From Mobula birostris (taxonomy: Eukaryota), in contig NC_092394.1 of NCBI RefSeq assembly GCF_030028105.1, positions 42,386,477-42,450,476 of the forward strand: a stretch of 64,000 nucleotides of DNA, read 5' to 3'. The notes under the pieces were generated by a model. That model did no database searches and was not told the origin of the DNA. It saw only the letters and a program-made list of their open reading frames with translations. Position 1 is the first letter of the stretch. Each line of letters opens with the position of its first letter. Both the position numbers and the translations under genes were made by a program. This document shows, piece after piece, positions 1-64,000 of the stretch.

Positions 1-489
1 CTGTAATGAAGCAGTTAACTGTACTAGTATTGATATTGATATATTGATCAATGTCTTCCATTTTAATTTTTAAATCACCGTATTTTCAGTTGTTTAAGCA
101 TTGCTTCTCACACTGCTCATCAGTTTCAATATTATAGAAATGTCCCCTTGACATTTGCTGTTGTCAGTTTTGCTTACTCAGCCAGTTTTATTCTGGCCAG
201 TCATCTGGAATCTAGTCTAATTACAGTTGAAGAACTTTGCTGTTCTTAAACTAGCATACCTGTTGTATGTGATTTCCCACTGCAACAATAAGCAGTACTT
301 GTGTTTTAATCTCTCCTGTCACACAAAATTCTAGGGCCGAGGCACAAGTGACTACTGCACTTGATGTCAAAGCAGTATCGTCCAGTGTGGCATCAGGGAG
401 CCCAACTAAAAGTGAAGTCAGTGGACAGTGAGGGGAAAACATTGCAATGATTTGAGTCATACTTCACACAAAGAAAAAGTGTTATGGTT

Positions 490-1385
490 CATTAGAGGGC
501 AATCATCCTGGCCCAGAGACGTCACTTCTGGAGTGCAACCAGACAGTTTCTTAAACCCAAGTCAATGCCCACTATGAGGTCTGAAGCTGGGTTGTTCATA
601 GATGATTGAACAATATTCAATTTAATTTATAACTTCTCAGCAAATAATGCTTTCCACACCTGCATTGTTGCAACCTATGCAGCATTAAGGCATATACAAA
701 TAAGTGGCAAGTAACAATTATGCCAAAATCTTGCCAAACAGTGACTCTGTCCAACAAAGGAGAATCTAGCCATCTACCCATCTACCCTTGACATTCAGTC
801 CAATTACCATCTCCAAGTCTTCGACTATCAACACCCTGGTAGTTATCATTGACTAGAAACTCAACAGGACCAGCCATGTAAATACCATGTTTAAAGATCA
901 GAGACGTGGCATTCTGTTTCTCACCTCCTGATAAGCCAAGCCTTTCTATCATCTACAAGTAATAGGAATCTAATGAGATACTGTCCACTTGCCTGGATGA
1001 ATGCAGCTCCAATAACTTTCAAGAAATGCAATGTCATTAAGTTCAAAACAGACTGATTGCCAGCCCAGCATACTGTACATTCTAACACTGATGCACAGTG
1101 GCTGCTGTGTGTATTATCTACAAAAAGTAGTTGATTTATTCATGCAGACTACTCTGAGAAAACATCCCAAATCCATAATCCATAACCTATACAACCAAAA
1201 ACACTAACACTATCCTGGCTTGGAAATGTATCACCAGTCGTTTGCTGCTGTGTTGGAATCCTGGAACTTCCCACTTGGTAGTACTGGGGGAGTACTTTCA
1301 CTAGAAAATCTATGGCAGTAAAAGAACGCTGCTCACGCCACCTTTTCAAGGACAAATATGGATGAGCAATGCCCAGGTAAAACCA
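490..1385 (+). mobile_element. Old CR1/L2-group LINE, 3' part, heavily decayed
   Basis: Decayed RT motifs (gtcacttctggagtgc.. = TSGV; ttcatagatgat = F.DD; aagtggcaagtaaca = KWQVT) and a terminal tggaacttcc (WNSL-like). No intact ORF. Confidence 0.55.
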
Positions 1386-2523
1386 ATACAAAGAATTGAC
1401 TCTGACTTCATCTCAGAGTGCTGTCTTTTACCATTACTGTTTGCTGTATAAAGTTTTAGCACTAGTAATTCAACTGAAGTATTTTTTTACTGTATTTAGA
1501 AGCCATCTTCATGCCTCTGGCCCTTTTCTATACTAAATCAAACATTAAGTTTTGCACATTCAATCATTTGGATTGAATTTGTTTTAAAATTAGATCAAGT
1601 ACAAATGTCTTTCAACATTCGATTCAGGAAGGTAACAAGTTATATTGCCGTGACATTGTATTCAACACAGCTGTTTAAATACCAATAATCTACCTGGTTA
1701 TTGGTTCTGACCCTGAATTTATGACTTTATATGGTTTTCAGAGGTGGCAAGTTAAAATGCTTCTGCAATCGTCTTATCTCATGCAATGAAGTACCTTTTG
1801 TCTTACAAAATACCATATATATCTGAGAACATCTGTGTTAGGAACATTTCTTCCTCGCAAGCACGTACAGATCCATTTTGAGCAGGTACACTTTGGTTCT
1901 CACCCTCAGTTGGAACAATATACAGTGTATCTCCACGTTATGGTAGTTCAGGTAATGGAAAAAGTGCTTCAAGGAATTCTCAAATCTTACGACAAATGAA
2001 AAATCATTCTTACATAATTTGCTCACGAAAATCAAAATGAGAAAGAAGCAACAAATCTTGTCAATTTTTAACACAGATTCACTTTATGTAATACAGAAAA
2101 TTTTAATGAACACAACCCCCTGTAACACAAGGGTGCATTGTAATTTGCCTTGAAAAACATCTCCATTTATTCAAATAAAATACAAAAGCCCAACAATTTT
2201 TATTATATTGATCTGTTCCCAAAATATAGCCAGATAGACTGAATTGCTATCTTCCACTTTTTGTGCTTTAACATTTGGAAGGTTTCTACTCTAAGGTTTG
2301 CTTGCAAAGCTCTTAATTTATCTTGTGCTCATAGAATATCAGATCTTGTTGCTTCAAATCATGTTGAATTTACTTTGTGAAATGGCAAGTTTTTGAATTC
2401 ATTCTACTGCCATGAATATAACAACCACTTTGTCATTTTGGGCAACTTCATTTGCTTTCTGTTCCATACTTATTGCCAGTGTAATGCACCTGCCTCTATA
2501 TGTTCTTAGTCTATGATGAGGTA

Positions 2524-3018
2524 ACATCAGAATCAGGTTTATTATCGTCGGCATGTGTCATGAAATTTGTTAACTTAGCAGCAGTACAATGCAATACATC
2601 ATAATATAGAAAGAAAAAAGGTAAATCAATTACAGTGTATATATGTGTTAGATTAAAATAGTGCAAAGCAGAAATAATATGTATAAAAAAAGAGATGGTG
2701 TTCATGGGTTCAGTGTCCATTTAGGAATCATATGACTGAGGGGAGGAAGCTGTTCCTGAATTGTTGAGTGTGTGCCTTCAGCCTTCTGTACCTCCTTCCT
2801 GACGGGACAGTGAGAAGAGGGCATGTCCTGGGTGATGGGGGGGGGGGCGGGGTCCATAATAATGAATACCACCTTTCTAAAGTACTGCTCCTGGAAGATG
2901 CCTTGTATACTGTGGAAGCTAGTACCCAAGACAGAGCTGACTAATTTTACAACTTTCTGTAGCTTTTTTCGATCCCGTGCAGTAACACCCCCCACCCCTC
3001 ATATACCAGACAGTGATA
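2524..3018 (-). mobile_element. Rex1/Babar-type LINE, 5'-truncated 3' end with (TCTGAT)n tail
   Basis: Minus ORFs ITVWY..TARDRKKLQKVVKLVSSVLGTS. Nearly the same sequence occurs at 19667-20463, 47380-48473 and 62521-63568. The tail reads gataataaacctgattctgat on the minus strand. Confidence 0.85.
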
Positions 3019-3499
3019 AAGTTATCACTGACAGCTATAAAGAAAACAAGTAACATACAGTAATACATGGCAAACAGAAGAATTCTAAAAGGGGTGTCTG
3101 ATTTATTCAAGATACACTGTACTTCTAAGATTGTGTGTGTGGACATAGTATATGTAAAATTAATGAAATTATACGGTGACTTCCCACTTATCTACTTCAT
3201 TTACTGACACTATATCTTGGAACAGCATTGCCTAATAGCATTGCAGAATATCTTCACCAAAAAACTGCAGTGCTTCAAGCAGATTACTTACCACTACCGT
3301 CAAGAATAAACAGGGGTGATTTTGTCAGCAATAGCCACATGCCAAGAACTAATTTAAAGCCAAAAAACATTATTATTTCTGTTGAATTAGAAAAAAATAT
3401 ATTAATTAAATTCAGGAAAGTTTAGCTTAATGGAAGGATAAATGAGTCTCCAAAGCCATTTGTGGCACTGAATTGATGATTCACTACCCTCAAGCTAAA

Positions 3500-3750
3500 G
3501 AACTGCCTCCTCATCTAAAGGGATGCCCTTCTTTCTGAGGTTGTGCCCTCTGGTCCTAGACTCCCCCACTATAGGTAACATCCTTTTCACATCCACTCTG
3601 TCTAGGCCTTTCAATAATCCTATAGGTTTCAATGAGATCCCCTGCCCCCATTCTTCTAATCTCCAATGATTACAATGCCAGACCCTTCAAATACTCCTCA
3701 TACTTCAACTCTTTAATTCATGGGACCATTCTCCTGAACTGTTTCTGGCC
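3500..3750 (-). mobile_element. CR1 LINE fragment
   Basis: tgccctctggtcctagactcccccact...tctaggcctttc is the reverse complement of the CR1 RT C-terminal region. It is homologous to 58560-58895. Confidence 0.6.
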
Positions 3751-4071
3751 CTTGAAATGAGTACAGAAACATTTATCCCAGGAACATTACTTATTAAAAT
3801 GTTTTTGATTGAACTCTTTTCATTTGTTCATCATTGTTCCTTCTTTTCTTAATGTTTTGCTGGAACACACTAGCTAGCCTCAGACCAAATGACTATAGTC
3901 AGACTTAAATAATAAGGGTTATTATTTCTTATTATTACATCTGGATTATTCCATAAACTCCCTTGTATAGCAGGGCAAGTATGATATAACGAACATTTTA
4001 GCAAAATCTTTAAAATGACACTTGTAGGTTGGCTGTCACTTTCAGATGGACAACAGTTGTTTCAAGTGTGC

Positions 4072-4100
4072 ATGTGTGTGTGTATGTATGTATGTACATA
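4072..4100. repeat. (TG)n/(TATG)n microsatellite
   Basis: atgtgtgtgtgtatgtatgtatgtacata. Confidence 0.8.
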
Positions 4101-5224
4101 TTTTCAATGGCTATTAATGGAATCTGAGAATAGAGAAAAGGTAATGAAGTAGGATGCCATATTCAAAAGCTGTGGAAAATGCTGACAATATTTAATTTAT
4201 GACTACAGCTATGGAGGCCTTTATGATGTGAGTAAGGAGGGGCGTAATTAAGACATTCAACTCACAAGTGTCAGCAAACTTTAGAAAGTAACAATAATTT
4301 TGAGGACTTTAGTGAGCAAAGAAGTGAGAGATGATAGGTAGAAGAATGAATCAAAGCTGACAATGTGAAAGTCATTATTTCATGTTTCCAGTCCAGCATC
4401 ATCAGCTGATTATTGAATAATTGACCATAATTAAATTTTAAAATCATAAAAGTCTTTCACTTTTTTCCTACAACTGTTTTCCTATCATGTCCTATTATTT
4501 GTACATACCTGCCTGTGGCCAGAAGTTTTACCAGTGAATCCAAAGCAGAACACAGTAGGATTTGTTGGTATAGGCAATGTATTTGAATGGGGCTCCCAGT
4601 ATTGCAGGTCAGTGATTTGACCTAATAGTACTGTGGGATGTGCTGTGCTGGAGGCCTTTCTGTGACACCTGTCCCCAGCTTTATCTTGAGAGTCTATGAC
4701 AATTCTGTGCTGCAGAAACTTATATTGTCATTTTTTAGACGTAACAAAAACAATAGCTGAATTAGATTTAAATAACAGAAATGAAATCTATTTTAAAATG
4801 AAATATAACTAAATTAATTAAAAACACATCATTCTAGAGTACTGTTAATTAGAACATAGAACAGTATAGCACTGTGTCGGCTCTTCACAGAGGAGAATGA
4901 GCTGTACATTTAACATCCAGAAAGGTTTTTTACCAAACTGGTCCCCAGCACAACACCACCCTTTGTCAATAAATGTCAACAACAAGATGTTGCAAAATGG
5001 GGACTACTTACCATTTCTCAAGACCTTCTCAGCTTTGATGATGAAATTCTCATTGCCTTCAAAATTAATTGTTGGCTGCCTGAGGAAAATTAATTGTTGG
5101 AGACCAAGACCTCAAATCCAGTGCAAACACTCATTAATAAGCAGGCAGCATTATCACCTACATTCCTGTGCAATTCTGAGACATGAACCAAGTACAGAGG
5201 CGTCTTAAACCACGGGAGAGCTAC

Positions 5225-5551
5225 CACTATTGTCCTCTCTAGGTGTGCACGTGCAAATATCTTTTGCTACTAGCGCACAAAGAAGTTTAAACTGTGCACA
5301 AATACCTCATTGGCATGTTTAAGTATATTTCATGGTTGTGCACAATGGCATTTCCTTTTCCGGTTTATGATGCAAACAGCGTTGACAATGTGGAGTTTGC
5401 GACGATTTGTCTGCTGGTTTTAGAATTAGCTTTTTAAACTGTTTTGATTGAAGAAATTATTCAGTGTGCACATATTGTCGTTACTGGGCAAAAGTTGCAC
5501 AGCACAACATTTTTACGCACACTGGTCATTACAAATTAGAAGGAACATTGG
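5225..5551. mobile_element. Possible old hAT-type MITE
   Basis: The right end ttagaaggaacattgg is imperfectly inverted to the left end tattgtcctctctag. Internal gcaca/tgtgc motifs recur. No clear TSD. Confidence 0.35.
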
Positions 5552-7139
5552 CTTCCACTGATGACATGTCTGAGAAATCTTCTAAATCCCTGGCTCTATA
5601 CAGGAACTAACATCAGCTCCCAAGATCCCCAGATCTGGAGCCCTAATCACACTGGTCTTCAGTGGATAAGGACAAGCCACTACAATTTGAATGCCTGATA
5701 CCAGCTTCCTGAAACAAACACTCTTCTGAGATCTGTCATAGGAGCAGGTCACTGCATGAACAGACATAACGATTCAATGATGTTCTCTAAACCTCCTTTT
5801 AAAGTTTAATATACCCACTGACTCTTGGAATCCCTGGCCAACAATTACTTAAAATTGAGAGTAAGCATTTTTTGATGGCATTGACAACTGTAAATGCTTC
5901 ATCAGGAGCACACAGAAATCAAGCTCCTGAGCATCTCAATTGTGCCAAAATCTGATACCACACTGGCCTCATCAGTCATTACAGAACCCATAGAACGGAA
6001 GTGGAAAATAAGAAAACCATATAGAAGAGCTGTTGAAGAAGAGAGTTGGCAGGTAGCTCTTGTATCCATTTCTCATTATAGATTGAATTTGTCTGGAAGT
6101 ATGGTTAATTATATTGCATTCAAAGCACCCCGTCATGTTGAAAGCTGTTTAGACATCATATTGATATTTGCATTCCCAGGTCTTTGACTACCCTATTGTC
6201 ATGTCAAGGAAGCTGTCTTCATTTTATTCATGGCTCAGTTATTGTCATGCGAAGATGCTTGATGGGAATTGTGCGAAATGGAAGATAGGTCTCACTCAAA
6301 CATGGACCTTGATATACGTATCCCAAGAGGTGTTTGAACAGACTTCTGCATTGCAGAGACATAATTGTTTCCTGCTGTGCCTATTTGGATACCTTACTAA
6401 CAACTGATCTCATCCAGCAATCAGGAGGAGCAATTAGCTAGTTTAATAAAAACAGATATTACTTTGTAGTTTAAATAAACTAGCTATTTTGGAAATTAAA
6501 ATATAAGTACAGTTTGGAAGATTATACAGTTTTTTTTTGCAAAATTTAATTTGGCATGAGACCAGATGATGTCTATGAACTGATGAAAAGATGTGCAGGT
6601 GATGTGCATTTGCTGCTGAATGTCATTAGTGCACACTTAAATATGATGAATTACATACTTCTTCTGTGTGGGAGTATATCAAGGGCTATTAATCTACTGT
6701 ATGTCACATACAGTCACAATCAGTTTGCTAAGTGTTGTCAAGATTCCAGCTTCTTTAAAGAGAAGCTGACCTCTCAATCACACCTGTACAGGTGCCTATA
6801 CACAAATAGGAGTGGAACTGCAAATTCACTGATGGCAAACCAGGTGTCCTAGTTAAAGAAGTTATCCGCCAAACATACTGTGTATGGCTGGAGTCATACT
6901 AACTGCCTCTCCCCCTTTCCTACCCATCTCAACATGTTAAAATGAAGTGATATTTGCAGAAGGCTGCAAGAGAGATTTGTGCTGGGCATGAGATGCCATA
7001 GGTCACAGTAATAATGAAGATTTAATGACATGAATCAAAATTCTCCTAGCCCACTAGAGATCCCTTTTGAGAAAGCTCTAGTGTACATATTATACATAGT
7101 CATGATAGCTCCAACATAGTCATAATAGATGCTCTGTCT

Positions 7140-7685
7140 CGAGGGCATCAGGTCTGTCTCTATTTTACCAGCCCTGTCTCAAGTTTACCAGACCTGTCTT
7201 GAGCGAACTGTCTGTATCAAGTTTACCATCAGGTCCCTGTCTTGAGAGCAACAAGTCTGTCTCAAATTCCCCGGGGCTCCCTGGGCCTACAGGTGCTGAC
7301 CTTAAGGAGGGAAATACAGTCATGAGCCTTGTGGGCCGGTGCAGTGAGCCATAGAGTTTTGGGTTCTGAGTTTTCTTCGAGGACCTGTATTTGTTAATTA
7401 TTATCTTCACTAGAATTGTTTAGCCCTTACGTTTTTTGTTTAATCTTGTCAAGTTTATTTTAACTGGCTAGAGTTTTTCACATTCTATGATTATTTAAAG
7501 CAAACCCCCGGTTAGTGTTTATCGCGGGGTCCTTGTTTTGAGAATGATTCATTTGTGGCATTGTTCAGTCGAGCCACTGATGTTCTATTGAAATTCCTAT
7601 GTATAAACTATTGTTTCCGTCTCTACATGGGAGCCTGTTTTTCCTTTTCACCTGGATTCAGTTGTTATCAGCACACATTATGACA
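7140..7685 (+). mobile_element. Possible Gypsy-type 3' end: polypurine tract plus LTR (7318-7685)
   Basis: A purine tract aaggagggaaatac precedes (a)gtcatg and the segment ends in tatgaca, the same terminal style as the LTR at 21970-23147. A degenerate ~40-bp repeat (tcaagtttacca..cctgtcttgag) lies upstream. Confidence 0.35.
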
Positions 7686-7949
7686 TTCTCTTTATGAATC
7701 TTTTTGTTAGTATTTTGAAGTTGTTGATTTAAGTTTTGAAAATTGTGGCATTTGATGTATAAAAGCTTTGCTGCTGATTCACTTCTTTGATCCTGTTTTT
7801 ATTGCCTGCACTGGAGAAGTTAGTGTGATGATCGGTAGCTAGAAAAAGACACTTGGTAATATGATCTCATTTGGGAGTTAAGTTTGTCTTTATCATTATA
7901 ATTGGTGAGGTTGAATCTATGTTATCGTACTAGGGAACTGTTCAATAGT

Positions 7950-9130
7950 CTTAAAACAGCAAGGTAGAAGCTGTTCTTAGCCTGGTGGTATGTGCTTTCC
8001 CATTCTTTGTATCTTCTGCACAAAAGAAAAGAGAATGAATGAAGTGTGGTTGGGGTCTTTGATTATACTGGCTGCTTTACTAAGTTAGTGAGAAGTATAG
8101 ACAGCATCCATGGAGGTGAGGCTAGTTTCCATAATGTGCTGAACTGTGTCTACAACACTGCAGTTTCTTGCACTCATGGGCTGGGCAATTGCTATATCGA
8201 GCCATGATGGAGCAGGATAGGATGCTTTCTATGGTATATCAATAAATATTGGTGAGGATCAAAGGGAATGTGGCAGATTTCTTTAGCTTCCTGAGGATGT
8301 AGAGGTGCTTGTGAGCTTTCTTGGCCATGGTGTCTGCAGTTTGACTAGAACAGACTATTGACAATATTCACTCCACTGGAAGCTCTCAACCCTTTTAATC
8401 TCAGTATGTTGATGTAAGCAGAAGCATGTGCACTGCCCCTCCTTCCTGAAGGCGATGACCAGCTCTTTTGTTTTGCTGGTAGTAAAGGAAAGATTGTTGT
8501 AATACACCCTATCACTGAGCTTGCAATTTCCCACCTGTACTTTGACTAATGATTATTTGAGGTACAGTCCGCTATCGTGGTATCATCTGCAAGCTTGTAG
8601 ATGAAGTTAGAATAGAATCTGGCCACACAGTCTTGAGTGTATAGGGAGTAGATCAGGTGATTGAATTTGCAGCCTTGTGAGGCACCAGTTTTGAGAATAA
8701 TCTTGACAGAGGTGTTAATGAATCCATTATGTTGATATGAAGATCTAGCACTCAGTTGCAAAGGGAGGTGCAGAGAGCCAGGTCAAGGAGTTTGGAAAAA
8801 AGCTTGTTTGGAATTACAGTATTGCAGATGGAGCTGTAGTCAATAAACAGCAGTCTAATGTAGGTGACATTACTGTCTAGATGTTCCAGAAATGAGTGTA
8901 GGGCCAGGAAGGTGGCAGCCACCATGGACCTATTTTGGCAGTAGGTAAATTGTAGTTGGTGTGAGGTTGACTGGGAAGCTTAAGTTGGTGTGTGCCATGA
9001 CCAGCCTCTTGAAGCGGTCAGAACTATCTGGCAATAGTGATTAAAGCGTGTTTTTCTTAGCTACCAAGATGATAATGATCTTCTTATAACAGGTGGGAAC
9101 CTCAAATTGAAACAGAAAGGTTCAGTACCT
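7950..9130 (-). mobile_element. Rex1/Babar-type LINE RT fragment, decayed
   Basis: ORF 8546-8761 gives TGASQGC..IYSLYTQDCVA..IYKLADDTTI, the Rex1-type RT core. Confidence 0.8.
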
Positions 9131-9659
9131 TTAAAGACCATTTATATGTTATACCTCATCCGGGCTGAGACCAATAGTTCCATATGTAGGTTTGGTAGTT
9201 TCCTTGGGAATTGTTTAAACCAAGTTAGGAGAATGGTGAGAATCTAAGCAAAGATTAAGGAGATTTTAAAAAAACACACAGAACTGGAATTGGAGGGCAG
9301 AAAATTAGAGCTCAAAGCCTGGTAAATAAACAAAAAGCTTAAATCTGGTTATACATAAATCTAAGGAATGTAGTGGACAGGTTAGATGAAATGAGGGCAC
9401 ATCTGGAAGTATGATATTTCCTCCATGGAAACAGGCTTAAAGAGATGCAAGACTGGAAGTTCCAAGGGATTGAGGGTAAAACATTACCACAAAGGAAAAC
9501 AATAGGATTGTTCATTGTAGAGACCCAGGTGACAAAGTGCATGAAGGCTAAGAGAAGGCAAAACAGAAAAAAAACATAAATGTTGGATTAGCTTATGCAG
9601 CAGTAGAGTTAGATGGCAGTTAGAGTTACCCGATGCTCTGTATCCTTCTGCTACTTGAA

Positions 9660-10055
9660 TTAGTGGGGAAAAGAGGGAAAAAGGGATTAAAGGGAGAAGG
9701 ACAAGGAATAGGGAGGGGGGAGAGAGAGAGTGAGAGTGTGCAGAGGGGGTGTAAGGGGAAAAATAATGGAAAAGAGGAAAAGGAGGAGATGAAGAGAAGA
9801 GGGGAAGGTGAGCGATACCGGCAAGGGAAGGGGAAGAGGTGGGACGGAGGAGAGAGAGGGTGTTGTAGAAATTGAGAGTTGGAGTAGATGGAAAGAGGCA
9901 GAGAGCTTAAGGGTGAGCAAGTTGAGGGTACCAGAATTGATGGAGGATTCTCTCTAACTCACTCACTCTCCATCGCTCCCTCTCTCCACTCTCTTTTATT
10001 CGCCCTTTTCCTTCACACAGTGATTCCCCTCTTATTCTTCCCTCCCTCCTTTAAG
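9660..10055. repeat. Low-complexity purine tract (9660-9920) followed by a pyrimidine tract (9950-10055)
   Basis: A GA-rich run switches to a CT-rich run. The overlapping ORFs are low-complexity artefacts. Confidence 0.7.
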
Positions 10056-10894
10056 TCTTAAACCAGACCAGAGCTGGATTCAACTGCCTAGGTCTTTGTT
10101 CCTCTCCTTAATTCCTCACTTCTTTTGCATTTCATTATCCCATCCAGGAAATAAATAAGTAGTCTGGGTGTAAGAAAGCTAAGTAATTGAGTAAGAGACC
10201 TGCCTAATCAATGGTGGTGGGGATTAGAGAGGGAGGAGAGGGGTGAAGGAAGTTAGAAATGCAGAAGTGACCAAAATTCAAGTCTTATAGAAAACTGAGT
10301 TTAAACAGATAAAAGGCAGTTCACATAAGTATTAAAACTTAATAGAATTTTAAGTTGTCTGTGAAGTGATTAAGCCATAGTATTTGACATGAGACCATTC
10401 AAAATTTACAGGCATTTGAACCATTCAAAATATTGTTATTTTACTAATGTTTAAAAATACATGTAAAATCATTTTAATTCACAGTTTTTTTAATTGTGTA
10501 CTTATTAATTGTCAATTCTTCACAGCTCTATTTATTACATATGAATTATGAATAAGACTGAGAAAGCTGGAAACACCTGAAGAAAGGTGGAAAGTCAGGT
10601 TAAGATGCTAATGCTGTTAGCACAAGAAAATGTAATGATTGATCATCTCACATCTATTTTTAAGTTAACCAATAAAACAGAAGACAAATAAATATCAGAA
10701 AAACAGTAATTTAATTAATATCATTATAACAACCCCGTAGATTATATTCCATACGGAGGCACATGGATCCATGAACCATTCCTGATAGTATGATTCGTAA
10801 TGCTTCTTCCCAGCACAAAGTTACACTGAATGGTCTTACCAATTCTCCACTGCTGAAGTACACTATATTAGATTTGTTGAGAATACATTTTAAA

Positions 10895-11330
10895 AATTTG
10901 CAGATGCTGGAATTTGAAATAAGAATAGAAAATACTGGAAACACAGACCTGTCAGACAACATCATTGGAAAGAGCAACAGTTAACATTTCAGATAACAAA
11001 AAAATCTTCATTAGATCTAGGGAAGTAGAAAACATAAAATTTGAAGCTGCAGAAAGGTTGAGGGAGGATTTGCTAGGACAAAGGGAATATCCCTGATATG
11101 GTGAGACCAGGGTTGCCACGGTGATAAACTGATGCTCAACGCTTGCATTCACTCTATAGAGGTAGTCCTGAGCTTCCAATAACTTGTTACTGTAATTCTC
11201 CATCTTAATCCCACTCTGGCCTATCTGCCTCCACTAATATGACAAGACCCAATTAATCTTAAGAAACAGCCCCTCATCTTTCATCTGGGAATTTTTCACA
11301 CTCCTGGTTCATAATTTTCAGACAATTCAC
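10895..11330. mobile_element. Decayed Penelope-like element remnant with inverted terminal repeat
   Basis: tgcagatgctggaatttgaaataagaatagaaaatactggaa is the reverse complement of the terminal repeat at 19118-19253. aagaaacagcccctcatctttcatctggga resembles the PLE ORF end (EQ.LIF.LG). Confidence 0.5.
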
Positions 11331-11461
11331 ATTATTTGTTTACATCAGATATACCAGGTACTGTTATAGGTTATTTGTTTGTAATATTACCTAGTTTTTA
11401 TCCTCTCCCCATTATTACCTTCAGGGTATATACTACAGCTCAACAAATCCCTACTTTTATA

Positions 11462-11989
11462 CACTCATTAGCCACTTTATTAGTTACACCTATACACCTG
11501 CTTTTTAATGCAAATATCTAATCAGCCAATCAAGTGGTAGCAACTCAATACATAAAAGCATAGTCAAGAAGTTGTTGTTCAGACCAAACATCAAAATGAG
11601 GGAAAATGTGATTAAATGACTGACTGTGAAATTATTGCTGATGCCAGATTGGTGGTTTGAGTATCCCAGAAACTGCTTTCTTCTGGGATTTTCACACACA
11701 ACAGTCTCTAGTGTTTACAGAGAATGGTGCAAAAAACAAAAAAAAATCCAGTGAGCAGTAGTGAAAATGTGCATTGTGAATGAGAGAGGTCAGAGGTGAA
11801 TGGCCAGACTGGTTCAAGGTAACAGGAAGATGACACCATGTGCTACAATTGTGGTTTGCAGAAGAGCTTCTCTGAATTCACAAGACAAACCTTGAAGTGA
11901 ATGGCCTATAGCAGCAGAGGACCATGAACATACGCTCAGTGGCCATGTTATTAAGAACAGGAAGTGCCTAATAAAATGACCACTGAGTG
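11462..11989 (+). mobile_element. Non-autonomous Tc1 derivative with TA TSD
   Basis: TA|CACTCATTAGCCACTTTATTAG ... CTAATAAAATGACCACTGAGTG|TA. The interior is a decayed Tc1 N-terminal HTH region (GLSIPETA.LLGFSHTTVS.VYREWC; ERGQR.MARLVQ). A third TIR copy lies at about 11931-11958. Confidence 0.8.
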
Positions 11990-11994
11990 TATAT

Positions 11995-13385
11995 TGGTAA
12001 CCTGTCTAAATGACTATTGCCCAGTGGCGCTTACATCTACAGTGACAAAATGTTTTGAGAGGCTGGTGTTGAAGCATATCAGTTTCTATCTGAGTGGCAA
12101 CTTGGATCCACTCTAATCCATCTACCGAAGCAACAGGTCTACAGCAGATTCTATCTCATTAGTTCTTCACATAACTGTGGAACATCTGGACAGCAAAGGT
12201 ACATACATCAGGATGCTGTTTCTCGATTACAGCTCGGCACTTAATATCATCATCCCCTCAAATCTAATCCATAAGCTCTAAGGCCTGGGCCTCAGTACCC
12301 CTTTGTGCAATTGGATCCAAAATTCCCTCACTTATACATGCCAGTCAGTTCGGATTGGCAACAATATCTCTTCCATAATCTTCATCAGCACGGGAGCACC
12401 ACAGGATTGTATACTTAGCCCCTGCTCTACTCGCTTTACACCTATGAGTGTGACGCTAAGTACAGCTCCAACACCATATACAAGTTTGCTGACGACACCA
12501 CTGTTGTGGGCTGTTTCATGAGGTTGATGAATCAGCATACAGGAGAGAGATTGAACACTTGGCTGAGTGGTGTAATAACAACAACCTCTCACACAATGTC
12601 AATCAGACCAAGAAACTGATAGCAGACTTCAGGAGAGGGAAACCAGAGATCCATGAGCCAGTAATCATCAGAGGTGGCGAGGGTCAGTAACTTCAAATTC
12701 CTGGGTGTCCCTATCTCAGAGGACCTATCCTGGAACCATCATATAAATATTATTGTAAAGAAAGTACAACAGCATCTCTACTTCCTTGAGAGTCTGGGGA
12801 GATTCAGCATGTGATCAAAAACCTTGGCAAACCTCTATAGACGTGTGGTGGAGAATGTGCTGACTGGCTGTATTACAGACTGGTATAGGACCTCCGATGC
12901 CTTTTGAGCCGAAAATTTTACAAAAGATAATGGATTCAACCCAGTATATCACGGATAAAACCCTCCTGACCATTGAGCACATCTACATGAAATGTTGCCA
13001 GAGAAAAGCAGCATCCATCATCAAAGGTCCTCTCTACCCAGGCCATGCTCTTTTCGTGCTGCTGTCATCAGTTAGAAGGTACAAGAGCCTCAGGACTCGC
13101 ACCACCAGGTTCAAGAACAGTTACTACCCATCAACCATCAGGCTCTTGAACAAAAGGGAATAGCTGCACTCTTTTAAGGACTCTGTTATATTGTTACTTC
13201 ATGAACTCTATTTATTGCTATTTACTTCTATCTGCATTTGCAATTTGTTTACAGTTTACAGTTCCTGATGTTTACAGTTATTGTTCTATAGACTTGTTAA
13301 GTATGCCCACAGAAAAAGAGTCTTAGGGCTGTATGTGCTGACATGTATATACCCTGGTAATAAATTACTTTGAACTTTGAACTTC
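11995..13385 (+). mobile_element. Rex1/Babar-type LINE, RT to 3' end, with (TTTGAAC)n tail
   Basis: [18 protein letters not shown] and RKAASIIK.P..PGHALF..RRYKSLRTRTTRFKNSYYP motifs. It ends aataaattactttgaactttgaact. Confidence 0.88.
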
Positions 13386-13559
13386 AGCAAAATTTCAGAT
13401 TACCTGCCCACCCTCTTCCCTCACAGCTCATTTTATAACTCATTGTTGATTTTACTCTTTCTGAACAAATGTCACACATACTCTACTGCATTCCATTTGA
13501 AATGCTTTGTAGTTTTTAATAGGACCCAGTCCAGAAAGCATTGTGCTTAGTTATATATA

Positions 13560-16500
13560 GTGTGTGTGCCGTGCGAGGTGGCAGCACGTTACAGTAGCAC
13601 CGTGTGTTTGTTTGTCTTAGCGTGTTTCTTTTGTTTGTTTTTTGTACTGGCTAGCAATACTGCGAAATAACAATGGACATTAATCTGTTAAAGAACATTT
13701 TTATCATCTTTCTGGCTCTTGGGATACTTCATTCCTTTGAGTGCTGAGACTACAGTAGCGGAAGCAATATTGTATATGCAAAGGAACAGCTCCTAGCAGC
13801 CAGGAAGCAGCCTTTATTTGCCCAGCAGAAGCTCAATTTTCCTGGCAAGCTGAGACGGAGATACCGAGGCTGCAGATCAGATGAAAAGCGGCGCAACAAG
13901 AGACGGAGATATAAACCATATCTCCCTCCTATCATTATGGAGGAACTAGCAATACTCACAAGGACACAGAACAAATTCTGGAATGCAGCGTTATGTGTTT
14001 CACTGAGACATAGCTACACAAACAAGTCATATTTCTGTGAAACAATGAGTCTGCAGACTGGACATTGAACAGCTTTCTGTGAGTTTCTATCCATATTATC
14101 TATCACATGAGTTCAGCCACGCCATATTGTTCGTTGTCTACATTCTGCCTTCCCAACACAATCCCGATGCTGTGTGTGACATCACACACACTACGATCAT
14201 GTCTCTCCAGACTCTACACCCCAATGAGTTCAGTGCAATATCAGGAGATTTCAACCATGTTTCTCTCCCAACAACTCTAACCATTTTCGATCAATTTGTC
14301 AAGTGTCATAAAAGAGAAATTAAAATACTGGACCTCTTGTATGCAAATGTTAAAGATGCATACAGCTCCACAGCTTTCCGCGCCCCCCCACTTGGAAGAT
14401 CAGGTCGCAGCCTGGTTCACCTCATGCCCTTGTATAAGCCCAAAGAACAACAACAGCTAGTTACCACCAAGACAGTAAAGAAATGGTCTCAGACAGTAAA
14501 GAAATGGTCTCCATAGACTATTGAGGCCTTGAAGGACTGCTTTGAGGTTACTGACTTGAATGTGCTTTGTGAACCATATGGGGAGGACATTAACGGACTT
14601 GCTGATTGCGTCACTGGCTCTTCAATGTCTTTGTGGACACTGTAATACCATCAAGGACTGTTTGCTGCTTCCCTAACAACAAACCATGGGTCACCATGAT
14701 CTGAAGGCTCGATTACAAAAGGAGAGCCTTTAGGTCAAGACACATCGAAGAATTGAAACATGTGCAGAGGGAGCTAAAGGACAAGATCTAGGTGGCTAAA
14801 GAGGAATACAGGAGAAAACTGGAGAACAAGCTTGGGCAGAGTGGCACATGGGAAGTGTGGAGAGGCAAGAAGAACTTCATTGGCTTCAGCCACCCTAGCT
14901 GTAGAGCATTGGAATACGGCTGTGAATGGGTTAATGAGTTGAACGAATTCTTCAATAGGTTTGACAATTGTCCTCCTGTTCACTCTTCCCTCAGCACACC
15001 AGCCCAGGTGCTCAGGCACCCAATGCTCCCTCAGCAACAACGCCTCCCCTCCTCCCTCCCTCCCCCTCCAGTTCAGCATATGGATAAGCAACACAGGCTA
15101 CCAGTGTCTATATCCCCTCCTTCCCCTGCACTACCATCCACACCTCCACATACCAGCTGCTATTGTCTCAATTTTCACCTCCCCAGCCCCCACCTTCCAC
15201 CTTCCACCTAATCCCCAGTCATTCTGGATTCACATTCACTACTAAGCTGGTGAAAAGGGTTCTGGGGAAACTCAGAAATGGCAAAACATCGGGACTGGTT
15301 GATGTGAACCTTAAGGTCCCAAAGAAGTGTGCTGAGTAGCTGTGTGGTGTCCAGCACATTTTCAATCTTGGTCTCTGCCTGGACTGTGTGAAAAACATCA
15401 TGTGTGATCCTAGTACCCAAAAGGGGCTGACCAAAAGTCATGAATGACTACTGTCCAGTAGCCTTGACCGTACAGATCATGAACACCTGAGAGAGGCTGG
15501 TCCTGGCTCACCTCCGATGCCTGGTCAGGTCAGCCCTCGATCCCCTGCAGTTTGCCCACCAGGAGCACATTGGAGTCGACGATGCTGTCATCATCTGCTG
15601 AACGAAGCCTACTCCCATTTGGATAAGCAGAGCAGCACTATGAGGATCATGTGCTTCCGTTGTATCCTGGAAAACAGACTAGCTGACAGGCAGATCACAG
15701 CTTGTGCGGCTTCAGAACTGTATGTCAGACATGGCTATAAGCAACACTGGGGCCCCAAAGGGCACTGTATTCGCTCCCTTCCTGTTTACCCTGTATACCT
15801 CGGACCTTAGATACAACACTGAGTATTGACATCTTCAGAAATTCTCTGATGACTCAGCAATAGTTGGGTGTATAAATGGAGGACAGGAGGATGAATACAG
15901 GGCTCTGGTGGAGGACTTTGTCGAATGGTGCAAGCTGAATCATCTGCAGCTCAACATCAGTGAGACAAAGGAGATGGTGATGGACTTTAGGAAGACTAAG
16001 CCTGCACTGCTCCCTGTTACTATTGATGATGAGGACGTGGATGTGGTGAGGACCTACAAGTACCTGGGGGTGCACTTAGATGACAGACTTGAGTGGGGCA
16101 CCAACACAGAGGCTATGTACAGAAAGGGCCAGAGTTGCTTCTACTCTCTAAGGAGACTGAGGCCCTATGGAGTACACAGGCCTCTCCTTCAACTGTTGTC
16201 ACCAGTACAGTCTTCTATGTGGTTGTGTGTTTAGGCAATGGCACCAACATGGGTGATGCCAGCAGGCTCAACAAACTGATTAGAAAGGCTGGCTCTGTCA
16301 TAAGAGTCAAACTGAACACACTGGAGGCTATAGTAAAACAAAGGACCCTTCGGAAATCCTGGTAATTCTGGACAATATTTCTCACCCTCTATATGCCACC
16401 TTGGCTCAACAGAGAAGCAATTTCAATAATAAATTACGACAACTGTGCTGCTCCAAAGAGCACTACATGAGGTCATTCTTATCCTCGGCCGTTAGGCTCT

Positions 16501-16900
16501 ATAATGAGTTAACCTATAGCCAGGGAAGTTATGAACCCCTCCTATTGGACTGTTTTTAACCTCTGTTTACCAGAGCTCTGTTTAAGTTCTGTTTAGCTCT
16601 GTTTACCACTCCCTGCTATCACAGACACCCTATGCAATACTAGCATCACTTCTTATCTGGGCGGTGTGAATGTGCACGCATTACTATATAATATTACAGT
16701 AATTTTTGCACTACCATCTTATCAGTGTGAACCTGTAAGTCTTGTAAATTTGACCTGTGAATCTTTTACACCTTATTTTTAAGGTAACATTTTTTATTCT
16801 TCTTACTTCTAGTATTTGTATATCTGTGCACTTGTAATGCAACTTTAATTTCCTGTAATTTCCTTTGGGATCAATAATGTATCTACCTTTCTATCTTTCT
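13560..16900 (+). mobile_element. Near full-length Rex1/Babar-type LINE (APE endonuclease + RT), multiply disrupted
   Basis: Endonuclease motifs PYYLSHEFS, ISGDFNH and LDLLYANVKDAY (ORF 14079). RT and C-terminal motifs FVEWCKLNHLQLNISETKEMVMDFRK and YKYLGVHLDD (ORF 15908). The 3' end is gggatcaataatgtatctacctttctatct. Confidence 0.88.
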
Positions 16901-17105
16901 TTTGTCCCTGTATTTTGAACTGCCTTTGACCATATTGCTTCTTCAAGCTATTTAATTTGTCCTACCTATCCCTCCCTGCAACTTAAAACTACTTTTCTTT
17001 CTGTCTTTCATTGTTCTGTTGGAGGGTTTTTAACCTGAAACATTATCTGTTTCTCTATCTGAAGATAGTGCCAGAATATCCCCAATGTTTTCTGTTTTTA
17101 TTTAG
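16900..17105 (+). mobile_element. Old Penelope-like terminal repeat
   Basis: gttctgttggagggtttttaacctgaaacattatctgtttctct...atccccaatgttttctgtttttattt follows the layout of the other terminal-repeat copies. Confidence 0.45.
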
Positions 17106-19117
17106 CCTATAAATAGTATATACCTAAGTAATTGTATTTTTAAATTATGTCTGTCATCATTTTGTTGTAAGTAATATTATTTCTGTTGAACACTGCAGAC
17201 TTATTTTCCATCTTCCCCTTTATGATTTTCAAATTAAAAATAATAGAACAAGCCATAAATCCTTCCATCCAGTATTTCACTTTGTAATCCTGTTCTTTTT
17301 CTCTCAGTAGGTATGTCAGCTGTTGGTGACTCTAGCCTTTGCAAATCAGTTTTCACTTCTGAAAATAAATCTGTGTTTCCCCCTACTTTGTGATTCCTGA
17401 AACTCTAATCTGTGCTTCTAGAGAAATAATTCTCACTGCTTTCTTACCATGTGTTCCATCTCATAGCAGCCTCCTAATTTAACATATTCAATTTAAACTG
17501 CTGAAAAATAACGTGATTTGCTGTTTAACCTAAAACATGAATTATTCTGATTCCTATATTGACAATAGTGAAAATATACTGAAAATACTTGTTAAGATGT
17601 TGAAATGTTATAATTTTGAATTACCTGGTAATCTTGCTCCTAATTACTATCTTAATCAATCCTGCTATGGAGGTCAGCCGAATACAAAACTAAAGGTGAT
17701 TATGAGATTCTTCAGTCTGCCTAGGTTCACTGTTACCATTAGTACCAAAGGCTGCAGATCTCAAGATTTATCAGTTAAAGGCCATTTCTCAAACTTAATG
17801 GACCTGTATGTTAGTTAAAATAATTGTATAACAAAATGTAAGCCATTCTATGCCAGCCTCAAAAATAATTTCATCGGAAATATACCATGCTATAAGCTCA
17901 TGCCAGTTTCATATTGGTCTGTGGAGGAGTAATTTATATGCATGCATAATGTGCAAGGCAGTGTACAGTATATACCAATGATATAATTGCTGTGTTGTAA
18001 GAACACGTCTGCAAGTAAATTTTGAGGATCCGCATAGGGCATTCTACCATGCTTGGAGTGCATTGGAGAAAAAACATAGTCTTTTTTGTGGTCTTCTCAA
18101 CTATGATTCAGGTAAAATCTGTCTAAATTGCTCTTTATTGGGTCTTATTCTTTCCTTCAAGATCTGCTGTTTTGGTTGAGCTTATGTTGCAGCAACAATA
18201 ATAGCCATCATGCATTCAGTGACATTTAACATGACTGTCCAGTTTCCCTGTGTAGATAGGTCACTTGCACAGTATTGCACATTTCAAAGTTACATCATGT
18301 CCTCTGAGCTTTCAGAAGAGATGGTCACATTTCTTGATCAATTTTACACTCTGGTTATGTAATGCTTATAAACCAAGTACTATCTGATTAAATTTCTGAA
18401 CTAGTCTCTCAGCTAAAATCTGCTCTCAAAACATAGGGAAACTTGTGTCAGTTGAAGTCTGTGCCCAGAACTCAAGCATCTATAGACCAATGAAATCTAT
18501 ACTCAGAGCTGAAAAAAAATTACACTGGTTAAAATCCATGTGTTCAAATCAGACATAAAACAAGTAGGCTACATATTTACAGAAGTAAATAAAATAAAAA
18601 ATAATTCCTCTAAATTTTGATGAGACTAGAATTTGTAATTTTTCCTATTTAAAGTGCCACTAATTACAGAAATTTTTATTATAAAGTGAATTAATCTTCT
18701 AGATTTTGAAGGAAAAAGAAAGTTAATTCATTGACAAAACTGTTGTATTATTCCTGTCAGAATACACCTAATTCCAAATCCTTTGGAGGAAGAACTCCAA
18801 GAGCATTCCTTCCAATTCCAAAAGCATTACAAACTCTGTTACTCCATAATTTAAATTTGATTTGAATTTCCCTGCAGGCCAATCAAATGTGTTAATTATC
18901 TTTAATTCATTTTGACTGTTATCACTGTGAAAATGATGAACTGGCCCCTTGATTCCATTTTGATTGACAAGTAAAGCATATTGAAGAATGTTAGAACAGA
19001 TATGGGTCTATCATTTAAAGCTAAAGAGGTAATCTTTTCATTAGCACAACAATGTGTGTTGAAACTTTTTTGTATTGAAGAGCTCAGAATACATTACACA
19101 ACAATCAGTCACTGATA

Positions 19118-19253
19118 CTGTCCCGATGAAGGGTCTTGGCCCGAAACATCAATTGTTTACTCTTTTCCATAGACGCTGCCTGGTCTGCTGAGTTCCTCCA
19201 GCACTTTGTGTGCTGCTTGGATTTCCAGCAACTGCAGGCTTTCCTGTGTTGAG
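19118..19253 (+). mobile_element. Solo Penelope-like terminal repeat (136 bp) with hammerhead motif and 15-bp TSD
   Basis: Flanked by the exact direct repeat AATCAGTCACTGATA (19103-19117 and 19254-19268). Homologous to 27214-27345 and 49985-50140. Confidence 0.8.
19119..19155 (+). ncRNA. Degenerate minimal type I hammerhead ribozyme motif
   Basis: tgtc-CcGATGA-aGGGtcttggCCC-GAAAC-aTC-aatt: core CUGAUGA/GAAA with one substitution, and a GGG/CCC stem II. This copy is probably inactive. Confidence 0.6.
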
Positions 19254-19666
19254 AATCAGTCACTGATAGTAAGATTGTTCCGCTAACACAATGTACCTCT
19301 TCAACACAGCAATTTCCCTTACTCCAAAAAAATAAACATGTGTAAGACATTTCTCAAAAGTCACAGACATAGGCCTAAAAATTGTAGTCATTAGTGCCTG
19401 TTTTACATGTATAAATTGCATATAAATTATATCATCTAGAATATATCATCCCAACATTACTTTCAGGTGAAGTTGCACCCATCTGGAAAATGACTGAATT
19501 CTTCTAATGCACAATTCGCCTTAGCACAGCAGATATCTTTTTTCTCCCGGCATCAATTATGCATCTAGAGCATTATATGCCATGCAATATGTTTTTTCCC
19601 TTCCTGCAAAAATTGAGTGCAACCCATGGCCTTAGTTAAATACACACTGTATAATTAGGAGCACAT

Positions 19667-20463
19667 ATCAGAATCAGAATCGGGTCTATTATCACCAGTA
19701 TGTTTTGTGAAAATTGTTAACTTAGTAGCAGCAGTAGAAGAAGAAGAAGAAAATAATAATAATAAATAAGTAAATCAATTACAGTATATGTATATTTAAT
19801 AGATTAAAAATCGAGCTGAAAAACAGAAATAATAAATATTTTAAAAGTGAGGTAGTGTTCATGGGTACAATGTCCATTTAGGAATTGGATGGCAAAGGGG
19901 AAGAAGCTGTTCCTGAAACGCTGAGTGTGTGCCTTCAGGCTTCTGTATCTCCACCTGATGGTAACAGTGAGAAATGGGCATGCCCTGGATGCTGGAGGTC
20001 TTTAATAATGGATGCTGCCTTTCTGAGATACAACTCCTTGAAGATGCCCTGGGTACTTTGTAGGCTGGTACCCAAAATGGAGCTGACTAAATTTACAACC
20101 CTCTGCAGCTTGTTTTGGTACTGTGCAGTAGCCCCCCCGCCCCCCGCCCCCATACCAGACAGTGATGCAGCCTGTCAGAACGCTCTTCATGGTACAACTA
20201 TAGAAGTTTTTGAGTGTATTTGTTGACATACCAAATCTCATCAAACTCCTGATGAAGTATAGTCGCTGTCTTGCCTTCTTTATAGTTGCATTGATATGTT
20301 GGGACAAGGTTAGGTCCTCGGAGATCTTGACACCCAGGAACTTGAAACTGCTCACTCTCTCCACTTCTGATCCCTCTATGAGGATTAGTATGTGTTCCTT
20401 CATCTTACCCTTCCTGAAGTCCAAATCAGCTCTTTTGTCTTATTGACGTTGAGCGCAAGGTTG
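19667..20463 (-). mobile_element. Rex1/Babar-type LINE 3' part with (TCTGAT)n tail, relatively young
   Basis: ORF 20002-20424 gives DFRKGK..EVERVSSFKFLGVKISEDLT.SQHI..IKKARQRLYFIRSL.RFGMS. It is highly similar to 62521-63568. Confidence 0.9.
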
Positions 20464-20692
20464 TCTGCCTTATAAAATTGGCCTGCCCCCATTTTGGAAG
20501 CTTGACTCCCCATTTATCTTTGGCCTTTATCATAACTCTCTTAAATCTAACTAAATTTTGATCACTCCAGCAAAAGTGCTCCTCTTCCAGATGCCTAGCT
20601 TAATTTTCTAAAAGTAATTCCAGCACTGTCCCTCCCATTCCCTCCCCCACCCAACGTGTTAGATTTGCAACATATTGAAAAACAAAAAAAAA

Positions 20693-20900
20693 CTTGCAGA
20701 TGTTGGAAATCTGAAATAAAAAGAAAATACTAGAGATATTCAGCATGTCATGTGGCATCTGGAAAGACAGAGAGGTTATACTTGAGGTTGATGAGATTTC
20801 TTTGGACTTGCATTCCCCATTCTTCAGAACTGGTACTCAAAGATCATTAACCTGAAAATGTAACTATTTCTCTCTTTACAGATGTAGTCTGTCATGTTTC
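20693..20900. mobile_element. Inverted pair of decayed Penelope-like terminal repeats
   Basis: tgcagatgttggaaatctgaaataaaaagaaaatac (reverse copy) followed by aacctgaaaatgtaactatttctctctttacagatg (forward copy). Confidence 0.5.
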
Positions 20901-21969
20901 TATCTACTAATTGACATTTAAGAATCTCTGCCTTCTAAACTATAACACAGATTGTTTACCTTTCAATATTAGGACAGTTAAAGCCCGTGTTATTACTGTT
21001 ACATTGTTTTTGCATATCAGACATTTGCTTGCAGATTTGTTTCTATTGCTGCCTTACATTATAATTACAACAAAAATGTGGCTTTAAAGACAGGATATCC
21101 ATTGTACAGATAGATGGTATGGACATGAGTCAGTGTTGTTCCATGAGCTCCTCTTTCGAAGCCTTGCCCAAGTATATGTTTTGACTTTTGATGGTTAGCT
21201 TTGAAATTGCGGAGGTGCTCAACAAAGTGGTCCCCCAATTTAAGTTGAATGAATCTTACCAATGTAGAGCAGGCAGCATCAGGAGCACTGATACAGTAGC
21301 AACCCCAGTCAAATTGCAGGTGGAGTTTTGCTTCACCTGGAAGGACTAATTGGGACCCTGAATGAAGCTGATGGTGGAGGTGAATGGGCAGGTATAGCAT
21401 TTCTCTCGCTTGCAGGGATATGGCCAGAAGGAGGAAAAGTGGAGAGGGACAAATGGTGAAAGGAATCAGAGGGAACAATTCCTGCAGAGAGCAGGGAGTG
21501 GGGGTGAAGTAAAGATGTGTTTGGTGGTAGTATCCCGTTGAAAATAGCAGAAGTTGTTGTGGAGATTGACGTGTTGGATGTGGAGTCTCATAGAGTGGAA
21601 GGTGAGTACAAGAGGAACTCTATCCCTATTCAGGCTGCAGGAAGATGGAATGAGTGCGTATGTTCAGGAAATGGAGGACGTGAGTTAGGGCAGCATCAAT
21701 GGTGGAGGAAGCAGAGCCCCAATCCTTTGAAGAAGGAGGACACCTCTGATGTCTTGGAAGGGAAAGTCTCATCTTGGGAACAGATACAGTGGAGACGAAG
21801 GAACTGAGGAAAGGGAACAGCATTTTTACAGAAATCAGGGTGGGATATAGTTGTGACAATCGGTAGGTTTATAAAAAATGATGGTAGACAGTTTGTCTCT
21901 GGAGGTGGAGAGAGATTGAGAGAAGTGAGAAAGGTGTCAGAAATAGATTAAGTGAATTTAAAGGCAGGG

Positions 21970-23147
21970 TGTCATGGTCCGGTCCGTGAAGTCCGTATTC
22001 TGGTTCATGGTCTGGTCCATCGACCCTTGTTCCAGGTTTTCCTGTCTACCCTGTTTCTGTTCTTGTTGAGCTCTAATTGAGGCAGCTGATGCTCGTTGGG
22101 GCTGGCTGCATAAATACCTTCAGAGACCAGGGTGTGGCTGCTGGATTGTTCTTGTCCTTACTCCTTGTATCCCTTCCTCTGCCTTCTGTTTCCTCGCCTG
22201 AAGCCTTGCCGGTAACTCTCGCCTTGCCTGAAGTTCTCATTTCGTCTTGCAATGCCTGAAACCCTGCCTTGTCTTGCCGGTAACTCTCGCCTCGCCTGAA
22301 GTTCTGTCTTGCCTTGCATTGCTTGAAGCCTTGCTTTGTCTTGCTGTCTTGTCCTGGAACCACCCCGTACCTAGCTCCCTTCCTGTACCTTGCCTACATC
22401 GGGTAAGCCAGGCCATCTTGCCGTTACCTGCGGTTGGTTCTGTCCCTTCCTGTCCCTTGCCTCCGTCGGGTAAGCCAGGCTGTCTTGCCGTTACCTACGG
22501 TTGGTTCTGTCCCTTCCTGTCCCTTGCCTCCGTCGGGTGGAGATCCGTGCCCTGCCCAGGAGGAGCTTCAAGTCTCCTGCCTCCAGCCTCGCCTCGCCTC
22601 AAGTCTCTAGCCTCTAGCCTGAAGACTCCAGCCTCCTGCCAAGCCTCAAGCCTGAAAACTCCATCTTCCTGCCTAGCCTCAAGCCTGAAGACTCCAGCCT
22701 CCTGCCTCCTGCCAAGCTTCACCTCAAGTCTCTAACCTCAAGCCTGAAGACTCCTGCCTCCTGCCAAGCCTCGCCTCGTCTCCTGCCTCCTGCCAAGCCT
22801 CACCTCAAGTCTCCTGCCTCCTGCCAAACATCGCCTCAAATCTCCAGCCTCCTGCCAAGCCTTGCCTCAAGTCTCTAAGACTCCAGCCTCGTCCTGCCTG
22901 CCAGCCAAGCCTCGTCCTTGCCTAGTTCTGGGGTCTGAGCCAGAGGCAAGACCCAGGTACTGGGTCCTTGTCCAGTCTCTGGCTTGGAGACCAAGCCCGA
23001 GCTCCTAGCTCTCTTGTCCAGTCCTGTTCCGGGTTCCCGGTTTTCGTGTCCATGTCCTTGCCCTCACCCTGTATCCTAGTCCTGTCCCTAGTACTTAAGT
23101 GTCTGTGTCTTGCACTTGGGTCCGTTCCCAGCCACTGCCTTATGACA
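21970..23147 (+). mobile_element. Solo LTR (1178 bp), probably Gypsy-type, with 5-bp TSD CAGGG
   Basis: CAGGG|TGTCAT...ATGACA|CAGGG. TATA-like cataaata at about 22109. GC-rich, CpG-retaining interior with tandem arrays. Confidence 0.85.
22190..22920 (+). repeat. Composite minisatellite inside the solo LTR
   Basis: Two copies of cttgccggtaactctcgcc..gcctgaagttct, two ~67-bp units (cgggtaagccagg...cttgcctccgt), and about ten 30-33-bp units of caagcctgaagactccagcctcctgc and variants. Confidence 0.85.
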
Positions 23148-24744
23148 CAGGGTGGAAGTAGGAGGCAAGGTTGCTGAAATTTACGAGCGCAGCATGGGTG
23201 CATGAAGCAGCACCAATGTAGTCGTCAGTGCTGGACAGAAAGAGTTGAGGAATATTACCAGTGCTTCCTTTAGAACTGTTGTGTCTCTCATTTCTAAATA
23301 CTTCAACTTCAGAATTCTTTTTCATTCTCAGAACTTTTCAGACTTCATTACTCTTCTTACCAACTCCCCATGTGTAAAGGCAAGATTGATTAAGTGGCAG
23401 AATAGATGATGGCGTTACATAAATCTATATGAGAAAGGGACAAATAAAAATAACAAGAGATGGATCTGAAGAACCTGCAAATTGCAACAGCAGAACTATT
23501 ACTTGCAGTTGCTGTGAAAAGGAAGTAATGATTTTGATGTGAAATTCTTGAATTTACTATATAAGGTGTGAAACTGAAAGATGTATTGCTGCTTCTTTAT
23601 TTTACTTTTGAGCTTCATGTGGAGATAGAGGATAAACTGTGAAGTGGAAATAGGATGCACTATAAAAGTGACAAGTGACCAGAAGCTCACTAAAATCTTC
23701 AAACTAACTGTAGGGGTTAAGCAAAGGCATTACATAATCTACATCTGATCTCTGCAATGAAGAGATTGCATTGTAAACAGCAAATATTATATGGTAAAAC
23801 CAAAGTAGTACAAGTTAACATTTTGAGAAGTTTGGTGACTGGATTGTGGCAAGAAAGAAGGTGCAAGGGTAGATGTCATGTCTCTTGTGTTTACATAGGA
23901 TGCTACCAAGTACAGCTGATAGATTTGCTTCAGAAGGAAATGTGACTTTAGAATATTAAAGAACAAGGCAAAGGGAGATATGTTTTGTGGTGGAATCATG
24001 ATGAAAGTAGTGGAAATACTTAGGAAGGAGGTAGGTATATCCCATGATAGCAAGAAAGAGAAAAAAATTGTAGAATAGTGAGAAATGGAACTGGCATTGA
24101 CCATGCAAAGGTCATGTCAATCAATTTCAGGAGATTCTTTGTTTAAAACTAAAATAATATTGTTGCTGTAGACTCAACATTCAACTAAGCTGGCTCAATA
24201 GAATGCTTGCAAGAAGAAGGGAAGCACTATCATGCTGTGGGAGCCATTTGCTTTATGATATTGACTGACTTTCATTACATTAGTGCTTGTCCATAGATAT
24301 TCTAAGCACTGGAATAGTAATTTGAAAGGCATTTCAGCTTAGTATAGTCTACAGGAGATCTAACAGTATAGTTGCAAGGCAAGCTGCTGAGTATCTCCTT
24401 TAATGATCGAATTGAAAACTTAATGATTTCTTCTGAATATGAGTAGGAAAATCCAATCAAATTAGTTAATATAATGCCATATGTGAAAAAGAAAGCATAG
24501 AAAGGATAATAAAGATGGGACTGAGAGAAGGATAGAAATATGAAGGAGAAATATAAAAGTAATTTATGTTTATATTTAAATATGTCCAACAATAAATAAG
24601 AAATAAAAGAAAATGATCTTCAGACTCAGAAAGGTGACTTGCTAGCAAATAATCATTTCCAATTACTTTAATAGATATTTAGCACAAAAGTACAGTAATC
24701 ACTAGATGTGGCTATTTGACCCTGCAAAAACCTATGACTCTGTT

Positions 24745-25010
24745 AACAATAGACAATAGGTGCAGGAGTAGGCCATTCAGCCCTTCGAGCCAGCACCACC
24801 ATTCACTGCGATCAAGGCTGATCATCCACAATCGGTACCCTTTTCCTGTCTTCTCCCCATATCCCTTCACTCCACTATCTTTAAGAGCTCTATCTAACTC
24901 TTTTTTGAAAGAATCCAGAGAATTGGTCTCCCCTGCCTTCTGAGGCAGAGCATTCCACAGAACCACAGCCCTCTGTGTGAAAAAGTTTTTCCTCAACTTC
25001 GTTCTAAATT
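24745..25010 (-). mobile_element. CR1 (HER1-like) LINE 3' end, young
   Basis: ORF 24712-24996 gives RKNFFTQRAVVLWNALPQKA.E..SLDSFKKELDRAL..GVKGYG, followed by the CR1 3' UTR and (CTATTGT) tail. Confidence 0.88.
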
Positions 25011-25199
25011 ATCCTAAATTTAACCTAAACTATGGAGTATCTTTTTCAGATTTGGCTGCCAGCAGAAATTCATCGCTGTCTTATTTTTGCCTCATGACGG
25101 CGTCCAATTCCAGAATTTAATCAGACCAAAGCAGGAATTCACCGCCATCTTACTGTTGCTTCATGAAGACCTGGAAGCCTAGAATTTAAATAAACCCAC

Positions 25200-25780
25200 T
25201 TGGTGCGCTCTGACAGCTCTGTACCATTCCCTCAACACTACTTCTCACTGTAATACTACACCTCACTTCCAATAAACTTCCCACTGGACTGGAGCTAATC
25301 TACAAGACAAGTGGGAAGTTGTTCAATCTGCATTGTTTCCACTGCAGAACAAAGGCAACCACAGCTTTAGTCATTGAGCCACACCACACAGGAAAATGTT
25401 GTATGTGTGCATCTTTGAAAGCCAAGTTCCAAGTCAACGGCCTTACAGTTATTTGTATACAGAAGTCCTCTACCAAACTTACCCCACAATACCATATCCA
25501 ACATCAAAGGTCCACAGGAAACCCTGGAAAATGTGGAGTACATCCCACATTTTGAGAGTCATCTCTCAACAAAGGCAACCTTCGTCAATGAAATTCAGTA
25601 TTACATTCAATGCACAAGAACTGTCTTTTTTCCCTCAAAGGCCTACTTCTCTGTATATATCTGACACATGAAGCACCTCAGCTAATACTTTAAACTGAGA
25701 CCACCATCACTGCCTCTAAAAATATATTTCAAGTAACTGGAAAGAGAAGCAACTCAATGTCAGTGTCCTCTGGTGAAACT
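25200..25780 (+). mobile_element. RTE-clade LINE RT fragment, decayed
   Basis: YKTSGKLFNL.C..CRTK (compare RTE YRTDGKLFNLRRL), TEVLYQ, and LENVEYIPHFESHLSTKA (compare LE.VD.FPYLGS.LS). Confidence 0.65.
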
Positions 25781-26359
25781 TTGGAGTTGGGGTGAGGATA
25801 GATCACATTCAGGGAAGGAAAGCAGTGTAGGCTACAAGACTAATCTTTTTAATATTTTTGACATATACCCTTCCTCACAGGTTACTGAGCTTAATAACCA
25901 TGTTGACCTTTGTTGGCTGTACCTTTAGTTGGAGCAGAGCTGGGAGTTAGTCAGTTCTTTCTCCAACAATGGATGCAGCCTAGAAATCTCACCAGGGCTT
26001 ACCTGTCAGTCACCTGAAAATATCAAGTATTATACTCAGCACACTGATGCATTTGTAGTTGGGTCTCAAAAGTTAAGTTGGTTACTCATGGGGTCAAATA
26101 ATCATTGAGATAGTTCAATTTTTTTAAAGACTATAGGTTAACCAGAGATCCAAAAAATAGAGTAGTTTTCTTGGTTCACAAAGAAATGTTAGTTACTGTA
26201 ATAATACCCATAGCATGTAACAATTCTTGAAATCGTTGTTCATACAGTAGCAGCAGAATAGTTCAGCATTCATCACACTTTTTTTTTGCTTTTGGTCATT
26301 CTGTATTCAAACAAATAAAAGTATTTAAAACAAAGGAAACAAAGTAAGCATAAATTGAT

Positions 26360-26870
26360 AATTTGTTTATTATTGTCACCTGTACTGAAATACAGTGGAA
26401 AAACTTTGTTTGCATTCTATCCAGATTATTCCATATATCAGCACATTGAGTACAACAGTATAAAAGGAAAAACAATCACAGAATCCTGAATAATACAGTA
26501 TTACATTTAGAGAGAAAGTGCAGAACAGATGGTGATATAAGGTGGAAAGGCCACAACACAATAGACTGAGAGATCAGTAGTTCTTTAGCGTAGAAGAGAT
26601 GCTTTCAAGAGTCTTGTAACAGCAGGATAGAAGCTGACCTTAAGCCTGGTGGTACGTGTCGTCAAGCTTTTGTATCTTCTGCTGCATGGAAGAGATAAGA
26701 GTGAAACACCAGGGTGGAGGGAGCTTTGGTTATCCTGCGGCAGAGGAAAATACAGACAGAGTCAATAAAGTTGAAACTTTTTTTTTATGGTAGACTAGGT
26801 TATGTCTACAACTTCCTGCAAATTATTGCAGTCTTGGGCATAGCAGTTGCATACTAACTTGTACAGGATC
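26360..26870 (-). mobile_element. Rex1/Babar-type LINE 3' end, old
   Basis: ggatagaagctgaccttaagcctggtggtacg is shared with 7960-7995. A typical 3' UTR runs to tttattattgtcac. Confidence 0.6.
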
Positions 26871-27213
26871 CTTCAGAAAGAACCCTTGCTAGCTGCCTAG
26901 TTCTTATCCTTCGTACTCAAATCTAAACACCCAGTTTCAACTTATTGCCAAATGTTCCCTGTCAGTATCCTAATATTTCCAGCCTATTAATAGCCAATCA
27001 TAAACAGATACCTATTCCAACTTGAATAAGTAATATAGTTGTCCCCTCTCCTAGTCTCTGAGTTTATTCTTGCGATTTGGATATGTTCTATTTAATCAAC
27101 TATTTCACATGAATGGCACTAACTTAATTGGTTCAACTTCCTCGTCAGTCTGAACGTATTGGCATCAGGCTCATCCTCTTTGTTTTATCTGTCTCATTTA
27201 TTCTGGCCTTGCC

Positions 27214-27345
27214 TAGTCCTGCGAAGAGTCTCAGCCCAAAATGCCGACTGTACTCTTTTCCATAGTTGCTGCCTGGCCTGCTGAGTTCCTCCAGCATTTT
27301 GTGTGTGTTGCTTGGATTTCCAGCATCCTGAGATTTTCTCTTGTT
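27214..27345 (+). mobile_element. Penelope-like terminal repeat with degenerate hammerhead
   Basis: agtcctgcgaagagtctcagcccaaaatgccgactg..gctgcctggcctgctgagttcctccagcattttgtgtgtgttgcttggatttccagcatc is homologous to 19118-19253. Confidence 0.8.
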
Positions 27346-27359
27346 TTTGTCTCGAACCT

Positions 27360-27746
27360 TATCCTGTTGGGGAGGTGGCTTATCCTGCTTGTCGAAAACT
27401 GCTTCCATTGTGATTGGTTAGTTTAGAAACTACAGTTCCTCTTCCCATTGGTTGACTACTTAAGTGTCCAGTTTCAAATATCCTGGGTATAAAGAATAGC
27501 GCATGTGAACTTCTTTCTCTCTCCCTCTGACTAAGGCAAACTGTGCAAAACATTTGTGAAGGTATACTCTGCGTATGCTCATAACTATGTGCCCGGTTGT
27601 GGAATATTTAGTTCTGTAGTTGTGCGTCGTGGGGAAATTGAATGTTTGATCGACTTTTTTACTGTTTGTAAATAAATGATTAATATCCTTTTTTGCTGTC
27701 AGTTCTGTCTCACTCACTAAGCTTGCAAACCTGATTCAACAATATA
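27360..27746 (+). repeat. ERV 5' LTR
   Basis: Colinear with 30025-30400, roughly 80-85% identical by eye. TATA box gggtataaa at about 27487 and AATAAA at about 27671. Termini have decayed to TA..TA. Confidence 0.88.
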
Positions 27747-27749
27747 TTT

Positions 27750-27770
27750 TAGCACAGTGAGCAGGGTTTG
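27750..27770 (+). promoter_or_regulatory. Primer-binding site, tRNA-Ser type
   Basis: TAGCACAGTGAGCAGGGTTTG lies 3 nt after the 5' LTR. It matches 17/21 of the complement of the vertebrate tRNA-Ser(TGA) 3' end as I recall it (TGGCGCAGCGAGCAGGGTTCG). Three of the four mismatches are CpG-type transitions. Confidence 0.7.
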
Positions 27771-27829
27771 TTGTTTGAGCAGAAAATACATTTCTTTGAA
27801 AGTTTCTCGGGCTCATATAGGACACCACA

Positions 27830-28400
27830 TTGTGTCCGTGGTTAAAATGCTGGGTTTTCCCAGGAGAAAGGTTAGCTGACAGATACCAGCACAAATTGAT
27901 TATGGGTCTTAAGACTGAGGTGGAGGACCTAAATCAGCACAGTGTCATTCTGAGAGAATCACTGTTGATGGCCCAGACTCTGGATGCAAAATTAGAAGAT
28001 AAGAATATAGAGATAGCTTTTCAGTTAATGAAAGTACAGCAATTAGAGGCTGCCCGGTGAGTCAATTGGCAGCCTGATCCTGTTAAGGTTCAAGCTTCAA
28101 TGTGGTAGGGCAATGATCCTACTGTGTGGATGGGGATGGCTGGCTGGATGATGAAGCTGAGGGACAAAGGGTAGCATGGATTCCTGGGCTTAACCCAAGC
28201 AGAATGGAGCACAGTAGAGGGAGGGACTAAAGTTCTACACCAGTGGGCTCTTATCTCAGAATTATACAGCAATAGTGATAACCTACCAGAGGATGTTGAA
28301 TTACTTTTGGAATGATGGAACATGTGGTTATGTCAACAGCTTCCCAAACAAAGGGGGTAGTGCTATATTTAATAGCCCCAGCTGTTCTGTAAGTACAGTG
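27830..28400 (+). pseudogene. gag: Retroviral gag N-terminal remnant, ERV-L/class III-like
   Basis: The coiled-coil-like ORF 27830-28060 continues in frame past a stop as QPDPVKVQASMW*GNDPTV, then after a frameshift WDGDGWLDDE. Compare the ERV-L gag motif VKVRALIGKEWDPxTWDGDVWED. Confidence 0.6.
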
Positions 28401-28779
28401 AATAGAGTGTGAATGATTAGAATGCGGAGAAATATGTGAGGTGTGGCCACACATATCAGTTTGTTCTTTTGTGTGAGTACTTTGCCTTTAAGAGACTCCA
28501 GGTCCTTCTCAGTTGTTCTCTGATATGTGTGCTATTTCCCTGTGAGAAATTAACTGTCTGGTTTTAAATTTTGCAGTTCCATGTGAAGCTTTTAAAGAAG
28601 AGGAGTACAGCCCAGACTTTGTTTCTTGTGTATTTTTTTAGTCTGTTAATTAGTTTTTGTGTATTTTTAAAATCTGTTACGTGTTTATTGTGTCTTAATC
28701 TGTTTCTTGTGTTTTATTTGTTTCCAATGCAATTTGTTTAGGGATAACTCACATATCACGCTGGCCATGTGAGATTTGA

Positions 28780-29960
28780 GTTGATGGGGCAGAAATTTGG
28801 ACATAAGCATTGGCGAGCAATTCTAGAAGTTTTTGTTTTTGTGTTTTCAAAATACCCAGTGGTTAATCAGGAGTGAGTGCATTTGTATCTCCCTGCATTA
28901 CAGAGTGACAAAGTGCTGGATGTTGACTTGTGGGAGATCCTGTCATACATTTCTGGGGATGGTGTTCGAATTTGCACACCGGACCAATAAGTTAGATGGT
29001 TGAATTCATATGAGGGCTCCTTACTACATTGTGGAAGGGATACCACTAATATCGATCTCTTTTGATGACAGAGAACAAGACTGTTGGGGGAAATTATCTG
29101 GCTGCTTAGATTTTTGCACTCTGGTATTCGGGAAGCCAGAAGGGAGTAATCTATTCCAGCCAACCTCAGCCTAGAGTATGGTAACAGCTTTAAGGGACTT
29201 GGGCTTTAATACCCTTGGTGGAGCAAATATTTCAAGGGCTGGTACTTCCCTATGTACCGTTTGTTTAATTGGTAGGTCCTGACCTTTAAAGTGACCTCTC
29301 CACCTGAAAGAGTGTTGGTGTCAAGGTAGTATGATGAGCACAGGTACAAGGTGGATGGCGAGTGTGAGCAGGAAAGCCAGAACGGTATCCTGGATTAGTT
29401 GTGTCTATGCCAAGTGCTGTTGTGAAGGTGGGCATTTGCTGGACACTGAATGTCTCTTAATGGGTATGCAGTTCCTAGGCCTACCTGTGCTTCCCATAGG
29501 GTGGTGTAGTTGATATGTGGTGCCATACGTATACTACCCCTGTGCCCTGGATGAACACCTTGTCCATGCTGGTCGGCATAGTAGGGGCTATTACAAAGGA
29601 AGGAAGGTTTTAAATGATAGTCTTTCTCAACATGGTACAGCCAGACTGTCCCAGGAATTGATTTCAATGCCCTGAGATTACCTGCTCACAATGAAAGGTG
29701 GCACCTGTATTGTTAATGGTCAAGAATGCTGCTCATGTATTCCTGACTATTCGAGGAACATCGCTCACCATACCTGACAGTCAGTGTATCAGATTAGGTG
29801 GAGGACTAGTTCATTGGCTATTACACTCATAGGTGGGGCTGATTGCCTTTTGGGGTGCAGGGATGCTGGTGGGCTACAATAGTATACTGGGGGGGTGATT
29901 ATTAGGTTTATAGTACTGGGTATGGTAATTTTGTGTTTTATATATAATTTCGCAGTGAGT
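28780..29960 (+). pseudogene. env: Retroviral env remnant with gamma-type TM subunit
   Basis: 29676 onward reads DYLLTMKGGTCIVNGQECCSCIPDYSRNI (end of the ISD plus CX6CC). A WVCSS*AYLCFP SU C-terminal-like motif lies at about 29461, and a hydrophobic anchor GVIIRFIVLGMVILCFIY at about 29893-29950. Confidence 0.8.
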
Positions 29961-30024
29961 TCACAAGGATCATACTAGTCTGAGTTTCAGATCATCACAG
30001 TGTTGCAACTTTGGAGGGGTGAAG

Positions 30025-30400
30025 TGTCTTATGGGGGGTTGTGGCTTATTCTGCTTGTTGAAAGCTGCTCCTGTCATGATTGATTAGTTTAGAAACTGCA
30101 GCTGCTCTTCCCATTGGATGGCTACCTAAATATCCAGTTTCAAATATCCTGGGTATTATGCATAGCACACGTGGGAGCTTCTTTCTCTCTCCCTCTGTCT
30201 AAGGCATACTGTACAAAACCTTTAGGAAGGTATGCTCCACGAGTGCTCTTATTGAAGTGTCCGTTTGTTGGATATTTAGTTCTGTAGTTTGTGCAACTTG
30301 GGGAAAACTAAATGTTTGTAAATAAATGGTTAATATACTGATTTACAGTCCATATTTTCTGTCTCACTCACCAAACTTGCAAACCTGATTCAACGTTACA
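30025..30400 (+). repeat. ERV 3' LTR
   Basis: TG...CA termini, preceded by the PPT and followed by TSD AACCT. AATAAA at about 30321. Confidence 0.88.
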
Positions 30401-31049
30401 AACCTAGAGGCACAAACTAATATTTTTTGAGTTCTGCTAAAACAAAAATCTATGGTTAAAAAGTGTTATCCCATCATCTTTCTGTTCTTACATTGTTTCT
30501 TCCCTGTGTAGAACATATTGGACTGTTCTTGTTCAAAGAAGATCTCAGTGTTTTTGACCATACTTCTGCCAGCAAATCTGTAATTTAGCCAATATACCAG
30601 TGATCTGTATGTAATACTCTATTTCGTGTTGAATGAAAGTGGACAAAAACCAGTGTTTCATGGGGATGCATTTGTGTCATGTGGCATGAACAGTAGAGAG
30701 CACAAATTGATGTCTTGTGAGGGGGGTAATAAATTGATGTTGATTAGGGAATAAAAAGTATTATCACCTGATGGGTGTTCATGATTGGGCATAAACTAAT
30801 GACACAAAGTGAAGTTTGGTAAAATTCCTTTGGAAAAGTTATTTGATTATTTTACTCAGACTGTCCAGTATAAGATTCTAGATTTATGGTAATGTGCTTT
30901 ACTCTCAAATACTTTCCAAAATGGACTAATAAAACACTCAATTGTGTCAAACCAACATGTCCAAACAGCCTTGTGTGCTCATATTCAATTCCTCAAGTTG
31001 TCCTATTAGGATTGCTCACTACATATTGTCCCACATGCAAGAGATCTAT

Positions 31050-31670
31050 TGTGTATAGGTATCTATTTTACCAGTACCCAAGAAGAAGGTGGTGACACAC
31101 CTCAATGACTACCATCTGGTAGCACATATGTCAACCTTAATGAAGTGATTCAAGAGATTAGTTAGGATGCAAATCAACTCCGCCTCAGAGATGACCTGGA
31201 CCTGCTTCAGTTCACCACCACAAGACATCAGAGTAAGTGATTTATTCTGGCTCTTCATGCTGCTCTGGACCATCTGGATGACAGCTCAGCATTCAACACT
31301 ATTGTCCCATCCTAACTCATTATCAAGCTTAAAAATTTTGACCTTTCTACTTACTTTTGCAATAGGCTTCTTGACTTCCTCATCGACAGATTTTAGTCAG
31401 TAAGGAATGGAAACATTTTCTGCTCATTGACCATCATCACAGGTACACCTCAAGGCTGATGCTTAGACCCCTGCTCTATACATGCATGACTGTGTGGCTA
31501 AGCGCAGCTCCAATGCCATATCGAAAATTATAGCACAACTGTTGTTTGATGAACCACAGGTGCTGATGAGTCAGGGTAGAGGAGCAGGATAGATCACCAG
31601 GTTGAGTACTGGAACAACAGCAACTTTTCATTCAAAATTAGAAAAAACTGAATAGCTGACTATTGGCTAA
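31050..31670 (+). mobile_element. Rex1/Babar-type LINE RT fragment, old, with internal deletions
   Basis: aatgactaccatctggtagca (NDY..VA), acagctcagcattcaacac (SSAFNT) and acaggtacacctcaaggctg (TG.PQG). Confidence 0.75.
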
Positions 31671-32443
31671 CAACTTTAAGACCACGGTGCCGAAGACATG
31701 TGCTCCAATACAATCTGTACCTCTGGCCAAGCTGTTCCCATAAAACTCCAACATAGATAGCTATAGAACAATATGTAAAGCTACTTAGGTATATCATGTC
31801 CATAAAAAGCAGGACAGACCTATTGTAACCAAATACCATCCTTTCAACCTATTCTCAATCATCAGCAGAGTAGTGAAAGGCATTACCATCAGTACTATCA
31901 AGAGGTATCTACTCACTGAGTTTCTAGATAGAGTTTTTCACAGTAAAATGATGGTTTAATAGGGGTCATTATACTGCGCATTACTTTAGTTACAGTGATT
32001 AGTTGTGTAAGAAAGATGAATGAACTGGGTCAAGTAAGCACACCTTAATCTTTAAGTTATTCCATTTTTCAAAAACATTTATAAAAATATGGTTTTCAAC
32101 TTATACATTTGTTATTTGTATAATTATAATGAATGTTATTAAACTAATCCCTGATTTCCTCCCAGCTTCTTGAAAGCATTTGTTAATTTGGAATTACCAG
32201 TCTAAATTTGTAGAAATATTTACTCAATTATGAGTATTCCCTTTATCAGCTATGGAAATTAGAAAATATTGTGAGGCGATTAATTGATTGTTTCAAACAA
32301 ACAGTATTATGACAATGGTTATCAGTTTTGAGCGTTTACTGTTTGGATTGGATTCTGGATTCTTCTGTGCTTAATTCTGACATCCTTTAAAATGTCTCCT
32401 GGTGCTGACTCCAATTGATTCAAATGCTTCTGTTTTCATATAG

Positions 32444-32650
<207 letters not shown>

Positions 32651-34539
32651 TGAGTGGCTTGAAATTGATTATAATTTACGATTAACCACTGAAATAATAT
32701 TGTTTATTTATTTAGTGGAGAAAAGGGGAAAATCTATTGATAGCAAACCTTCTTTGACAGAAACATGTTCAAGGAATTTATTAAAAGTTATTTGAGATTT
32801 ATAATCCAGAGAAATTCTATTGCATTAATATTAGTGGAGTCAGTTTTGCATTAAATTCATAGAATGGGTCCACTAAGTTAGACTTCCAATACTGAGCGAT
32901 GTTTTGTTGCTGCAGCAATTTATGATCCCGTATGCTAGCCACTCAGTTGTTACTTTAATGAGGCACCAGTTCAAAACTAGTGAGTAAATCCCCCTTTAAA
33001 AAAATACGAAGGGACAGCACACAATGACTTTAAACATTTGTATTCATGTCACAAATCTTAATTTAAGATACTAAATTCTTCAATTTGGTTTACAATTTAA
33101 CCCTTAAAAATAGCATTGTTATTACTCTATAAAAACATGAACCTATTACAAGTAATTAATTTAACATTAAGTTAAAAAGATGAATCTGATAATGAAGTTA
33201 AGCAGAGCCATGTATTATCTCAGCACCTCTGTACCGAAATATCGATTAAAACTAATTCTCAAGCTCAGAAGTTTAGATCATGTGCATTGGTAGGAGAACG
33301 TTTTTTTAAATTTTGTCACTCATTGATAATGTTAGGATCACAACACAAGATTCCTCCATTCTTCATGTGATCTCATAACAGGATTAACACATTAGTTCCC
33401 CTTAATCTGGATGAAAACATACATAAATATAATCCAAACAATAAAACTACATTACTAGCATGTTCCTTTTTACAATATCAATCTACCTGATGATTTTCTC
33501 ACTGATAGCAAGTCATGCAGTTCATTTGGAACGTACTTTGTAGGCGATGGCCTTCAATTCAAGGTGTACTTGTCTACACTTGGGTTTCAGTAGAAGGCAG
33601 AGAACAGTTGGTTCTGAAAATTCTTCAAAAATCTAATCACAAGCTCTGCCTTTACTTTTCCCTCACTTGTTTGAGACATGCAGTACCACTGAGTTTTGGC
33701 TTCATGATATTCAAATTCTGCCACATCTGTCCGTTATTAACTTAAAAGGTATGTTTGCAACAGTTTTATGTAGTGTATTCTAATATCAAAATAAGAATCA
33801 TGTAACATTTATCCCAATTTCACCTCTAATCTTCTTCAGTCTAGTCTTTATAGTCTGAACAAACTTTTCTCCCAAACCTACTTGAAGTAGAACAGTAGAG
33901 AACAGTTTGAAATTTGACAGATTCAGCATGAGTGACATTGCTTTCATTGTCCATTAGAATACTATTAATAGCAAACATCATCTTCAAATTGAAAATGATT
34001 ACTAAGATCGTGAAAAAGCCACAGGAATTGGTTCTATCCACTTTTCACATCCAACACATCTCAGAGAATTCACTTTCTCCTTGTACTGATCACTCAGAAA
34101 AAAGTTATGTGCAGACAGTTTTAATGGCCATCACTGCACTCTAGCTGAAACCAACTGAGATAGCTCCTTTGATTTGCCAGCAGTACCATGCACTGGCACT
34201 GTAGTCTGTGATATTTCTTCTGTGGGGTGCTTCAAGTCGAAATCCAAATTAACCTGCATAGGAAACGATGTAACAAAATAGCTTGCGTACAGGAAGTGAT
34301 GTTCATACAAAACAAACTGCATACAAAATAAACTGTGCCTCTAGAGGCAAGAACACTCCCCACCTGGCAGCCATGGGATATCAAACTTAACTACTGAAAC
34401 TAAAAGTCAAATGATCATTTCATTAAGTCTTTGGCAAAAGAAGGACAATCTTAGTGACTGATCCTGAAAACAGTCTTACTACAATGTACTGGGTGGGCAC
34501 AGGAGTACATTCAGCCAGAGACTCATTCCTCCGAGATGC

Positions 34540-34850
34540 AGCACAGAGCATCATAGGAATTCATTCCTGCTTGTGGCCATCAAACTTTACAACTCCTCCC
34601 TTGGAGGGTCAGACACCCTGAGCCGATAGGCTGGTCCTGGACTTATTTCATAATTTACTGGCATAATTTACATATTACTATTTAACTATTTATTACCTTT
34701 TTCTATTACTATTTAATATTTCTATGACTATTACTATTTACTAATAGTAATATTACTATTTCTATTTCTATTAATATTTATTATTTATGGTGCAACTGTA
34801 ACGAAAACCAATTTCCCCCGGGATCAATAAAGTATGACTATGACTACTAA
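34540..34850 (+). mobile_element. Rex1/Babar-type LINE extreme 3' end with (TATGAC)n tail
   Basis: aggaattcattcctgcttgtggccatcaaactttacaac (RNSFL.VAIKLYN), an AT-rich UTR, and gggatcaataaagtatgactatgact. Confidence 0.75.
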
Positions 34851-34851
34851 T

Positions 34852-36390
34852 CATTCGAAAATGTCAGCCTTAATGGTAAGATCTGATGAGCAGGGCAGTG
34901 ACGTGCTGCTCACCCAGAATGAAGATTGTGTGAGATACCACTGAAGTGAGTTGTGCCCTCTTGAGAATCCTCCAACTTGCAGTAGCCCCTCAGAATCAAG
35001 AACGGGACCGAATTCACTGAGGTGGCTTTGGATTGGGAGAAGTTTCTGCTTTGTGATACACTTCACTTCCTCTGCATACACCTGTCATTGAACAACAAGA
35101 AGGATTCTAAGCTTTGCCTGAGTCAGTTGCTCTTGACTGAGAGGTTGCTTTTAAATGTGCCAACCACTGCAAAGGCTGTCGTTGGCTACTCCTACAAACT
35201 TCTTTTTTATATAGATACAACTCTCACAGAGTCTGAGATGACTTGGGTGCCGATTCTCCATGACATTAGTTTTAAATATGCTGACAGTGAGTTGATTAGC
35301 ACTATCAAGGCAGATTTCAACCACTGTGACCCAACCCAGGTCCAATCATTGGGCATAAGGTGCATCATGTCAACCATTGGGAGAATGAAGAGTCAAGTGG
35401 AGGAATCTTGTTAGCTGTGTTCTTAAGGTGTGAATGACTGTGTGCAGCTTCACAAGTTGGGATTTCATCCCTGTTGTTGGGAATATGGTCACACTCATGA
35501 GGGTTAACATGGGTAAACAGAGCTCCTGTCCTATTAGCTCCATGACAAATCCACTGAGTCTTCTTTTGGCAACTATTGATGTTCCAGAACATAATTTTAG
35601 AGTATATGAGGAAGTACTACATCTGATAGATACTCAAATCCCTGCCATGCTCTCTGCTGTGGGTGTGCTAGAACCAGTAGTAACTCAAGGTGCTAGCCGT
35701 AAATTCACAAGTGTATCTTGGTTTAGTTCATCTGAAGTGTCAATGGGTTCTTGACGCAGTTTCCTGGAGTCCACTGGTGTGTCCATCTGTGTTCTGCAGA
35801 TTGTTACAGTTTCTCCAGTTCTCCTTGCTAGTGTCTTGCCCACATTCAGACTGACTGTGCTGATGGCTTCTCTGGCCAGTCTCAGCATCTCACTCAAAGT
35901 GTTGTCCAATGGTGTTTTATCACGACAGCCTGGTACAGCAAGTGAAGGCTGTGCAGTTGGTTCTGCAGTAGCTTCTGTTGAAAGGGGAACACTGATGCAC
36001 TTGGGGCACTGCTCAGCAATTGTGTGCTCTTATTAACTTGTGAACACCCATGTGTTTTCAAGTTGGGTGAACTTGGGCACTTCTCACTTTCTACATTAAA
36101 TGAGGGTTCACCTTTCTTAGGGTTTAAATCTGAAACAGACGATGCCAGATCAGAAAGAGTACTCAGTAAAAAATTTGGTGTGAATCATGACAAGAAACTA
36201 GTTCCTATCTTTACCTTCTGTTTTGATTTCACCCTCTGGAGCAACCATATCGTATTAGAGGGCTTGACCGGATCTTCAGTCACCTTTCCAGAGAGACGAC
36301 CACCACTGTCTAAGTCAGCTGCTGCTTTATACACCTTTGTCTCTGCTAAGGCAGCCTCAGTTTCACACTCTTCATTGAGTGCACTCTGAG
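34852..36390 (-). mobile_element. BEL/Pao LTR-retrotransposon internal relic
   Basis: Minus-strand peptides ECDHIPNNRDEIPTCEAAHSHSHLKNTANKIPPLD, APYAQ*LDLGWV and PVLDSEGLLQVGG are characteristic of the BEL/Pao protease-proximal and pre-integrase regions. No LTRs were found. Confidence 0.75.
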
Positions 36391-37219
36391 ACCACAGAAG
36401 GTCTTACAATATCTACTCTGTTCTCAATCTTGTAAAATATGTGATTCTCCCTCATTTTGTAGCATGTCTACTTAGAGTATTTCTACTTATCGAACAATTG
36501 CGATCTGCTTTTGCCTTGGCAATTTCTAGTGAGTGACACATTGAACAATTCAGTAAATGACCCAAAACATATTAATTCTGTTTCTCTTCCTACAGATGTT
36601 GCCTGACAAACTGAATATTTCCAGTATTTGCTTTTTTTTTAAATTACTGCATTAAACAGCCAGCAAAGTATAAACCCTCCCCCAGGTGACTTTGGTTTTT
36701 CGAATTATATACATACCATATCTGTCATTCCATAACGGGCAACTGAGGATATAAGCCTATTTGAATTTTTGTCTCACTTTGGTTGGAAAATTCTAAACCC
36801 TTTATTAGTGAAAAACATATGGGTGAATGGAATTCACATCCTATCTTTCATAATAACTTTGAAAAAGTAATTCATTGGGATATTCCAATAATTGGTATCA
36901 CTATTGAACTGCTAATCGTAGAACACTGGAAGGAGGAATGACTGTGAAGTTGATAAGCAGGTAAGATTTACTATATAGAAACAAGTCAACCAACTTAATT
37001 TCCCAGTTGAGAGCAACCAAACAACCAGTCTTTGAGCTGGAAAGTTTTCTTCATCAAACTGAAGCTTATGTTAAAACTGGTGCACTGAGCATGACAAACA
37101 TTACATCAGTGAAGTCAGATGTATACAGCAGAGAAATTGACACTTCAGCCCACTACATCCATTCTGACAGCTTTGCCCATCTACACAAATTCCCTTTGCC
37201 TGTATAAGGACTATATCCT

Positions 37220-37410
37220 TTTACATCTTAGAAAAGAGATTTTGTCTATCTCAGCTTCCTTCGCTCCAGGGTAAAGAACTTCAGCCTATCTAATCTTTCC
37301 CCAGAGCTAAGGTCCTCCAGTTCAGTCCAAGGACTGGTGAATTCTCCTCTGTACTCTCTCCCACTCAATCACATCCTTCCTGTATTGTAACCAAAACTGG
37401 ACACAAGAGT
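37220..37410 (-). mobile_element. Old CR1 fragment
   Basis: cagcctatctaatctttccccagagctaagg...atcacatccttcctgtattgtaaccaaaactggacaca is the reverse complement of a CR1 segment (VQFW..YRKDV). Confidence 0.55.
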
Positions 37411-37904
37411 GAAGTGAGATGTAATAGAGAAGGTTTGAAAGATTACTGGGCATCTTCCTGGACTTGGAGCAAACACTTTTCTGCTGCTTCCCCCCACAAA
37501 AGTGTTAAGCCCTTCTCATCTACTTTCAGCTGTCAAAGACCTGGAATGTGGTTAAAACCAGAATGACATAGGAACTGTTGTGTATGTTTAAAAAAAAGCA
37601 GAGTACAGGAAATAACATCACTTGATACAGACTTAAAACAATGATTATGTTGGGTCTGCTGGTGTAATTCATAATGGTCAAATTTTCTGAATAAGGGGAA
37701 ATAATTTGGAAATGGTCATTACGCATTTTGCTCAGGGAATAGTGTACTTTCAGTTAGTAGCAGTGATCTAAACCATGATAAGTGATGGGATATCTTGGGC
37801 AATAACCATTTAAATTAAGATAGACTTGCTTTGATTATAATGTTTAAATTACAAGTCTGCTTGTCATTGCTGTGTTGGCTATCTCCTCTAATTTTGTTTC
37901 CATT

Positions 37905-38990
37905 AAGTTAAGTCAAGTCAAGTCAAGTCACTTTTTATTGTCATTTCGACCATAACTGCTGGTACAGTACACAGTAAAAATAAGACAAAGTGTTTCACAA
38001 CCATGGTGTTACATGAAACAATACAAAAACTACACTGAACTATGTAAAACAACACAAAAACCACACTAGACTACAGACCTACCCAGGACTGCATAAAGTG
38101 CACGCAACAGTGCAGGCATTACAATAAATAACAAACAAGACAACAGGCACAGTAAAGGGCAGTAGGTTGGTGTCAGTCCAGGCTCTGGGTATTGAGGAGT
38201 CTGATGGCTTGGGGGAAGAAACTGTTACATAGTCTGGTCATGAGGGCCCAAATACTTCGGTGCCTTTTGCCAGATGACAGGAGGGAGAAGAGTTTGTATG
38301 AGGGGTGCATGGGGTCCTTCATAATGCTGTTTGCTTTGCGGATGCAGCATGTGGTGTAAATGTCTGTAATGGCGGGAAGAGAGACCCCGATGATTTTCTC
38401 AGCTGACCTCACTATCCGCTGCAGGGCCTTGCGATCCAAGATGGTACAATTTCCGAACGAGGCAGTGATGCAGCTGCTCAGGATGCTCTCAGTACAACCT
38501 CTGTAGAATGTGGTGAGGTTGGGGGGGGGGGGGGGCGGTGGGAGATGGACTTTTCTCAGCCTTCACAGAAAGTAGAGACACTGCTGGGCTTTCTTTGCTA
38601 TGGAGCTGGTGTTGAGGGACCAGATGAGATTCTCCGCCAGGTGAACACCAAGAAATTTGATGCTCTTAACGATCTCTACGAGGAGTCATCGATGTTCAGT
38701 GGAGTGTGGTCGCTCTGTGTCTTCCTGAAGTCAACAACCATCTCTTTTGTTCGCATTGAGAGACAAGTTGTTGGCTCTGCACCAGTCTGTTAGCCGCTGC
38801 ACCTCTTCTCTGTATGCTGACTCATCGCTCTTGCTGATGAGACCCACCACGGTTGTGTCATTGGCGAACTTGATGATATGATTTGAACTGTGTGTTGCAG
38901 CACAGCCGTGGGTTAGCAGAGTGAACAGCAGTGGACTGAGCACACAGCCCTGGGGGCCCCCATGCTCAGTGTGATGGTGTTGGAGATGTC
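37905..38990 (-). mobile_element. Rex1/Babar-type LINE, RT to 3' end, with (GACTT)n tail, young
   Basis: LSPLLFTLLTH.CAATHSSNHIIKFANDTTVVGLI and DRKALQRIVRSAEKIIG..FFPQAIRLLN. The tail is aagtcaagtcaagtc on the + strand. A G homopolymer lies at 38521-38535. Confidence 0.9.
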
Positions 38991-39254
38991 ACATACAAGA
39001 AGTTAATGAGTTCAATCCAGATTCATCCAACTTTTCATATTTTTTGTTAACACCAGCCCAACTCTCACATTTTTGAGAGACACAAAAGAGTTCTTAATGT
39101 CACTGATCTAAGATGTTTAAAGATCTATGCTATTTTTTCCAGAAATTCTAATTGCAGCAGCTTAGTGTCTTCATGTCCAAATACACTACAGTATGTCTTT
39201 GAAAAACATCAACTCATTCTTGGGACCTGAATCTCTCTGTCATTACAATATATA

Positions 39255-39605
39255 GAAAATAGAACAGCAGTGCAAGGGGACAGGCCCTTTGGCCAAAAAC
39301 ATTGCTGACTGACTTTAACTGAATCTCTGCCTGTACATGATAAATTTCCTTCCATTTCCTGCGTATTCCAGTGTCTAACAGCTCTTTAAATGCCGCTGTC
39401 ACATCTGCTTCCATTACTATCCCTGGCAGCCAGTTTCAAGCACTGTGTAAAAACTTGTCCCAAACATCTCCTTTAAATTCTGCCCGCTCACGTCAAAAGT
39501 TTGTCCTCTAATACTTGATATTCTTACCCTGAGGTAAAAAAAGATTCTGACTATCTGCCCTATCTGCACTTCTCATAATTTTATAAACTTCTGTCAGATC
39601 TTCCT
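39255..39605 (-). mobile_element. CR1 LINE 3' end
   Basis: DLTEVYKIMR..DRADSQNLF and EADVTAAFKELLD on the minus strand, with a CR1-type tail. Confidence 0.75.
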
Positions 39606-39799
39606 GGACTAAGATGGTGTCAATAAGTGGCACTCTGCTTGAAGCTCTGATGGGAATCATCATATATTCCCATTTAGCACTACAACAGCGGAAATCCACA
39701 GTCACAGCCATGGGTACTTGGTAACCAGCATTGTTTTAAGACATGTAAAAAATCAATTGATACTCATAATCGATGAACCTCCAACAGCCGATTCATGTT

Positions 39800-41365
39800 G
39801 CAAGTGTGGTTTCCCTTTAAGAAAATGGAAGTGGGGACAATGTGCTGGTCTACAAGTATGATTAAAATGCCTTAGACCCCATTCCCAACTATCCTGCTGC
39901 CAAATATACAATCTCTGGAAAATAAAATTGAAGACCTCAGAGCAATATTGCTGTACCAGAAAGACACCAGGGAGTGAGGTGTACTTTGCTTCAGGAAATA
40001 TGGGTATCACCCACCATTTTGGACGCAGCGCTGTAGCCCAGTGGCTTTATCATTCTCTACAAAGACATCAGCTCAGCCTTTTAAAGATAAAAGAGGTTTA
40101 GTATGACCTATGATTAATTCATCGTGGTGCATGGAGACTTGGAGGTTCCATCTCAGTCCGTCCTAGAATATCTAGCAGTCAAATGTTGTCCACTTTATGT
40201 GCTGAGGGAGTTTTCCACTATCATCCTGATAGTGGCGTACTTTCCAGCTCAGGCAGGCACTGGAGGAGCAAAGCATCGTAATCAGCAGGTACAAAACTCC
40301 ACACCCTGATGCCAATCCTATCATTGCTGGGTATTTCAACCAGGCCAGCTTGAAGATGTCTCTGAACAACTAGCACCAACATATCAGCTATGGAACCAGA
40401 GGAGCCAACACACTTGACTACTGTTAATAATAGGCATCCGTTAGTCTCATGAGACCATGGATTTGCACCTTGGAAGGTGTCCAGGGCACAGGCCTGGACA
40501 AGGTTGTATGGAAGACCAGCAGTTGCCCATGCTGCAAGTCTCCCCTCTCCACACCACCGATGTTGTCCAAGGGAAGGGCATTCGGACCCATACAGCTTGG
40601 CACCAGTGTCGTCGCAGAGCAATGTGTGGTTAAGTGTCTTGCCCAAGGACACGCTGCCTCAGCCAAGGCTCGAACTAGCGACCTTCAAATCACTAGACGA
40701 ACGCCTTAACCACTTGGCCACGCACCAACACTGTTATACCACCATCAAAAACACATACCATGCCATCCCATACCCACAATTTGGTAAGTCCAATCTCCTG
40801 GGTCTCCTTCTACTCCCGGCATATAGGCAGAGACTAAAGACTGCAGCACCAGTGGTGAAGACCAAGAAGGTATGGTCAAGGGAGGTGGACAAGTGCTTAC
40901 AGAACTGCCTTGATCAGTGGATTGGACAGTATTCAGGGATTCATCTGTGTATCTGAAGGAATACACCACAGCTTTTTCAGGAAGTGAATGGATGAGTGTG
41001 TGTCTTCAAGGACATATCAGACATACCCAAAACAAAAGCTGTGGATGTACTAGGAGATTTAGTGGCATTTGAGACCAGTGATCCAGAGTTATACAAGAAG
41101 TCCAGGTATGGTCTGCGGAAGCCTATTGTTAGAGTAAGGTTAGAGTCAGAAACAGAAGCACGTCATCTCTGGCAGGATTTGCAGGATGTTACTTTCTAGA
41201 AGGCAAAACCTAACATCATGAATGGCTGTAGTGCTTCACTCCCAGATGAGCTCAAAGCCTTTTAAGCAAACTACACCTTTGCAAATCCCTGCAACATCTG
41301 GTGACCCTGTAATCTATCTCAGAGGCTGATGTAGGAACAACCTTCAAAAGAGTGAATTTTCACTA
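39800..41365 (+). mobile_element. Rex1/Babar-type LINE endonuclease and linker region, interrupted by a SINE
   Basis: LEYLAVKCCPLYVLREFS, IIAG.FNQA, TLDYC|YTTIKNTY and LLLPAYRQRLK motifs. Confidence 0.8.
40427..40729 (-). mobile_element. tRNA-derived SINE (about 300 bp) with 7-bp TSD ACTGTTA
   Basis: Minus strand has A box TGGCCAAGTGG and B box AGTTCGAGCC, and ends gagactaacggatgcctattat. TSD at 40420-40426 and 40730-40736. CpG-rich. Confidence 0.85.
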
Positions 41366-41498
41366 AATATTTCATTGTCATAGAGTAGAATGGTGAGATA
41401 ATTTACACAACGATGACGTTAATAATTTTTAAAATTAGATTTCAAAGGCATATTGTTAAGTTAATCTTTACCTTGTTGTGCATTGCTCCATTTCTCAG

Positions 41499-41775
41499 GT
41501 CCACCCGTGACAGTGAAGATGAAGAAGAAGAAGAACGAAGCAAAACACGAGGCTGCACTCTGCAATACCAGCATGCATTAGTACGAGTCTTTACTCAATT
41601 CCACACAACCTCTTCAGAGGGTACAGATCAGATAATCACCATGTTAGGATCGGAATGGTCAGTTGACGTCACCGATCTAGTCAGTGACTTCATGAGAGTG
41701 GAGGACACAAGAATTGCACAGATTATGGAAGGCAATATACTTGGTGGACGTGAACCTGGAACTACTATGTTCAAG
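41499..41775 (+). CDS. TMEM132E: Next internal coding exon of TMEM132E-like (277 nt, phase 2 in, phase 0 out)
   Basis: Acceptor ccatttctcag|G and donor AAG|gttag. The split codon AG+G (Arg) joins in frame to the previous exon. Translation STRDSEDEEEEERSKTRGCTLQYQHALVRVFTQFHTTSSEGTDQIITMLGSEWSVDVTDLVSDFMRVEDTRIAQIMEGNILGGREPGTTMFK is TMEM132E-like. Confidence 0.93.
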
Positions 41776-42273
41776 GTTAGCTATTTGTCATAAAATTGAA
41801 GTGTTTGCTTTTGGGTAAAGAGTGGCGATAAATTATACAGAAGGTTGAGTTTTATTGTTTAACATATAGAAAAATATGCAGAATATTTGTGATATGTTAG
41901 TGTGCGTCATATAAATAACAATCTCATGACTTCCATAAGCATGCATGCTTTCTTAGTTAATAATCTTAACCAACCAATACTATGAGGTAGCTCAAAATGT
42001 GACTACTTCCTATTCATATGTATTTGAACGCTACTGTTGATTTCATACGTCAGGGCAGCAGGAAATGATCAGCTTTTTATATCTTAATACCTGTTTAGAG
42101 CACAAAAAATTGGCTTGTAAGTTGTGCAAAGGATTATAATACAGGCAACCCCTGGATTATAACTATTATGGAAATGGCACTTTGCCCTTATAGAATTCAT
42201 AATCATTATCCAGAAATTTTACATAAACAATAAAATTAGCTCTCATGGAACTTATGTGAATAAAAAGTAAGTA

Positions 42274-42911
42274 CAGTCAGCCCTCCGTATCCGTGGGTTC
42301 TGCATCTGCGGATTCCACCAACCGCGGATTGAAAATATTCGGGAAAAAAAATTCCAGAAAGTTCCAAAAAGCAAAACTTGAATTTGCCGCGCGACGAGCA
42401 CTACACTGTATCCATGCGAATGAAGTGATATGTAGGCATACCCTGCTGCAGCCTCCCGCCATTTCACAGATCCTCAGTTTCTCTCGCGCACTCGTTTGAG
42501 CATTGTTCGCCTTGAGTCTCGTTCGTTCGCTACTTGCATTGTGAGCAAGAGGAAGGAATTTAAGGCTATAAGGGATGGCTAGCTAGCTATGTAAAGCACT
42601 ACAGCCTCAAGAACTTAAAGATCACGGGAGAATCGGCATCGGTTAGTGCCGAGCCAGCATCAGTGTTCCCAGAAGAGNNNNNNNNNNNNNNNNNNNNNNN
42701 NNNNNNNNNNNNNNNNNNNNNNNNNNNNNNNNNNNNNNNNNNNNNNNNNNNNNNNNNNNNNNNNNNNNNNNNNNNNNNNNNNNNNNNNNNNNNNNNNNNN
42801 NNNNNNNNNNNNNNNNNNNNNNNNNNNNNNNNNNNNNNNNNNNNNNNNNNNNNNNNNNNNNNNNNNNNNNNNNNNNNNNNNNNNNNNNNNNNNNNNNNNN
42901 AAGGACGACTG
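42274..42911 (+). mobile_element. pogo/Tigger (MER2-like) DNA transposon derivative spanning the assembly gap
   Basis: TA|CAGTCAGCCCTCCGTATCC at the left and GGACGACTG|TA immediately after the gap. The internal peptide KGWLASYVKHYSLKNLKITGESASVSAEPASVFPEE resembles the CENP-B-type HTH end of Tigger transposases. Confidence 0.8.
42678..42900. other. Assembly gap (223 N)
   Basis: Run of n. Confidence 0.99.
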
Positions 42912-43799
42912 TACACACAATTTTTTAGCTCATTATGAAAAGTCAAGATACAGGCTGCTTTCTAGGATCATAGGGTTGCCTGTACGCTTCCAAAGATTAT
43001 TGTGATAATTAGAATTCACAAGGTACTGAAGAATTCGTTGAAATCTGCTACAGTCATAAACAGAAGTCCCATCTTGGGATGAAGAAAATATTTTGGTCAT
43101 TTAAACATTATTGGAAGCAGTATGTTGTAGAATACATACAAGAAAATTGAAATGACTGATCATAAATAAGGTAAGTCTATTAGCTCCAGTTCATCAGTTA
43201 ACATCCTTAGAAGTTAGCATGTGTGCAAATACATAGGGGCGGAGAAATAGGAAGGTGAGTATATAGTGAGAATCTGAAATATGGGAAAATAAATACATGA
43301 ATGGTATAGAAGTAAGCAAATAACAAATGAAATGTCTTTTGGCATAGTACATCTCAGCAAATAATTGATTACATATAGCAAAGCAATCTTACATTTACAG
43401 TTAAGAACTTCCTGAAGTTCTTAACCAAAGAGCTTTTGAAGTACTACAGCAGCTAATTTTCACACAGCTAAAACGTAGATATAGTGAATGATAAAAATAA
43501 TCATTATATTTGTTTCTGATGACCTGGGTTAAAGATAGACTGCTGACAAATTCTAAGGTTGTTGGTTTCCTCTGACATGTCAACATGAAGATCCAAAGCT
43601 AAGAAATAATTCATATCAAAACAGAAAATGCTGGGATAATTTAGTTGGTAAGGTAGCTTTTGTGGAAAGTCAAAGTTAATGGTTCAGATCTGAGACCCTA
43701 CGTTCAAATGTTCAAAGTAAATTTTATTATCAAAGTACATATATTGTCACCATATACTACACTGAAATTCATTTTCTTGTGGGCATTCACAGTAAATAT

Positions 43800-44481
43800 G
43801 GGGGGAGGAGAAGATGGCGGTGCGACACAGCGCGTGCAGCCTCTCCGAATGATATCGTATTTGTGAACTAGGATGCTGTGCACAATCCTGATTTGATGGA
43901 GACAGCCGTGAGAAGCACGGAGGAACATCTGGAGAAACTTCTGAAATGCCTGCTTCGCTGCCGCTGCTACTGTGCAATTGAGAATCTCTGGAGGGGAAGG
44001 CCCCAAATCCTCAGCTTTGCCTATTGCCTTTTGCCGGGGCTGGGGTCGAAGCGCTCGGCAGAGATGGTGCTTGGCGCTCGGTGTCGGAGAGCTGGTCGGG
44101 GGCTTGAAGTTTTCGGATGGACTCGGAGTTGGGCTATGGTTGGGTGCTTCCAGGGTGCTGCATCGGCAAGTTTGCGGCACTGGAAGCTCATGGCAGGGAG
44201 AGTTTCTCTCTTCAACCGTCTGCGTGAGATGATGGGCTATTGGGACAGAGACTTTTTTTTACCGTGCCCATGGTCTGTTCTTCTATCAAATTACGGTATT
44301 GCTTGCACTGTTGTAATTATATGTTATAATTATGCGGTTTTTGTCAGTTTTTTTAGTCTTGGTTTGTCTTGTGTTTCTGTGATATCATTCTGGAGGAAAA
44401 AAATGTATCATTTCTTAATGCATGCATTACTAAATGACAATAAAAGAGGACTGCATGTCTTCATAATCTAATCTAATCTAA
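43800..44481 (+). mobile_element. Non-autonomous non-LTR retroposon (about 680 bp) with (AATCT)n tail
   Basis: Starts ggagAAGATGGCGG, has a CpG-rich body, and ends caataaaagaggactgcatgtcttcataatctaatctaatctaa. It interrupts the 3' UTR of a minus-strand Rex1. Confidence 0.7.
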
Positions 44482-45540
44482 GTAACAAGAAACATTAGAA
44501 TCAAAGAAAAACTGCACATAATGACAAACAGACAACCAATATACAAAAGACAACAAATTGTGCAAATATAGAAAGAAGAAGAAAGAAATAATACTGAGAA
44601 CATGCGTTGTAGAGTCCTTGAAAGTAAGTCTGTGGAAATAATTCAGTTATGGGGTGTGTGGAGTTATCCCCTCTGGTTCAAGAAACTGTATGTTTGAGGA
44701 GTAATAACTGTCCGTGAATTTGTTGGTGTGGGATATAAGACGGTATCTCTTGTATCTCTTTTCTAATATCAGTACCACAAAGAGAAGATGGCCTGGATGG
44801 TGGGAGTCCTTGATAATGGATGCTGCTTTCCTTCAACTGCACTCCTTGTAAATGTGCTCAGTGATGGGGTGGGCTTTACTTGTGATGGACTGGGCTATAT
44901 ACACTACTTTTTGTAGGATTTTCCATTTAAGGGCATTGGTGTTTCCATACCAAGCTGTAATGCAGTCAGTTAGTATATTCTCCACCATGCATCACTAGAA
45001 GTTTGTCAACGTTTTAGGTGACATGCTGAATCTTCACAAACTTCTAAGAATGTAGAGGTACTACTACCATCCCTTCTTTGTAATGGCACTTAAATGCTGT
45101 ACCCAAGACAGATCCTCTGAAATGATAACTCAGAGGAATTTAAAGTTACTGACCCTCTCCACCTCTGATCCCCTAATGAGGACTGGCTCATGGACCTCTG
45201 GTTTCCTCCTATAGCCAATAATCAGCTCTTTGGTTTTGCTGAGGTTGAGTGAGAGTGTTCTGGCTCCATCTGGTATATTTTCAATCTCCCTCCTCTATGC
45301 TGATTCGTCACCACCTTTGATTCTGCCAATAATAGTAGCTTTGTCAGCAAACTTAAATATGGCATTGCTGTGCTTAGCCTCACAGTTAGAAGTATAAAGC
45401 GAATAGAGCAGTGGGCTAAATGCAGCTGTGCTGATGGTGATTGTGGAGGAGATGTGGTTGCCAATCTGAGATGAATGGGGTCTGCAAGAGATGAAATTGA
45501 GGATCCAGTTGCATAAGGAGGTATTAAGGCCTAGGTTTAG

Positions 45541-45941
45541 GAGATCCTGACCACCCAGGTCATGTTCTTTTCTCACTGCTGCCATCAGATAGAAGGTACA
45601 AGAGCCTCACGACTGGCAACACTAGGTTCAAGAACAGTTACTACCCCACAACCATCAGGCTCCTGAACAAAAAGAGATAACTACACTCATTTGCCCATCC
45701 AATACGGTGGTTCCATAACCAACGATCTCACTTTAAGGATTCTTTATCTTGTTATTTCATGTTCCAGTTATGTATTGCTATTTATTTATGTTTGCATTTG
45801 CACAGTTTGTCTTCTGCACTCTGGATGATCTTTCACTGATCCTGTTATAGACTTGCTGAGTATACCTGCAGAGAAATTAATCTCAGGGTTTTATGCGATG
45901 ACATATATGTACTTTGATAATAAAATTTAGTTTGAACTTTG
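45541..45941 (+). mobile_element. Rex1-type 3' end inserted antisense into a related Rex1
   Basis: Homologous to 13020-13385 and ends aataaaatttagtttgaactttg. The host RT sequence resumes on both sides. Confidence 0.8.
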
Positions 45942-46435
45942 GAGCTTATTGATTAGTTTTGAGGGGATGCTAGTGTTGAATGCAGAGCTACAGTCAGCGA
46001 GTAGCATCTTGATATATGCTTCTTCACAGCCCAGATGTTCCAAAGTTGAGTGAAGAGCCAATGAAATGGCATTTGCTGGTGACCTGTTGTGACAGTAGGC
46101 AAACTGGAGCTGATCCAAGTCGCTCCTCAAGCAGGAGTTGATATGTTTTCAAAGCATTTCATCACAGTGTTTGTAAATGCTACTGGACGATAGCCATTGA
46201 AGCCGGTTACCAAATTCTTAGTAGGCACTGGTATAAGAATAGCTTGCTTGTTGCAGATGGATAACTCAGATTGCTGAAGCAGAAGGTTAAAGATATCAGT
46301 AAATACTCCAGCCAGTTGATTAGCACAGGTCTTCAGGACTCAGCCAGGTACATTGTCTGGGTCAGATGCTTTCCGTAGGGTCACCCTCCCAAAGGATACC
46401 CTCACATTAGCCTCAGAGACTGATATCACAGGGTT

Positions 46436-46550
46436 GTCAGGGTCTCAAAACTGAAACAGTAAATCTGTTTCAACTTCCGCAATTGCTGCCTGACTAACTG
46501 AATGTCTCCAACATATTCTATTTTTATTCCAGACTTCCAGCATCTTTCTT
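46436..46550 (+). mobile_element. Old Penelope-like terminal repeat
   Basis: cagggtctcaaaactgaaacag..gctgcctgactaactgaatgtctccaacatattctatttttattccagacttccagcatct. Confidence 0.55.
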
Positions 46551-47089
46551 ATTTTCATTATGCCGTGAATCTTCCAATGTGTGTTGCAGAAGGAAATTGT
46601 ATTACAAGAAAGATGTTTTTGATTTTCTAATCTCCAAATCATCTCATTACATAAATTTGCAACTGGTATATATCCATACTTAAAAATGCAAAACATAATG
46701 CAGTAAAAAAACAAAAAAACAACATGGTGAAGATTTACTCCTAATAATTTCTGATTAAACAGAAATAAATTGCCTGCAGCACTCCTGAATAAATGGACAG
46801 CAGTGTTCAGACTTCTCTGAATGATGAACTTTGATCATCACTGGTCAGAATATAAATTGTAATTATTAATTTTCATGGGGGGGGGCATTGCTAATTCCTG
46901 ATTTCCCTGGAGAAGTTATTAATGAGATGGCTTCATGAAATGCTGCAGTCCTGGTGAAGGTACAACATCAGTGCTGTTGTGTAGGAAGTTCCTGGACTTA
47001 AAGAATGACAGTGCATTTCAAATTGTAACCATCTGTGACTTGCTGCTTGCCCTGCCCTTTCTGGTATAATAGAACAGTTCGGAGAGTAC

Positions 47090-49970
47090 AGGCAATTCGG
47101 CCCACATTAATGTGCTAACCTTTAACCTGTTCCACGATCAATCTAACACTTCCCTCCTACTTAACCTCTATTTTTCTTTCATTCATGTGCCTATCCAAGA
47201 GTCTTTTAAGTGCCCCAATGTATCAGCCACAACCACCACCCTGGCAGTGCCTTACAGAGTGTTGTCATTTTCCATGTAAAGAGCACAACTCTGACATCTC
47301 TGCCCCAAAATCTTCCTCCACTCACCTTAAAATAGCGTCTTCTGGTTTTAGCCGTTGTGAAAAAAGGTACTAACTCACTGAACAACAACTATAGCTCAGC
47401 ATTTAGCACCATCATTCCTATAGTCCTGATTGAAAAGCCACAGAACCTAGGCCTCTACTTCCTAATTGGAAGGTTACAATTGTGTGGATTGATAGTAACA
47501 TCGTCTCCTCATGACAATCAATACAGGTGCACCTCGGGGATGTATGCCTAACTCACTGCTCTACTCTCAGTATACCTATGACTGTATGGCTAGGTACAGG
47601 GGCAAGATACACTAGCTTGTTGAGTTGTGTCGCAGTAACAACCTTGCATTCAATTTCAGTAAGACCAAAGAACTGATTGTGGACGTTGGAAAGGGTAAGA
47701 TAAGGGAACATGAACCAATCATCATAGATTAGATTAGATTATGATTACACGTAATCCTCTTTTATTGTCATTTAAGAATCAGAGGGATCAGAAGTGGAGA
47801 GAGAGAGCAATTTCAAGTTCTTGGGTGTCAATATCTCTGTGTATCTAACCTGGTCCCAACATACTGATGCAGCTATAAAGAAAGCAAGACAAGGGCTGTA
47901 TTTCATTAGGAGTTTGAAGGTAATTGGTCTGTCACACAAAACACTCAAACTTCAACAGATGTACTGTGGAGAACACTCTGAGAAGCTGCATCACCATTTG
48001 GTACAAGGATGGGGCTACTGCACAGGATTGAAAGAAGATACAGGAAGTTATAAAGTTAATCAGCTCCATCATGGGTACTAACCTCCATAGTATGCAAGAC
48101 ATCTTCAAAAAGCGGGTCTCAAAAAGGTGGAGTCCATTAAGAAGTACCCCAATCACCCAGGGCATGCCCTCTTCTCACTGTTACCATCAGGAAGGAACTA
48201 CAGAAGCCTGAAGCCACACACTCAGCGATTCAGGAACAGCAGCTTCCCCTCTGCCATCCAGTTTCTAAGTGAACATTGAACCCATGAACACTACCTCACT
48301 TTTTTAATTATTTCTGTTTTTGCACTACTATTTTCAATTTAACTATTTAATATATGTATAGTTACTGTAATTATTTTTTCCTACATTATCATGTGTTGCT
48401 TTGTACTGCTGCTGCTAAGTTAACGACTTTCATGACATATGCCGGTGATATTAAAGCTGATTCTGATTCTGATTTCCTCGTAAGACACATTCTCTAATCT
48501 TGGCAGCATCCTCATAAATCTCCTCTCTAACGCTTTCACGTCTTTCCTATAATAAGGTGACCAGAACGGAATACAATATTCTTAAATGTGGTCTAACCAG
48601 AGTTTTGGAAAGCTACATCATTACCTTGACGCTCTTGAACTCAGTCCCCTGACCAATGAAGTCCAATATGCTTTCTTAACCACCATATAATCTTGTGCAG
48701 CATCTTTGAGGGATCTGTGGACTTGGACCTCAAAACCCTCACTTCCACCACACTGCTAAGAATCCTGCCATTAGCCATGTATTCTGCCTCAAAGATCATT
48801 TTAAAGTGAATTGCTTCACCATTTCCTAGCTTCAATTCCATCTGCCATGACAGCTCTTCATCCTGCAGTAACCAGTAGTCAATGATAACCTTCTACGCTG
48901 TTCACAACTCTGCAAACTGACTAATCCTCACCCCTCCCCACCTTCCACTTCCTCAACCAAGTCATATATAAAAATCACAAAAGAGTAGGGGTCCCGGAAC
49001 AGATCTCTGCAGTACACTACTCATCACCAACCTCCAGAAAGAATACACTCCACCTACTATCACTCTCTGCCTTCTTAAGCAATCCAGTTCCAAATCTATC
49101 ATGCCAAGTGTCTATGGATCCCATGCCTCATGAATTTCTGGATGAGCCTACCATGGGGAACTATGTGAAATGCCTTACCAAAATCCATATACACACAACC
49201 AGCACTCTATCTCCATGAATTGATTTTGTCATTTCCTCAAAAAAGTCAATTAGGATTCTGAAGTAAGACACAGCCCTCACAGAGCCATGCTGACTGTCCT
49301 GAATAAGAGAATGGCTCATCCAATGATCATAAATTATAAATTCTGTCCCTAAGAATCCTCTCCATTAGTTTGCACACCACTAACATAAGACTCACTGGTC
49401 TATAATTCCCAGAATTATTCCTATTATCCTTCTTGAACAAAGGTACAAATATTTGCCACACTCCAATTTTCTGATACAGCCCCTGTGCCCAATGAGAACA
49501 CAAAGATCATCTTCAAACACTTCGCAGTCTCTTCCCTTACTTCCTGTCTTAACCTGGGCTATATCCTATTTGGCCCTGGGGATTTATTTATCCTCATGTT
49601 TTTCAAAAGCTCTAACACTGCGTCATTATTAACGTTAACATGGTCTAGCACATCTGTCTGTTCTCTGATGACTCACGTTGATCAACGTCTCTCTCCCTGG
49701 TGAACACAGAAGCAAAGTATTCATTAAGGACCTCCCCTTCCTCCTCTGACTCCAGATATGTTTCCCACTTTATTCCAATGCCATCTTGCGTTCATTCTGG
49801 TCATTCTCCTGTTCTTTACATACATGTAGAATCCCATGTGTTTTCCATAATCCTGCTCACCAGGGCCTTCTCATGTCCCCAACTACTTCTCCTATATCTT
49901 TTTGTAAGCTTCTTCCCGGCTATCTTATAATTCTCAAGAGCCTTGAATGATCTTTGCTTCTTAAACCTTG
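47090..49970 (-). mobile_element. CR1 LINE (RT to 3' end) interrupted by a Rex1 copy
   Basis: The CR1 3' end is at 47090-47365 and resumes at about 48475. The reverse complement carries NYRPVSL, SQHG and VVYMDF.KAF motifs (48900-49420). Confidence 0.8.
47380..48473 (+). mobile_element. Rex1/Babar-type LINE 3' part with (TCTGAT)n tail
   Basis: ERESNFKFLGVNISV.LTWSQH..AIKKARQ.LYFIRSLK; ends ggtgatattaaagctgattctgattctgat. Confidence 0.88.
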
Positions 49971-49984
49971 TTAGATGTTTATCA

Positions 49985-50140
49985 GTAATACAAGAGATTG
50001 TGCAGATGCTGGAGATTCAAAATTATACATGCACAATGCTGGAGGAACCCAGCACATCAGGCAAATTCTATGGAAAGGAATAGAGTCAATTCAAGTCCTA
50101 ATGAAGGGTCTCAGCCCAAAGTGTCGACTCTGTATTCCTC
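49985..50140. mobile_element. Penelope-like terminal repeats in inverted arrangement with a degenerate hammerhead (50093-50130)
   Basis: A reverse copy tgcagatgctggag..tgctggaggaacccagcac..tggaaaggaatagagtcaa is followed by a forward agtcctaatgaagggtctcagcccaaagtgtcgactc. Confidence 0.75.
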
Positions 50141-51074
50141 ACACTGAACTGAAACACTTCTCATCTAAATGTTGTTGGTATTTGCCTTCCATAAAATTGC
50201 TCCACAGGGAAACCTAATCTACAGTGATGAATCAACCAACTAAAAACTGATCTTGCAACTCCTGCAAACTTGCAACCTTAATGTCAATTCTTTCCAAATA
50301 CCTGTGATTTAAGTAGTGCAACACACAATTAATGAGAGGCAAGAACAGAGAAGAGCATTTGATATTTAGGTAACTAAACCAAAGGCAGTTTACTTTCAAT
50401 GTCGTAACTTACCATCTTAATAAAAATGACAGAAAATTTGGGTAGTCTTGAAAGCAATACTGATCTCAGATATACTGTTTATTTTTACATTAGCAAACCT
50501 GCAGTCCGTCCCTGCTCAAATAAGTAAAGGATTTAATTAAACTTTCAAATAAATTATGCTCTCAGTTTTCACTCGGTAGGGGCCTTGTGGATGAGGGCTG
50601 ATATAAAGTTTCTCATTCTATTAACAATTTTTTCATATTCATGCACAATCTTTGTTCACCATTTCAGCACAATGACTCAAATTCTGTGTGATTGCAGAAG
50701 AAACAATGGCTGCTACCAATCTTGAAGTAAGCTGCTCACAAAGGTCTAGCAATCCCTGGCCAACATTTCAATTTCCTTAATGTTAGTTACTATCAAATGT
50801 AATGATTTATAAATTCTTCAGTGCCTAACAATAGTAATGTCATCAAACAAGCAGAATAGGCAGTCATACTGAGCATTTTCATTGTTAACAAATTAGGAAG
50901 TAAAAAGTGCAATTTGTAATTAACTTCTTAAAGTATGTTGCAGAGCAGAAACAAAAGGTGCAGAGTACACAAAGTTAAGTTAGAAGCTGAAATAACCATT
51001 AAAAACAAAAGCATATTACTTCATGTAGATAAGGAATTTTGGAATATTTATCTGGTGAAATAACACCACGCATA

Positions 51075-52673
51075 CAGTGGTATGCAAAAATCTGGGCACC
51101 CCGGTCAAAATTTCTGTTACTGTGAATAGCTAAGCGAGTAAAAGATGACCTGATTTTCAAAAGGCACAAAGTTAAAGATGACACATTTCTTTAATATTTT
51201 AAGCAAGATTAATTTTATTTCCATCTTTTACAGTTTCAAAATAACAAAAAAGGAAAAGGGCCTGATGCAAAAGTTTGGGCACCCTGCATGGTCAGTACTT
51301 AGTAACACCCCCTTTGGCAAGTATCACAGCTTGTAAACGCTTTCTGTAGCCAGCTAAGACCTTCTCAGTTCTTGTTTGAGGCACTTTTGCCCATTCTTCC
51401 TTACAAAAGGCTTCTAGTTCTGTCAAATTCTTGGGCCGCCTTGCATGCACTGCTCTTTTGAGGTCTATCCACAGATTTTCGATGATGTTTAGATCAGGGG
51501 ACTGTGAGGGCCATGGCAAAACCTTCACCTTGTACTTCTTGAGGTAGTTCATTGTAGAATTTGAGGTGTGTTTATGATTATTATCCTGTTGTAGAAGCCA
51601 TCCTCTTTTCATCTTCAGCTTTGTGATGTTTGCTTCCAGAATTTGCTGATATTTAATTGAATTCATTCTTGCCCCTACCAGTGAAATGTTCCCTGTGCCA
51701 CTGGCTGAAACACAAGCCCAAAGCATGATCGATCCACCCCAGTGCATAACAGTTGGAGAGGTGTTCTTTTCATGAAATTCTCCACCCTTTTTTCTCCAAC
51801 CATATCTTTGCTCATTGTGGCCAAAAAGTTCTATTTTAACTTCATCAGTCCACAGGACTTGTTTCCAAAATGCATCAGGCTTGTTTAGATGTTCCTTTTA
51901 AACTTCTGATGCTGAATTTTATGGTGAAGACGCAGGAAAGGTTTTCTTCTGATGACTCTTCCATGAAGGTCATATTTGTGCAGGTGTCGCTGCACAGTAG
52001 AACAGTGTACCACCACTCCAGACTCTGCTAAAGCTTCCTGAAGGTCTTTTGCAGTCAAACAGGGATTTTGATTTGCCTTTCTACCAATCCTATGAGCAGT
52101 TCTCTCTGAAAGTTTTCCAGACCTCAACTTGACCTCAACCATTCCTGTTAACTGCCATTTCTTAATTACATTACGAACTGAGGAAACGGCTACCTGAAAA
52201 CACTTTGTTATCTTCTTATAGCCTTCTCCTGTTTTGTGGGCATCATTTATTTTAATTTTCAGAGTGCTAGGCAGCTGTTTAGAGGAGCCCATGGCCGCTG
52301 ATTGTTGAGACAAGGTTTGAGGAGTCAGGGTATTTATAAAGCTTTGAAATTTGCATCACCTGGCCTTTCCTAACGATGAATGTGAACAAGCCATAGCCCT
52401 AGCAAGCTAATTAAGGTCTGAGACCTTGGTAATAGTTATCTGAGAGCTCAAATCTCTTGGGGTGCCCAAATCTTTGCAAGGGTGCTCCTTTCCTTTTTTG
52501 AACTCTAAAATTGTACAAAACAAAAATAATAAACTAATCTTGCTTAAAATGTTGAAAAGAATGTTTCATCTTTAACTTAATGACTTTTGGAGATCAGTTC
52601 ATCTTCTACTCTCTTAACTATTCACAGTAACAGAAGTTTTGACCAGGGGTGCCCAAACTTTTGCATACCACTG
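51075..52673 (-). mobile_element. Full-length Tc1 transposon (IR/DR type, DD34E), 1599 bp, TA TSD
   Basis: TA|CAGTGGTATGCAAAA...TTTTGCATACCACTG|TA. The ~210-bp TIRs (51075-51284 and 52460-52673) each carry two TGCAAAAGTTTGGGCACCC-like direct repeats. Confidence 0.95.
51292..52292 (-). pseudogene. Tc1 transposase pseudogene
   Basis: ORFs 51885-52313 (paired-like HTH) and 51292-51747 are bridged by VLWTDEVKIELFG in the intervening sequence, so there are two frameshifts. QDNN...SPDLNIIE gives D-34-E spacing. Confidence 0.93.
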
Positions 52674-53232
52674 TACATAAATAAGATTTATTAAGGCATG
52701 TGAGAATGTTACGCAGCTATTTTGTTTGGTGGCTGTTTAAAATGAACTTGTTCTCAATTATCAATGTATAACTTGTTTTGAAATTACTTAAAAGATAATC
52801 AGTGTTTTGTGAAGTGGAATATGATCTGGTTCTGTAATACGCATTCTGCCACTTCAAAAATCATTCAGGGCACTTCCCATGACCGTTTACACATGTAGTG
52901 ATTGCTCATTTTCCATGCAGGTTGCACACTTAATGATATTGTTTTGATTGTCTCCTTCCAACACAAATTTGTCAGACTAGGCTTTCATTATATTGCTTTT
53001 TGTGCAGCTGTATGAGTTAAAAGACCACACGATATTTTGTAAAACTTCTAGTGTCTGCAACTGAGCACTCTGTAGGCTGAGTGCTGATTCTGGCCATTTA
53101 TAATAACCACCGAAACCTGAGAAGCATGACTGCCATTTCCATGCATACATAAAAACCCACCTGCCATGGAACCTTCAGTGTGCTCTGAGGGATGAGCTAT
53201 GTCTAACCACTGGGGACAAGCATCAGAAGCTA

Positions 53233-53726
53233 TACGAGGGGTGATTGATAAGTTTGTGGCTTAGGGTGGAAGGAGTAAATTTTAGAAAACTTAGCACATT
53301 TATTTTTCAACATAGTCCTCCCCCCCTACATGTACATACTTAGTCCAGCAGTCGTGGAGCATACGGATCTTGGACCTCCAGAAAGTGGTCCACAGCAGGG
53401 GTGATTGATAAGCTTGTGGCCTAAGGTAGAAGGAAATGAGTTATACAGCTGTCGTCACATGCACATGCAGTTCAACTCTTGAGTGAAAATGCAGAAAGTT
53501 TTAAGTTAATAACTCATTTCCTTCTAACTTAGGCCATAAACTTATCAATCAGCCCTGCTGTGGACCACTTTCTGGAGGTCCAAGATGCTGGCTTCTACAA
53601 AGAAGGGATCCGTATGATCCATGACCACTGGACTAAGTGTGTAAATGCAGGAAAAATAAATGTGCTAGGTTTTCTAAAATTGACTCCTTCTACCTTAGGC
53701 CATGAACTTATCAATCACCCCTTGTA
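53233..53726. mobile_element. Palindromic mariner-derived MITE (about 494 bp), TA-flanked
   Basis: TA|TACGAGGGGTGATTGATAAG...CTTATCAATCACCCCTTGTA|TA with long inverted arms. The mariner C-terminus FYKEGIRMIHDHWTKCVN is on +, and IRMLHDCWTKYVHVGG.DYVEK* is on -. Confidence 0.88.
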
Positions 53727-54129
53727 TAAACATTCCCGAATAGTTTGTGGGAAGAGGGCTAAGTGGACTCTCATCCTAAGACCTTATTCCCTCCAAATAG
53801 AACAGGAAATTGGAAGGACTTTGTATTAGCATAGAACAAAGAAAATAAATAATATATTATGAACCATCGTATTGGGCCATTTTTGCATAATAATTGAGAT
53901 TTTGCTTTTGATATGGGTAAGGAGTCGGGTGATAAGCACTCACCTTAAACAAGCAAGTGTTGGCTGCAGTGGGACTTAGATCAGGGGCTACTTGAATTTG
54001 GCTTCAGCTATCAATGACTTTAAAGCAATTGAACATCTCTGACCTTAATTTGATTTATCCGTACTGCATTGTTTAGAATGAGGGAAATTCATCACCTATT
54101 TTCTAGTGAATAGCATGTTGAAAATGATC

Positions 54130-55205
54130 ATGAAAAATAAGATTATGGGAGGTTATGGACAAGGTAGTGAAGTGAGGAAGAACATGTCAAATGCAATGCA
54201 ATATGGAAAAACTGAGGTTGTCCACTTTGCTACAACTAGCAAAAAAGAAAGATATTTGTTGAACAGTGAGAAATTGAGCTGTATTAATTTTCAAAGGGAT
54301 CAGTTTGAGTTTGTATAAGTCACTGAAGGCCAACATACAGGTGCAGCAAGTGATTAAGTGGGTAAATAAATTAGTCTTTATTATGAGAAAAATTGAATCC
54401 AGACTCTTATTGTAATTGTGTAGCTTTGATGAGTTCTATCTGGAATAGTATTGGTCTTAGGTAGGACAGGATTTCCTTAAAGTACAGAAATTTATTAGAC
54501 TAGTTTTGGGGGGGATCTGCCTGTCCTGGGACAGAGACCAGAGAAGGTCTCTCTGTTCTGACAGTCTCTCAGCAGTCCTAACAGGAGCCATTGGATTGTG
54601 AGGCACCACCTGCAACTGGAGATATGCACCAGAGCATCAACCCATCCAGAATCCAACCTTTAAAACAAACTTGGCTAAAGACCCAGGAATGAAATTGAGA
54701 TCCAATCTGAAGTCTTTTTAAAAAAAAAACAACATGAGACCTAAGGGTTAAGCAAATGCGAGCTTGGAACTTGGGCATGAATATAAACTATGGGAATAGA
54801 GTATAGCAAAATGAGAAGGGATCACATGAAAAAGTAAAAAGTTCTTAATTGGGCTTGAAAGGTGAGATGAAGGGCTGATTTTTCCCCATCTCTGATTAGT
54901 CTAGGTCTTGGGGGCAGAGGATAAAAATGTGTCTTAGAGGTGAAGTGAGGAGAAATTTCTTCAGCCAGAGGATGGCAAATGTGTGATTTTTTTTATTCCA
55001 GGGGTGCTGTGAAAACTCAATCATTGCATTCATCTAAAACACAGATCTGTAGCTGTCTGGGCTTTAAAGCAATCAAAAGATTTGGGATGGTGTTGGAAAG
55101 TAATGAAGAGATAGAATATAAGGCATGATTTTAATGAATTGTAGGACAGGTAGTTCATAACAGAAATAAACCAGATGTCTATTTCCCTCCTAATTCTATG
55201 TTCTT
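54130..55205 (+). mobile_element. Old CR1 LINE 3' part
   Basis: K.EVVHF-like aaaactgaggttgtccacttt, aggagaaatttcttcagccagagg (RRNFFSQR), and tail cctaattctatgttctt. Confidence 0.65.
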
Positions 55206-58200
55206 AAACGTGCATCTCCCTGTCATTAAAAACTCTGCATATATCTCCCTGGATTATTAACAGAACTCAGATACCATATATTCCTTTATGATGCAGAATT
55301 AGGGGAAAAGAGTTACAAATGCTCTCTAGTAATTTCAGAAGTTCTTCCATATTCTCTTTGCTTTCATGAATTTTAAGTAACTGAGTAAAGGATAGAAGTC
55401 ACAATAAGGAACAACAATGTAGAAGGTATTAATCCATCTTAAATGGCACCGTGCATTTATTCTTTATGCAGTGAACATTGGATTATTGTTTTCTTGAATG
55501 ATTGAAATATGTCTTTAAATGAAGAAAATCACAAATTATAAACAAAGAAAGAAACTCAAAGTGAGTACTAATCTGTGTACTGCTTGTGACAGCAGACGTC
55601 TATACTAGTGATCACAGTGAGCTCTTGCCCCAGTCTAAAATAGCTAGTTATGCGGATGAGGATTTTCTTTACCTAGTAGCAGTAGGAGCTTAGTACATTC
55701 CTGCTCCATGCTGCTAATAATACACTTGGGACAGGACAAACAACAGGTTGTATATTCTTGTGACGAACTAGATAGGGCAACCACCCTTAAAGCCTTCTGA
55801 TTCCTATGACCAAATCTTTCAATACAACTTCTTGAAAAAGCCCTTCTCTACAGCCACCTGCTCTTTGAGATAGTATGTCTTCCCCTAATAGTTAGCCCTC
55901 AGAGCCAAGTAACCAGTGAAAAGCTGACTGTTTCTGGCTAAAATTTCTCTGTTCCTAGTTCAACAGACCAGATGAGTCTGAAACTACGTTAATGTATGAA
56001 CGTTTTGACTGGTTTCTATCACTAAACCCATGGAAACAGAAATTCCTCCATTGGTAATGTGAAGGGTAAGTGCCAACAGTGGGTGATACAGGAATGGAGC
56101 GCACTTAAAGGTTGAAAATCATTCACCAGTAGCTCTGCATGAAACTGGAAGTGGACTCCTCATGCTTCATGATGCATCTTGCAATTAGTCAGACAGGCCA
56201 GATTCTGTATCCAGTATAGCCTCAAGGGTGGACCCATACTGTAATCCACATGCAACATATGAAAGCTTTATTTGTAGACATTGCTTATTGCAAGTGGGCA
56301 AATAAATTGTTTCATTGACAAGATACTGAGATATCAGACAGATTCAAGGCTTCCTCAGCTGTGCCATTACATGAGGTAAATATCTGTTCCTTTATCTTGG
56401 AAAATTTTTATTAAGAAATACATTATTTCAAGTCATGCAGTGATCTCATTCTCCTACATATGACAACACAGAACAAGGAAATTTGGCTGATGGTGTCTAA
56501 ACCAACTTACAGGGGAACAATCTCATTAGTCTCATTTTTCCTCTGTTTATTTCCTTGTAACCTTGCAATTTGTTCTTTCACACATGCAACCACTACCCCT
56601 TTGATTCTATTTTTTGTTAATCTGTAGTCGGACATAATTGACAATGAATACATCTTTGGAGTGAGAAAAAATTGGAGAACCCAGAGTAAATCCATGGGTG
56701 TACAAGATCAGAAATGGACTCCTCATGCTTCAAACCATTTCAGGCAGACCTTATAGTGCCTTAATCAAAATTACATGTCACATACATGTATTTCTATCAG
56801 AATTCATCTAGGCAAGCTGCAATACGTTCTTCATTTGAGCCCTCCAGAACAAGCTCATCTTTCGGAATGCTGGCATGCATACTACACACCTTGTGACCCA
56901 GTTGCAGTTTTATTCATGTAGATCCACATATTCCAGGAAGAGGCATCTGAGCTGGGATGCCACCTGCCAGAGTCATTGATGAGATGTCTTCTTCCTCCTA
57001 AATGAGATGTCTCAGTTGCTGAGTATGGGCAGATGATATTACAGATCTGAATTAAGATAAGCATACAGTATATTCCTAGTGAGGGGAGGGGCTGGATGAA
57101 AGTGACATACTTAAACCATTATTCTCTTAAAAGTTAGAAGAAATTGTGGGAAGAAGCCAATGTCGATTGTAAAATAAGTAGATATAGCATGACATCTTCC
57201 AGTGCTTGAGACAATGATCACCAATATCTCCCCCTTCAGGTAAGGGACTATGAACATGCTAGCCTGCTGCTTCTTGCTGCAATTGTATGCAAGTTCCTCC
57301 TGCAAGGGAGGCAGATCACTGCAATGTGTATGCATTATCATATTATTTTGGCTGTGAACTGTAAGTGTGCAACTGTTGTTGGAGGGTTGTGCTGCTGTTG
57401 ACAGCCTTTGCTAGATATGTGAGATAAATAGTTTTTTTCAACACTGAGACATGAATGGAGGGAGATCAGTTTGTGTATTTATCTTTCTGGCCACCTTCTC
57501 CTACTGCTACTTAATTTTGGGCCCTGAATGTACTCTGGTTGTCCGCCTCCTCCACAGTGAGATGGGGTGCCTGCTTCTGGCTGAGTGCCATGGTTGCTCT
57601 GGTCATTACTTTGCCAGCTGTGGAAAATTTCTAATAGTGATTTAGTTCAGTGCCCATAGATGTAAATGTCTGCGCCCATGTTCAAAGTAGTCTCAACATA
57701 GTAATGAATTTAAATTTCATATTAAGATAGTAGACTAAACAACGTTTGTCATTACAGCAAAAGCAATGGTATTACAATCTTCAAGTTTGTAGTAATCAGA
57801 CAGCACTATGCCAATAAAATCATCTCAAATAAGTAGGGTGAAATAATGCATTTGAAAAGCACAGTGCCAACCTTATTTTTTATTTCTTCATGCTATATAA
57901 TCATTCTAGTGCGCTCCTTTGATAAGCATCAATGACAGAAGTATTGCTGAAGTACAAAGCCATAGTTTTCAGAAGGGAACAGTAAATGTGAGAATTAATC
58001 AAAGCATTTTATTAACAGTAACTTGAACCCAAATGAAAATGTTGACAGATTGTCAAATAAGTCCTTTGATCGATTATATGACAAAAAATAATTGAGCAAT
58101 CAACTGAAAAGATAATTACTTTTTCCTTGCTTAAAAGTTTAAAAGGAACTGTTTCTGAGTGATCAAAACCATCTGTATATGCACTGTTATTATAGAAATT

Positions 58201-58559
58201 AAGCAGCAACTTCAATATTCGAACCATTTTACAAAGAACATTTTCATCTTGAATTCCACAGTAGGCAAATGTCCATACTTGTTGACATTGAAGAGCATAT
58301 GAGTGAATATGGTGCTCTCCTTCCTATACTGACCCCTTAAAAAAGGTTGGAAATGGACTGTTCCATGTTTGGAGTTATTGAGTGTGTTTTGTCTGACAGG
58401 CTGGAGAAAGTGCCAAGCACTTCCCCTGAATATTTCCCTATCGTACTCTTGACCCATCCATCACAGAGTATTATCGTGTGGATTTTTCCTCACTATCTTG
58501 TATCTCAACTGACTGTACCCATTAATGTCCGGTTCATTCTTCATGTAGTGCATCAATGA

Positions 58560-58897
58560 GGCGTTGATCGTGTGGATAGTCAGAGGCTTTTTCCCAGGGC
58601 TGAAATGGCTGCCACAAGAGGACACAGGTTTAAGGTGCTTGGGAGTAGGTACAGAGGAGATGTCAGGGGTAAGTTTTTTATGCAGAGAGTGGTGAGTGCA
58701 TGGAATGGGCTGCCGGCAACAGTGGTGGAGGCGAATATGATAGGGTCTTTTAAGAGACTTTTGGATAGGTACATAGAGCTTAGAAAAATAGAGGGCTGTG
58801 GGTAACCCTAGTAATTTCTAAGGTAGGGACATGTTCGGCACAACTTTGAGGGCCGAAGGGCCTGTGTTGTGCTGTAGGTTTTTTATGCTTCTATGTC
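58560..58897 (+). mobile_element. CR1 LINE 3' end, young
   Basis: DSQRLFPRAEMAATRGHRFKVLG.RYRGDVRGKFF.QRVVSAWNGLP, then gggccgaagggcctgtgttgtgctgtagg and the tail. Confidence 0.9.
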
Positions 58898-58979
58898 TCT
58901 ATCCAGCTAACTTGCCATGTTTCCCTATTTCAGTGCCAGCTAAGCAGGATTAGCCTCAATAGCACCGCATGTTAAAGAG

Positions 58980-59705
58980 TCCTAGAGCAATACAGCACAG
59001 ATTCAGGCCGTTCAGCCCACTGAGTCCATGCCTACCCAATTAGTCCTAATTTCCTGTGCTCAGCCCATAGCACTCTAAACGCTGCCTCTCTATGTATCTA
59101 TCCGAGTGCTTCTTGAATTATACAGTTGTACCTGCTTAAACCACTTACTCTGGTAGCTTATTCCATATATTCACCGCTCACTGTGTGGAAAAATATTGCC
59201 CCTCAGATCCCTTTTATTCCCCTCTTACCATAAACCTATGTCCCCTAGTTTTGGACTCCCCAACTCACAGGAATAAGACGCTTATCAAGCTTATCTATAT
59301 GCCTCATAATTTTAAACATTTCCATAAGGTTGCCCCTCATTCTATGTTCCAGGGAATTCAAAGAAGATCTGGCTTGGTCATTATCTCCCTATAACTCAAG
59401 CTCTCTAGTCCTGACAATATCCTTGTAAATCCGTTTTTTGTGCACTCTTCACTATCTAATAACATTTATAACAGGGTGGTCAAAAGTGTACACAGTACTC
59501 CAATGACTTGTATTGGTGAGGCTGCACTTGGACCATAATGTCCCAACTCCCATACTTAGTACCCTGACTGGTGAAGTCCAGCATGCTGAATGCCTTTTCA
59601 CTGACCTGTTTACTTGCAACACTGCCTTCAATAAACTATGCACTTGAATTCCTAGTTCCTTCTGTTCCACTACACTCCCTAGTGCCCTACTGTTAATAAC
59701 ATTTG
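58980..59705 (-). mobile_element. CR1 LINE 3' part
   Basis: RALGSVVEQKELGIQVHS.LK in ORF 59452-59772. The tail region is at about 58985-59030. Confidence 0.8.
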
Positions 59706-60519
59706 TCCATTGTTTGAAGCAGCAAGTGAGAGAGCAACAGTTTGCAGGGTGGGGACCATTTGAAAATTGCAAGTTCAGCAGGAGTTAGTCTTACTTGAGC
59801 CAATAAAAAGAAAGGTGGTGTAAGCCAAACAGTAAATGGTGGAGCAGGGCAGTGTTAGAGTGCTCCAGCTTTGTTTCAACAGGCTTCATGAAAACAGGTT
59901 TGGACAAGCACATGTGGAGGTTCTAAGTACATCTCTAGTGTTTTTTTTCTGTTATGTATAGAGCTTGTGTGCTGGGAATAGCTCCAGGGTTAGTGGTATG
60001 TTTCTTCTGCGAGATTTAGGAACTTTGGGAGACCTCCAGTCTCCCTGATAACTACATCTGCACAACGTGCACTAAGCTACGGCTTGATGACCTTCTGGAG
60101 AATGAGGAGGTGATAGATAGGAACTACAGGGAGGTACTTAACCATAGTTTGCAGGAGGCAGGTACCTGGGTGACTTTCAAGAGAGGGTAAAGGACAACAG
60201 TGCAGAGTACCTCTGTGGCCGTTTCCCCTCAATAATAATTCTGTTGGAGAGGGGTGGCACGACCTGCCAGAGTGAAGTCACAGCAAGCAGGTCTTTGGCA
60301 CTGACTCTGGCTCTGTGGCTCAGAGGGAAATGGGGAGAAGCGGAGTGCAATAGTGATTGGGGATTCCATAGTTAAGGAAGGAGATGGAGATTCTGTGCAC
60401 ACGTTAAAGACATCCGGGCTGGTATTTTGTCTCCCAAGTGCCAGGGTCAGGAATGTCTCAGAATGGGACCATGGCATCCTAAAGGAGGAGGGTGAACAGC
60501 CAGAACTTGTGATACATGT

Positions 60520-60900
60520 CGTGGACTATACAAGAGCCTCAGTACTTGCACTACCAGGTTCAGTTACAGTTACAACTCCACAACTATCAGGCTCTTGCAT
60601 ATAAGGGGATGACTATACTCGATCATCATAGAAATGTTCCTACAACTATACAACCAATGATTTCTCTTTAAGGACTCTTTCTTGCATAATCTCATGTTCT
60701 TGTTATTCATTGCCATTCATTTATATTTGCATGTGCAGAGTTTCTTGTCTTCTGCACTCTGGTTGATCTTTCATTGATCTTGTTATAGTTACTGTTCTAT
60801 AGATTTGCTGTGTGTGCCCACAAGAAAATGAATCTCAGGGTTGTACATGGTAACATATATATTGTTTGATAATAAATTTACTTTGATCTTTTGAACTTTG
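60520..60900 (+). mobile_element. Rex1-type 3' end nested in CR1 ORF1
   Basis: Homologous to 13078-13385 and 45595-45941; ends aataaatttactttgatcttttgaactttga. Confidence 0.85.
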
Positions 60901-61465
60901 AATGTACTGATACCAATGACATACAGTAGGTAGGAAATTGGAGACCGTGAAGGGAAGTTGTGTAGTCGCCAGGATGTGGGATACAACTTAAAATGGAGAA
61001 AAGAAAAGGCATGGAAAAAAGGGCAATGTTCTAATAGTCATGGGGGATTTCAATATGCAGATAGATTGGGATAATCAGGTTGGTGCTAGATCCCAAGAGA
61101 GGGAATTTGTAAAATGCCTATGAGATGGCTTTTCAAGCAGCTTGTTCTTGAGCCCACAAGGGGAAAGTCAGTTGTGGATTATGTGTTGTGCAATGAATCA
61201 AACTTTATCAGGGAGCTTAAGGTAAAGGAACCCTGAGGAAACAATAATATATAGAATTCACCGTGCAGTTTGAGAGGGAGAAGGTAAAGTAGATGTATCA
61301 GTATTATGGTGAAGGGAATTCCAGAGGTATGAGAGAGAATCTGGCCAAAGTTGATTGGAAAGGAACACTGGCAGGGATAACTGCAGAACAACAATATCTG
61401 AAGGTTCTGAGGATAATTCAGAAGGCACAGGATAAATGCATCACAAAGATGAAGAAGCATTTTAA

Positions 61466-62105
61466 ATGACAACCCAACTTCTCCAGGAGCATAGAATTTT
61501 GGTCGGGCATAAACAAACAGCAGCAGTGAGCAGCATCTGTAGCCCCAAAGAACAAACCAAGCTATTGGGCAAGTCCAGTGTGGTCTACAAAATTCAATGC
61601 TGGGATTTCAGCAACTATTATGTTGGCCAAACTGGGAGAAAACTATCTTCAAGGATCTATGAATATCAACTTGCTGTGAAGAGGCATGACCAACTCTCCC
61701 TAGTATCTGATGGTGAAGATCAAGAGGGCCACAAATTCAACTAGGCATCAGTGAAAGTAATGGCGCAAACAAACATGTGGCATGCAAGAGAATTCCTAAA
61801 AGTATGGTTTTCCAAAACAATCTGTGAACAGAAATGTAGATCTTGGTCCTGTTTATAAGCCAATGCAGGCAAAATTCCAGACCACAATGCACAGAGTTTG
61901 CCATGCAACCAATCAGCGATGAGACCCCTTCCCTACATCGCAATTGAGTTTCTGGAACGGCAACCAATAAGCTAATTGATAAGTATATAAATGTCAACCA
62001 TTCAGAGGACACACTACAAATGAACAGTGCACTGATTATTTCTCCTTGTATGGTGTTGAAACGTTTACAAATGGATTGGAGAACAACTCGACCCAAGAAT
62101 TCTAA
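61466..62105 (+). mobile_element. Penelope-like element 3' end (GIY-YIG + terminal repeat) nested in CR1
   Basis: KSSVVYKIQCWDFSNYYVGQTGRKLSSRIYEYQLAVKR is a GIY-YIG endonuclease motif. A hammerhead-like tgca-CTGATtA...GAAACGTT-taca lies at 62028-62069. Confidence 0.85.
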
Positions 62106-62520
62106 AAGGAGGATGAGGCAACCGTGGTTGACAAGGGAAGTTAAAGGCAGCATGAAAAATCGGACCACTGAACAATAACACTGGAGAAACAACGAAATGG
62201 CAGAGGAACTTTGCATCATACTTCACTATGGGAAACACTAACAGTATGCCAAAAATTCAAGTGTCGGCCAGAAGTGAATGTTGTTGCTATTACTAAGGAG
62301 AAAGTGCTTGGATAGATAAAAGCTCTGAAGGTAAATCAATCACCTGAATCAACTAGGGTTCGGAAAGAGCTGAAGAGATTGTGGAGGCATTAGTAATGAT
62401 ATGAAAAGAATCACTAGATTCTGAAATGGTTTTGGAGGACTAGAAAAGTGCAAATATCACTCCACTCTTCAAGAAGGGAGCGATGCAGAAAAAAGGAGGT
62501 TATAGGTCAGCTAGCCTGAC

Positions 62521-63568
62521 TGGCTAACCGGAAGACCACAGTCTGTGCAGATTGGTGATAACATATCCTCCTCGCTGATGATCTACACTGGTGCACCTCA
62601 GGAATGTATACTTAGCCCACCGCTCTACTCTCTGTATACACATGACTGTGTGGCTAGGCATAGCTCAAATACCATTTACAAATTTGCTGACGATACAACT
62701 ATTGTTGGTAGAATCTCAGGTGGTGATGAGAGGGCGTACAGGAGTGAGATATGCCAACTAGTGGAGTGGTGCCGCAGCAACAACCTGGCACTCAACGTCA
62801 GTAAGATGGAAGAGCTGATTGTGGACTTCAGGAGGGGTAAGATAAAGGAGCACATACCAATCCTCATAGAGGGATCAGAAGTGGAGAGAGTGATCAGCTT
62901 CAAGTTCCTAGGTGTCAAGATCTCTGAGGATCTAACCTGGTCCTAACATATCGATGTAATCATAAAGAAGGCAAGACAGCGGCTATACATTATTAGGAGT
63001 TTGAAGAGATTTGGCATGTCATCAAATACACTCAAAAAAACTTATGTAGTTGTACCATGAAGAGCATTCTGACAGGCTGCATCACTGTCTGGTATGGAGG
63101 GGCTACTGCACAGGACCGAAAGAAGCTGCAGAAGGTTGTAAATCTAGTCAGCTCCATCTTGGGTACTAGCCTACAAAGTACATCTTTAGGGAGTGGTGTC
63201 TCAGAAAGGCAGCGTCCATTATGAAGGATCTCCAGCACCCAGGGCATGCCTGAAGGCACACACTCAGCGATTCAGGAACAGCTTCTTCCCCTCTGCCATC
63301 CGATTCCTAAATGGACATTGAAGCTTTGGACACTACCTCACTTTTTTTTTAAGTATACAGTATTTCTGTTTTTTGCACATTTTGAAAAATCTATTCAATA
63401 TACGTAATTGATTTACTTGTCTATTTATTATATGTTGTATTTATTACTATTTTTTCTCTCTCTCTGCTAGATTATGTATTGCATTGAACTGCTGCTGCTA
63501 AGTTAACAGTTAACAAATTTCACATCACATGCCGGTGATAATAAACCTGATTCTGGTTCTGATTCTGA
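62521..63568 (+). mobile_element. Rex1/Babar-type LINE, RT to 3' end, with (TCTGAT)n tail, nested in CR1
   Basis: ORF 62545-62946 gives [41 protein letters not shown]. ctgac is duplicated at both junctions, and the host CR1 (SLT|SVV) resumes. Confidence 0.92.
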
Positions 63569-64000
63569 CCTCAGTGGTTAGAAGATGTTGGAGTCCATTA
63601 TTAACGATGAGGTTTCAGGGTACTTGGAGGTCCATTATAGAGTAAGCCAAAGTCAGCATGGTTTCCTAAAGGGAAGATCTTTTTTGACAAATCTGTTGGA
63701 ATTCTCTGATGAAGTAACAGGCAAGATAGACAAGGGAAAGTCAGTGGATGGTATTTACTTGGATTTTTGAAAGGCCTTTGACAAGGTTTCACAAATGAAG
63801 CTGCTGAACAATTTAAGAGCCCATGGTATTACAGAAAAAGTACTTGCATGGATAGAAGAGTGTCTCATTGGCTGGAGCCAAAGAGTGGGAATAAAGGGTG
63901 CCTTTTCTAGTTGGCTTGCCAGTGGTGTACTACAGGGGTCAGTATTGATACTGCTTCTTTTCACAGTCTCTTACATCTCTGGTGTATAAATCTTCCTGCC

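Follow-up and report, generated by a model that had tools for sequence, protein, structure and literature searches.

The window, the whole stretch of 64,000 nucleotides of Mobula birostris DNA that was analysed, carries a retrovirus-like element on its forward strand, with the following features (window positions):

27355-27359, + strand: 5' target-site duplication (TSD), AACCT, an exact copy of the 3' TSD
27360-27746, + strand: 5' LTR, 387 bp, termini decayed relative to the TGT...ACA of most copies
27750-27767, + strand: primer-binding site (PBS) of tRNA-Ser(TGA) type, beginning 3 nt past the 5' LTR, 15/18 positions complementary
27770-28398, + strand: leader and broken class III gag remnant, approximate boundaries, three copy-specific deletions
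28399-28860, + strand: T-rich spacer, approximate boundaries, occupying the pro-pol place of related elements
28860-29960, + strand: broken env remnant (SU and TM), its TM falling ~125 nt short of that of sister families
30013-30024, + strand: polypurine tract (PPT), directly before the 3' LTR
30025-30400, + strand: 3' LTR, 376 bp
30401-30405, + strand: 3' TSD, AACCT

The architecture given in a preliminary description of this locus, with an LTR pair, an exact 5-bp TSD, a PBS 3 nt after the LTR and a PPT, was confirmed; the LTRs are identical at 299 of 366 aligned bases (82%, K2P 0.21). Serine priming, also proposed there, was corroborated by agreement of 13 of 15 PBS bases with the 3' end of a genomic tRNA-Ser(TGA) gene, plus 2 of the 3 bases for CCA, this being the one tRNA compared in all PBS matching. 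The gag motif quoted in that description lies at 28070-28150 and is interrupted by a stop and a frame change, the CX6CC motif of the TM was located at 29676-29732, and a hydrophobic membrane anchor near 29885-29945. Pfam searches of six frames of the window copy returned nothing meaningful, so that the profile search suggested as a check on its translation recovered neither a gag nor a TM family.

Compared with its relatives, the window copy has lost ~136 bp at ~27805, ~420-480 bp at 28190 (in the capsid region) and ~415 bp at 28398 (in the gag 3' end), about 1 kb in all and mostly gag, which makes the 3-kb size particular to this copy. As no family match in the genome DNA search spans the three deletion junctions, both its compactness and its gag stub are peculiar to it. 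The stub can thus no longer be regarded as a family trait, the family having had a full-length gag region, and the 2.3-kb interior originally described is true of the window copy (2278 bp) but not of the family, with its 3.3-kb interior. The gag part of the Hemitrygon gene model P0008 matches the window copy (E 5e-11); the Fv1-like proteins described below give no match there, as the corresponding region is deleted. The window copy is a decayed, long-dead and further-deleted copy of an old retrovirus-like family, and no host function is suggested for it.

Elsewhere in the window, a short repeat just upstream of the element (27191-27350) has two further copies at 19128-19230 and 50005-50087 and presumably resembles a shark/ray SINE tail. 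The minus strand at 51295-51897 holds a 201-aa open frame, which we take to resemble a Tc1/mariner transposase.

Extent and backbone of the family

The non-autonomous family to which the window element belongs is referred to as family A. A DNA search of the animal's own 4.0-Gb genome, in which 40 of 1898 first-look candidates were scored, yielded at least 39 other loci with main matches of 68-77% identity. A search with the LTR alone gave 1314 candidates, a figure that is not a copy number; the copy number is suggested to be in the hundreds or more. Two LTRs are present in 24 of the 39 other loci, with a few pairings (L009, L030) that may join separate insertions. In an all-against-all comparison, most other copies cover almost end to end a common interior of 3.3-3.4 kb, giving a backbone of ~4.1 kb with the order LTR-PBS-gag-T-rich spacer-env-PPT-LTR. 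Long copies were considered as pol-bearing forms and rejected, their extra DNA consisting of unshared insertions.

Most copies have LTRs with TGT...ACA termini. Flanks of 5 bp match best (mean identity 0.58, vs 0.28 for 4 bp and 0.21 for 6 bp); the 5-bp TSD is exact in 4 of 20 placed copies and has at most one mismatch in 7 of the 20, with 6 of 26 copies not placed. At least 12 of 15 PBS bases match tRNA-Ser(TGA) in 12 of 25 copies. Divergence between paired LTRs ranges from 0.13 to 0.24 with a median of 0.197 (22 of 26 pairs, those with at least 200 aligned bases), and the env tree is star-like, its terminal branches summing to 4.79 vs 0.33 for internal ones, which points to one old burst. 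The copies are separate integrations radiating from one source. At a K of 0.2, the rates of 2.2e-9 and 2.2e-10 quoted in the available text of PMC4422223 translate into ~45 to 450 million years, a range too wide for dating.

For the detection of pol, queries for protease, reverse transcriptase (RT), RNase H and integrase (IN) were taken from sister elements and database relatives and run against 46 family A loci, comprising the 39 above, 6 selected by gag and not by env similarity, and the window element. No sense-strand tblastn match was obtained in any of the 46; one locus carries an antisense pol match within an unrelated insertion. Pfam scans of four backbone copies likewise gave no pol domain in any of them and no relevant family. 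The place of pro-pol is taken by the T-rich spacer of ~570 bp (~40% T in sister copies), which is present in 42 of the 46 loci, was found outside family A only in the pol-less element L046, and showed no similarity to the pol-bearing loci found. Similarity between family A and its closest pol-bearing sisters ends at the end of gag and restarts at the point that lies directly after the integrase in the sisters.

An autonomous family whose members lost pol independently after insertion could in principle leave such copies, given that private deletions do occur in single copies, three of them in the window copy, and that partial deletion is frequent in the pol-bearing sisters. The absence of pol from 46/46 loci, the same spacer in 42 of them and a TM deletion that is also common to them speak against this; a single junction common to the copies contradicts independent losses, and we regard them as extremely unlikely. 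Both the shared junction and the lack of pol throughout indicate that the pol-less form was itself copied. Of the two readings left open by the preliminary description, a non-autonomous family is hence upheld over a one-off loss of pol, and the gag-env junction that it had proposed to look for in other copies was encountered as the same spacer junction in 42/46 loci.

Five more elements with gag and env and no pol matches (L045, L046, L049, L052, L058) have LTRs or interiors partly like those of family A and are possibly separate non-autonomous subfamilies.

Pol-bearing relatives and class assignment

Pol-bearing relatives were reached by searching the genome with gag protein, 150 of 787 candidates being scored, and RTs were collected in an RT-based search (150 of 3035 first-look candidates scored). 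RVT_1, RNase H and rve domains were found in the resulting sister families, whose env is homologous to that of family A and, in families B and C, directly follows IN. Family B (L040, L043, L044, L080 and others) has the order gag-pro-RT-RNase H-IN-env, a Ser-type primer site and a PPT end as in family A. Family C (L048, L050, L051, L094-L112, L063) is nearer to A: the gag tree groups family A with the pol-bearing L048, L050 and L051 (support 94), and env DNA is 64-86% identical to that of A in local matches.

The preliminary description had called for pol-bearing partners with the same LTR and primer site; sister families with a Ser primer site do exist, but none was found that has the family A LTR. 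Apart from short patches, this LTR is absent from 27 RT-selected 10-kb loci and from 20 pol-selected loci with 1.5-kb flanks, and no helper was found among them. Family B is doubtful in this role, its LTR lacking similarity to that of family A and its member L044 being far younger (LTR K2P 0.04 vs a family A median of 0.20). L063 was considered as a parent of family A and set aside, its LTR similarity being patchy only.

The window family is very probably a class III endogenous retrovirus family. Its 5-bp TSD and TGT...ACA termini are class III features, and the claim of a class III-type gag was borne out by P0123, a Narcine protein named 'Friend virus susceptibility protein 1-like' by automatic annotation, which matches 18 of 25 family A interiors (best E 4e-24; MuERV-L and Fv1 sequences themselves were not compared directly). 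P0272, from the same cluster, matches 21 of the 25. Pfam gave no match for family A gag, and in a word-index search of longer proteins with a piece of this gag none of 374 candidates scored.

The sisters point the same way. Family B has a YIDD catalytic motif, an IN zinc finger of the form HX4HX28CX2C in L043, and spacings of D-E 35 and D-D 57 in L044; the signatures listed for XtERV-S/ERV-L are YIDD, HX4HX28CX2C and DX58DX35E (PMC8278194, Table 2, in the part of the paper available). In the databases it comes closest to stingray proteins (70-71%), followed by those of amphibians and lungfish, several with dUTPase; this order points to a batoid host and agrees with the cartilaginous fish proposed in the preliminary description. 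In a quick tree, built without named reference viruses, the RTs of B and C fall together (support 99) with proteins of amphibians, lungfish and birds, several of them dUTPase-bearing, while YVDD-type and Gypsy-like RTs of the same genome lie outside this group. Downstream of IN, the scanned frames of L044 and L040 gave no dUTPase match.

A class I (epsilon/gamma) or Gypsy-derived element that only resembles class III would account for the gamma-type TM (TLV_coat), and in searches of solved structures with the sister RT the best matches were MLV/XMRV-type RTs, which outscore foamy RTs, with no ERV-L RT among the matches. The grouping of the sister RTs, an Fv1-like protein among the gag relatives, and the 5-bp TSD, TGT...ACA ends and IN zinc-finger spacing, all of which fit class III, make such a derivation very unlikely.

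Several further observations were made on this material. L044 (G000:C38:11618118-11628117, minus strand) is a family B provirus, broken but nearly full-length, with LTRs of 650 bp (K2P 0.04), a Ser-type PBS, gag-pro-pol-env and two inserted repeats; a CWIC-type SU motif was seen in family B. L081-L085 and L065 form another, younger class III-like RT family (LTR K2P of L083, 0.05), whose numerous near-identical copies cluster on contigs C17 and C24; many matches lie on C17, C24 and C38. At G000:C6:35.5-36.3 Mb (L086), ~25 near-identical, evenly spaced RT matches suggest an ERV within a large tandem duplication. The RTs of L087-L092, with long open frames of up to 871 aa, fall outside the class III group and are probably epsilon-like or Gypsy; L087 has YVDD. 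The Hemitrygon gene models P0124, P0274 and P0008, which fuse gag, env or pol pieces of this ERV lineage with other annotations ('zinc-binding protein A33-like' or non-viral Pfam domains), are probably annotation chimeras.

The envelope remnant

A gamma-type TM had been claimed from the CX6CC motif in the window, and the assignment is substantiated by the family B TM, which at 30.9 bits exceeds the TLV_coat cut-off of 22.5 bits. The TM of the family A copy L008 stays below this cut-off (E 0.032), and two other family A copies gave no match. Measured against the sister element L097, the TM segment is shorter in all 33 scored family A copies (of 42), by 89-159 nt overall and by 124 or 125 nt in 22 of them. 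Seven of the 9 other scored loci of families B and C are within 26 nt of the L097 length, the exceptions being L048 (108 nt short) and L100 (93 nt longer). By comparison of translations, the family A TM lacks the N-heptad together with the beginning of the immunosuppressive domain. A class I fusion protein whose TM lacks the N-heptad cannot form the six-helix bundle, which implies that the family A env was not fusogenic. What had been described as an envelope is thus a gamma-type env remnant, as stated, but with its shared TM deletion (33/33) not a working envelope.

A search for an intact env relative returned one match in 271 candidates, a 992-aa Hemitrygon model with non-env Pfam families, which was not used, and a search of solved structures with an off-frame env stretch returned nothing.

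Origin, mobilisation and significance

We consider it highly probable that family A is a non-autonomous class III family mobilised in trans, that it arose from a C-like element by replacement of pro-pol with the spacer, and that its env was non-fusogenic. The source would go back to a Ser-primed class III retrovirus with an env, similar to the local family C, in which the T-rich spacer took the place of pro-pol. The RNA of this source would have retained the cis signals (LTR, PBS, PPT), while a pol-bearing class III relative active at the same time may have provided protease, RT and integrase in trans; Gag was possibly still made by the source element. As the env would have been unable to fuse membranes, the element is expected to have spread either by retrotransposition within the cell or in the particles of a helper.

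Instead of being a pure parasite, the source could have been a co-operating defective virus that expressed, under selection, a functional Gag together with a shortened membrane protein derived from Env, for instance a non-fusogenic receptor-binding protein. The env region is retained at nearly full length, single copies hold long open frames (gag, 226 aa in L012; TM, 159 aa in L009), and two of four gag stretches have a slight excess of third-position variation (permutation p of 0.012 and 0.034, against 0.18 and 0.19 for the remaining two). However, this signal in gag is a weak one, not corrected for multiple testing and missing in transversions, CpG decay can mimic it, and three env stretches show no third-position excess (p 0.33-0.53), in a test to which the star-like tree leaves little power. 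We regard this reading as rather improbable.

A broader scenario, which we would put a little lower still and offer as speculation, is that a class III, Ser-primed, env-bearing radiation in batoids gave rise more than once to pol-less satellites, among them family A and perhaps the five further pol-less elements listed above, in parallel to MaLR. Family A may then be a rare case of a replicated satellite with gag and a non-fusogenic env, whose Gag and possibly truncated Env were functional during amplification.

Each ingredient of the trans-mobilised class III family preferred here has precedent, both the combination of class III, Ser primer and gamma-type TM and the existence of non-autonomous class III elements. 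According to the available text on XtERV-S of Xenopus tropicalis, this intact and recent element has class III gag/pol, a tRNA-Ser(AGA/TGA) PBS, TGT...ACA ends, a 5-bp TSD, a class I-like TM with CX6CC and a dUTPase, and 19 internally deleted copies retain the PBS, 5' gag and PPT (PMC8278194). The preliminary description had drawn attention to a class III element with a Ser PBS and a class I-type TM; this combination is present but already described. In these portions of the account, family A is like XtERV-S in its class III gag, Ser PBS, 5-bp TSD, TGT...ACA termini and gamma-type TM; unlike it, family A is old, lacks pro-pol, and retains the whole gag region and most of env with the common TM deletion, and family B showed no dUTPase following IN.

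In the accessible part of a bioRxiv study, ERV-SA.a-Ppe and 'Class III SnRV-related' ERVs combine a class III Pol with a class I gamma-type Env, and such Env were found in 6 cartilaginous fish (10.1101/2021.11.23.469661). ERV-SA.a-Ppe, as presented there, is pol-bearing, unlike family A. Its host may be the sawfish Pristis pectinata, in which case families B and C could be close to it. The supplements of 10.1101/2021.11.23.469661 may list this lineage. CmiERV lineage I of the elephant shark, an env-bearing ERV clustering with snakehead retrovirus in the available text of PMC4422223, differs from family A in being a complete provirus.

Among non-autonomous elements, the MaLR of class III are described as having expanded with the help of autonomous ERVs (PMC5538554, available part). 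Family A works like MaLR as so described but is not one, having an env remnant and a host that is not mammalian. MaLR interiors are not known to carry an env. Defective ERVs that replicated non-autonomously, with large internal deletions or an interior replaced by non-homologous sequence, include ERV-MER41E and RecKoRV (PMC11905727), and deer mouse mysTR derivatives are likewise replicated defective ERVs (PMC10089650); as far as the available text of both papers goes, these are class I or II and mammalian, unlike family A. No description of family A was found in the literature searched, largely papers outside subscription, and judged on that literature the family seems undescribed.

Family A would mean that non-autonomous class III retroelements were amplified outside mammals too. 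ERVs in this host lineage have mostly been mined by pol searches, which are blind to families of this kind. The presence of several env-bearing class III families in a ray bears on the question of whether the env-less ERV-L had enveloped forebears, and the paired LTRs, being old, could be of use in estimating neutral rates and as orthologous markers in batoid phylogeny.
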